Positions 1-40,000 of a stretch of 40,000 bases of DNA are shown here, in pieces (within the stretch, counting starts at the first letter, position 1; each line of letters starts with the position of its first letter). Location of the stretch: the NCBI GenBank assembly GCA_035606355.1, contig DATNFO010000075.1, positions 1 through 40,000 on the forward strand, read 5' to 3'. The translations under genes were made by a program, and so were the position numbers. The stretch comes from Candidatus Limnocylindrales bacterium. Lineage in GTDB: Bacteria > Acidobacteriota > Terriglobia > Bryobacterales > Bryobacteraceae. The notes below the pieces were generated by a model. The model had not been told where the DNA came from, did no database searches, and was given only the letters and a program-made list of their open reading frames with translations.

Positions 1-639
1 CATCTCCGGCGTCCCTGCAGGGGCCGCACTCCCACTGGGGCTTTTCCCACCCTCCACTGCGCCCGAAGTGGAGGGCGACGATAAATTTTCCTTCTCGCCC
101 GCGCTCAGGCCGAGTTCGTGCTGGACGTGGACTAGAATTTCGTCATACAGTTCCGTGGGTCCGTATTCCAGCAATCCATCGACGGTGGCGGGGCCGCTCT
201 GTCCTGTGCCGCTTTCGTCATCCCACTGGAGCGTCAACCCGTTAATCCGAACGACGCACGCGCGGACGGCCACAGGCGTCAATTCGTCCCGGTCAATTCG
301 CGTTGCGGCCTTCCGAAGATCCTCCCATCGTTGGAACTTCTCCGGCGAGAAATCCACGCGCCCATACGGGTAGGCTGCAAGGGCTTCATCCTCGCTCCTG
401 CCTTCGGCTATCGCCGCATCCCGTTCGGTCTTATTGAACTGCCGCGCGACACGCCACGCGTCAGCGTACTCGCGGTTCAGCGGCCCAAATTCTTCCTGAA
501 TGGCGCGCAATCGCTCTAAAATCGGCTCGTGTAGACGCTCGATCTCCGCGCGTCGGTTCATTGTCGCTTTTCGTAAGGTAACCGTCACGCCGGCGATGAC
601 CTCACTTTGGAACGTTTTCGTAGCTTTGTATATTGCCAT
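1..639 (-). CDS. Phage tail-module protein, N-terminal 213 aa only (ORF open to window edge); sits where a tail assembly chaperone would
   Basis: ATG at 639-637 with AAGGAGAGAG ending 5 nt upstream. I checked all 213 in-frame triplets down to position 1 and found no stop. Missing from the ORF track because it has no stop in the window. Follows the putative major tail gene as G follows V in lambda. Confidence 0.55.
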   Translation of the reverse strand, partial: MAIYKATKTFQSEVIAGVTVTLRKATMNRRAEIERLHEPILERLRAIQEEFGPLNREYADAWRVARQFNKTERDAAIAEGRSEDEALAAYPYGRVDFSPEKFQRWEDLRKAATRIDRDELTPVAVRACVVRINGLTLQWDDESGTGQSGPATVDGLLEYGPTELYDEILVHVQHELGLSAGEKENLSSPSTSGAVEGGKSPSGSAAPAGTPEM

Positions 640-767
640 TTGTGCTCTCTCCTTAAATCGAAACCTGCAAGGGGCTCTGCCGGGCCGTACAGCCAACGCG
701 CGCGGATTACTCCACTCGCGGACCCGGCAGTCACGTGCGCCCCTTCTGTCGTGGTTGGGGTATGTCG

Positions 768-1790
768 TTAGCGAATCGCCAGCGTGAACTGATCTTTCGC
801 GTTGAAGGCGCTCGGGTACGCGACGGCATTCGAGAAGTCGATCTTCCGGCGGCTGCCCTGGTCGCCGTACTTCGGCTTCGGCACGATGACATTGTTGAGC
901 GCGAAGTCCCAGGTGTTTCCCGACGTCTGCCCGAGGGTGAAGTCGATGTTGATGGCCGTGCGGGAGAACGCCTTTTGCTTGAGCGAACGCATGCTCGCAC
1001 CGTCGTTATCCGTCAGCGAGAAATCGGCGCTGATCAGACGCGGCCCCGGGAAGCCCGAGCGCGGGTAGACGGCGTTCGTGTCCTTCCGCAAGCCCCGCTG
1101 AACCGCGAGCCGGATTTTAACCGACAGAATTTCATCGAAGGCATTACCGTCGATAGTGGCGGCGATATCGAAGCCTCGGGGGAACGTTCCGTTCGTGACC
1201 GGCGTGGCTGGCTCGTTCGGAAATGCCGTCAATCCGCCTTTCGCCAAGGCGTCGGTTGTGCCATCCGCCATCTGGTCATTGTCGAGCACCCATCCGGGCT
1301 CCAGCGTGGCCGTGACCGTCGGCTCGTCACCGCCTAACGCGAATTCCAGTTGCGTGACCAGCGAGTTGAACGCAACCTGTTGCGTCCCCGTATTCGGCGC
1401 GTTGAAATTCCACGCGGCGAGGTAGTACAGCAAATCATCGAGCGAGTAGGCGACGCTCGTGGCGGCCACGATAGTGGGCACTTTTCCGAAGCCCGCCTGC
1501 AAGATCGGAGAGCAGTCGGGAGCCACCCCAGGCGACCCGTTGCCGTTCATGTTGCCTTCCCAGATGGCAGTGCCGCTCTTGCGGCCTCCCTGGGCCGGAA
1601 GCTTGTCGAGCGTTCCCGTCTTGTCCGAGCGCTCGATCTCCTGCTGCACCGCGTCGGTGTCGAAACGGCGGACCAACGCGCAGTTCGACCCGGCGACAGT
1701 GGCCGCCCCACCCGTGTTCGGAATCGCATCGAACGCCGTTTGGATTTGGAGATAGCTCCGTTGCTGGTACCGCAGAATTTCGTTACCCAT
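768..1790 (-). CDS. Putative major tail (tube) protein, assigned by position only
   Basis: 340-aa ORF, 8-nt overlap with the upstream gene. Occupies the lambda V position after Z-like and U-like genes. No motif I can name. Confidence 0.5.
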   Translation of the reverse strand: MGNEILRYQQRSYLQIQTAFDAIPNTGGAATVAGSNCALVRRFDTDAVQQEIERSDKTGTLDKLPAQGGRKSGTAIWEGNMNGNGSPGVAPDCSPILQAGFGKVPTIVAATSVAYSLDDLLYYLAAWNFNAPNTGTQQVAFNSLVTQLEFALGGDEPTVTATLEPGWVLDNDQMADGTTDALAKGGLTAFPNEPATPVTNGTFPRGFDIAATIDGNAFDEILSVKIRLAVQRGLRKDTNAVYPRSGFPGPRLISADFSLTDNDGASMRSLKQKAFSRTAINIDFTLGQTSGNTWDFALNNVIVPKPKYGDQGSRRKIDFSNAVAYPSAFNAKDQFTLAIR

Positions 1791-2163
1791 TGTTCACTTC
1801 CTCCATCGCCCCTTCAGAGGCCTGCGGCGCCGGGATTAACGGCGCGCCTTGCTTTTGCAGTCTGGCCTCGATATTGGCGCGCGCGCCTTCGGCAAAGTGG
1901 TGTGCCGCTACGCGCGCGGCGAATACCTTTCCCTTGAAACCCTCGGGCGCGCGGTCATGCGCACCGAAGGACGCATACTGCTTGAGTTCGTCCGCGGTGA
2001 ATGCCAGCGCCGCCGGATCGTCCGCCGGCAGAATTACCGAGCCGCCCGTTGCGGCGTCTTCCGCCGTTTCCACTGCGAGCGATTCCACCTGCCCGAAGCG
2101 AAGAAAGCTGACCAAGTTGCAAATGTGGCTTGGCAGCCCGCCCACAAACATAAACCGTCTCAT
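1783..2163 (-). CDS. Hypothetical phage protein, tail terminator (U-like) position
   Basis: Start moved to the internal ATG at 2163, which forms an ATGA overlap with the stop of 2160-2696. 126 aa, similar in size to lambda U. Confidence 0.5.
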   Translation of the reverse strand: MRRFMFVGGLPSHICNLVSFLRFGQVESLAVETAEDAATGGSVILPADDPAALAFTADELKQYASFGAHDRAPEGFKGKVFAARVAAHHFAEGARANIEARLQKQGAPLIPAPQASEGAMEEVNNG

Positions 2164-2696
2164 ACGTTCACCTCGAAACTTGCTCTGAAATCTACCTGCT
2201 TGACCCACCCGATGTGCTTACTGTCGCGGTCCAACCAATCGAGTGGCACAGGATCGGACCACGAAATATCTTTGGAATACGCGCACGGCGCGTTCACCAT
2301 CGCGCGCAGGGTCGCCACGATAGCCGCCTCCGTGGCATACCGCCAGCCTTCCAACTTGTCCGTGTTGTGCTTTCCCTTCGTGCCCAGAAAGAAGCGGAAG
2401 GCGACCTGAATGCGGCCTGAGAATGCGCGCCCCTTTTCCACGTTCTGATCGGCGCCGGCAGCGACCCACCAAGCTACCGCCGGAAAGACGGGCTCCCACA
2501 TATCGATCAGTTCGGCGAACAGCCACTCGCCCTCGAAACAGTTCAGCTTGCCGTCCGGATCTTTCGACCAGTTGAGCGCATACGCCGGAACGCCGATCTG
2601 TCCCGCCGCCGTCGCCAAGTAATCATTGAAGCCGCCAGTCAGCGCGGCGAGTAATTCCTCGTGCAGCGTGAAGGAGGGAGTTGCTATTGCGCTCAT
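2160..2696 (-). CDS. Hypothetical phage protein, tail completion (Z-like) position
   Basis: 178 aa, ATGA overlaps at both ends (2693-2696 and 2160-2163). Assigned by synteny only. Confidence 0.5.
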   Translation of the reverse strand: MSAIATPSFTLHEELLAALTGGFNDYLATAAGQIGVPAYALNWSKDPDGKLNCFEGEWLFAELIDMWEPVFPAVAWWVAAGADQNVEKGRAFSGRIQVAFRFFLGTKGKHNTDKLEGWRYATEAAIVATLRAMVNAPCAYSKDISWSDPVPLDWLDRDSKHIGWVKQVDFRASFEVNV

Positions 2697-3043
2697 AAAT
2701 CCTCTCCGTCATTCGGCACGTCTTCCGTGGCGTGAAGTTCCAGCAGAGTCAGTCCGTAGGGCGAGTTCGTGACGCGCTCGACCTGATACACAGTCCCATC
2801 CGCCCATGTCACAATGTCCCCTTTTTGAGGGTCGGTGATGACTGCCGGATCAACCTCGACGTGCGCGAAGTAGCCCGGAGCCATGGACTGTTGCAGCGGC
2901 GCTTTCAGTAGGAGGCACTTTGTATCGATCGCGGCGCCGCCGGCTGCTGGTGTATAGGCAATCGGTTCCCCAAAGGCGCGCAGTTGCGCCTTGTTGAGCC
3001 GGTCACTTTGTTGTTGTGGAGTGAGCATGTGGAAGGTGTGCAC
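2693..3043 (-). CDS. Putative head-tail joining protein (FII-like)
   Basis: 116 aa. The C-terminal GDIVTWADGTVYQVERV...LTLLEL pattern resembles FII / head-tail joining proteins as I recall them. Position after the capsid gene fits. Confidence 0.5.
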   Translation of the reverse strand: MHTFHMLTPQQQSDRLNKAQLRAFGEPIAYTPAAGGAAIDTKCLLLKAPLQQSMAPGYFAHVEVDPAVITDPQKGDIVTWADGTVYQVERVTNSPYGLTLLELHATEDVPNDGEDL

Positions 3044-3103
3044 GCGTGTGCACAGAAAGCAGCGGGCGCGGCGGAGGGGATGATGTCCGCGCCCGCTTCC
3101 CCG

Positions 3104-3277
3104 TTACTCTTCGTCTTCGGTCGGGGCGGCAATGCCGGCCGCAATGAGGCGGTCCGCTTCCGCCTTGTCTACGGCCAGGACAGCCCCCGGCGCATGCTCC
3201 GTGATGCTCACGGCGCCGTCTTTCCCGGGAGCTTTCACCCCGTGGTGAATCGCGATCAACGCTTTAATTTTCTTCAT
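3104..3277 (-). CDS. Small hypothetical phage protein (57 aa), below the ORF-track cutoff
   Basis: My translation is MKKIKALIAIHHGVKAPGKDGAVSITEHAPGAVLAVDKAEADRLIAAGIAAPTEDEE. AAGGAG lies 10 nt upstream of the ATG (3277). It fills the gap between capsid E and the FII-like gene. Confidence 0.45.
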   Translation of the reverse strand: MKKIKALIAIHHGVKAPGKDGAVSITEHAPGAVLAVDKAEADRLIAAGIAAPTEDEE

Positions 3278-3292
3278 GACCGTCGATTCTCC

Positions 3293-4327
3293 TTACTTCA
3301 CCGTCGCGCATAGCATCGCGTTCGGGCGATAGGGCACCAGCAGCGGGGCGCTCTGCATCAGCAGAAACCGCACGGCAGGGTCCTGTTCTACCCAGCTCTT
3401 CGCGAACATCGGAAGCGCCTGATAGCCCGCCTGCTCGTCTTTGATGGCACCGTAGGCGCGGTAGCCTTCGAGCTGCGGGCCAGACATCAGCACCGTGCCG
3501 CTCGGCAACATCGGCTGCGTGGCGCCGTTGTCGTCGAGATAATACCCGGCATAGGTGAAGATGTTGAACTGGTCGATCGTGCCCTGGTACTGGCCGCCTT
3601 CCATGCCGAACATCGCGTTCTGTGCCATGGTGGGCATGTCGCCGAGCCGCCGCTGCAACGTGAGCCGGTCCTTGACGTTCTGGTTGTTGCGGAACAACAC
3701 CCAGGCGTCGGTGTCCATGACCACGTCGATGGGGTTCGCGCCGATGAGCTTGAGGACGCTCAGCGCCCAGGTTTGCAGGTTGTCGAGCGGGTTCACGTTC
3801 GCTTGATCCCACTTCGCCGCTCCGGCAAGCGCGATCGTGAGCGAGGCGTCGCGCAGGAAGTCCACGAGCACGGCGGGATAATTGTCCCCCTGAATCGTGA
3901 CCTTACCCGTTTGCAGGATCTGGGAGGCCATCCACTCCAGCCGCCGGGTGAGCATATCCACCTGGTCCTGAAGTTCGAAGGCGAGAATCGCCTGCATGCG
4001 CTGCATCGGAGACAGCGAACCGCCGATCTGCTCACCGGCACTGCGCTTCAACGCGCGGTTGCCGTCCCACACCCGCTTGTCTTTGATGTAGGCTGGCCGA
4101 AAGATGTCCGTCTTGAAGCCCTTGCTGGTTACCACCTTGCCCTCGACCAGCGGCGAAACGAACGGGGCCATGCGCCGCGTTTTCTGCACCGTGTCGAAGG
4201 CGATTTCCTCTTTCCCTTCCTGGGGAAGCTGCACGTTCGGGAAAAACCGGTCCAGCAGGAAGCTCGGCGGCTGAATCAGGCTCGCCACTACCCCGTTGAT
4301 TACTGTCGTCGAAAAAATGTCTGCCAT
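3293..4327 (-). CDS. Major capsid protein, lambda gpE family
   Basis: 344 aa. FLLDRFFPNV, MAPFVSPLVEGKVVTSKG..FRPAYIK and C-terminal YGAIKD...WVEQDPAVRFLLMQSAPLLVP parallel lambda gpE segments (LFLRLFFRE, YVSPIVSGEVIRSRG..FTPGYVK, YGCIQD...WVTTGDPAREFTMIQSAPLMLL) recalled from memory. Confidence 0.93.
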   Translation of the reverse strand: MADIFSTTVINGVVASLIQPPSFLLDRFFPNVQLPQEGKEEIAFDTVQKTRRMAPFVSPLVEGKVVTSKGFKTDIFRPAYIKDKRVWDGNRALKRSAGEQIGGSLSPMQRMQAILAFELQDQVDMLTRRLEWMASQILQTGKVTIQGDNYPAVLVDFLRDASLTIALAGAAKWDQANVNPLDNLQTWALSVLKLIGANPIDVVMDTDAWVLFRNNQNVKDRLTLQRRLGDMPTMAQNAMFGMEGGQYQGTIDQFNIFTYAGYYLDDNGATQPMLPSGTVLMSGPQLEGYRAYGAIKDEQAGYQALPMFAKSWVEQDPAVRFLLMQSAPLLVPYRPNAMLCATVK

Positions 4328-4357
4328 GATGTTCTCCTTCTCTGGCTTGGGTCGCGC

Positions 4358-5053
4358 CTAGGCGATCACGTCTACCAGATCGATCCCCTTCCCCCGCAAG
4401 CCTTCGCGGATTCCGGCCACCGTCTGTCCGGCGCCGAGCACCACCGCCGCCGAGCTGAACCGGCCGCGGAAATAGCCCATCGCGTCAGTGTCGGCCGCCG
4501 TCGCATCCGTGGCCTGAGAGAGGATGGCATCGGGCAACTGGGAGCCATCGACCGCCGCCGCGAGCGAGAGGACATACTTGCCGCTCCCGGCCGCGATGGT
4601 GATGTCGAAGCCGTCGCCCACCACGAAGTCCACGCCGCCATCGGTGACCGCGAACTTTAGGCGATCGGCGAACGTGGCGCTCGCACCCGCGCCGTTGTAC
4701 GTCACTTGGCCGAGCGTGATTCCGCGCGGATCGACCACATCGAAGATTGCCGTGTTCGCGCCCGCATTGATGCAGCGCACGGTGTAGACACCGGGGCCGC
4801 TCAGATACGCATTCGCCAGAATGGGGGTTACGGCGTCGAGCACAAGCGTGCCGTTGCCGGTGTTGCCGCCCGCCTTCGCCGCCGAGACGGCAGCGCCGAG
4901 CGTGATTTGCCCGAGGACCGCGCCGCGCGCGAGGTTCTGACCCGTGAGGATCGTAACCTTCCGCGACAACAAATCATCGAGCGAGAGAACCAGGCCATCC
5001 GGCGTAAACGTGCTCTCCGAATAGCTCGCCATCGGATTGGAAAAGCTGCCCAT
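4358..5053 (-). CDS. Head decoration protein, gpD-like, with an inserted domain of about 120 aa
   Basis: 231 aa. N-terminal LLSRKVTILTGQNLARGAVLGQIT and C-terminal PDAILSQATDATAADTDAMGYFRGRFSS resemble the two halves of gpD-type decoration proteins. Located between protease and capsid as in lambda. Confidence 0.65.
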   Translation of the reverse strand: MGSFSNPMASYSESTFTPDGLVLSLDDLLSRKVTILTGQNLARGAVLGQITLGAAVSAAKAGGNTGNGTLVLDAVTPILANAYLSGPGVYTVRCINAGANTAIFDVVDPRGITLGQVTYNGAGASATFADRLKFAVTDGGVDFVVGDGFDITIAAGSGKYVLSLAAAVDGSQLPDAILSQATDATAADTDAMGYFRGRFSSAAVVLGAGQTVAGIREGLRGKGIDLVDVIA

Positions 5054-5054
5054 G

Positions 5055-5432
5055 TTACTTCACCGCCCTTCTCGGAGCGAATGCGAGAACGCCCTTCACC
5101 AGGGCCTCCGCTTCCGCTTCGTTTTCGCTTCCGCCGGGGCCAACCTTGGGGTTCGGTACGGTTTCCATGGCTTCCCTCAGCGGGTTCTTGTTTTCGGTTT
5201 GGACCGGCGCGGCGCTCAGCAGTTTTTTGGCTGCTTCGGCGTCCGTATCCGTTTCGAGTGCGATCGTGCGGGCCAAGCTCTCCCGGCCCTTGGCTTCCTC
5301 CAGAGTGAGGATGGCTGCCACACGCGCGCGTTCCGTTTTGCGGCCATCGGCGATGCCTTCCGACCGCGCCTGCGCTTTCGCTGCTTCGAGCTGCGCCGAG
5401 TGTTCGGCCACCAGCTCTTCCGGCGTCTTCAT
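5055..5432 (-). CDS. Probable nested in-frame scaffold gene (Nu3-like) inside the protease gene
   Basis: In-frame internal ATG at 5432-5430 (MKTPEELVAEH...) preceded by AAGGAG (5446-5441) with 8-nt spacing. Lambda C/Nu3 shows the same nested arrangement. Confidence 0.4.
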   Translation of the reverse strand: MKTPEELVAEHSAQLEAAKAQARSEGIADGRKTERARVAAILTLEEAKGRESLARTIALETDTDAEAAKKLLSAAPVQTENKNPLREAMETVPNPKVGPGGSENEAEAEALVKGVLAFAPRRAVK

Positions 5433-6305
5433 ACCTGTCGCTCCTTTGCCGCCAAACGTGTACGTACTCGACGGTGCGGCCATCTCCGCGAGTAAACCTT
5501 CAAAAGATCCAATGCGGTCGATCATTCCGGCATCGAGCGCTCGCTTTGCGATCATCGATTCGCCCTGCCCGAAGTCCGACAACACTTTTGCCACATCGAC
5601 ATCCCGGCCCTGTGCCACCGCTGCAATGAACGGTTCGGCGAGATCGTCTACCATCGCCTGCACCGCGGCTTTACCCTCCGGCGTCGCCGGATCGAGCCGC
5701 TTGCGTGGGCTTTGGCTGGACACGATTTCAAAGCGCTTTAAGCCGTTCTTTTCGTCGGCTCCACTGCGGTCCGTGAACCCGGCTACCACCCCGATGGAAC
5801 CGATCAGGGCCGTAGCATCGGTCACGATTTCATCGGCCTGCGAAGCCAGCCAATACGCGGCGCTCGCTGCCATCCCGCCAACATACGCGTACACGGGCTT
5901 ACCTGCCGCGTTGATCATGCCGGCCATTTCGTTGATGCCATCCACCTGCCCGCCGGGCGAATTGATGTTGAGCAGGATGGCTTTCACACGCGGATCGGCA
6001 AGCGCCGAACTGAAGTCGGTCGCCAGATCTTCCACCGAGGTTGCGCCCGAGAACATCGTCATCAGGTTGGCGTGGCGAAAGATCGGCCCCATCACGGGCA
6101 CAATGGCAACGCCGTCCCGAATCGTGGCTGTCCAGGTATTCTCTAACGGCTTGTCGAGCTTAGCCGCAACCGCTTCCCAACTCTCTGTGGTTGCGCGCGC
6201 CGCAATCTTGCGGATCTCTTCGAGCGCATCGGCGGTAATTGCCCATGGCTTCGACTCAATCTCGACCAGCGCGCGAATCGCGGGCTTCTTCACTCTCTCG
6301 CTCAT
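5055..6305 (-). CDS. Head maturation protease, S49 (SppA/ClpP-like, lambda gpC type) with C-terminal scaffold-like helical region
   Basis: 416 aa. INSPGGQVDG and GMAASAAYWLA motifs are typical of S49 peptidases. The Ala/Glu/Lys-rich C-terminal 125 aa look like a scaffold. ATGA overlap with the portal gene. Confidence 0.88.
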   Translation of the reverse strand: MSERVKKPAIRALVEIESKPWAITADALEEIRKIAARATTESWEAVAAKLDKPLENTWTATIRDGVAIVPVMGPIFRHANLMTMFSGATSVEDLATDFSSALADPRVKAILLNINSPGGQVDGINEMAGMINAAGKPVYAYVGGMAASAAYWLASQADEIVTDATALIGSIGVVAGFTDRSGADEKNGLKRFEIVSSQSPRKRLDPATPEGKAAVQAMVDDLAEPFIAAVAQGRDVDVAKVLSDFGQGESMIAKRALDAGMIDRIGSFEGLLAEMAAPSSTYTFGGKGATGMKTPEELVAEHSAQLEAAKAQARSEGIADGRKTERARVAAILTLEEAKGRESLARTIALETDTDAEAAKKLLSAAPVQTENKNPLREAMETVPNPKVGPGGSENEAEAEALVKGVLAFAPRRAVK

Positions 6306-7930
6306 TCGTCAGGACCTCCCGGCGCCGCTTTCCCGGGCGCTTCGTCATCGGCGGTTTCCGCTTCCTGCAAGTCGAGCGGTTGGCGGCTCTCCAGAACTTC
6401 CGGCAGCGGCAGGTTGAGTTCGGCCATTTTCGCCCGCTCGGCCGCGCGCTGCTCCAGCACTTCCTCCCAATCCCGACCTTGCTCGGCGCATTCGTCTTCG
6501 AGCGTAGTGAGGTAGTTGCGCATGCGCGTCTCGGCCGCCTGTGCTTCCTTCTGTGGGTCAACCCATCCTTTTCCGGAGCCGATCCATTTGCAGCAAGAGT
6601 AGGCAAAGCGATGCTCATAGAAGTCCGGCGCCTCTACCAGGCCGGCGTTCACGATCTCTTCAAGGAAGAGTTCGTATACCGGAGTCGCCCAGAAATCCGT
6701 GAGCCATTTCCTCCGACCCACAAAGAAGCGCCATGCTTCCAGCAGCATCGACCGCGCGCCCGAATAGTTGATTTTGCTGAAGTCTTTCAGGAGCAGTTCC
6801 AGCGGAACATCGAGACCCGCGGAGATATGCCGAAGCACGTTCTCGACGAACGGCCCATATACGCCGGTCGGCTGCGATGGCGTGAACGCCGTCATCTTAT
6901 CGCCCGGGAACATCGGCACGACGGCACCGCCCTGAAGCTTCACGCGATATTCGTTCTTCCGTGTAAGGTAGGTTTTAAACTCTTCGCTGTTGATATCCCC
7001 GCCGAAGAGCTGCGCAAGTGCCGTGGAGTCCATCGGCGTTTCGATAAACGCCGCTATCATCGCCTGCACTACCGCCGCTTGCACCGTTGTGCGCTGGTAA
7101 TGGTCCAGCATTTTGAACTGGGCCAACACGGCGCTCAGGTCCGGCTTGCCGCGATGCTGCCCGGCGCGGTCCAGATCGGCCACGTGAATGACGCGCTTGC
7201 GGCCCCATGGCGTTTCCGCCGGGACGGGCTCCCACTGCATCGCATCCGGCAGGATGCCGATGTAGGCATCGCCTGGGTGCGTTTTCCGAATCCAGTACTT
7301 CGTCGGCTTGCCGAGATCGTCGATCTCAATGCCGCCGCGCATGTGCGAGCCGTCGATGCGCCCTATGGGAGTCGAGAGCCGATCGGACTCCATTACCTGG
7401 AGCTTGGTCGCGAAGCGCGAACTACCGGACGGCAGCCACATGGCGAGCGCGACGGCATCGCCGTTTAACATGCAGCCGTTGAACACCTGCCGCGTGAGCC
7501 CCAGGAAGTTGTGTGTGCCAGCGGCGTCGCAGTTCGTGGTTTCGGAGAATTCCCGCCAGTAGCTCCGCACCACCTGCGCGAACTCAATTGCCCACTCCTT
7601 CGTTTTGCCGAGAGCCCGGTAATCGGGAGTCGGCGAGAGGCGGAAACCCAGACCGACGATGTTGTCGCTCTTCGTCTGCCGCGCGGACTGCGCGATGCCG
7701 TGATTGCGGTCGAGGTCGCGGGCGCGGGGAACCAGCACGGTGCGATCGCCGAGCAGGTCCGAGTCTCCGGAGCCCGACACGGGATTCCAGCCGGCCAACT
7801 CGCGCGACGTGACGGATGCCCCCATGTGGGCTGCATCGCCGTACCAGCCGGCCGCTGCCCGGAATGTCTGGCCGCCATCGAAGCTGACCAGATCGCCACG
7901 GCGGCGCACGATTTGCTTGGCTGTGCTCAT
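6302..7930 (-). CDS. Portal protein, lambda gpB family
   Basis: 542 aa, between gpW and the S49 protease with ATGA overlaps on both sides. Size, acidic C-terminus and position fit lambda-family portals. Confidence 0.85.
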   Translation of the reverse strand: MSTAKQIVRRRGDLVSFDGGQTFRAAAGWYGDAAHMGASVTSRELAGWNPVSGSGDSDLLGDRTVLVPRARDLDRNHGIAQSARQTKSDNIVGLGFRLSPTPDYRALGKTKEWAIEFAQVVRSYWREFSETTNCDAAGTHNFLGLTRQVFNGCMLNGDAVALAMWLPSGSSRFATKLQVMESDRLSTPIGRIDGSHMRGGIEIDDLGKPTKYWIRKTHPGDAYIGILPDAMQWEPVPAETPWGRKRVIHVADLDRAGQHRGKPDLSAVLAQFKMLDHYQRTTVQAAVVQAMIAAFIETPMDSTALAQLFGGDINSEEFKTYLTRKNEYRVKLQGGAVVPMFPGDKMTAFTPSQPTGVYGPFVENVLRHISAGLDVPLELLLKDFSKINYSGARSMLLEAWRFFVGRRKWLTDFWATPVYELFLEEIVNAGLVEAPDFYEHRFAYSCCKWIGSGKGWVDPQKEAQAAETRMRNYLTTLEDECAEQGRDWEEVLEQRAAERAKMAELNLPLPEVLESRQPLDLQEAETADDEAPGKAAPGGPDE

Positions 7931-8142
7931 CGTCCGAAAGTGAAGAGAATCGGCCGCCGCACCGTTCCGGCCGCGGCCTTTAATTCCTCGATATAATTCC
8001 GCAACTGCTGCACGTTGACCTGGTTGTATTGCACGCGTCGCCCGTCTGGCCCGGTGATCTCGACTTCGACCTGTCCAATCAAAAGAGAGTGCAGCGCGGC
8101 CTCGGCTTCGGGAAGCCGTTGTAGTGCAGTGGTAGCATCCAT
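7927..8142 (-). CDS. Head-tail joining protein gpW
   Basis: 71 aa. EAEAALHSLLIGQ...DGRRVQY...LRNYIEELK parallels lambda W (AARAALHDLMTGK...DGRRVEF...LKKYIAELE, from memory). Confidence 0.8.
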   Translation of the reverse strand: MDATTALQRLPEAEAALHSLLIGQVEVEITGPDGRRVQYNQVNVQQLRNYIEELKAAAGTVRRPILFTFGR

Positions 8143-8147
8143 CGCGT

Positions 8148-10115
8148 TTAGCTCAAGTAGGGATCGTCGGGAAGAACCACTTGCGGAGCGCGGAACAAAG
8201 AAACCACTGGCCTAGCGATGCCCGTGCGCTTGGCTTCGGCGAGCTCCCGGAGTTTCACGCACTCGCGGTTCAGGTGGAAAGCCTTCATCAGCTTCAGGCC
8301 TTGCGTGCACGCGTATGCATAGTTCCGGCAGTCGAGCGCTTCATTGCGCGCGCTTTCCGAGATCTTTTTCCACGAATAAGTGGGGATCGGCTTCGAATAG
8401 TCGGCCACGCGCCGCTCGGCGAGTAACATTTCGAAGTAATAGAGGTCGCGATCTCCCTTGGGAAAGTGACAGGAGCCCGGCCCGGGCGGATCTTGACGAA
8501 GCCGGGAATACACCACCTCTTTGATCGTGTCCACTCCGATCAGGAACGGCGGCGGTAGTTTGCCTTTTTGCTTCCCGAGCTTTACCGGCCACACAGCGCG
8601 TCCATAGCCGTCTTTACCACGCACGGCCCAGATGTTGCGGCTGCTTCTCTGCGCGCAAAACTCGCGGACGGTTTCCTGGTGATAGGACGCGTCGATGCAG
8701 GCGCCTTTCAGCGCGAGATCAATATTTAACTCGCTCAGCCACGTGCCGGAAAGCCAAGCGTCGAGTTCCTTCCAGACAGGTTTATCGACACCACTAGTGT
8801 CGCCCAAGAACACTTTATACTCGATGGACCACGACTCTTCGTCGGGACCCCAACCGACTAACTCGGCTTCGATGCGGTTCCCCTGGATATCGACGCCGGC
8901 CGTGAGCACGCCGACTTGCGCCGGAATCGTCGGCCCGTACGCTTCACACCGCGTGAGCAACGTAGCCGCATCAGCTTGCGCCTCTGCCGGATCTTCCCAG
9001 GCTTCGCCGAGTTTCAAGTTGACGAACGTTTTCTTGGCGATCGGCTTATCGTGCACCAACTCGTATTGCGCCGCGAGATTCGCCCAGGAGCTTTCCGGCC
9101 ACCCGTACGGATAAATCAGGGCGTTCATGTGATACGAGCGAATCTTGCCGCCTCCGTTACCTGGAGCCGAAGGCTGCCACTCGCCGTGCAACAGCGCTTC
9201 GGTTTTCTGCCATTCCGCGAACCTACCGACGCACCGCTCGCACTCGTACAACACCGTTGAGGGCTGGCCCTTATCCCAACGCAAGCCACCGGGTTGGCCG
9301 GTCTTTACGCGATCGGCACCGAGGATCAATGGTTGCTTGTGTCCGCAGAGAGGGCACGGCACACAAAACTGATTTTGATCGCCCGCAAGATACCAGCGAT
9401 CGATGTTCGACCGGCCCTTCAGCGTAGGCGTGGAACACAGGCCGATCTTGCGATTCGCGAACGTGCCGGTACGCTGAATGAGCAGATCCAGCGGGTTGCC
9501 CTCTTTGTCGAGATCTTCGGGATAGCCGTCGATCTCATCGGCGATGATAAACCGGCTCGGGTACGAGCGCAGGTCCGGCCCCGAGTTCGCGCCGGCAAAG
9601 ACGAGCGAGTCCCTGCCTTCGCCGAATTCCTTGAGCTGCGTCGTATTCGACGCGTCGCGGCTTCGCGGCTCGGCGACGATCGCCCTCAGCACCGGGGTGA
9701 CATCCACCATGCGGTCGAACCGCGTGCGGACGAATTTTTTTGCACTGCCGATTGTCGGCAGCACCATCATGGTGCTATCCGGATGCTGATGCATCCAGCA
9801 TCCGAGGGCGTTGAGCAAAATCTCCGTGCCGGCGCCCTGCGCAGCTTTTTTGATGGCGACGATTTCGCACGGGTCCGACGGGGTAAGCCGGTCCATGATT
9901 TCGCGCGTGTACGGCACCCGTTCGGTTCGCCACTCGCCCGGCCAGGGCGACGGCTTACCCACCACGCGGTAGGCGTCCGCCCATTCAGAGACGGTGATTT
10001 CCGGCTCAGGGCGAAGCCCGGCGCAGAAAGCGCTAGCTACCAGTGCCGCTGCTACACTCGACACTTTCCACCAGGGCTTTCTGCTGCGCTTCGATTTCGC
10101 GAATAATGCGTTCAT
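8148..10115 (-). CDS. Terminase large subunit, GpA family
   Basis: 655 aa. LRPEPEITVSEWADAYRVV, CPLCGHKQ...LYECERC, KKTFVNLKLGEAWEDP, LTAGVDIQGNRIEAELVGWGPDEESW and ARNEALDCRNYAYA each parallel lambda gpA segments recalled from memory. Confidence 0.95.
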   Translation of the reverse strand: MNALFAKSKRSRKPWWKVSSVAAALVASAFCAGLRPEPEITVSEWADAYRVVGKPSPWPGEWRTERVPYTREIMDRLTPSDPCEIVAIKKAAQGAGTEILLNALGCWMHQHPDSTMMVLPTIGSAKKFVRTRFDRMVDVTPVLRAIVAEPRSRDASNTTQLKEFGEGRDSLVFAGANSGPDLRSYPSRFIIADEIDGYPEDLDKEGNPLDLLIQRTGTFANRKIGLCSTPTLKGRSNIDRWYLAGDQNQFCVPCPLCGHKQPLILGADRVKTGQPGGLRWDKGQPSTVLYECERCVGRFAEWQKTEALLHGEWQPSAPGNGGGKIRSYHMNALIYPYGWPESSWANLAAQYELVHDKPIAKKTFVNLKLGEAWEDPAEAQADAATLLTRCEAYGPTIPAQVGVLTAGVDIQGNRIEAELVGWGPDEESWSIEYKVFLGDTSGVDKPVWKELDAWLSGTWLSELNIDLALKGACIDASYHQETVREFCAQRSSRNIWAVRGKDGYGRAVWPVKLGKQKGKLPPPFLIGVDTIKEVVYSRLRQDPPGPGSCHFPKGDRDLYYFEMLLAERRVADYSKPIPTYSWKKISESARNEALDCRNYAYACTQGLKLMKAFHLNRECVKLRELAEAKRTGIARPVVSLFRAPQVVLPDDPYLS

Positions 10116-10776
10116 CGTGCTGCCTGAGAATCTGACTGACCCGCATTTCGATTTCTTTCACATCGGTGAGCCCGGCCACGGCCTGGGCAATCTGAGATGG
10201 CGCCTGCTTGCGCACGCTGGCGCAAATCCTCCCGATCTCCCGGTATGACTTCCGGGCTTCGTCGGTTCGGATCGAAAGCCCGCGCTCTTGCTCCCACTTG
10301 GCCTGCTCGCGCCACGTCGTGATCCAAGCCATCCGCCGGCGAGCTTCCGCGAAGCTTTCTCCGTCGATGACTTCCCCACCCGCCGAAGGCCATTGCTCGT
10401 TTCGCGGCGGAGGTACCGGCCAGCCGTCCCAGTCGGGGGCTGGCGGCCGGCCATTCGTTCCCGGGGCCGACAGCGGCGTCAAAGCCAGCGGCGCTCGAGG
10501 GCCGCCCGTCGTGGCGTCCGTCGACACCAGAGCCGGCGACGCTGCAGGCGGCAACACTTCCGGGTTGAGCAGAGGCGGCGGCGGCGGCACCGGCGCTGCC
10601 GCTTCCTGCCGTTGCTTCGCCGGGTCCGAGTTCGCCGCCCAGGCCTTGTCGGCTTCCTCGGAGTCGATCCGGCTGTCTTCCGTCTTCCGGATGCGTCCGC
10701 TGGCGATGGCTTTCTGCACGGCGGCGAGCGAGCAGCCGCGATGGCGCGAGTACTCGCGCAGACCCATCACCGGCAT
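10033..10776 (-). CDS. Terminase small subunit (Nu1-like HTH N-terminus, proline-rich linker)
   Basis: 247 aa. N-terminal LREYSRHRGCSLAAVQKAIASGRI is HTH-like. Sits directly upstream of TerL and overlaps its start by 83 nt. Helical C-terminus as in Nu1. Confidence 0.65.
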   Translation of the reverse strand: MPVMGLREYSRHRGCSLAAVQKAIASGRIRKTEDSRIDSEEADKAWAANSDPAKQRQEAAAPVPPPPPLLNPEVLPPAASPALVSTDATTGGPRAPLALTPLSAPGTNGRPPAPDWDGWPVPPPRNEQWPSAGGEVIDGESFAEARRRMAWITTWREQAKWEQERGLSIRTDEARKSYREIGRICASVRKQAPSQIAQAVAGLTDVKEIEMRVSQILRQHDERIIREIEAQQKALVESVECSSGTGS

Positions 10777-10778
10777 GA

Positions 10779-10829
10779 CTGACCACCGACAACCGCATAG
10801 TATTTAAGCTGACCACCCACCGACAACCG
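10779..10829. repeat. Two direct repeats CTGACCAC(CCAC)CGACAACCG directly upstream of the TerS start
   Basis: 10779-10795 and 10809-10829 are identical except for a 4-nt CCAC insertion in the second copy. The first copy ends 3 nt from the TerS ATG (10776). Confidence 0.6.
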
Positions 10830-10940
10830 ACCCACAAACGCTGTGCTGACATCAATTTACCTGCGCGCGCCAAAACCGCCCGAAAGGACCCGCGCTCTTA
10901 ACCGAAACCTCCCCGTTAAGTGCACACGCATGCACGGTTG

Positions 10941-11318
10941 TCATCCGATCAGCGCCTTCCACACGGCCTTGCCGAGCAGGGTAAGACCCGAGCCGATCGC
11001 CAGCATCACGACTGGCCGAACCCACTGCGCCCAGCGTGCCGAGGTGCGCGCCGCACTTTCCCGGGCCGCTTTCCGGGCGGCGGACTCGGCTTCGAGGTTG
11101 GCCACTCGGGCGCCCAGGTCCGCTACCTGCGCCATCGCCGGGTTGGCCTTGAGAGCGGCCAAATCCCGGCTGGCCTCATCCATGCTTTTCCACAACTTCG
11201 CGACGCTACTGGTCTGCCGGTCAACATTCTGCGCCAGGCCTTCGACCGTGGCGATGAGCTTGCCAAGCTGCCCTGTAACTTCTAGCTGCCAAGTGTGCAG
11301 CGATTCCAGATCGGACAT
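10941..11318 (-). CDS. Coiled-coil protein with C-terminal transmembrane helix (DUF1515-like as I recall that family)
   Basis: Start set at the internal ATG 11318 (MSDLESLHTWQLE...), 8 nt after the upstream stop. Heptad-like Leu/Ala/Glu region, then WVRPVVMLAIGSGLTLLGKAVW. Confidence 0.5.
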   Translation of the reverse strand: MSDLESLHTWQLEVTGQLGKLIATVEGLAQNVDRQTSSVAKLWKSMDEASRDLAALKANPAMAQVADLGARVANLEAESAARKAARESAARTSARWAQWVRPVVMLAIGSGLTLLGKAVWKALIG

Positions 11319-11325
11319 GACCCTG

Positions 11326-11556
11326 TTAGCGCCTTCTGAGCAATGCGAAGAGCCGGGATTCGTCCGTGGCCTCAAAGATCACCCGCATTGCCCGCTTGTC
11401 TTTCCGTCGGATGACTAGCTTGCCGCCTTCCGCAGAATCGATTAGTTGAGCCACGCTCATCGTCACGAAGGAATGGAAGCGCTGATTGATATACAGCGGA
11501 ACCTCGCGCCCTTGAAGCATGCCACGTTCGACGGCGAGGTACTTGCCGCCTGTCAC
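11326..11556 (-). CDS. Hypothetical phage protein (76 aa)
   Basis: GTG at 11556 forms a GTGA overlap with the stop of 11553-11918. The alternative track start is 11595. No recognisable motif. Confidence 0.45.
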   Translation of the reverse strand: MTGGKYLAVERGMLQGREVPLYINQRFHSFVTMSVAQLIDSAEGGKLVIRRKDKRAMRVIFEATDESRLFALLRRR

Positions 11557-11918
11557 CGCCCGACCGCTTTCCGGCGAACCAACTTCCCCCCGCAATCGGT
11601 GATTGCCTGGAGAAAGATTGCCTGATCGTCGGGATGGATGCGGCGAAACTGCATCACATGCCCTCGGATGATCTCGCCGTCACGCATTGTTTCAACGCGC
11701 GTGTATCGCTGCCCCATATAGTCAGCGATTCGCGGCATAGACGGCGGCTTAATGGGTTTGCCGGGCGTCGCGTTCTGGATCTCCATTACGCGGCCCTTGC
11801 GAACCTTGCGAACTCGCCATCCGTTGTGAAGCAGCTTCACTGCCTCGGTTGAAGTCACGCTCCGGACGCCGTGCCCGGAACTGTAAACGTAGACAACTGC
11901 CGCTAATTGAATCGTCAT
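11553..11918 (-). CDS. Hypothetical phage protein (121 aa), first gene after the AT-rich junction
   Basis: ATG at 11918 (MTIQLAAVVYVY...). The upstream part of the track ORF reads through non-coding-looking sequence. No recognisable motif. Confidence 0.5.
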   Translation of the reverse strand: MTIQLAAVVYVYSSGHGVRSVTSTEAVKLLHNGWRVRKVRKGRVMEIQNATPGKPIKPPSMPRIADYMGQRYTRVETMRDGEIIRGHVMQFRRIHPDDQAIFLQAITDCGGKLVRRKAVGR

Positions 11919-12099
11919 GAGACATTTGCGGCGAAGTGAAGCCAGCGGTTGGTAGGGTTGACGCTGGTGCGAGGGACGAATCCCCCGCAAAGTGAACGAC
12001 CGGAATTTCAACGGCACCCGGCAGCCTACTACTTAAAGACCCGTTCCGGCCTTTTTACAACCGAAGCGTCGGTAGTTCGGGCTACCGTGCTCCTATTCA

Positions 12100-12129
12100 C
12101 TATTAGCCGATCTCATGAGTGAAAGTCAA
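12100..12129 (-). promoter_or_regulatory. Candidate sigma70-type promoter for the late/packaging operon
   Basis: On the minus strand, TTGACT (12129-12124), an 18-nt spacer, then TAATAG (12105-12100), preceded by an A/T-rich stretch 12131-12160. By-eye match only. Confidence 0.25.
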
Positions 12130-12180
12130 AACATTTTTGTAATTAGTTGTTTTACTCACTCAGATCAAGTTAGGTCCACA

Positions 12181-12203
12181 CTGGACCGCATGTGGACCGC
12201 ATC
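12181..12203. repeat. Outer inverted-repeat arm, left (CTGGACCGCATGTGGACCGCATC)
   Basis: Perfect 23-nt reverse complement of 12477-12499. Contains the tandem TGGACCGCAT unit twice, 11 bp apart. Confidence 0.95.
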
Positions 12204-12236
12204 TTACATGGCTTCTAACTACCTCATTCTAATTGT

Positions 12237-12261
12237 TAGGTCCGGTAGGTCCGTATGGTCC
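12237..12261. repeat. Inner inverted-repeat arm, left (TAGGTCCGGTAGGTCCGTATGGTCC)
   Basis: Reverse complement of 12419-12443 with one mismatch. GGTCC occurs three times at 9-bp spacing. Confidence 0.95.
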
Positions 12262-12418
12262 ATGTTATACGCGCACATATAACAAACATAATTGGTGAAT
12301 GAGGGGAATGTAAGAGCATTTTCGAGCAGGGACTTTCGTCGAGCGAAAAAGGGTAGGGGAAAAACGCCGGGCGAGAAAATGCGCGTGAAATGAAAATCGT
12401 ATATACGCGCGGGCGCAA

Positions 12419-12443
12419 GGACCATACGGACCTAACGGACCTA
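12419..12443. repeat. Inner inverted-repeat arm, right (GGACCATACGGACCTAACGGACCTA)
   Basis: Partner of 12237-12261 (24 of 25 nt match). Confidence 0.95.
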
Positions 12444-12476
12444 TCGCTTATTTTGTTTGACTTACAGCGGGCCTGA

Positions 12477-12499
12477 GATGCGGTCCACATGCGGTCCAG
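12477..12499. repeat. Outer inverted-repeat arm, right (GATGCGGTCCACATGCGGTCCAG)
   Basis: Perfect partner of 12181-12203. It ends 8 nt before the methyltransferase stop codon (12508-12510). Confidence 0.95.
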
Positions 12500-12507
12500 G
12501 CCGGACC

Positions 12508-13476
12508 TTAAGAGGAGGGAATATCTACACGGTCGAGCTTGGGGCTTACGCCCCGCGCGTCATCAGTAGCGGCGGCGGTCGACGACAGCGCCATCAACAA
12601 CGCTTGCCGTTCCAGGCGGTTCATCTTGCCGAGTTTCGCGGTCCACCGACGAGACTTGCGGCGGATGCGCTCCCGATCGCGCTTGTTGTCACCCAGGTAA
12701 CGGTAGTCGTGGAGCTCAATCGGTTCGGCGAAGTTAGCCCAGCAACACTCTGACACCGGCCCGCGCCGGGTTTGCGCCGTGTACTCGATGCGGTGCCAGC
12801 CGGCGAGCTCGCGGTCATAGAGGGTTGAAGCGTAGCCGCTGATCAGCACGCAACAGGGAAGGCGGAGCACGATCCGGAGCAACTCGCGGTGCTGTGTCCC
12901 CGTCATCTCATGCTGGTAGAGGGATAAGTCGCGCCGTGTCGCGTGCAGGTACGGTGGATCGCAGTACACGAGTTCACGGCCGGTCCAGCCATAAGACCGT
13001 AGCCATTCAAGCGCATCCACACATTCAAAACGGAAATCGAGGTCGAATCCGGCGGCGCTGCAGCGATCGCCACAGCCGCCTGGTGTGGCGGCTGTGGCCA
13101 GCAGTCGCTCTGTTCGGCGACGGGATCCGGTGACGCTCGATCGCGCGACGCTCGATGCAGCGACTCTGCCGGCGCAGTCGCCGGGTCTTGCGCCAGGCGC
13201 CGGCGCAGGCCGCGGCGCCCCCATTGCCGGGCTGCCGAACATTTTCAGCATCCCGGCTGGACCGTCCCACGCGGCAATCACGTCCGGATCGATGTCGAGA
13301 CCGATATTCACTCGGGCCGGCCGCTTGCGCAGCATGACAGCACCGCCGCCCAGGAAGGGCTCGATATAGACCTCGTGCGGCGGCATGAGGTTGATGATTT
13401 TCTGATATACTCCCGCGCCGCCCTTGCCGCCCATGTAACCGCCGAGTTGGAAACGCCGGACTTCGTTCGGTCTCAT
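12508..13476 (-). CDS. Orphan DNA N6-adenine methyltransferase, D12 (Dam) class
   Basis: Start set at ATG 13476 (ATGA overlap with the upstream stop). YMGGKGG, EPFLGGGAV (FxGxG) and CDPPY motifs in alpha-group order. No adjacent restriction gene. Confidence 0.8.
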   Translation of the reverse strand: MRPNEVRRFQLGGYMGGKGGAGVYQKIINLMPPHEVYIEPFLGGGAVMLRKRPARVNIGLDIDPDVIAAWDGPAGMLKMFGSPAMGAPRPAPAPGARPGDCAGRVAASSVARSSVTGSRRRTERLLATAATPGGCGDRCSAAGFDLDFRFECVDALEWLRSYGWTGRELVYCDPPYLHATRRDLSLYQHEMTGTQHRELLRIVLRLPCCVLISGYASTLYDRELAGWHRIEYTAQTRRGPVSECCWANFAEPIELHDYRYLGDNKRDRERIRRKSRRWTAKLGKMNRLERQALLMALSSTAAATDDARGVSPKLDRVDIPSS

Positions 13477-13688
13477 GCGCCCAGCACTCGCTTTCCCTCC
13501 GCGGTCACGAGAAAGAAACGGCGTTCGCGCGAATCCAGCCACGTTTCGAGCAAGCCTCGATCGCAAAGCCCCTTGATCTCGCGCAACGGAATTCCTAACA
13601 CCTTCGGGTCGCCTGTTTGCGAGGCATTCCAAACAGCGGCTAACACACTGCGTTCCCTCTGCTCGTCACCGGCAATCTGCGGGCTCAT
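13473..13688 (-). CDS. Hypothetical small phage protein (71 aa)
   Basis: ATGA overlaps at both ends (13685-13688 and 13473-13476). No motif recognised. Confidence 0.55.
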   Translation of the reverse strand: MSPQIAGDEQRERSVLAAVWNASQTGDPKVLGIPLREIKGLCDRGLLETWLDSRERRFFLVTAEGKRVLGA

Positions 13689-16330
13689 AGCAACCTCTCG
13701 CTCGACATCAGGAGTTCTTGCTGCGTAGCCGCGGCCTGTCTCGCCGCGTCGGTATATGGCCGATATACCCGAGGACGTGCGCCATCAGAGAGACGCGCTC
13801 GATGCTGTTTCCAACCCAAACGCTTGAGAATTGCAGCAACCCGATTGCCGTGCGTTTTCTCCTGCCTCGACGTAACAATATCCAGGCACTCAGGGCCAAG
13901 GATTTCCGTAACCGTAACCTCTTGCCGTGCGCCGCCCCGGAGATAGCCCATGATTTTTTCGTCCCAGGGATCGCTCTTTTGGCGCGCTGCGGTTTGGAGT
14001 CTCGCGGCCTCGATCACTTCCTTGTCATCGAGCCACCACGAAGCGCCGTCTTTGAACCGGTGGTAGGCCTCAGCCCATAGCTGGTCACGTTCGCGCGCCA
14101 GGGCGTCGAGGTTGATATCGCCGCATTCGACGGGCCAGAAACGGCGGTTTTCATCGTCCTGCAAGTACTCTTCAAGGTTGACGGTTCCGGCGAAGATGCA
14201 TTGCCGCGGAACGTCTACCAGTCGCCCGGCGTATGGAGGCCGGTAGCGTTCGACGGTACGCGACATGAACGCTTTCACTTCTTCCACTTCGCTTTTCGTA
14301 ATACTGCCCATCTCGCCGATTTCGATAATCCAGACCCCATGGGTTTGCATGCTCGCGTCTTTACTGCGCATCGCCTCAAGTTGATCGGTAAACCAATCGC
14401 CGCCAAGCACCTTTAAGGCGCTCGATTTTCGCTTGCCCTGCGGTCCTTCGAGCACAATTGCGCAATCGGCCTTACAGCCCGGCCGCATGACGCGCGCCAC
14501 CGCCGAGATGAGCCACTTCGCTCCAATGTGAGCAAGATACCCGGAGCCTTTCATCGGCTTATCTTCTACGGCTTTCGCGCCGCAAATGACTTCGAGCCAC
14601 CTGTCAATGCGCCAGATTCCATCCCACTCCAGGCCGCGCAAGTAATCCCGTACCGGGTGAAATAAGCGCTCATATCCCACTGCTTCTGCCGCACGGCCGG
14701 CGATCTCGATAGAGACGTCAATGTCGTGGTGCTGGAGCCAGTCGGCGGCGAGCACGTCGTGACGGTTGCCCCACTTGCCTTCCGGCGCTCCCGTCGGCGG
14801 AGCTTTCTTTGCCCACGTCATCTCCGCGAATTCATCCCGCCAAATGACACCTTCCCATTCAGGCGCGTGCCGGAATGCCGTGATGGCGTTCGCTAAATTA
14901 GCGCGCGGCTGGCCATTGCCCGCCCGCAGCAGCAAACTGGTCCACGGCGGCCGGCCGCCGCCGGATTCGCCGCCAGCGGCCGCGGCACGCTTCGTGCGGT
15001 CCTTAATCGCGATCGAGATGACTTTCGCGAGGCGCCGCGATTTCAGGCGGCCACCGAAGTAGTCTTCGAGCCGCGCTTCGGCCTTCGCGCGAGTCAGGGA
15101 GTCAGCCGCGGCAATGAGAGGCGCCAAGTCGTACGCCTGCTCAAGACAGCCCGGGCCGCCTTCGGCCTTCGATGCACGGTCCGCCTCAATCACTTCATCT
15201 ACGGCCTTCAGGACGGTGTGTTGGGCTGCTTCATCGCTCCGGTTTTCATGCATCGCAGGCGGCGGCGCATCACTGTCCTGTGGATCGGTGGCATCACCTC
15301 GTTGAGTCGCTGCATCGAGCGGCCGGGCCCGGTGTTCATTCCGGCCCGGCATGCCGAGCAAGATCGGCGATTTCACATTGGCCGCGCACTGATTGCAGAA
15401 CCGCGATCCGCCGAGAGAATGCCGGACTTTGTTGCACGTCGTCGGTCCGGCGTCGCGCAAGGCATGCTCCAGCTTCTTTGCCGTCTCGCGCGCGTTGTAC
15501 CCGGAATGCGGAGAACTCAGTTCGTGGGCGAGCTGCTCCCCGTTTTCGCACCGCCCCAAAATCGCGAGCTGTGCATACCATTCCGGCTCACTCAGAGACT
15601 TCGCATTGTCGGCAGTCCAGCGCATCCACTCGCACTGGCGTAAGATCGCGCCGACGTCGGCAAGCGGCCACTTCGCGCCGCCCTGGTCGGGTTTCTTGCC
15701 CGCCGCTTTCGGCTGCTGGAGGCGCTGCTTGATTATGTCGACCAGCCAGGAAGGAGCGGGCGGCAGCTCGTCGGCCGGTTCGATGTCCCAAAAGTATGCT
15801 TCGCCTCGCGCGTGCGCGAATGACGGAGGCATAACCACATTGTGGTTTTCAAGCAAGACTTCGAGGCCAGGCTCGATCTCGATCATTCCCGGCGCATTCT
15901 CAACCCCGTCCGGCCACCGGAAATGCTCGTGCAGGCCCTTGCCGCCGGTGACGCACGTCGGACATTCCGGCAGTTTGCCGTGTTTTTCAATCAACGTGCC
16001 GCGCGCCCAATCGCCACCGTTGCGCGGATCTGTGTCTAACACCAAGCAGCCGGAGGCCCTTCCGGTAGCGATCCCTACATTCGCCATCGGCCAGGACTTC
16101 CACCACGCGCGTATCTTCTTTTCATCCGCGCTGGCGAGCTGCTCCCATTTGTTGAACCGCGGATGTTTGCCCGGAGTACGGCACGCGGCGAGCCCTTTCT
16201 CCGCACGCCAGCCGTCACAGGTGCATACTCCATCCGCCGTTAGATTGTGCAGCGGCATGACGCGCCACCCGCGCCGTGCATAATCGAGCGCGGCTTCGAG
16301 CAGCGCGGCGGCCTGCGGATTCACGCTCAC
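13685..16330 (-). CDS. Fused primase-polymerase / helicase replication protein (P4 alpha / VirE-D5 type)
   Basis: 881 aa with a GTG start overlapping the upstream TGA. N-terminus GWRVMPLH...GKHPR...NVGIATGRASGCLVLDTDP looks like the bifunctional prim-pol domain. Walker A LEGPQGKRKSS sits in a VirE/P4-type NTPase region. The basic C-terminal tail is winged-helix-like. Confidence 0.85.
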   Translation of the reverse strand: MSVNPQAAALLEAALDYARRGWRVMPLHNLTADGVCTCDGWRAEKGLAACRTPGKHPRFNKWEQLASADEKKIRAWWKSWPMANVGIATGRASGCLVLDTDPRNGGDWARGTLIEKHGKLPECPTCVTGGKGLHEHFRWPDGVENAPGMIEIEPGLEVLLENHNVVMPPSFAHARGEAYFWDIEPADELPPAPSWLVDIIKQRLQQPKAAGKKPDQGGAKWPLADVGAILRQCEWMRWTADNAKSLSEPEWYAQLAILGRCENGEQLAHELSSPHSGYNARETAKKLEHALRDAGPTTCNKVRHSLGGSRFCNQCAANVKSPILLGMPGRNEHRARPLDAATQRGDATDPQDSDAPPPAMHENRSDEAAQHTVLKAVDEVIEADRASKAEGGPGCLEQAYDLAPLIAAADSLTRAKAEARLEDYFGGRLKSRRLAKVISIAIKDRTKRAAAAGGESGGGRPPWTSLLLRAGNGQPRANLANAITAFRHAPEWEGVIWRDEFAEMTWAKKAPPTGAPEGKWGNRHDVLAADWLQHHDIDVSIEIAGRAAEAVGYERLFHPVRDYLRGLEWDGIWRIDRWLEVICGAKAVEDKPMKGSGYLAHIGAKWLISAVARVMRPGCKADCAIVLEGPQGKRKSSALKVLGGDWFTDQLEAMRSKDASMQTHGVWIIEIGEMGSITKSEVEEVKAFMSRTVERYRPPYAGRLVDVPRQCIFAGTVNLEEYLQDDENRRFWPVECGDINLDALARERDQLWAEAYHRFKDGASWWLDDKEVIEAARLQTAARQKSDPWDEKIMGYLRGGARQEVTVTEILGPECLDIVTSRQEKTHGNRVAAILKRLGWKQHRARLSDGARPRVYRPYTDAARQAAATQQELLMSSERLL

Positions 16331-16578
16331 CGCGCCGCCCCCAGTGCCGCCTGTTGGACTTGTCGAGCCCGCTCAAACAGCGCGTACACGCGCCATTTCT
16401 CCCACGCGCGCGGCGAGGAAAACCAGCGGATCTCCCGTTCGAACTGGCACTCCGGACAGGGAAGGTAGCGGACCTCTTCGACCGGAAGCACCACCGGGTG
16501 GCCGCATTTCGGGCAAGGCAGCGTGATCACGCGCGACTCCGGTTCGCCCACCTGGTCTGGGCCCCGCGCTTGTGGCAC
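16327..16578 (-). CDS. Small zinc-ribbon protein
   Basis: CPKCGH...CPECQ pair. An alternative GTG start at 16530 would give a GTGA overlap with the stop of 16527-16772. Confidence 0.55.
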   Translation of the reverse strand: MPQARGPDQVGEPESRVITLPCPKCGHPVVLPVEEVRYLPCPECQFEREIRWFSSPRAWEKWRVYALFERARQVQQAALGAAR

Positions 16579-16772
16579 TCGCTGCGTTCCAGCGCCTGCC
16601 GTTCTGCCTGGCGAATCCGCATCCAGGCGTAGCGCTCCTCGCGCGTGCCGTTGCGATCGGGAGTGACAGCGCCGGCGAGTTGCGCCTCGACGTCGGCACT
16701 CAAGCGGATAGGTTTATTGCGCCGCTCCGGCTGGTACATGTCGTGTGCGGCGCTGTGGTTTCGGATACCCAT
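16527..16772 (-). CDS. Hypothetical small phage protein
   Basis: 81-aa ORF in the co-oriented gene chain. Basic and Glu/Arg-rich. No motif. Confidence 0.45.
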   Translation of the reverse strand: MGIRNHSAAHDMYQPERRNKPIRLSADVEAQLAGAVTPDRNGTREERYAWMRIRQAERQALERSECHKRGAQTRWANRSRA

Positions 16773-16776
16773 GGAT

Positions 16777-16956
16777 TCAGTTCGCGTTCTGTTTTTGCTT
16801 TCCGTACACCGTCACCTGCTTATGCTTTCTCCCCGGCTGACCAAGCAAACCCCGCCTCTGCGCTTCCAGTGCATTCGGGCAGCACCACGCCTCTTTGCCG
16901 GGTCGCGAATCGATCTGCCGCAGTTCGCCGCCGCAATCGGGGCAGCGATACGTCAT
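16777..16956 (-). CDS. Small zinc-ribbon protein (59 aa)
   Basis: Start set at ATG 16956 (MTYRCPDCGG...CCPN), which forms an ATGA overlap with the stop of 16953-17156. Confidence 0.5.
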   Translation of the reverse strand: MTYRCPDCGGELRQIDSRPGKEAWCCPNALEAQRRGLLGQPGRKHKQVTVYGKQKQNAN

Positions 16957-17156
16957 TCGAAATTCTGAGGAAGTGTCGCGCGACACACCTGATCACGGTA
17001 GAGGCCGACATTCGCCGTCCAATCCCCGCACCTGGTGCACACGTATTCACCGACCGCGTCCTTCCGCCGTCGCCACACGCACGGCCGCAACTGCCGGAGA
17101 ACATCGAGCAGCGCAATCTTGCGCCGGACATCGGCCATGCTCACGAATTCCAGCAC
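16953..17156 (-). CDS. Hypothetical small Cys-containing phage protein
   Basis: 67 aa with a C...CTRC motif. Part of the coupled chain. Confidence 0.5.
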   Translation of the reverse strand: MLEFVSMADVRRKIALLDVLRQLRPCVWRRRKDAVGEYVCTRCGDWTANVGLYRDQVCRATLPQNFE

Positions 17157-17178
17157 GGCGCGCGCCGATCGGACGCGG

Positions 17179-17478
17179 TCAAGCTACATTCGCGTTGAGG
17201 CATTGCCCGCCCCTTTCCGGTTGCGGAGACTTTCTATCCACACCCGCCGCCGCCTCGGCCGCATCGACCATCTGCGCCAGGCGCTCCATACTGATTCGCT
17301 CGCGACTGCCCCACGGGTTCGCGGGATTCGAAAAGGTCCACACGTGGGAGCCCTCCTGCAGCAGTGCTGGCACCAGATCCGGCCGCGCCTTCCGAAGCGC
17401 GTGCCAGCGCATAAACAGCCGCACGGTAATGATGTCGCGGTCCTCGCCTTCTCGGGTCCTACTCGGTCTGTACGTCAC
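17179..17478 (-). CDS. Hypothetical phage protein
   Basis: 99-aa ORF, co-oriented, 1-nt gap to the upstream gene. Confidence 0.5.
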   Translation of the reverse strand: MTYRPSRTREGEDRDIITVRLFMRWHALRKARPDLVPALLQEGSHVWTFSNPANPWGSRERISMERLAQMVDAAEAAAGVDRKSPQPERGGQCLNANVA

Positions 17479-17479
17479 C

Positions 17480-17719
17480 TCAGTTAATCTCCGATGGCGG
17501 CGTTACAGCCTTCACCGCAAATGCGGCATCTGCCGCGCGCTCAAACACGTCGCCGGCGTCTTTGGTCGCGATGAACACCGACACGGTCCCGCCCGGGAAA
17601 GTAATTTCACGGCGCGCGTACCCTTCGTCGCCGCGAGCTTTCGTCCGCTCCATCACGTCGCGGATCATACGGGTCACCATCTTGCCCAACTTTAGGAACT
17701 GCTCATCATCGCGGCTCAT
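17480..17719 (-). CDS. Hypothetical phage protein
   Basis: 79-aa ORF, 1-nt gaps on both sides. Confidence 0.55.
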   Translation of the reverse strand: MSRDDEQFLKLGKMVTRMIRDVMERTKARGDEGYARREITFPGGTVSVFIATKDAGDVFERAADAAFAVKAVTPPSEIN

Positions 17720-17720
17720 C

Positions 17721-18047
17721 TTAAACGCGCTCCTCCGCTGGCTTCGGCATCAGTTGCATTCCAAGACGCAACAGCGGAACTGAGGCATTTGCCACTTCAA
17801 GCTGCCGCTGTCGAAATTCTTCCCTTGGAATCTTCGACCAGTCATCCGCGCAGAGCAGTTCGTTTTCGCGGATCTTGGCTTTCGTCCAATCAATCAGAAC
17901 CGATTTCAATTCGGCGTGTTGCTTCGCCAGTCGCGTGAGTCTCGCGGCATCGCAGTTGGTGTGCTCGAAGGCTGTTACGTCAGGACGATGCAATTCGGGC
18001 TCGCCACACTTCCGGCACTTGCGCATCCGGCCAGCAAATTCACTCAT
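17721..18047 (-). CDS. Hypothetical phage protein with N-terminal CxxC
   Basis: 108 aa. CRKCGEP motif followed by a helical region. ATGA overlap with the ASCH gene. Confidence 0.55.
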   Translation of the reverse strand: MSEFAGRMRKCRKCGEPELHRPDVTAFEHTNCDAARLTRLAKQHAELKSVLIDWTKAKIRENELLCADDWSKIPREEFRQRQLEVANASVPLLRLGMQLMPKPAEERV

Positions 18048-18514
18048 TTCACACGCTCCGGAATGGTGCAGCTAACAAGCGAGCCGGTTCTTTCGTGCAC
18101 GGGAGCGAGCGGCGCATCCGCGTATCTAAGTCCCCCATCTGGCACTCGCCACTCCCACAGGCCGAGAGCGCCGCGTGCCAGTTCCGGCACTGCCAGCAAC
18201 TTCGGCGATTCGTACAGGTGGCCAAACCTGCCCTGAAACCACGGCGATTCATACTGCTTGACGCAGCCGATCTGATTGACCGTGCCGAGAACAGCACCAC
18301 GCTCCAACGATTCAGGGTCCGGGATGCGACAGGCCAGCGCCGGATCGAACGTCCGCACGAAGTCTCGCGCGTCTTCGTATTCGTCACGCGTCATGCCTTG
18401 CGCTGCATGGATCGCAAGCAGCCCACGATACGCTGTATACCAGTCGCGGTTTTCGACCGGCTTGCCGTGGAACAGCAGCCAAGCCCATGGCTGGCGTACG
18501 GTGATAGCTTTCAT
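18044..18514 (-). CDS. ASCH domain protein
   Basis: MKAITVRQPWAWLLFHGKPVENRDW..YRGLLAIHA is the typical ASCH N-terminal pattern seen in prophage ASCH proteins. Confidence 0.75.
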   Translation of the reverse strand: MKAITVRQPWAWLLFHGKPVENRDWYTAYRGLLAIHAAQGMTRDEYEDARDFVRTFDPALACRIPDPESLERGAVLGTVNQIGCVKQYESPWFQGRFGHLYESPKLLAVPELARGALGLWEWRVPDGGLRYADAPLAPVHERTGSLVSCTIPERVK

Positions 18515-18678
18515 CAGCTACTCCATTCCGCCGGGTTCACCGGCAACGCAATTCCCTGCACGGCCAAGCTGACAGCCAGCCACCGCACGAGATGCAACCG
18601 CGCACCGATGGAGCGACCGTCCCAAGGCTTGAGCAGTTCGACGTCGGTGAACGCTTCGAAGCTGGCGCGGCGCTTCAT
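18514..18678 (-). CDS. Small hypothetical protein (54 aa), below the ORF-track cutoff
   Basis: ATG 18678 forms an ATGA overlap with the stop of 18675-19076. Its TGA (18516-18514) shares one nt with the ASCH start. I checked the frame and found no internal stop. Confidence 0.4.
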   Translation of the reverse strand: MKRRASFEAFTDVELLKPWDGRSIGARLHLVRWLAVSLAVQGIALPVNPAEWSS

Positions 18679-19076
18679 GACAGAGCACCCCCCAATCGCT
18701 CTACGGTTTTCAGGATGATTCCCGCTTCGACAGCGCTAATCGGTTTCTCAGGTCCGCAACCAACAGGGCACTGCAACCGCTCCACGCGTGCCGCACCGAA
18801 CAGCCGGCAGACCGCAGGCCGAATCTCATAGACGGAGCAGCGGCCAGAATCCGTGAGCAAGCCGCACGTTATCGTCCCGGGCTTCACGATGGGCCAACCG
18901 TTACCACCACGCGCGGCAAGGATGCGGAAGTGCTCTGCGCGGGTCATCAGCACCGGCCCGCAGCATTCTGTGCATCCGGGCTTGCAGGTGAAGGAAGGAA
19001 TGCGCGCGGTCGCGGCGTCGATCTGCACGAGCGTATCCGCTTTCCGATTCACAGCTCTCGCGCTCCTTGAACGCAT
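18675..19076 (-). CDS. YkgJ-family zinc/iron-chelating domain protein (CxxCxxCC)
   Basis: CKPGCTECCGPV followed by CGLL...GRCSVYEIRPAVCRLF, the hallmark pattern of the UPF0153/YkgJ family. Confidence 0.7.
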   Translation of the reverse strand: MRSRSARAVNRKADTLVQIDAATARIPSFTCKPGCTECCGPVLMTRAEHFRILAARGGNGWPIVKPGTITCGLLTDSGRCSVYEIRPAVCRLFGAARVERLQCPVGCGPEKPISAVEAGIILKTVERLGGALS

Positions 19077-19294
19077 GCAGCCGCATTTTGACGTGCAGGC
19101 GATGGGCTATCCATCGTGTTCGTCTTGATTTCAAGTCCTCTCTTCATCTGCTGCCAGTCATACTCAAACTCTTTTCCGCATTCGAGACAGGTAACATGCT
19201 CGATGCTTGACCGCTGATACTTTGACCGGCGCTCCCTCTGCGGAAACGTGGTGCGGCGGTGCGAGCAGCCAAAGAAAAAGGTACGGAAGTTCAT
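19049..19294 (-). CDS. Small zinc-ribbon-like phage protein
   Basis: 81 aa. C-H...CLECGKEF pattern. ATGA overlap with the upstream gene. Confidence 0.5.
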   Translation of the reverse strand: MNFRTFFFGCSHRRTTFPQRERRSKYQRSSIEHVTCLECGKEFEYDWQQMKRGLEIKTNTMDSPSPARQNAAACVQGAREL

Positions 19295-19830
19295 AGCAGG
19301 GCTCCCACTTCAGCTAGGGCCTGTTCCGTGCCTGACCCTGCGCTAAACTTGCCAAGAACAACAGCCCCGGGCGGCAGAGCTAAGACCCAATCGCAAAAGG
19401 CGCAGATTCGCTCGGCGCTCTTCTGTGTGCCATCCCATTTGCCGGGATAGTCCGGGCCGTTACCGCGCGCCCCAGTGTGAAAACTCACTTGGCCATAGCC
19501 AGGCAGGTCTACATACAACACCCAGGCATGAAACGCTTGCCCTGGATCTTCCTTCCAACCCCAGGTGATTGCTAGGGAGTCGGCATGCGCGAAAAGGATA
19601 TCGCACAGGTTCCCCATTGACCATTGCTTTCGCTCGTACGCGGCCGACCGATTTCCTCGGCCACGGTACACTTTCGCGCGCGCGGAACACTTCTGTGCAC
19701 GAAACAAGTTGACTGCGATTGCCCCTACTGCGTGGCTATCTTGCAGGGCAGCGTAAAACGCTTTCGTCAATTCGCCGTCCGACGCGACATAGACTTCGAT
19801 CGCTTTTGTGCGGATCACAGGCCGCCCCAA
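19291..19830 (-). CDS. Conserved-looking hypothetical phage protein
   Basis: 179 aa. The VLYVDLPGYGQVSFHTGARGNGPDYPGKWDG block looks like a conserved core, but I cannot name the family. Confidence 0.6.
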   Translation of the reverse strand: MGRPVIRTKAIEVYVASDGELTKAFYAALQDSHAVGAIAVNLFRAQKCSARAKVYRGRGNRSAAYERKQWSMGNLCDILFAHADSLAITWGWKEDPGQAFHAWVLYVDLPGYGQVSFHTGARGNGPDYPGKWDGTQKSAERICAFCDWVLALPPGAVVLGKFSAGSGTEQALAEVGALL

Positions 19831-20117
19831 GCTGCCGACCGCCGCGATGCCGCGTCCCTCAGTTCCTGGAGCGCCCGCTCTTCGCGAATCCGGCCCGGAA
19901 GTTCGACGCCTTCACAGCAGATCGCCGGCGTGAAAATTACCGGCTGCCGGAGTATCCATGCTTCGAGATGCTGCAAATGAAACAGCCGCTTTTCGGCTTC
20001 GGCCAGGCGAAGATTCAAATCACCGATCTCAGCGAGCAACTCCTGTTGCGAGCGGACGTTCGAGTGAGTGAACGTTACCGGAATCGGCGCGATATCTCTA
20101 GGGTGAAAGTAGCTCAT
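19815..20117 (-). CDS. Hypothetical phage protein (100 aa)
   Basis: ATG at 20117 forms an ATGA overlap with the stop of 20114-20662. Only this C-terminal part of track ORF 19815-20597 is taken as coding. Confidence 0.5.
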   Translation of the reverse strand: MSYFHPRDIAPIPVTFTHSNVRSQQELLAEIGDLNLRLAEAEKRLFHLQHLEAWILRQPVIFTPAICCEGVELPGRIREERALQELRDAASRRSAAWGGL

Positions 20118-20662
20118 ACTTCCCCCGCCGTTGCTTCGTAGGCTTCCTCGATAGCGCGCACCGTCTCTGGTTTGATCGCAAGAAGCCACGCCTCCACAGG
20201 CCTGCCTTGATGCGCAGCATCGGCTTTGACGTGACGGTAGATATCGAGCACCGGCCGGATTGCATTCCTCAGCTTTTCTTCCCGCGCCCGGTAAGCGGCT
20301 GCCCCGCGCTCGCATTCTGTGCACACGTGTGCAGCTTCCCCGCTTCCTTGCATCCGGTCCGTGGGATGGCAGGCACAGGGGCACTGCTGTAGAGCGGGGG
20401 GAAGCGTTTGCGAGCAGTGGCAGTCTTGGCACAGCCGCTTTTTGTGGATAACCGGTGATACGTCCATGATTCGCTCCTTCGCCGCCTGCGCCAAACGTTG
20501 GCAGCTTTCCGCCTGTACAAGACAGTAGGCTTTCTCTCGCGTTCCGTCTGGACATTCCGCCCAGGCCCGACGCCAGAACGCGGCGGCTGCGCGCCAACTG
20601 CTATAGGCTTCGTGCGCCCGGGCAAGCCGCATGTTTTCGGTGTAGATGGGAGTGTGGCTCAT
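20114..20662 (-). CDS. First early gene: Cys-rich protein with an ANR-like regulator N-terminus (tentative)
   Basis: ATG at 20662 (MSHTPIYTEN...). AAAAFWRRAWAEC...CLVQAESCQRLA resembles ANR-family small regulators as I recall them. It is followed by CQDCHC...CPCACH...CTEC. Confidence 0.5.
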   Translation of the reverse strand: MSHTPIYTENMRLARAHEAYSSWRAAAAFWRRAWAECPDGTREKAYCLVQAESCQRLAQAAKERIMDVSPVIHKKRLCQDCHCSQTLPPALQQCPCACHPTDRMQGSGEAAHVCTECERGAAAYRAREEKLRNAIRPVLDIYRHVKADAAHQGRPVEAWLLAIKPETVRAIEEAYEATAGEV

Positions 20663-20683
20663 GGCGTTGTCCTGCCAAAACTG

Positions 20684-20743
20684 ATCCCGCACAATCCCGC
20701 ACAATTATGGGAAAACACGCCGCAATCCCGCAGAATTCCCGCA
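20684..20743. repeat. Four ATCCCGCA direct repeats in two tandem pairs at the prophage end / early promoter region
   Basis: Copies at 20684-20691, 20694-20701, 20725-20732 and 20735-20743 (the last is ATTCCCGCA). Spacing is 10 bp within pairs and 41 bp between pairs. The nearest copy is 22 nt upstream of the first early gene start. Confidence 0.7.
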
Positions 20744-20855
20744 TGAGGAATGTGGCTATTTTCGACCTGGGTGCTTGGGAGATAAGAGGTTAGGCCAAAA
20801 CAGGAACGCCGCAACCTGTTGGAAACGTTTCGGGTGATATTGTATCATTGGGGCG

Positions 20856-21761
20856 ATGCGCGAAGCGCTCATGGCCGATTCGGCGGGTTTGCGTGGTGAA
20901 GTCACCGCGTATCTCAATTTCTGCCGGATTGAAAAAGGCTTGTCGGAGAACTCTCTGGAAGCGTACTCCTCTGATTTAGAACGGTTTATGGAGCACGTTG
21001 CGACCTCCGAACTGCCCGGTACCGAGGGGTTGCGGGCCTATCTCGACAGCCTGTACCAGGCGGGCCTGGGTAACCGGTCGGTGAGCCGGCATCTGACGAC
21101 ACTGCGCAATTTCTACGGTTTTCTCCTGAGAGAGGGCCGGATTCCGGCCGATCCGACCGAACACTTGCGTGGTCCGAGGCAGTGGCAAACCATCCCTAAG
21201 TTCCTGAATCTGGAAGAGATCCAGAAGCTGATCGAGGCCCCGGACGTCTCTAAGCCGAACGGATCGCGGGACCGCGCGATGCTGGAGTTGCTATACGCCA
21301 CCGGACTACGGGTTTCAGAACTTTGCACCCTGGGCATCGGCGACCTGGACCGCAATATGGGAATCGTGCGGACCACGGGCAAGGGAAACAAGCAGCGGCT
21401 GGTGCCGGTGGGCAAAGCGGCGCTTCAGGCGGTCAGCGAATATCTGGAAAAAGGCCGGCCGGGGCTCCTGAAAGGGCGCTCCAGCCGTCATTTATTTGTA
21501 ACGGCGCGCGGCGGCTGCATGACGCGCCAGGGATTTTGGAAACTGCTGGCCGGCTACGGCAGGAAAGCAGGGATTTTTCGTGGCTTGACGCCGCACGTGT
21601 TGCGGCATAGTTTCGCGACGCATTTGCTGGAGCACGGGGCCGACCTGCGCAGCGTGCAGACGATGCTGGGGCACGCCGATATTTCGACTACCCAGATTTA
21701 TACGCATGTGATGCGATCGAGACTTCGGGAAACGGTTCAGAAACATCATCCTCGGGCCTGA
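20856..21761 (+). CDS. xerD: Tyrosine recombinase XerD
   Basis: 301 aa. N-terminal core-binding pattern YLNFCRIEKGLSENSLEAYSSDLERF. C-terminal HVLRHSFATHLLEHGADLRSVQTMLGHADISTTQIYTHV with the catalytic Tyr. Confidence 0.85.
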   Translation: MREALMADSAGLRGEVTAYLNFCRIEKGLSENSLEAYSSDLERFMEHVATSELPGTEGLRAYLDSLYQAGLGNRSVSRHLTTLRNFYGFLLREGRIPADPTEHLRGPRQWQTIPKFLNLEEIQKLIEAPDVSKPNGSRDRAMLELLYATGLRVSELCTLGIGDLDRNMGIVRTTGKGNKQRLVPVGKAALQAVSEYLEKGRPGLLKGRSSRHLFVTARGGCMTRQGFWKLLAGYGRKAGIFRGLTPHVLRHSFATHLLEHGADLRSVQTMLGHADISTTQIYTHVMRSRLRETVQKHHPRA

Positions 21762-21816
21762 GCGGCGGCTTCAACCGGCCGCTCGGAAGACATTTCAGTA
21801 AGGCGGAACGCTTGCG

Positions 21817-23145
21817 ATGAGCGATTACATCTACATGTTGGAGAGCCACCTGAGTCCGGACCAGAACCGGGTGGTGGAAGAAGTGCAGGCGGCTGCCGCG
21901 CCGGCCAACGTGAACCTATTCCTGACCGGCGGCGCGATGCGCGATATGCTGAGCGGCAACCGTATACGCGATCTGGATTTCGTGGTGGAAGGCAACGCGA
22001 TCAAGGTGGCCAAGAGCATTGCGGATCGCGGCACGGCGCGGATTGTGGCTACGGACGAAGATCGCAAGACCGCCGACCTGGTGTTCGCCAGCGGTGTCAC
22101 GGCGCAGATCGCCATGTCGCGCCAGGAGAAAGTAGGGCGCGGCGGCAAGGCGCAGATTTCACCGGCAACGATTCAGGATGACCTGCGCCGCCGCGATTTC
22201 ACTTGTAACGCGATCGCTTTATCGCTGAATAAAGCGTCGCGCGGACTGCTGCTGGATCCGCTGAACGGATTGGCGGACATCGAGCACAAGGAATTGCGGG
22301 CGGCCAGCGGGTATGGTTTCTATGACGATCCGTCGCGGCTGCTGCGCATGACGCGTCTCAGCGTGCGGCTGGGCTTCGCAATCGAAGAGCGCACGCGCAT
22401 GCAGGTGGAAAACGCGCGGGAAGCGCAGGTGGAGCAGCAGATTCCCGCTCGCGCATTGAGCGATGAGCTGCGGCGCATCAGCGGGGAAGACGCGCCTTCG
22501 GAAATTCTGACGCTTTTGAGCGAGAGCGGTCTGTTGAAGCTTTTCTCGCCGGCGCTGGAGGGCGCGAAGCTAAACCTCGCGGGCATACAGCGGCTCGAAA
22601 AGGCCGCGAAGATGCTGCCGGACGATATCAAAACCCGAGCCGCGCGCCTCGGTCCGTTCCTCTATTCGCTCACCGAAAAGCTGTCGCCGAAAGAAAAGGC
22701 CGCGCTGATCAAATCGACCGCGATGCCGAAGATCGACGTTGACGCGTGGCAGAAGCTCGAGGCGAAAGCCAAGAAACTGGAGACGGCGCTGCGCAGCGCG
22801 CGTATCAAGAAAGCATCTCAGGTCTACCACCTGGTGAACAACGCCGCGCCGGACGAGGTGCTGTTCCTGCTGTATCACTCGACCTTCAAACCGGTGCAGG
22901 AGCGGTTGCGCAATTATTTTCAAAAGTATCTTCCACAAGTGCAGGAGATTCTTCCGGAGGAATGGGCCAGCGTGGAAGGAAAGCCGGGAACGCCAAAATA
23001 CAACAAGGCTCGCGAGGACTTTGTTTCGCACCGGCTGGATCGAAGGGTAAAGAAGCCGGTGCCCGCGCCGGAATTGCCGCCGCCACCGCCTCCGCCGAGC
23101 TCGTGGACTACGCCTCAGACGGCAATGTCGCGCAGAGGACGATAA
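21817..23145 (+). CDS. tRNA nucleotidyltransferase / poly(A) polymerase family protein
   Basis: NLFLTGGAMRDMLSGNRIRDLDFVVEG matches the GGxVRD...DxD nucleotidyltransferase head domain. Proline-rich C-terminal tail. Confidence 0.75.
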   Translation: MSDYIYMLESHLSPDQNRVVEEVQAAAAPANVNLFLTGGAMRDMLSGNRIRDLDFVVEGNAIKVAKSIADRGTARIVATDEDRKTADLVFASGVTAQIAMSRQEKVGRGGKAQISPATIQDDLRRRDFTCNAIALSLNKASRGLLLDPLNGLADIEHKELRAASGYGFYDDPSRLLRMTRLSVRLGFAIEERTRMQVENAREAQVEQQIPARALSDELRRISGEDAPSEILTLLSESGLLKLFSPALEGAKLNLAGIQRLEKAAKMLPDDIKTRAARLGPFLYSLTEKLSPKEKAALIKSTAMPKIDVDAWQKLEAKAKKLETALRSARIKKASQVYHLVNNAAPDEVLFLLYHSTFKPVQERLRNYFQKYLPQVQEILPEEWASVEGKPGTPKYNKAREDFVSHRLDRRVKKPVPAPELPPPPPPPSSWTTPQTAMSRRGR

Positions 23146-23148
23146 AAC

Positions 23149-23193
23149 CGAAGTTCCGGAATCGCGCTCTTCCAACGCGAAACCGGAACTTCG
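23149..23193. terminator. Hairpin between convergent genes (probable bidirectional terminator)
   Basis: CGAAGTTCCGG (23149-23159) and CCGGAACTTCG (23183-23193) form a perfect 11-bp inverted repeat. It starts 4 nt after the TAA at 23143-23145. Confidence 0.55.
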
Positions 23194-23275
23194 ATTTGCG
23201 CCCCCGACGCAAAGGGTCGCAAGGTGTTATCTGCACTGTAAGCCCACGCGTTCGCAACATCAATGCTGGAAATGG

Positions 23276-23614
23276 TTAACGGGAGTCGACTGGCAGTTTT
23301 TGCTTGCTGGTTAACGGAACTTTCAGATTGAAAAGGGCGATGCGGCGGTTCAGGGCGGACGCACGCGCAAGACGCTCGGCCGGGTCGCACGCTGCAAGGC
23401 GGCGGCTCTCTTCTTCGATTTCGCGCGCCTCGATAATCCAGTCGGGGGCGAAGCCGTTGTTCTTAAGGATGTGGTTGGCCATGCGCTCCGAAGGATCTTC
23501 GAAGGGGTCCACGCTTAGGTCGAGAGGCTTTCCGCGGCCCTCGAGGTTGTCGAACGCGCCCTCGTCCATAGCTTCGCGAATCTTGCGCTCGGCAACGAGG
23601 TTCCAGACGTCCAT
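23276..23614 (-). CDS. DUF1992 (DnaJ-homolog subfamily C28-like) protein
   Basis: VAERKIREAMDEGAFDNLEGRGKPLDL is the characteristic DUF1992 N-terminal motif. Confidence 0.7.
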   Translation of the reverse strand: MDVWNLVAERKIREAMDEGAFDNLEGRGKPLDLSVDPFEDPSERMANHILKNNGFAPDWIIEAREIEEESRRLAACDPAERLARASALNRRIALFNLKVPLTSKQKLPVDSR

Positions 23615-23653
23615 GCTTCGATTTTAGAATGTTACGAACGCAAAAGCCGGCCG

Positions 23654-24481
23654 TTACTCGCTATACCTGATTTCGCCTTGCCTTGCGGTAATCGCCGAGT
23701 AGGCGAGCAGCATCGCTCCCACGGCGAAGAGGCCGAGGATGGCCAGCCATGCGGGAGTGGGGTCGGTTTCGGTGATCATCAGATTGAGCGGCGGCGGCAG
23801 CGGAACCTCCACCGGGCAGAGGTTACGCAAGTAAAAAATCACGCTGATCTTCTTCAGCAGGCTCGGCAGGAACGGGTTGATGCCTTCCCACACGAACACT
23901 ACCGCGGCTGGAATCATCGGATTGCGGAACAGAATTCCGCAGGTGAGGAACACGGCGCCGTAGCCGATACACGCCAGGGCGGTGACGGTGAGGTACCACT
24001 CAAGCTGCGTCAAACCGGGGCCGTGAAAGATGTAATCGTTGTACAGCGCGCCCCAATGCCTGCCGATCAACAGGAAGGACGCAGCCACGCTGAACAGGAA
24101 GAGCACCAGCGCGACAGCCACACCACTCAAATATTTGCCGAGCACCAGCACCTCGCGCCGTACGGGCGTCAGGTAGTAGTAATGCAGCGTTTTTTCGAGC
24201 ATCTCGCCACGGAAGAGATTGGTGAAGATTCCGACCGCTCCGAAAAAGATGGCGCCGCGCAGAAAGAAGAACTGGAACATAGCGGCGAACGCCACCACGT
24301 CATCGCCGAGCACATGATTGGTATTCGCGCGGCGGACGTTCATTTCGAAAAGCCAGTGCAGGAGACAGAGCACCACAGGTCCGGCGGCAAGGAAATAGAT
24401 CCACCACCCGCGGCGCGAGAGGAAGGTCTTCTTCAATTCGAGCCGGAGAATGCCCGTGAGTTGGCGGCCGACGGAGTTCAT
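23654..24481 (-). CDS. ABC-2 type transporter permease (second pair)
   Basis: 275 aa with about 6 hydrophobic segments. ATGA overlap with the upstream ATPase. Confidence 0.7.
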   Translation of the reverse strand: MNSVGRQLTGILRLELKKTFLSRRGWWIYFLAAGPVVLCLLHWLFEMNVRRANTNHVLGDDVVAFAAMFQFFFLRGAIFFGAVGIFTNLFRGEMLEKTLHYYYLTPVRREVLVLGKYLSGVAVALVLFLFSVAASFLLIGRHWGALYNDYIFHGPGLTQLEWYLTVTALACIGYGAVFLTCGILFRNPMIPAAVVFVWEGINPFLPSLLKKISVIFYLRNLCPVEVPLPPPLNLMITETDPTPAWLAILGLFAVGAMLLAYSAITARQGEIRYSE

Positions 24482-25422
24482 ACGGTGGCTCCTTCGCTGC
24501 CGATGAGGTATTGATAAACGGAGTTGACGTCGTCGTCGGCGGGCGCGACGGATTCCACTTCAAAGCCGGCGTCGAGGATCACGCGATTCAGCAGCAGGTA
24601 AAAATTGTCGGCATCGGTGGTGCGCAGTAACAGGCCGCGGCCATCGCGCGATACCTTCGCTTCCACCACGTGGTCCTGCTGAAAGAGGCGCGAGGCAAGC
24701 TCATGCGGACGGTCGCAACGCACTTCAATCTGCATCGGCTGCTCTTTCACTTCGCTGCGCACGCCCTGAATCTCGCCTTCGGCGACCACGTAGCCGTGAC
24801 TGAGCAGGATCACCTGATCGGAGATGCGGTCCACTTCATGCAGAATGTGGCTGGAGACGATCACGTGGCGGCCTTTGCCGCCCCACTCCTGGAACAGGGC
24901 GATGGTTTCCGCGCGCGCCATCGGGTCCAAGCCGTTGAGGGGCTCGTCGAGAACGAGCACTTGCGGATCGTGCGCGATGGCCTGCGCGAGTTTCACGCGC
25001 TGGCGCATTCCTTTGCTATACGATGCCACCGGACGGTTGGCCGCTCCGAACATATTGACGCGTTGCAGCGCGGTGGTGGTCAGCGCTTCGCACTCGGCGT
25101 GCGAATAGCCGTAGAGGCGCAGGAAGGAATAGACAAACTGGAATCCGGTAAGCCCTTTGGGAAAAGCGTCGAATTGGGCGCAATAGCCGAGAATGCGGCA
25201 GAGCTGCTCCGGATGATCGGGCGAAGTTCCCAGCACCGAAAGTTCTCCCTGAGTCGGCCTGATGAGGCCGCACATCAGGTTCATCAGCGTGGTCTTGCCG
25301 GAGCCGTTCGGCCCCACCAGGCTCGTGATGCCCGGCGGAACGGAAAGATTGACTTTGTTGACTCCGAGCACCTCGCCGTAAAAACGCGAGACGTTGGCGA
25401 AGGTGATGAGCTTATCGTTCAT
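24478..25422 (-). CDS. ABC transporter ATP-binding protein (second pair)
   Basis: Start set at ATG 25422 ([11 protein letters not shown]...), an ATGA overlap with the permease stop. Walker A GPNGSGKTT, signature YSKGMRQR, Walker B VLVLDEP. Confidence 0.88.
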   Translation of the reverse strand: MNDKLITFANVSRFYGEVLGVNKVNLSVPPGITSLVGPNGSGKTTLMNLMCGLIRPTQGELSVLGTSPDHPEQLCRILGYCAQFDAFPKGLTGFQFVYSFLRLYGYSHAECEALTTTALQRVNMFGAANRPVASYSKGMRQRVKLAQAIAHDPQVLVLDEPLNGLDPMARAETIALFQEWGGKGRHVIVSSHILHEVDRISDQVILLSHGYVVAEGEIQGVRSEVKEQPMQIEVRCDRPHELASRLFQQDHVVEAKVSRDGRGLLLRTTDADNFYLLLNRVILDAGFEVESVAPADDDVNSVYQYLIGSEGATV

Positions 25423-26321
25423 CGCACCACCTCCGCACCGCGAATCTTCCGCCGCAGCATGTACAGGCAAACTCCGCAGAGCACCAGGAGCGCGCCCCAG
25501 CAGCACCACAAAGGAAGCTCTTCGCCCTGCGTGACGCGAAAGAAGACCGCTCCGTTGGTGGTGGCGTTGCTGCCTTCGAACAAATAAACCCAGACCTGGC
25601 CGACCAGGTCGCTGATTTCGAGCAGGTGTCCCCATTTGGTCCGCTGCACGGCGTCAATGGTTGCGCCGAAGGCCGCGGCTACGAAGAACACTCCGAACAT
25701 CAGCGCGCCGGCCGCGGGTTTCCATTTCACCCACGCGGAGAGCGCCAAGGCGAGCAGCGCCAGCACAACGATCCAGACCCAGGAAGCGATGAAGATGCCG
25801 CTGGCAAGCCGGGAATTCGCGCTCACCCACGTCCAGCCTTCCAAATATCCCTGCAACAGGAATAAAAGAAGTCCGGGCACCCAGGTCATCAGCGAGAGCA
25901 GGATAGCAAGCACGGACATCTTGCCGAACACGTACTCGACACGCGAAAACGGGCGCGCCAGATAGAGCGATAGCGCATTATTGGCGAGGTCCGGCGAGAT
26001 CAATCCCGGCCCGACAAACGCCGCCATGAACAGCGCGAGCATGCTCTGCCAGCCCAGCATGTTCAGAAAGAACGTGACGTTGATGGAGATCAGTTGCTGC
26101 GCCGCCTGTGCATTGAAGACGCGCAGCGCGCTGGCATTGTGCTGCAGATAAATGAGCAGCGCGCAAACCAGCGGGTAGAGAAATGACGCAATGAAGAAAA
26201 TGGTGAGAAACCGGCTGCGGTGCAAGTCTTCAAAGGAATACCGCGGCAGCACGAGGAGCCGGCGCCATCCGGGCGTGAGCCGGCCTTCGTACGGCCGGTA
26301 GGTTTTCTTATAAACGGCCAC
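25419..26321 (-). CDS. ABC-2 type transporter permease (first pair)
   Basis: 300 aa, multiple TM segments, 14-nt overlap with the upstream ATPase gene. Confidence 0.7.
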
Positions 26322-27240
26322 CGGGCGCCTCCATGGCTTTCAGGAAAATGTCTTCGAGCGAATCGCGCTTGTGGTTCAGCCGCCGGATCTGAACGTTCTG
26401 GCTGGCGGCGATCTCGAACAACTCGCGGAGGGCCAGGCCCTCCGGCAGAATCAGCTTGATACGTCCTTGTGCTCCGATAGCCGTCTGGCAGCCCAGGCGC
26501 TCGACGGCGTGCAGGAAATCGCCATTTGTGCCGCCGCGGGTTTCCAGTTCCAGGAAGCGGCGATTGGAGCGGCGCTCCTCTTCTAAATTGCAAAAGGCGG
26601 CGATCTCTCCGTCTTTGAGAATGAGGGCCTGGTCGCAGCACTCTTCCACATCGCGCAGCAGGTGCGAGGAGAGGACGATGTGCAGGTCGCCGCGATCGCG
26701 AATTTCCTGAATCAACTGAATCATGCGCAGACGGGCCGGCGGATCGAGACCGTTGGTCGGCTCATCCAGAAAGACCAGCTTGGGACCGTGCACGATGGCC
26801 TGCGCGAGCTTCGCCGACTGCTTCATGCCGAGCGAATATGTGCCGAGATTGCGATACCGGACCTCGCCGAGCCCGACATAGAAGAATGCTTCGTGAGCGC
26901 GCTCCAGGGCAGCTTCCGGCGGCACGCCGCTCAACTCTGCCATCAGGCGGACCATGTGCACGCCGGACATTGATGCGATAAACGCGTCGTTTTCCGGCAT
27001 GAAGCCGACGAGTGAACGAATGGCCCGGGCTTCCGTGCGCACATCGCGCCCCAGGATGCGCGCTGTGCCGGAAGAAGGTTTATGAAACCCGAGCAGCGTG
27101 TTCAGCAGGGTGGACTTTCCTGCGCCGTTCGGCCCCAGCAGGCCGATGCAGCGTCCGGTGAGCGCCGCCGAAAGACGCTTGAGGATGGTGCGGGGGCCGA
27201 AGCGGACCTCCAGGCCGTCCAACTCAATCACTGGTTGCAT
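26308..27240 (-). CDS. ABC transporter ATP-binding protein (first pair)
   Basis: Walker [10 protein letters not shown], signature YSLGMKQS, Walker [14 protein letters not shown]-terminal extension of about 90 aa. Confidence 0.88.
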
Positions 27241-27289
27241 TATTTAACGATACGGCTTTCGAGGTTCGGATGTTCCAACAGGGTCCGCC

Positions 27290-29716
27290 TTATCTTCGCT
27301 GCGGAGCTGCGCCGATAAATTGCTGCATCGGCACCATGGAACCGACGAGCCCGGCGACGTTTCCGCTCATGAAGTTGGTGAGGGCTTCGCCGAGCACATT
27401 GCTGTTGCCGGCGACGGTGATGCGATCCGGTTCTCCGTACGCCGCGATCATCGTCGGCTTGAGGTTGCCGAGGCGCTGTAGCGTCTCCTGCTGCTGCTTG
27501 TTGACGGGGCCGAACAGGCCGGCGAATCCGGCGAGAGGCGCCAGCGTGGTGCCCAGGTTTTCATAGAGCAGCGCGGAAAAATCGGCATGCCGGTCCCGCG
27601 GCGTCATGGAGGTGAACTTCGAAGCGTGGGAAACCGACAATCCAGTGGACCTCACTTGGAGAGCACGGGAGACCAGATCCCGAGTGGGTGCCGCTATGAG
27701 GTAACCGTCGGCGAATGTGTAGTGCGCTTCGGCGAGGGGGCCGGCGCCGGAAAGTACAATGGAGTAAAAGGTCCGGCCGGAGACGGTCTCCTGACCGAGC
27801 TCGAGGCTTCGATGGCCCGTCCTGACGGCTTCGGCATTGTATGCAGCGGCGTGGTTCTGCAACGCCGCCTGCACCCGGGCGGGGTTATAGACTTCGGCGA
27901 CCAGTTTCCATGACGGCACAGGGAAAGCCGGCCCATCGAGTGACACTGCAACTTCGCCACCCAAAGCGGAAGCGAAATCGGACCCGACGGCGAGGTTCTG
28001 ATGGAAGAGGTTGCCGAGGGCCTCGACGACCGCCGCGGGACGCTGCGCGATGAACGCCGCCACTACCGTTGCGTCCTGCGAAATGAATTCGAGCGAGCCC
28101 ATGGGAGCGGGCGCTGCAAGCCACGCGGCCATTCCGCTGCGCTCTCCCGCGAAGCCGAGAGAAGCGCTGGCCTCCATCTGATGGTTGACCTCTTTTTGTT
28201 CGGCAATAAAATAACGTCCGGTGGCCGGGCCTTGCGCGCCCAGGTCCGCGGCGAATAGAATACCGGCGCCATCGTCGTATACGTCCGCGATGCGGTTGTA
28301 GAACGGAGTGCCGCGGAAGCTGCCGCTGGCATTATCGAGCGCAGGCGCGAAGCGATTGACGGCGTCCGCCACGGGGCCGAAGACCACCAGACCGTTGCGC
28401 GATTGGAGGGGCAGCGGCAGACCCTGAGCCTTCAGAAAATCCGCGAAACCGTCACGCTTTACTTCGGCGAAAAAGAGGGGAGCATCCACGTCGCCCTTGG
28501 GCGACCTGGTCACGACGATGGCGATTTCAGACCCCAGATATTCGCTGGCGGCCCTGAGCTTCTCGACGATGGCGAGGGCTCCGGCGGCATGCCGCGGAAG
28601 CAATCCACTGAGTTCGGGATTCCGATCCATCTTCTGCTGGAAAACGGTCTCGGCATTGGCGAGATAGCCCGCAAGATTGGGAATGCTGGCGTAGAACGCG
28701 GTATTCGCCGGCAGGCGATCCAGCAGGCTGCTGGAGTAGCGCAGGTCCGGCAGATGAATCTGTCCGACTCCATTGCGAAGGGCAGCGAGCTGTTGCGTGT
28801 AGCGGTCGCGATTGCGGCTCCAGGAGATATCTTCCTTCACGGACTCGGGTTCGAGCTCCGCGGTGGTGACCGTCTGATCGCCCGGGTGCAACACGCGGTC
28901 CGTATTGTTTTGAGTGACGTGGACTTCGCCTTGCACCACCGAAACGCGCGACCCCTTCACGCCGGAGGTGACGCCGAAGACCGTGCCGGTCACGGCCACG
29001 CGGCAATCGCCGGTTTCGACATAGAGGTGACTCTTGCGGCGATGCGCCGCCTGCACGATGATGCTGCCGCGTCCCAGCCGCACGGTGAGATCGGCGGCGG
29101 AATGCGCGGTAGTCAGGCTGGAACGCTCGCGCAGTTCGACTACGGAACCGTCGCGCAGCTCCAGCATCGCGGTGGAATCCTTGGCAGTGCGCAGCTCAAC
29201 GCCTTCGGGCAACGGCTGACCGGCTGCAAGCGCGTGAATGCCATCGGCGGAGACTTCGAACAGAGTGCCGTTGACGCTCTGTATGACGGCGTGGCCGGTG
29301 GGTTCGCCGAAGCGATCGTACGCCAGCCAGACGGAGATACCGGCGGCGGCAATCACGGCCGCGGCTGCCGCCCAGCGAACGTTGAAGGTGGACTTGCGAA
29401 CCACGGGGCGCGCGGGCATGACCGACACCCGCCCTTCATAAACCCGGCGGCAGGCGACGCATTCGTGAAGGTGGTCGCGGAGCAGCGTTGCCCGATCTTC
29501 GGAAAGGCGGCCGGCTTTGAAATCCGGGATGAGGGCCTGGAAGCCCTCACAGCCGCGAATTGCTTCGCCATCGGCAGCGCCGGCGACGGCAGCGGAGAGC
29601 CGGGCCCAGCCGCGATCGGCGGCGGCGGCAACTGCGACGTCACCAGGATCGGCGGCGCGCAGTTCCTGAAGAGCCTGCTCCAGCATGGAATCGTTAAACG
29701 TGTTTTCCGGGGTCAT
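27290..29716 (-). CDS. Membrane anti-sigma factor: ZAS (zf-HC2) domain, one TM helix, FecR-like domain, then about 510 aa of unassigned extracytoplasmic region
   Basis: C56-x25-H82-x3-C86-x2-C89 (GCEGF...HLHECVACRR). TM helix WAAAAAVIAAAGISVWLAY. Beta-rich FecR-like segment (LRTAKDSTAMLELRDGSVVELRERSSL...GTVFGV). ATGA overlap with the ECF sigma gene. Confidence 0.75.
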   Translation of the reverse strand: MTPENTFNDSMLEQALQELRAADPGDVAVAAAADRGWARLSAAVAGAADGEAIRGCEGFQALIPDFKAGRLSEDRATLLRDHLHECVACRRVYEGRVSVMPARPVVRKSTFNVRWAAAAAVIAAAGISVWLAYDRFGEPTGHAVIQSVNGTLFEVSADGIHALAAGQPLPEGVELRTAKDSTAMLELRDGSVVELRERSSLTTAHSAADLTVRLGRGSIIVQAAHRRKSHLYVETGDCRVAVTGTVFGVTSGVKGSRVSVVQGEVHVTQNNTDRVLHPGDQTVTTAELEPESVKEDISWSRNRDRYTQQLAALRNGVGQIHLPDLRYSSSLLDRLPANTAFYASIPNLAGYLANAETVFQQKMDRNPELSGLLPRHAAGALAIVEKLRAASEYLGSEIAIVVTRSPKGDVDAPLFFAEVKRDGFADFLKAQGLPLPLQSRNGLVVFGPVADAVNRFAPALDNASGSFRGTPFYNRIADVYDDGAGILFAADLGAQGPATGRYFIAEQKEVNHQMEASASLGFAGERSGMAAWLAAPAPMGSLEFISQDATVVAAFIAQRPAAVVEALGNLFHQNLAVGSDFASALGGEVAVSLDGPAFPVPSWKLVAEVYNPARVQAALQNHAAAYNAEAVRTGHRSLELGQETVSGRTFYSIVLSGAGPLAEAHYTFADGYLIAAPTRDLVSRALQVRSTGLSVSHASKFTSMTPRDRHADFSALLYENLGTTLAPLAGFAGLFGPVNKQQQETLQRLGNLKPTMIAAYGEPDRITVAGNSNVLGEALTNFMSGNVAGLVGSMVPMQQFIGAAPQRR

Positions 29717-30276
29717 GCTACACCTCCGAGCTCGGCGCGGAATTCTTTTTCCAGGCGGTCGCGCGTGCGGGAGAGGGTCACCGCAACGGTACCGGGAGTG
29801 GTGTTCAGAATACGGGCGATTTCGGGATTATCCTTTCCATCGAAGAAGCGCAGCATGAACATTTCCGCGATGCGCGGATTGAGGCGGGCCAAGGCGCCGC
29901 GGAGCCACTCGCGGATCTCTCCGGAGCTTTGTACGCGATCGGGGTTGCGATGCGGCGCTTCGGCGAGAACGGGCTCCAGATCGTCCAGCGGAACGTTGCG
30001 TATGTTCTGGCGGGAGCGCACCAGGTCTAGCGCGGCGTTGACGGCGGCGCGGTGAAGGAAACTCGCCATGTTGCCGACGGGTTGGGATTCAGGGGCGCGC
30101 TTCACCATTCGTAGAAAAACGGTCTGAACGACATCTTCGGCATCGGTGGCATTCCCGCAGACGCGATACGCGGCACGGTAAACCAGCGCGTGATGCTCGC
30201 GGAAGATTCGCTCCAGATCCGATAAGTCTGGTGGGGCCGTTTGCGAAGGATCAGCCATTAGCGCAGTCGCTTTCAT
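29713..30276 (-). CDS. ECF-type RNA polymerase sigma-70 family factor
   Basis: 187 aa. Region 2 (ALVYRAAYRVCGNATDAEDVVQTVFLRM) and region 4 HTH (EIARILNTTPGTVAVTLSRTRDRL). Confidence 0.88.
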   Translation of the reverse strand: MKATALMADPSQTAPPDLSDLERIFREHHALVYRAAYRVCGNATDAEDVVQTVFLRMVKRAPESQPVGNMASFLHRAAVNAALDLVRSRQNIRNVPLDDLEPVLAEAPHRNPDRVQSSGEIREWLRGALARLNPRIAEMFMLRFFDGKDNPEIARILNTTPGTVAVTLSRTRDRLEKEFRAELGGVA

Positions 30277-30300
30277 GCTATCAGGGCTCTTCGATGGAGG

Positions 30301-30326
30301 GACGCGCGGAGGAGCCTTGCGTTAAC
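30301..30326 (-). promoter_or_regulatory. Candidate ECF-type autoregulated promoter
   Basis: On the minus strand, GTTAAC (30326-30321), 16 nt, then CGTC (30304-30301), ending 24 nt upstream of the sigma ATG. Resembles the generic AAC-N16-CGTC pattern of ECF promoters. By eye only. Confidence 0.3.
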
Positions 30327-30341
30327 ACTGCGTAACGATAT

Positions 30342-30372
30342 AAAAAAAGCTCCACGCGATGAGGCGTGGAGC
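30342..30372 (-). terminator. Rho-independent terminator downstream of korB
   Basis: The minus strand reads GCTCCACGC-CTCATC-GCGTGGAGC followed by TTTTTTT (plus-strand A-run 30342-30348). Confidence 0.8.
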
Positions 30373-30490
30373 ATGGAGGTCTAAAACAATCTGTCTCGGA
30401 GGATGACAGACCGTGATGATCTTAACATCCGCGTATTGACAAATCAATACGAAACCCATCGTCCCGGAGGGGGGATAGGTACCGTTAACA

Positions 30491-31534
30491 CTATCTGAGC
30501 TCCTCCATTGCCTGTTCCAACACCGCAGCTGAGGGGCGGATTTTCGATTCAGGCAGGGTCGCGAGTGGCTGGTCAGCCAGGTTCAGCAGTTCCGTAAAGG
30601 TCGGCTTTTCGGTATTGACGTAGAGTACTCCGGTGAGAACTTCGCCTTTGGATTCAGCCGATTCCAGAGCAGCGAGGGCGCCGAACTTGTCCTTCGGGTT
30701 GTAATCCCGGTGCAGCTTCCGGATGCGCAGGTGCGAGCCATCGTGCAATTGCACGTCGGTGGCTTCGCCTTCGGGGATGTCCACGGAGATATCTTCGAAG
30801 AAAGGAACGAAGTCGAGCTCGTGAAGTACGGCTTCGTGTTCTTTCATATACCCGTAGCTCTTGGTTGAGCCTACGTGGTCATTGAACGTAACGCATGGCG
30901 AAATGACGTCGATAACGCTGAGGCCATTGTGCGCGATGGCGGTCTTTAAGATTGCCTGAAGCTGTCTTTTATCGCCGCTGAAGGAACGTGCCACGAAAGT
31001 GGCGCCCCATTTGAGGGCGAGGGCGCAGCAGTCGAAGGGCGGCAGATCATTCGGCGTGCCCGTCTTCAGGGTTGAGCCAAGGTCTGCCGTGGCCGAAAAC
31101 TGGCCCTTGGTGAGGCCGTAAACGCCATTGTTTTCGATGATGTAGATCAGCGGCATGTTGCGGCGGACCAGGTGCATGAACTGGCCGATGCCGATGGAAG
31201 CCGTATCCCCGTCGCCGGTGACTCCGAGGCCCATCATGGTGCGATTGGCGAGCAGCGCGCCGGTGGCGATAGCGGGCATGCGCCCGTGGACGCCATTGAA
31301 TCCATGCGCCAGCCCGAGGAAGTAGGCCGGCGACTTCGACGAGCAGCCGATGCCCGAAAATTTGGCGACGGTAAACGGGTCCACCCCGAGCTCATAGAAG
31401 CATTCCACAATGCGCTCGCTGATGGCGTTGTGTCCGCAGCCGGCACACAGGGTGGTCCTGCTGCCTTTGTAATTGAGGACTTCCAGCCCGAGGCGGTTGA
31501 CCTTTTTGGGCGGGGGAGTAACGGTGGCGCTCAT
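30491..31534 (-). CDS. korB: 2-oxoacid:ferredoxin oxidoreductase, beta subunit
   Basis: TLCAGCGHNAI and the TPP-binding GDGDTASIGIGQFMHLVRRNMPLIYIIENNGVYGLTKGQ. ATGA overlap with the alpha subunit gene. Confidence 0.85.
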   Translation of the reverse strand: MSATVTPPPKKVNRLGLEVLNYKGSRTTLCAGCGHNAISERIVECFYELGVDPFTVAKFSGIGCSSKSPAYFLGLAHGFNGVHGRMPAIATGALLANRTMMGLGVTGDGDTASIGIGQFMHLVRRNMPLIYIIENNGVYGLTKGQFSATADLGSTLKTGTPNDLPPFDCCALALKWGATFVARSFSGDKRQLQAILKTAIAHNGLSVIDVISPCVTFNDHVGSTKSYGYMKEHEAVLHELDFVPFFEDISVDIPEGEATDVQLHDGSHLRIRKLHRDYNPKDKFGALAALESAESKGEVLTGVLYVNTEKPTFTELLNLADQPLATLPESKIRPSAAVLEQAMEELR

Positions 31535-33375
31535 TTGCCCTCCTGTTTGACGATCTCATCGGTGACGGTGCGCGCATCCAGCGGCAAACCGCCGTAATAG
31601 CGGACGCTGCGCAGCTTGGCGAGCAGCTCCACCGGATATTCCAGGCGCATCAGCCCGAGCAGTTGGGCATCGCGGTTCTGGTCGACGACGTAGACACGGT
31701 CATGGCGGCGAATGAAGTCGGCCAGGTGCGGAGTGAAGGGATAGGCCTTCAGCCGCAGATAGCTGGCTTCAATATCGTATTCGGCTCTCAACTGGTCCAC
31801 GCTTTCCCGAACGGCGTAGTCGCTGGTGCCGATAGCAACGAAGCCGATCTTCGCCTTCCCGTTGATATTGACTACCGGCTCGGGAACGTGGCTGCGCATG
31901 ACCTCAAACTTGTGCGCGAGGCGGTCCATGTTGTTGATGTAATCGTCTTCGCGCTCGGTGTATTGGGCCTTGTCGTTGTGGCCGCTGCCACGCGTAAAAT
32001 AAGCGGCTTTTTCGTGGCGCGTGCCCGGGAGCGTACGGTAGCCGACGCCATCGCCATCCACATCTTTGTAGCGCGCAAAACCACCGAGCTTCTGCAGATC
32101 TTCGGCGTCCAGCACCTTGCCGCGATTGATGGGCTTGGTGGGGTACGCAAATGGATCCGCCATCCAGTTGTTCATGCCGAGATCCAGGTCCGTCATGACG
32201 AAGACGGGGGTCTGGAACTTCTCGGCGAACTCGAAGGCTTCCATGGAAAGCGTGAAGCACTCCTCGGGCGAGCACGGGAAGAACAGCGGATGCTTGGTAT
32301 CGCCGTGGGAGAGGAAGGCGGTGGTGAGCAGGTCGCCCTGCTGCGTGCGGGTGGGCAGACCGGTGGACGGCCCCACGCGCTCCACGTCAAAGACGACCGT
32401 CGGGATTTCCGCGTAATAGCCGAGCCCGATGAATTCGCTCATGAGCGAGATGCCGGGACCGGCAGTAGCGGTCATGGACCGGGCGCCGGCCCATCCGCCT
32501 CCGAGAGCCATCCCGATGCTGGCGAGTTCATCTTCCGCCTGGACGATCGCGTAAGTAGCTTTGCCCGTTTCCGGGTCCATGCGGAAGCGGCGCATATAGC
32601 CGATGAGGCTTTCGACGAGCGAGGACGATGGCGTAATGGGATACCACGTGACAACAGTGACACCGGCGAACATGGCGCCCAGCGCGCACGCGGAATTGCC
32701 ATCAATGATGATCTTGCCGGCCGTGGCGTTCATACGCTCGACGCGGAACGGATCGGATTTTTTGAGATTCGCGGAGGCGAAATCGTAGCCTGCCTGGGCG
32801 GCCCCCCAGTTCAGGTCGGCGGCTTTGGCTTTCTTTTTGCCGAACTGTTTGACGAGGGCTTTGCGCACCTCGGTCATATCGATATCGAGAAGTTGGGCCA
32901 CGACCCCGTCGTAGATCATGTTGCGCACGAGCTTGCGCAGCTTCGCCTCGGGACACACCGGTCCGACGAGCTTGTCGAAGGGGACTGGATAAAAGTGCAA
33001 ATCGTTGCGCAGTTCGCTGAGCTTCAGCGGCTCATCGTAGACGACGGCAGCGCCGGCATCCAGCTTCATGACATCTTCGCGCGCAGTCTCCGGGTTCATG
33101 GCGACCAGAAAATCGATCTCCTTGCGGCGACCGATGTATCCGTGCTTGCTGGCGCGGATGGTAAACCAGGTCGGCAGGCCGGCGATATTGGACGGGAACA
33201 TATTTTTTCCCGACACCGGAATACCCATCTGGAACAGCGATCGCATGAGGACGGTATTGGCGGTCTGGCTGCCTGAACCGTTGACGGTGGCGACTTGAAT
33301 GCTGAAGTCGTTGACTACCGAATGAATGGCCTCGCGGGATACCGGTTCGGCCGGGGATACCTCTAATGTAGACAT
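31531..33375 (-). CDS. korA: 2-oxoacid:ferredoxin oxidoreductase, alpha subunit
   Basis: 614 aa. N-terminal FSIQVATVNGSGSQTAN and the central AGVTVVTWYPITPSS pattern are typical of KorA/OorA-type alpha subunits. Confidence 0.85.
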   Translation of the reverse strand: MSTLEVSPAEPVSREAIHSVVNDFSIQVATVNGSGSQTANTVLMRSLFQMGIPVSGKNMFPSNIAGLPTWFTIRASKHGYIGRRKEIDFLVAMNPETAREDVMKLDAGAAVVYDEPLKLSELRNDLHFYPVPFDKLVGPVCPEAKLRKLVRNMIYDGVVAQLLDIDMTEVRKALVKQFGKKKAKAADLNWGAAQAGYDFASANLKKSDPFRVERMNATAGKIIIDGNSACALGAMFAGVTVVTWYPITPSSSLVESLIGYMRRFRMDPETGKATYAIVQAEDELASIGMALGGGWAGARSMTATAGPGISLMSEFIGLGYYAEIPTVVFDVERVGPSTGLPTRTQQGDLLTTAFLSHGDTKHPLFFPCSPEECFTLSMEAFEFAEKFQTPVFVMTDLDLGMNNWMADPFAYPTKPINRGKVLDAEDLQKLGGFARYKDVDGDGVGYRTLPGTRHEKAAYFTRGSGHNDKAQYTEREDDYINNMDRLAHKFEVMRSHVPEPVVNINGKAKIGFVAIGTSDYAVRESVDQLRAEYDIEASYLRLKAYPFTPHLADFIRRHDRVYVVDQNRDAQLLGLMRLEYPVELLAKLRSVRYYGGLPLDARTVTDEIVKQEGK

Positions 33376-33677
33376 CGGTAAGGTTTCCTTAGTTGGGGAG
33401 TGTGGCCCTGAACACGATCGGTACTGATTATATAGGAAGTACGGAAAGGCGGCGTGCTGGGGTGTCTAACAGCTCAGGGCGCTTGCTCCACCACGATAAT
33501 TTCAGGATAGCAGGGGAATGAGGAGGGTGGCTCAATTCAAGTTTGGAGCGTGAGGAAAACAAGAGTAGTTGCGCTGGCTCTCCGCCATTGCAGGATGTGT
33601 TTCGCGGGTGCCGGATTGGCACCGAAGCGCCGCGAAACGCCGGGAAGCGACCGCAGGGCCACGGAATAGCTCTGCGA

Positions 33678-33718
33678 ATAGAGAGGGCCGCCGAAGGGTA
33701 GCCCTCTCTATCCGTTTT
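33678..33718. terminator. GC-rich hairpin downstream of the small membrane protein gene
   Basis: ATAGAGAGGGC (33678-33688) pairs with GCCCTCTCTAT (33701-33711). A TTTT run follows only on the plus strand, so orientation is ambiguous. Confidence 0.45.
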
Positions 33719-33740
33719 GAATACAGCCTGTCTGCGATCG

Positions 33741-33944
33741 TTATTCTACGGCTTTCCAGAGAGTGATTCCCCAGAGGGCGGCGCCTAGCAAGCCAAACCC
33801 TACGAGCACCTTGATCGTGAGAATGGCATTTTCGGCGAAGGTGAGCTTACGCGGCGCGGGCGATTCGGTTGTGCCCACAACTTCCGCTACGGCTGAACAC
33901 GCTTCGCCCTGCCGCCCGGTCTCGATTTCTTTTTGAATATTCAT
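33741..33944 (-). CDS. Small membrane protein (67 aa)
   Basis: ATG 33944 with AGGAG 8 nt upstream. C-terminal TM helix ILTIKVLVGFGLLGAALWGITLW. Confidence 0.5.
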   Translation of the reverse strand: MNIQKEIETGRQGEACSAVAEVVGTTESPAPRKLTFAENAILTIKVLVGFGLLGAALWGITLWKAVE

Positions 33945-34042
33945 TATGCAATCTCCTGTTTCGGTTCGCTGTAATTTCGTCTGCGCAGATAGACCGGTGC
34001 AACACACCGGCAAGCGGCGCAGTCTTGTGGAAAGTGGCGTTG

Positions 34043-34438
34043 TTACGAGATTGCGACTGGAGGTGAACGCCCGCTATGCGCCTGCGAAGCCCGCCGGGAT
34101 TGCGGCCGAGCGTTTTCGCCGCGTCTTAGCAACCGTCCGCGGTCCGAAGCTGGACCACGAAGGGGAACAAGAGTGTAAGGCGAGTCGATGGCGGTACGCT
34201 GCCTTGGATGATCGAATCGCGGACTGCCCGGGTTCACCAGGATTGTTGGCGACGGACCAGCAATGGCTGATAATTGGACGGACGGATCGCATTGTTCATC
34301 CGGGATGCCAGTCGACAGCAGGGGAGCGCAAACGGAGGCGGCGAGGGCAACGCAAAGCAACGCGCGCCGGCTCGACGCACGAATTTTAATTGCTGCCGTC
34401 ATACCTATTCCCAGACTAGCAAACGGAACGGAATTCAT
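34043..34438 (-). CDS. Doubtful ORF with signal-peptide-like N-terminus
   Basis: RRALLCVALAASVCAPLL looks like a signal peptide, but the remainder is Pro/Arg-rich low complexity. A competing plus-strand ORF lies at 33946-34389. Confidence 0.25.
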   Translation of the reverse strand: MNSVPFASLGIGMTAAIKIRASSRRALLCVALAASVCAPLLSTGIPDEQCDPSVQLSAIAGPSPTILVNPGSPRFDHPRQRTAIDSPYTLVPLRGPASDRGRLLRRGENARPQSRRASQAHSGRSPPVAIS

Positions 34439-34483
34439 CTTGCTCCCGCTATTCCGACGTGCTGCAAAAGCAGATCAAGCGCC

Positions 34484-35770
34484 TCAGCTGAATAAGCTGC
34501 TCCAAACCAGGACCACCGTAAGCGCGATCATGACTACGCTCGTCCCTCCTGCTACGACATTTGCCGTGGCAGAATTCTTGTACTTCCCCATCAGCGCCGT
34601 CTTGTTGACCAGCAGAAGCATGAACGTCAGCACAAAGGGCAGAAGGATTCCATTAGCCACCTGAGAAACAAGAATCACCTGGAGCAATGGGAGCCGCGGA
34701 ATGAGCACGAATCCCGCACCGAAAACGATCAGCGCAGTGTAGAGGCCGTAAAAGATTCGCGCTTCATTGAAGCGCCGATCGATTCCAGACTCGAAGCCGA
34801 GCCCTTCGCAGATGTTGTACGTAGTCGCCAGCGGCAAAATGGCGGCGGACATCAGCGATGCGTTAATCAGCCCAACCCCGAATAATAGAGCGGCGAAGTG
34901 GCCAGCGAACGGAGCCAGGGCCTTGGCCGCTTCGGCAACGTCCGAGATGTCTCGATGGTTCGAGCCATAAATGGTTGCCGCACAGGCAACGACGATGAAG
35001 AATGCAATCACATCCGTCACGACACAGCCCAAAATGACGTCGATCCGGCACAGGTTGAGGTTTTTTTGAGATATCCCCTTTTCGACCACGGACGCCTGCA
35101 AATAGAACTGCATCCATGGAGTGATCGTCGTTCCGATCAAGCCGACAATCATGGCGATGTATTCCGGTTGATGGCTGAATTGAGGGACGAGCGTGCTGTC
35201 GAGCGCCAGTTTCCAATCTGGATGGGCTAAAAACGCGGACACGGGATAGGCGAAATAGATCAAGGAGAGCAACAGCAGCATGCGTTCAACGTGTTTGTAT
35301 GAGCCGCGGACGACAACGGCCCAAACCAACGCCGCCCCGACAGGGACAGATGCGTACTTACTGATCCCGAACATGCCAAGGCCCGACGCGAGTCCCGCAA
35401 ATTCGGCGGCGATATTTCCGAGGTCCGCCAACCCAAGAACGGCCATCGTGAAAAACGTCATCCGAAGACCGAATTCTTCACGAATGAGATCGGAAAGGCC
35501 CTTCCCTGTGACAGCGCCCATGCGCGCGGCCATTTCCTGGACCACGATCAGAGCGATAGTCGTGGGGATGAGTGTCCACAGCAGGTTGTAGCCATATTTT
35601 GCGCCAGCCTGTGAATACGTGAGGATCCCGCCCGGATCGTTATCGACGTTAGCTGTGACAAATCCAGGACCGAGTACCGCAAGGAACGCTACCAGGCGAT
35701 AGGAAAGGATGCGTAGCGGAGATGCCGCCAAGCGGCGCCGAAGATGCCTAGGCTCATTGTGCGCTCTCAT
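34484..35770 (-). CDS. mntH: Nramp-family divalent metal (Mn/Fe) transporter
   Basis: Start set at ATG 35770. GPGFVTANVDNDPGGILTYSQAGAKYGYNLLW matches the Nramp signature region. About 11 TM segments. Confidence 0.8.
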   Translation of the reverse strand: MRAHNEPRHLRRRLAASPLRILSYRLVAFLAVLGPGFVTANVDNDPGGILTYSQAGAKYGYNLLWTLIPTTIALIVVQEMAARMGAVTGKGLSDLIREEFGLRMTFFTMAVLGLADLGNIAAEFAGLASGLGMFGISKYASVPVGAALVWAVVVRGSYKHVERMLLLLSLIYFAYPVSAFLAHPDWKLALDSTLVPQFSHQPEYIAMIVGLIGTTITPWMQFYLQASVVEKGISQKNLNLCRIDVILGCVVTDVIAFFIVVACAATIYGSNHRDISDVAEAAKALAPFAGHFAALLFGVGLINASLMSAAILPLATTYNICEGLGFESGIDRRFNEARIFYGLYTALIVFGAGFVLIPRLPLLQVILVSQVANGILLPFVLTFMLLLVNKTALMGKYKNSATANVVAGGTSVVMIALTVVLVWSSLFS

Positions 35771-35935
35771 GTTGTTTATGCCATGGACCAAAGGCCATCG
35801 GAGAAATTGCGGACGGGAATGGCGCTCCAACAAGGGCGCGGATTCGACACACTGCGGGCCAGGTCCGGATGTGTCGGATTAAGATCCACGGCCAGCCATC
35901 ACTGGCACTTCTGATCGTGACGAAGAGTTCGTGGA

Positions 35936-36013
35936 CTAATCGGTAGGGCAGAGATTCGGAGGTTCCGCCGATTCGCCCTGATCGTCGCGCGGAGTTCCGC
36001 AGCCGTCAGTCAT
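35936..36013 (-). CDS. Candidate 25-aa upstream small ORF in the mntH leader region
   Basis: Translates as MTDGCGTPRDDQGESAEPPNLCPTD. AAAAGGAGGG (36028-36019) ends 5 nt upstream of the ATG (36013). The stop is 165 nt upstream of the mntH start. Confidence 0.3.
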   Translation of the reverse strand: MTDGCGTPRDDQGESAEPPNLCPTD

Positions 36014-36153
36014 CGTGGCCCTCCTTTTCTCTTGAATTTGGCATCGCGAGGTGGACGCCTCTCTCAGCGTACACCTGCTCCCGATGGGTTGTAAATGTCG
36101 AATATTTCCGGGAACGTAGAGCAAGCTGACGAGACCTTCGCGCGATGCGGCTC

Positions 36154-36540
36154 TCACCCCACCTTACTCGCGCGCACGCCGCTCCACTGTTCGGCCACCA
36201 CGATCGAATTCGCCGGATTGCGCGGATCGTACTTCACCGACACTGGACCGATCGCCGCCAGATCCACCGGCAACAACTCCTTCAACGTGGAAATATCCTG
36301 CGTGGCAGTGTACTCGACTCCGCGCACAGCGTACGAGTAGATCAGCAGGTCTTCGCGGACGTCCGCGAGCGTCGCGTCGCTAATCTTGCCGGTCTGCACC
36401 AGGACGGTGCGGCGCTGGCGCTCCCGTTCCTGCGGCGAAATGCGCGACTGCTTCCACGCCCGGTAGCCCATGATAGAGACCAGGACAAGCAGAACAATCG
36501 CCAGCGCAATGGTAACGGTTTCCGCAGCCGAAAACGGCAT
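36154..36540 (-). CDS. DUF3592-like membrane protein
   Basis: Start set at ATG 36540. N-terminal TM helix (VTIALAIVLLVLVSIMGY), then the LLIYSYAVRGVEYTATQ pattern typical of DUF3592. Confidence 0.55.
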   Translation of the reverse strand: MPFSAAETVTIALAIVLLVLVSIMGYRAWKQSRISPQERERQRRTVLVQTGKISDATLADVREDLLIYSYAVRGVEYTATQDISTLKELLPVDLAAIGPVSVKYDPRNPANSIVVAEQWSGVRASKVG

Positions 36541-36556
36541 CACTACTGTTAGTGTA

Positions 36557-37219
36557 TTACCGACCCGCGGGCGTTTCCTGGAACGTCTTGTTCCAATCCT
36601 TGAGGAACTGCTCCAACCCGCGATCGGTGAGCGGGTGATTGAACAGCATATCCAGGACCTTGAACGGCATGGTACCGATGTCGGCACCGGCTTCCGCGGA
36701 TTCGATGACGTGAACCGGCGAGCGCAGCGACGCAGCGAGCACCTGCGTTTTGAAACTGTAGTTTTGATAAATAAGGACGATCTGGCGAATCAGGTCCATG
36801 CCGATTCCGCCGATGTCGTCGATACGGCCCACGAACGGACTGATGATGTAGGCGCCGGCTTTCGCGGCAAGCAGCGCCTGTCCGGCGCTGAAACACAGCG
36901 TGACATTCACGCGAATGCCTTCCTTCGAGAGGGCGGAACAAGCCACGATGCCGTCGCGCGTAAGCGGCACTTTCACCACTACATTCTTGTGAATTTTCGA
37001 GAGGTTTCGGCCCTCGGAAATCATCGTCTTGGAATCCGTGGCCACCACCTCGGCGCTGATATCGCCGTCGATGATGGAACAGATCTCGCGAATGTGCTCT
37101 TCGATCGGGCGGCCTTCCTTGGCGATGAGAGACGGGTTTGTGGTTACCCCGTCCACGATGCCCCATGCGGCGCCTTTGCGCAACTCGTCGAGATTGGCCG
37201 TGTCCAAGAAGAATTTCAC
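36557..37219 (-). CDS. tal: Transaldolase, short Fsa/TalC-type
   Basis: GTG start at 37219 with GGAGGG upstream. [12 protein letters not shown]...GVTTNPSL...VKVP...NVTLCFS...ISPFVGR motifs. 220 aa. Confidence 0.85.
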
Positions 37220-37297
37220 GCGTTTACCCTCCGGGGATTGCTTCCCTGAGTGTAGCAAAGCCGCGGCGTCCGGAGCCTTCCTGCGGATGGGTACAAT

Positions 37298-38635
37298 ATG
37301 AAGATAGTGTCCGGGAAAACCTTCTACATCGAAACATTCGGCTGCCAGATGAACGTGCACGACTCCGAAAAAGTGATCGGCACGCTGCTGGAGCAAGGCT
37401 ACGCGCAAGTGGATGAGCCGGAGAATGCCGGACTCGTGCTATACAACACATGCAGCATTCGCGATAAGGCCGAACAGAAGGTCTTCAACCGGCTGCAGAA
37501 CTTTAAGCGCGATGCCGGCAAGGGCAAGATCTTCGGCGTGCTCGGCTGCGTAGCGCAGCAGGAAGGCGAGAAGATTTTCGACCGCGCGCCGCATGTAAGC
37601 CTGGTCTGCGGGTCGGCGAGCTATCCCAAATTCGGCGAATTGCTGGTGCAACTCGAAGCCGGAGAGCGCCGCGTCACCGGCCTGAGCCTGGACACCGAAG
37701 AGACGTTCGATACGCCGTTCACGCGCCGCGACAATCCGCACCGCGCCTACATCACCATCATTGAAGGCTGCGATAAGAGCTGCGCGTATTGCGTGGTGCC
37801 GTTCACACGCGGCCCGGAGCGCAGCCGCACCGCCGAGAGCGTCATCGCCGAGGCTCGCCGGCTGGCCGAGCAGGGCTACACCGAGATTCAGTTGCTCGGC
37901 CAAAACGTCAACAGCTACCGCGACCCGTCTCCCGCCGGCTGGGACTTCGCCACGCTGCTGGCGCGCGTCGCCGAGGTTGAGGGCATCCGCCGCGTTCGCT
38001 ACACGACGAGCCATCCGCGCGATTTCGTCAAGGAAATCGTGGACGCGATGGACAGCAATGAGGTGCTGTGCGATCATGTGCACCTGCCCGTGCAGTCGGG
38101 GTCGACGAAAGTGCTCGCGGCTATGGACCGGCTGTACACGCGCGACGAGTACATGCGGCGCATCGACTGGCTGAAGTCGGCGAAGCGGAATTATTCGCTC
38201 ACCACGGACATCATCGTCGGCTTCCCCGGCGAAACCGACGAGGATTTCCAGCTGACGTTGGATCTGCTGGAGGAAGTGCAGTACGATTCGCTCTTCAGCT
38301 TCAAGTATTCGCCGCGACCGAACACGGCAGCCATCGCCATGCAGGACGCCATTGCGGAAGACGAAAAGCAGCGGCGCCTTTTGACGCTGCAGGAAAAGCA
38401 GCGCAGCATCCAGATCCGCCGCAACGCGGAGCTGATCGGCTCCATTCAGGAAGTCCTGGTGGAGGGCCGCAACCACGCTCTCGCGCAATGGATCGGCAGG
38501 ACTTCGAGCAATCGGACGTTGAACTTCACGCACGAAACAGTCGGCGGCGACTCGCTGATCGGGCAGTATCTCCCCGTACGGGTGACGCGTTCGGGACCCA
38601 ACAGTTTAGTGGGTCAAAGCGCATCTGTGGTGTAA
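37298..38635 (+). CDS. miaB: tRNA-2-methylthio-N6-dimethylallyladenosine synthase
   Basis: [16 protein letters not shown] (UPF0004 domain), radical-SAM [11 protein letters not shown] and a C-terminal TRAM region. 445 aa. Confidence 0.9.
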
Positions 38636-38655
38636 TTAAAAACAGGGAGGACGTC

Positions 38656-39144
38656 ATGGAAGTCGAAATGAAGATTCGTGGGCTCATGATGGATCCCGTC
38701 ACCAACATGCCCATCGTCATTCTGAAAGACGTGGGTGGAAACAGCGTGCTTCCCATCTGGGTGGGCGTGTACGAAGCAAACGCGATTGCCCTCGAAATCG
38801 AGAAAGTTTCGACTCCGCGTCCCATGACGCACGATCTAATCAAGACCCTGCTTCTGGGCCTCGGCACGGCGCTGCGCAAAGTGGTGGTGAGCGAACTGAA
38901 GGACGACACATTTTACGCCGTAATCTGGCTGGACCGCGATGGCGAGCTCATCAGCGTGGACTCGCGGCCGAGCGACGCGCTGGCGCTGGCACTGCGGCTT
39001 GACTGCCCGATTTACGTCGAAGAGGCCGTGCTGAAGAGCTCGAGCAAGCTGACCGACGCGGCGGACAAGGTCAACAACAACGAAGAACTGCGGCGCTGGC
39101 TGGAGGGTCTCAACGATGAGGACCTCGGCCGCTATAAAATGTGA
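38656..39144 (+). CDS. Bifunctional nuclease (BFN/DUF151) family protein
   Basis: ATG 38656 after AGGGAGG. MDPVTNMPIVILKD...LPIWVGVYEANAIALEIE...RPMTHDL...DSRPSDALALALR is typical of BFN. The upstream part of track ORF 38068-39144 overlaps miaB and is discarded. Confidence 0.8.
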   Translation: MEVEMKIRGLMMDPVTNMPIVILKDVGGNSVLPIWVGVYEANAIALEIEKVSTPRPMTHDLIKTLLLGLGTALRKVVVSELKDDTFYAVIWLDRDGELISVDSRPSDALALALRLDCPIYVEEAVLKSSSKLTDAADKVNNNEELRRWLEGLNDEDLGRYKM

Positions 39145-39428
39145 GCTCCGACGTTTCGGCGCGGCTCGCCGCCGTGGGAATCCAGTTACTGGCTGAAGCA
39201 AAGGAATACCGGCTGTTCGGCCGCGAGAACTGTGCGGCGTTCATGCACGGTGACAACGCCGGCAGTTCAGGCCTGATGACGGAACACGGTTTGGCGTTTC
39301 TGGTGTGGCGCGGCGAGTTGCCGTTTCTCTCAGCCAAGGGGATGGAGGTGCCGGCGTCGGCCGGGCAGGTGGAGACGCTCCGGCAATTTTCCGAGGATTT
39401 GAAGCGCGCGCTGGAGCCGCGGCCGTGA
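39141..39428 (+). CDS. Hypothetical protein
   Basis: 95-aa ORF. The GTG start overlaps the BFN stop (ATGTGA). GC-rich third positions. No motif. Confidence 0.45.
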   Translation: MSSDVSARLAAVGIQLLAEAKEYRLFGRENCAAFMHGDNAGSSGLMTEHGLAFLVWRGELPFLSAKGMEVPASAGQVETLRQFSEDLKRALEPRP

Positions 39429-39484
39429 GGGATCGGTGAAAAAATCGAGTTGCTTTTACGCCGGCTTCAAAACGCATCCGAATT

Positions 39485-39582
39485 CCCGGCACCGTTTACC
39501 GCTCCCTTACGGTCACGGCTCCGTAAGTGCTGTATGCTGCAAACGGAGCCGCGACCGTGAGGGAGCGGTAAACGCCGCCGGG
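39485..39582. repeat. Long near-perfect hairpin (about 38 bp stem, 18-nt loop) between the hypothetical gene and tyrS
   Basis: 39493-39524 pairs with 39543-39574 (32 positions: one U-G pair, one A-C mismatch on the plus strand). The stem extends through CCCGGC (39485-39490) / GCCGGG (39577-39582) after a 2x2 internal loop. Confidence 0.85.
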
Positions 39583-39596
39583 TAACGAATTTTGCA

Positions 39597-40000
39597 ATGA
39601 CGATCGACGAACAACTGACTTACCTGCGCAAGGGCATGGCGGAGATCATCCGGGAGGAAGATCTGCGTGAGCGGCTCGTGGAAGCCGCCAAGACCGGACG
39701 CAAACTGCGCATTAAGGCGGGCTTCGATCCCACTGCGCCGGACCTGCACCTCGGCCACACAGTGCTGCTGCGCAAGATGAAGCACTTTCAGGACCTCGGC
39801 CACACCGTCATTTTCCTCATCGGCGATATGACATCCATGATCGGCGACCCCTCCGGCCGTAACGCCACGCGCCCCCCGATGACGCGCGAAGCGATCGAGG
39901 CGAATGCGGAGACGTATAAGTCGCAGGTGTTCAAGATTCTGGATCCGGAGAAGACCGAGGTCCGCTTCAACAGCGAGTGGCTGGAGCCCCTGCAATATAT
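39597..40000 (+). CDS. tyrS: Tyrosine--tRNA ligase, N-terminal part (runs off window)
   Basis: My translation is [18 protein letters not shown]...[20 protein letters not shown]...[16 protein letters not shown], containing the HIGH-type HLGH motif. No stop before position 40000. Confidence 0.85.

Follow-up and report, generated by a model that had tools for sequence, protein, structure and literature searches.

A mirror-symmetric GGWCC array after a primase-helicase gene is a likely SaPI-type replication origin of a prophage

The alpha protein of P4 carries a primase, an SF3 helicase and a C-terminal winged-helix domain that binds the origin, all in one polypeptide. The short repeats of P4 occur in both orientations, and two separate cis elements, ori and crr, are needed. 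The large T antigen of SV40 and polyomavirus and the E1 protein of papillomavirus form SF3 double hexamers on inverted pentanucleotide repeats, flanked by easily distorted DNA; origins of this type, found in eukaryotic viruses, hold four pentamers (GAGGC) in about 64 bp. The origin of the temperate phage lambda is made of four direct-repeat iterons inside the O gene plus an AT-rich region. The O protein is not a helicase, and host DnaB is recruited through the P protein. For the archaeal plasmid pRN1, whose ORF904 combines PrimPol and helicase, the available part of the source describes a 166-bp region directly downstream of the gene as essential for replication (PMC4234260). SaPI origins contain 6-12 penta- or hexanucleotide iterons immediately downstream of rep, split evenly by an AT-rich centre; on either side, two or more of them point in opposite directions (PMC9371898). 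The iterons are bound by the C-terminal winged helix of SaPI Rep, and PriRep5 is a fused primase-helicase (PMC9371898; Ubeda et al. 2007/2012 cited there). In this type of origin the primase is either fused to the helicase or encoded upstream of it, and Rep binds specifically and melts the DNA without ATP, so that replication is autonomous.

Here, we describe an array of short repeats in a 40-kb stretch of DNA (the window). Comparison with related loci makes it likely that this array is the replication origin of a prophage, that it is of the SaPI type and that it is served by the 881-aa primase-helicase encoded nearby. The array consists of 12 GGWCC motifs within 12173-12507, whereas 0.82 are expected per 337 bp from the 96 sites in the remainder of the window (Poisson P(>=12) = 8.5e-11 for the 337-bp array). 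The maximum in any other segment of 337 bp is 4, and there is one GGWCC cluster only in the 40 kb. In the outer arms the iterons follow one another at 10 and 11 bp from start to start, in the inner arms twice at 9 bp (Table 1). Direct reading and a repeat finder both confirm the mirror-symmetric, nested layout that had been proposed. The segments 12181-12203 and 12477-12499 form a perfect inverted repeat, an outer pair that the repeat finder extends to 33 nt at 91% (12172-12204 and 12476-12508). The inner pair, 12237-12261 and 12419-12443, differs at a single position; its extended form is 35 nt long, at 86%. The two pairs share one centre at 12340, with a spacer of 33 nt on either side (the proximal one counted from 12444 to 12476). 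Read in the direction of the helicase gene, the iterons run F R R, F F F and, beyond the centre, R R R, F F R. They are divided 6 + 6 about the centre, and on either side two or more point in opposite directions. The spacers had been regarded as equal in length and unrelated in sequence. The equal length stands, but they have in common a TnTAAsT element, mirrored between the two and conserved in relatives, with invariant TAA columns and similar flanks across 6 loci (alignment A2).

Table 1. Features of the array and its surroundings (positions in the window; cores are given as start positions of GGWCC)
Feature	Positions	Strand	Sequence or remark
Candidate initiator gene, 881 aa	13685..16330	-	PrimPol (AEP), VapE-type SF3 helicase and probable C-terminal winged helix
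D12-class N6-adenine DNA methyltransferase gene	12508..13632	-	between helicase gene and array
Helicase-proximal outer arm	12476..12508	.	3 iterons, cores 12482, 12493, 12503; F R R in helicase direction
Proximal spacer	12444..12475	.	minus strand carries GCTGTAAGTC, conserved in relatives
Proximal inner arm	12419..12443	.	3 iterons, 9-bp spacing, cores 12419, 12428, 12437, single orientation
Centre	12262..12418	.	157 bp, 46% GC, presumed unwinding region
Alternating purine-pyrimidine tract	12398-12411		CGTATATACGCGCG; adjoins proximal inner arm
Second alternating tract	12266-12281		TATACGCGCACATATA; within AT-rich patch 12262-12300, beside distal inner arm
Distal inner arm	12237..12261	.	3 iterons, 9-bp spacing, cores 12239, 12248, 12257; mirrors proximal inner arm
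Distal spacer	12205..12236	.	CTTCTAACTAC, mirrored counterpart of proximal spacer element
Distal outer arm	12172..12204	.	3 iterons, cores 12173, 12183, 12194; mirrors proximal outer arm
Promoter-like block	12100..12150	-	reads toward packaging genes; A-rich tract, TTGACT 12129-12124, 18-nt spacer, TAATAG 12105-12100

An AT-rich core between the arms had also been proposed. The centre has indeed a lower GC content than the window (46% vs 61%), but only moderately so, and the DNA richest in AT is located outside the arms: no 30-mer in the 40 kb is less stable than that at 12125-12157, just beyond the array. DnaA boxes (TTATCCACA) with up to one mismatch were not found in 11900-12700, and an Rfam scan of 11000-13500 at E <= 1 returned nothing.

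The candidate initiator protein matches Pfam Prim-Pol (2e-36, residues 14-195) and VapE-like_dom (4e-73), and PHROG assigns it to helicase/primase families. A phmmer search against the PDB returned a single entry, 7PDS, in which residues 17-290 match residues 463-739 of the protein (E 3.9e-38). 7PDS is the SaPI1 Rep1-DNA complex (PMC9371898), and on this match the 881-aa helicase is a homologue of SaPI1 Rep1. The full-length AF2 model, built on a 12-sequence alignment, was poor (pLDDT 62.6, pTM 0.33), and therefore only the model of the C-terminal domain was used. The last 130 aa were modelled with a pLDDT of 77.7 and show a helix-strand-helix-helix-hairpin-wing topology. The top Foldseek matches of this model are all winged-helix proteins, at statistically weak E values of only 0.03-0.3. 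A winged helix at about residues 785-860 is thus probable on the model. The array had been described as lying directly downstream of the operon that encodes the primase-helicase. It is downstream, but a 1.1-kb methyltransferase gene intervenes between it and the helicase gene (Pfam MethyltransfD12 1e-09; PHROG_56 2e-30). The stop codon of this gene (12508-12510) abuts the outermost iteron, and its true start is probably internal to the ORF. In relatives (L110, L111, L113, L133 and L134) the array starts within a few tens of nucleotides of the helicase stop codon.

A blastn search with 11900-12800 against 50,697 phage records gave no match, and hence the comparison was made via proteins and patterns. 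All nine other homologues with readable downstream DNA have an enriched short repeat after the gene that runs forward and then reversed (P0002/L108-L109, P0004/L110, P0005/L139, P0006/L138, P0007/L112, P0008/L113, P0010/L111, P0011/L114 and P0012/L140; the downstream sequence of L111 and L114 ends early, leaving the distal array halves incomplete). A mirror array after the gene is also found in Pseudomonas phage Haddon, Burkholderia phage vB_HM795, Marinobacter phage PS3 and S. aureus phage 47. The expectation that related phages share the arrangement is borne out by these 9 of 9 homologues and four cultured phages. At L110 the terminase and portal type differ and the array is kept; in these comparisons the array travels with the helicase, not with packaging. 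Beyond the position, details of the layout recur as well. The inner 9-bp iteron triple is present in L080, L096, L097, L108 and L134, and the distance from outer to inner arm is 44-46 bp in the window, L080, L108, L113, L139 and L140. The longest alternating purine-pyrimidine run of the locus falls inside the array in 11 of 17 loci, and a CGCGCG block beside the proximal inner arm is conserved (alignment A2). As judged from these alignments, a conserved alternating purine-pyrimidine tract within such putative origins is a small new observation.

The iteron sequence itself drifts among relatives (GGTCC, GTCCCTA, CGTCCTAT, ACGTCC). Across the aligned loci the common core is GTCC plus flanks, and GGWCC is the version of this phage. 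The 22 viral loci whose VapE relatives are distant (identity 32-42%) lack a GGWCC cluster, which reflects drift of the iteron and not absence of an array. On the sequences compared, the iteron type tracks the C-terminal half of the protein and not the PrimPol domain. P0014 has a PrimPol 67% identical to that of the window, a different C-terminal half and unrelated iterons (GGGGAGTTA). The C-terminal-domain subgroup P0004/5/10 has GGTCC plus TGTCCCTA, and the subgroup P0006/11 has ACGTC(C). Co-inheritance of C-terminal half and array could partly reflect plain physical linkage. Taken together, the comparative evidence supports well the original prediction of a phage replication origin whose iterons are served by the neighbouring primase-helicase.

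We also searched from the DNA side with the pattern GGTCC-N4-GGTCC-N4-GGTCC followed by three GGACC. Mirror GGTCC arrays were found at the 3' end of unrelated helicase genes, namely a D5_N/DUF5906 helicase gene in L080 and DUF927 helicase genes in L118 and L126, the latter also with a Zn-ribbon primase gene. The GGTCC shared by these loci follows, by ascertainment, from the search pattern itself. Among the hits, the majority of the 85 from viruses and 10 of 16 from genomes were coding repeats of the collagen-like Gly-Pro-X type, which were discarded by reading frame and interior repeats; L127 is collagen-like as well. L096 and L097, viral contigs of the same architecture, contain no recognisable helicase in the available flanks. 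A GGTCC-reading domain common to the helicase families is not supported, because BLASTP found nothing significant, neither between the window helicase and the D5-like helicase of L080 nor among the C-terminal 200 aa of the families. Mirrored GGTCC arrays also stand between housekeeping genes of a Vicinamibacterales genome, where no helicase is encoded nearby, and thus a mirror GGTCC array alone is not diagnostic.

The distal side of the array borders on a promoter-like block, which overlaps the least stable DNA of the window. A late promoter had been suggested here, and it stays a candidate: TTGAC(A/T)-18 nt-TAATA(G/C) is conserved in relatives, but a promoter consensus scan made no call at 12100-12150. 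The motif AAATGTTT(T)GAC is conserved in the window, L108, L110, L112, L113 and L140. In an alternative reading the array is an operator array or a DNA-looping switch, in which a regulator on the four arms would loop the centre and gate the late promoter without any origin function. Looping repressors typically use multi-site symmetric operator sets, the array abuts the conserved TTGACT-18 nt-TAATAG (12129-12100) that reads into the late genes, and array and promoter block travel together in relatives. However, the array stays 3' of the helicase gene where the downstream module is a different one (L110, L118, L126), and in S. aureus phage 47 it is followed by replication genes. The iteron type follows the C-terminal half of the helicase, the helicase is homologous to a proven iteron-binding initiator, and no co-varying regulator gene was identified. 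We therefore regard a switch of this kind as unlikely. In a weaker version, which combines both readings, the origin would also influence the late promoter.

Since TerL is a member of the lambda gpA family and the gene of a Nu1-like HTH small subunit follows downstream on the same strand, the repeats could be binding sites of the small terminase in a packaging site (cos/cosB-like) for a lambda-type terminase. The cosB site of lambda has several small-subunit sites. However, about 1.4 kb and three ORFs lie between the array and the small-terminase gene (10033-10776) downstream of it, a relative with an unrelated TerL_ATPase/HNH packaging module keeps the array after the helicase gene, and similar arrays are found beside helicases with no terminase nearby. 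A packaging site is on this evidence highly improbable. A mobile or host-type repeat is barely credible, whether as a MITE (with terminal inverted repeats of 33 nt), as a promoter segment able to invert or as a member of an intergenic repeat family of the host. The size of about 337 bp with terminal inverted repeats would suit such an element, as would the intergenic arrays of the Vicinamibacterales genome. The original prediction had named dispersed copies with target-site duplications as the mark of a MITE, but we see one cluster in 40 kb and no direct repeat or target-site duplication at its flanks. A 21-mer of the outer arm was present in just one unrelated metagenome contig, a weak test as the collection does not include the source contig. 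The position after the helicase gene is kept while the sequence drifts, unlike in a recent insertion, and no invertase or recombinase gene is adjacent, the nearest tyrosine recombinase being encoded at 20856-21761. A plasmid-type partition centromere with repeat clusters flanking a promoter, as in R1 parC, has hardly any likelihood either: the form of the array resembles parC-type sites and some relatives encode ParB_N/HTH_ParB proteins, but the repeats are mirrored and not direct, the element appears integrated beside host genes, and the prophage part of the window yielded no gene of the ParA/ParM/ParB type. The MITE, cos-site and pure late-switch readings are thus all disfavoured.

For the preferred reading, a SaPI-type replication origin, we propose the following working model. 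The 881-aa PrimPol-SF3 helicase would act as a self-loading initiator, whose C-terminal winged helix reads the short iterons (core GTCC, here GGTCC with flanks). The six iterons per side (3 outer and 3 inner, mirrored at 12340) would position two hexamers in opposite orientation. Between the inner arms, where the proximal alternating purine-pyrimidine tract and the distal AT-rich patch lie, the DNA would be distorted and then melted. The hexamers could then load on the single strands, and priming by the fused PrimPol would lead to bidirectional replication. Binding, the pairing of one winged helix with each iteron, the melting site and origin activity are what we infer here. It is tempting to extend the model to a broad, so far unannotated class of origins in temperate phages of several phyla with at least three helicase families, but we hold this to be doubtful. 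Three features would go with such a class. The two iteron triplets per side (3 + 3, about 45 bp apart) would match the six winged helices of a hexamer, with the DNA wrapped on each hexamer. The conserved Z-DNA-prone alternating tract by the proximal inner arm might be the site where melting nucleates or where PrimPol starts. Finally, the late promoter that abuts the distal arm could couple origin firing to late transcription.

The locus offers a testable pair of origin and initiator for an uncultured temperate phage. If the SaPI-type reading is correct, the SaPI plan, a self-loading helicase gene and then mirrored iterons, would reach far beyond staphylococcal satellites, into phages of Pseudomonas, Burkholderia, Marinobacter and uncultured high-GC bacteria, in which regions of this kind lack annotation. 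A simple rule for origin annotation would follow: the DNA downstream of an SF3 or DUF927 helicase gene should be scanned for a short repeat that runs first forward and then reversed. The natural variants of iteron and C-terminal domain lend themselves to studies of how winged helices achieve specificity. The 6 + 6 layout, together with the alternating tract, may give a handle on two-hexamer loading and on where melting starts, both listed as an open question in the SaPI structural paper (PMC9371898).

Compared with known systems, the array has in common with the lambda origin that iterons lie beside a presumed unwinding region in a temperate phage. In SV40 T antigen and E1, unlike here, the origin-binding domain has a different fold and is N-terminal to the helicase. 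The analogy to P4 alpha that had been drawn is functionally fair, as primase, SF3 helicase and a probable C-terminal winged helix occur in one protein and the repeats are in both orientations; but the P4 type I iteron is missing from the array, with the octamer TGTTCACC absent from 11900-12700 and its sole copy in the window at 22833, and the PDB search gave no significant match to P4 alpha. The archaeal plasmid pRN1 is similar in having a PrimPol-helicase gene with essential sequence directly downstream (PMC4234260). In contrast to the SaPIs, the element here is not a satellite but a temperate phage, whose packaging genes are of the lambda type and whose host is an environmental bacterium of high GC content. 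The primase is of the PrimPol/AEP type, each side of the array consists of an outer and an inner triplet with about 45 bp from one to the other, and the centre is moderately AT-rich with alternating purine-pyrimidine tracts. A methyltransferase gene is placed between helicase gene and putative origin, unlike the "immediately downstream" rule. Yet the likeness to the SaPIs is extensive: an SF3 initiator homologous to Rep1, a fused primase as in PriRep5, a probable C-terminal winged helix, and, within the SaPI range of 6-12, a set of 12 short iterons that follows the gene, six per side and opposed, around a relatively AT-rich centre. The original view that no described system has this architecture has to be given up, since SaPI origins have been described in nearly identical terms (PMC9371898) and the helicase is homologous to SaPI1 Rep1. 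Judged by sequence and layout, the array is most likely a further example of this SaPI-type origin plan.

The array of GGWCC motifs is real and highly non-random. Its outer arms (12181-12203 and 12477-12499) form a perfect inverted repeat, seen by reading and by a repeat finder, which extends them with their flanks to 33 nt at 91% (12172-12204 and 12476-12508). The inner arms (12237-12261 and 12419-12443) form an inverted repeat with one mismatch that reaches 35 nt at 86% when extended. Both pairs have a common centre at 12340 and a 33-nt spacer between outer and inner arm on either side; a reading of 11900-12800, a repeat finder and a GGWCC search bear out every coordinate of the original prediction. 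Listed in the transcriptional sense of the helicase gene, the iterons run F R R / F F F // R R R / F F R (forward and reverse, the double slash marking the centre). The 96 GGWCC sites outside the array give 0.82 expected per 337 bp and P(>=12) = 8.5e-11; any other 337-bp stretch of the window holds four at most. The supposed AT-rich core is only moderately so: 12262-12418 has 46% GC compared to 61% overall, with an AT-rich patch at 12262-12300 adjoining the inner arm distal to the helicase gene. No 30-mer in the window is less stable than the one at 12125-12157, just outside the array. The spacers, thought to be unrelated, are equal in length but have a mirrored TnTAAsT element in common.

The phage genes around the array all lie on the minus strand (see table). 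The array was expected directly downstream of the primase-helicase operon; it is downstream, but the methyltransferase gene lies between, with its stop codon directly adjoining the outermost iteron. Methyltransferase genes are found elsewhere in the replication module of relatives (loci L110, L111, L114 and the contig of homologue P0003), and this gene looks like a movable accessory gene. The recombinase gene is positioned at the apparent prophage/host boundary; tRNA genes are absent from the window. No Rfam family and no phage-database DNA match to the array region were found, and the array contains neither DnaA boxes nor P4 type I iterons.

A PDB search with the 881-aa protein gave a single match, of residues 463-739 to 7PDS (E 3.9e-38), which is the SaPI1 Rep1-DNA complex (PMC9371898). 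The Rep proteins of staphylococcal pathogenicity islands (SaPIs) are self-loading helicases of the SF3 (Rep1, PriRep5) or SF6 (Rep2) type that double as initiators; their C-terminal winged-helix domain recognises penta- or hexanucleotide iterons, 6-12 of which lie immediately downstream of the rep ORF, and in SaPI5 primase and Rep are fused (PMC9371898). It is probable, judging from this likeness and from the homologues, that the array is a SaPI-type iteron origin for the Rep1-like primase-helicase of the phage, and the original inference of an origin stands with the same assurance.

The arrangement recurs in related phages, as the original prediction would have it. Homologues that align with almost the entire 881-aa protein (47-58% identity) were collected, and their contigs were retrieved for the downstream DNA. 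All nine others with readable downstream DNA (9/9) carry in the non-coding stretch after the gene a strongly enriched 5-8-mer. It has forward orientation on the proximal side of the array and is reverse-complemented on the distal side, which is incomplete in L111 and L114 where the contigs end. A GTCC core is common to most of these iterons, and GGWCC is the version in the window phage. In the window and in five loci (L080, L108, L113, L139, L140), 44-46 bp separate the last outer iteron from the first inner one, which supports the proposal that geometry is conserved where sequence is not. Cultured phages with ~30-40% identical helicases have the same plan, unannotated in their records.

Coordinates and repeat types (window positions unless a comparison locus, L-number, is named; P-numbers are helicase homologues)
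Feature	Position	Strand	Remark
Lambda-family portal	6302-7930	-	
gpA-family large terminase	8148-10115	-	
Nu1-like HTH small terminase	10033-10776	-	
Small ORFs	up to ~11918	-	
Non-coding stretch containing array			590 bp, between small ORFs and methyltransferase gene
GGWCC core starts	12173, 12183, 12194, 12239, 12248, 12257, 12419, 12428, 12437, 12482, 12493, 12503		GGWCC search
D12-class N6-adenine methyltransferase gene	12508-13632	-	between helicase gene and array
881-aa protein	13685-16330	-	N-terminal Prim-Pol domain, VapE-like helicase domain
Small early genes	up to ~20.6 kb	-	
XerC/D-like tyrosine recombinase	20856-21761	+	SAM-like N-terminal domain; host genes beyond
Poly(A) polymerase/CCA-adding family gene	21817-23145	+	adjoins recombinase gene
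P0002 / L108-L109			iteron GGTCCCAGT
P0004 / L110			iterons GGTCCTAC, TGTCCCTAC
P0005 / L139			iteron GGTCC + GTCCCTA
P0010 / L111			iteron GGTCC + GTCCCTA
P0007 / L112			iteron GTCCCTAC
P0008 / L113			iterons GTCCCAC, GTCCTA
P0012 / L140			iteron CGTCCTAT
P0006 / L138			iteron ACGTCC
P0011 / L114			iteron CTACGTC
Pseudomonas phage Haddon			iteron CTGTCCCAC
Burkholderia phage vB_HM795			iteron CGTCCCA, 3 + 3 layout
Marinobacter phage PS3			iteron GGTCAC, F F R / F F F // R R R / F R R, inner spacing 9 bp
S. aureus phage 47			iteron TGTTGCATCA
L080 array			3+3 / 3+3 GGTCCAAC, just after D5_N/DUF5906 helicase gene
L118 array			just after DUF927 helicase gene
L126 array			at 3' end of DUF927 helicase gene, preceded by zinc-ribbon primase gene
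L096, L097 arrays	845-1222, 5648-6026		viral (phage) contigs, 3+3 / 3+3 GGTCC plan
L115, L116, L120 arrays	1150-1430, 1-380, 6498-6940		much longer GGTCC/GGACC arrays, Vicinamibacterales MAG SMAG_U8636
Alternating tracts inside arrays	L110 5621, L112 8814, L132 4243, L134 3824, L135 6920, L136 6730, L080 2269		42 nt in L135

Iteron type appears to go with the C-terminal half of the helicase. The PrimPol domain of P0014 is 67% identical to that of the window protein, its C-terminal half is different and has no VapE match, and the array downstream follows the same plan with unrelated iterons (GGGGAGTTA). Among the full-length homologues, C-terminal-domain subgroups have iteron types in common (P0004, P0005 and P0010 with GRWGQxExNRVAAILTF; P0006 and P0011 with GRRTQADxNR[IV]GAVLR). 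When the last 130 residues are modelled with AF2 (pLDDT 77.7), the order is helix, strand, helix, helix, beta-hairpin wing, and the leading Foldseek PDB matches of the model are all winged-helix proteins (PadR, LmrR, MarR-like, TFE) at E values of only 0.03-0.3, which is weak evidence for the fold. These data fit a predicted C-terminal winged helix as iteron specificity determinant; the 3' end of the gene is physically linked to the array, and linkage alone could yield some co-variation. The database protein P0001, reported as 100% identical to the window protein, reads DIVTAWQEKTHG where the window encodes DIVTSRQEKTHG (residues ~821-822 of the 13685-16330 product), a substitution of two neighbouring residues immediately ahead of the predicted recognition helix.

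SV40 large T antigen and papillomavirus E1 are analogues for a two-hexamer mechanism. By analogy with these and with SaPI Rep, each six-iteron half would be occupied by one PrimPol-helicase hexamer, bound via its winged helices, and the two hexamers would face opposite ways, with, as we infer, six iterons paired with six winged helices. The DNA bounded by the inner arms would be distorted and melted by the hexamers, which would then close around single strands and travel away from each other, with the PrimPol domain priming synthesis.

A CGCGCG-containing alternating purine-pyrimidine tract, common to relatives, adjoins the helicase-proximal inner arm. The longest such run of the whole 5-16 kb locus lies inside the ~300-bp array in 11 of 17 loci; the window has runs of 16 nt (12266-12281) and 14 nt (12398-12411). 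The tracts inside origin-like arrays consist of CG/CA/TA and are Z-DNA-prone; they are not part of the SaPI origin description (PMC9371898).

Viral and genome collections were also searched by DNA pattern, with three GGTCC at 9-bp spacing, a gap of ~135-170 bp and three GGACC. Most matches (within L023-L107 and L116-L130) were collagen-like coding repeats of phages and giant viruses, because repeated GGTCC-N4 is the codon pattern of Gly-Pro-X, a trap for any GGWCC search at 9-bp spacing. Among the non-coding matches, arrays follow helicase genes in L080, L118 and L126. In the flanks read of L096 and L097 no helicase gene was recognised, the neighbours being PHROGs of unknown function; these two share a conserved spacer, CAGAGGCCGCGTCG, and their centre contains C-tract/G-tract inverted repeats. 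L115, L116 and L120 have 13-20 tandem 9-bp GGTCCGnnn units, then inverted GGACCnnnn units, and their centres measure 20-130 bp. These arrays occupy intergenic positions among housekeeping genes (uvrC / M50 peptidase / trpS; downstream of an M20 peptidase gene), none of them near a helicase, and appear to be a genome-wide repeat family distinct from the phage origin. The other helicases have no detectable similarity to the window protein, C-terminal regions included, and GGTCC is common to these loci because the pattern required it. The real regularity lies in the plan, in which short repeats in mirrored order stand behind a helicase gene.

The array may serve both as origin and in late-promoter control. 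Just beyond the distal outer arm, toward the late genes, a conserved A-rich block (TTGACT, 18 nt, TAATAG; 12100-12150, minus strand) overlaps the least stable DNA of the window, and L108, L110, L112, L113 and L140 have similar TTGAC(A/T)-18 nt-TAATA(G/C) blocks. The late promoter of the original prediction thus has a reasonable candidate that is conserved in relatives, but a promoter consensus scan did not call it. In the leader behind it, a small hairpin (12071-12086, minus strand; L108 8603-8618) has a conserved CCCGAA loop and compensatory stem changes (GGTAG/CTACC in the window, CGGCT/AGCCG in L108), and is possibly a conserved RNA element in the leader of the late operon. A pure late-promoter operator or looping array is disfavoured, since the array stays with the helicase gene where the genes downstream are different, and varies in step with the C-terminal half of the helicase. 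A cos site is likewise disfavoured by the distance from the terminase genes and by L110, whose packaging module is of another type (TerL_ATPase, HNH, Phage_portal) although the array is kept; it is therefore the helicase gene, not the terminase, that the array accompanies. Against a MITE, inverton or host repeat speak the single copy in the window without target duplication, a position conserved while sequence drifts, and the near absence elsewhere of an outer-arm 21-mer, a weak test in a collection without the source contig. Its only other contig is L131 (metagenome contig Ga0307503_10036691, ~380-940), an unrelated small contig with a non-coding region in which a palindromic GGACCGCATGCGGTC(C/T) motif occurs several times. 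A centromere is disfavoured because no partition genes were detected in the prophage part of the window.

The origin reading places the array in a known class. In SaPI origins the iterons are divided equally between the two sides of an AT-rich region that lies near the centre, at least two per side in opposite directions (PMC9371898), and this is the architecture of the window array. The statement that no described system has such an architecture was therefore wrong. Compared to the SaPI system, what is modestly new is the wide range of phage and host groups that have the plan, its regular 3+3 / 3+3 layout and the conserved alternating purine-pyrimidine tract.
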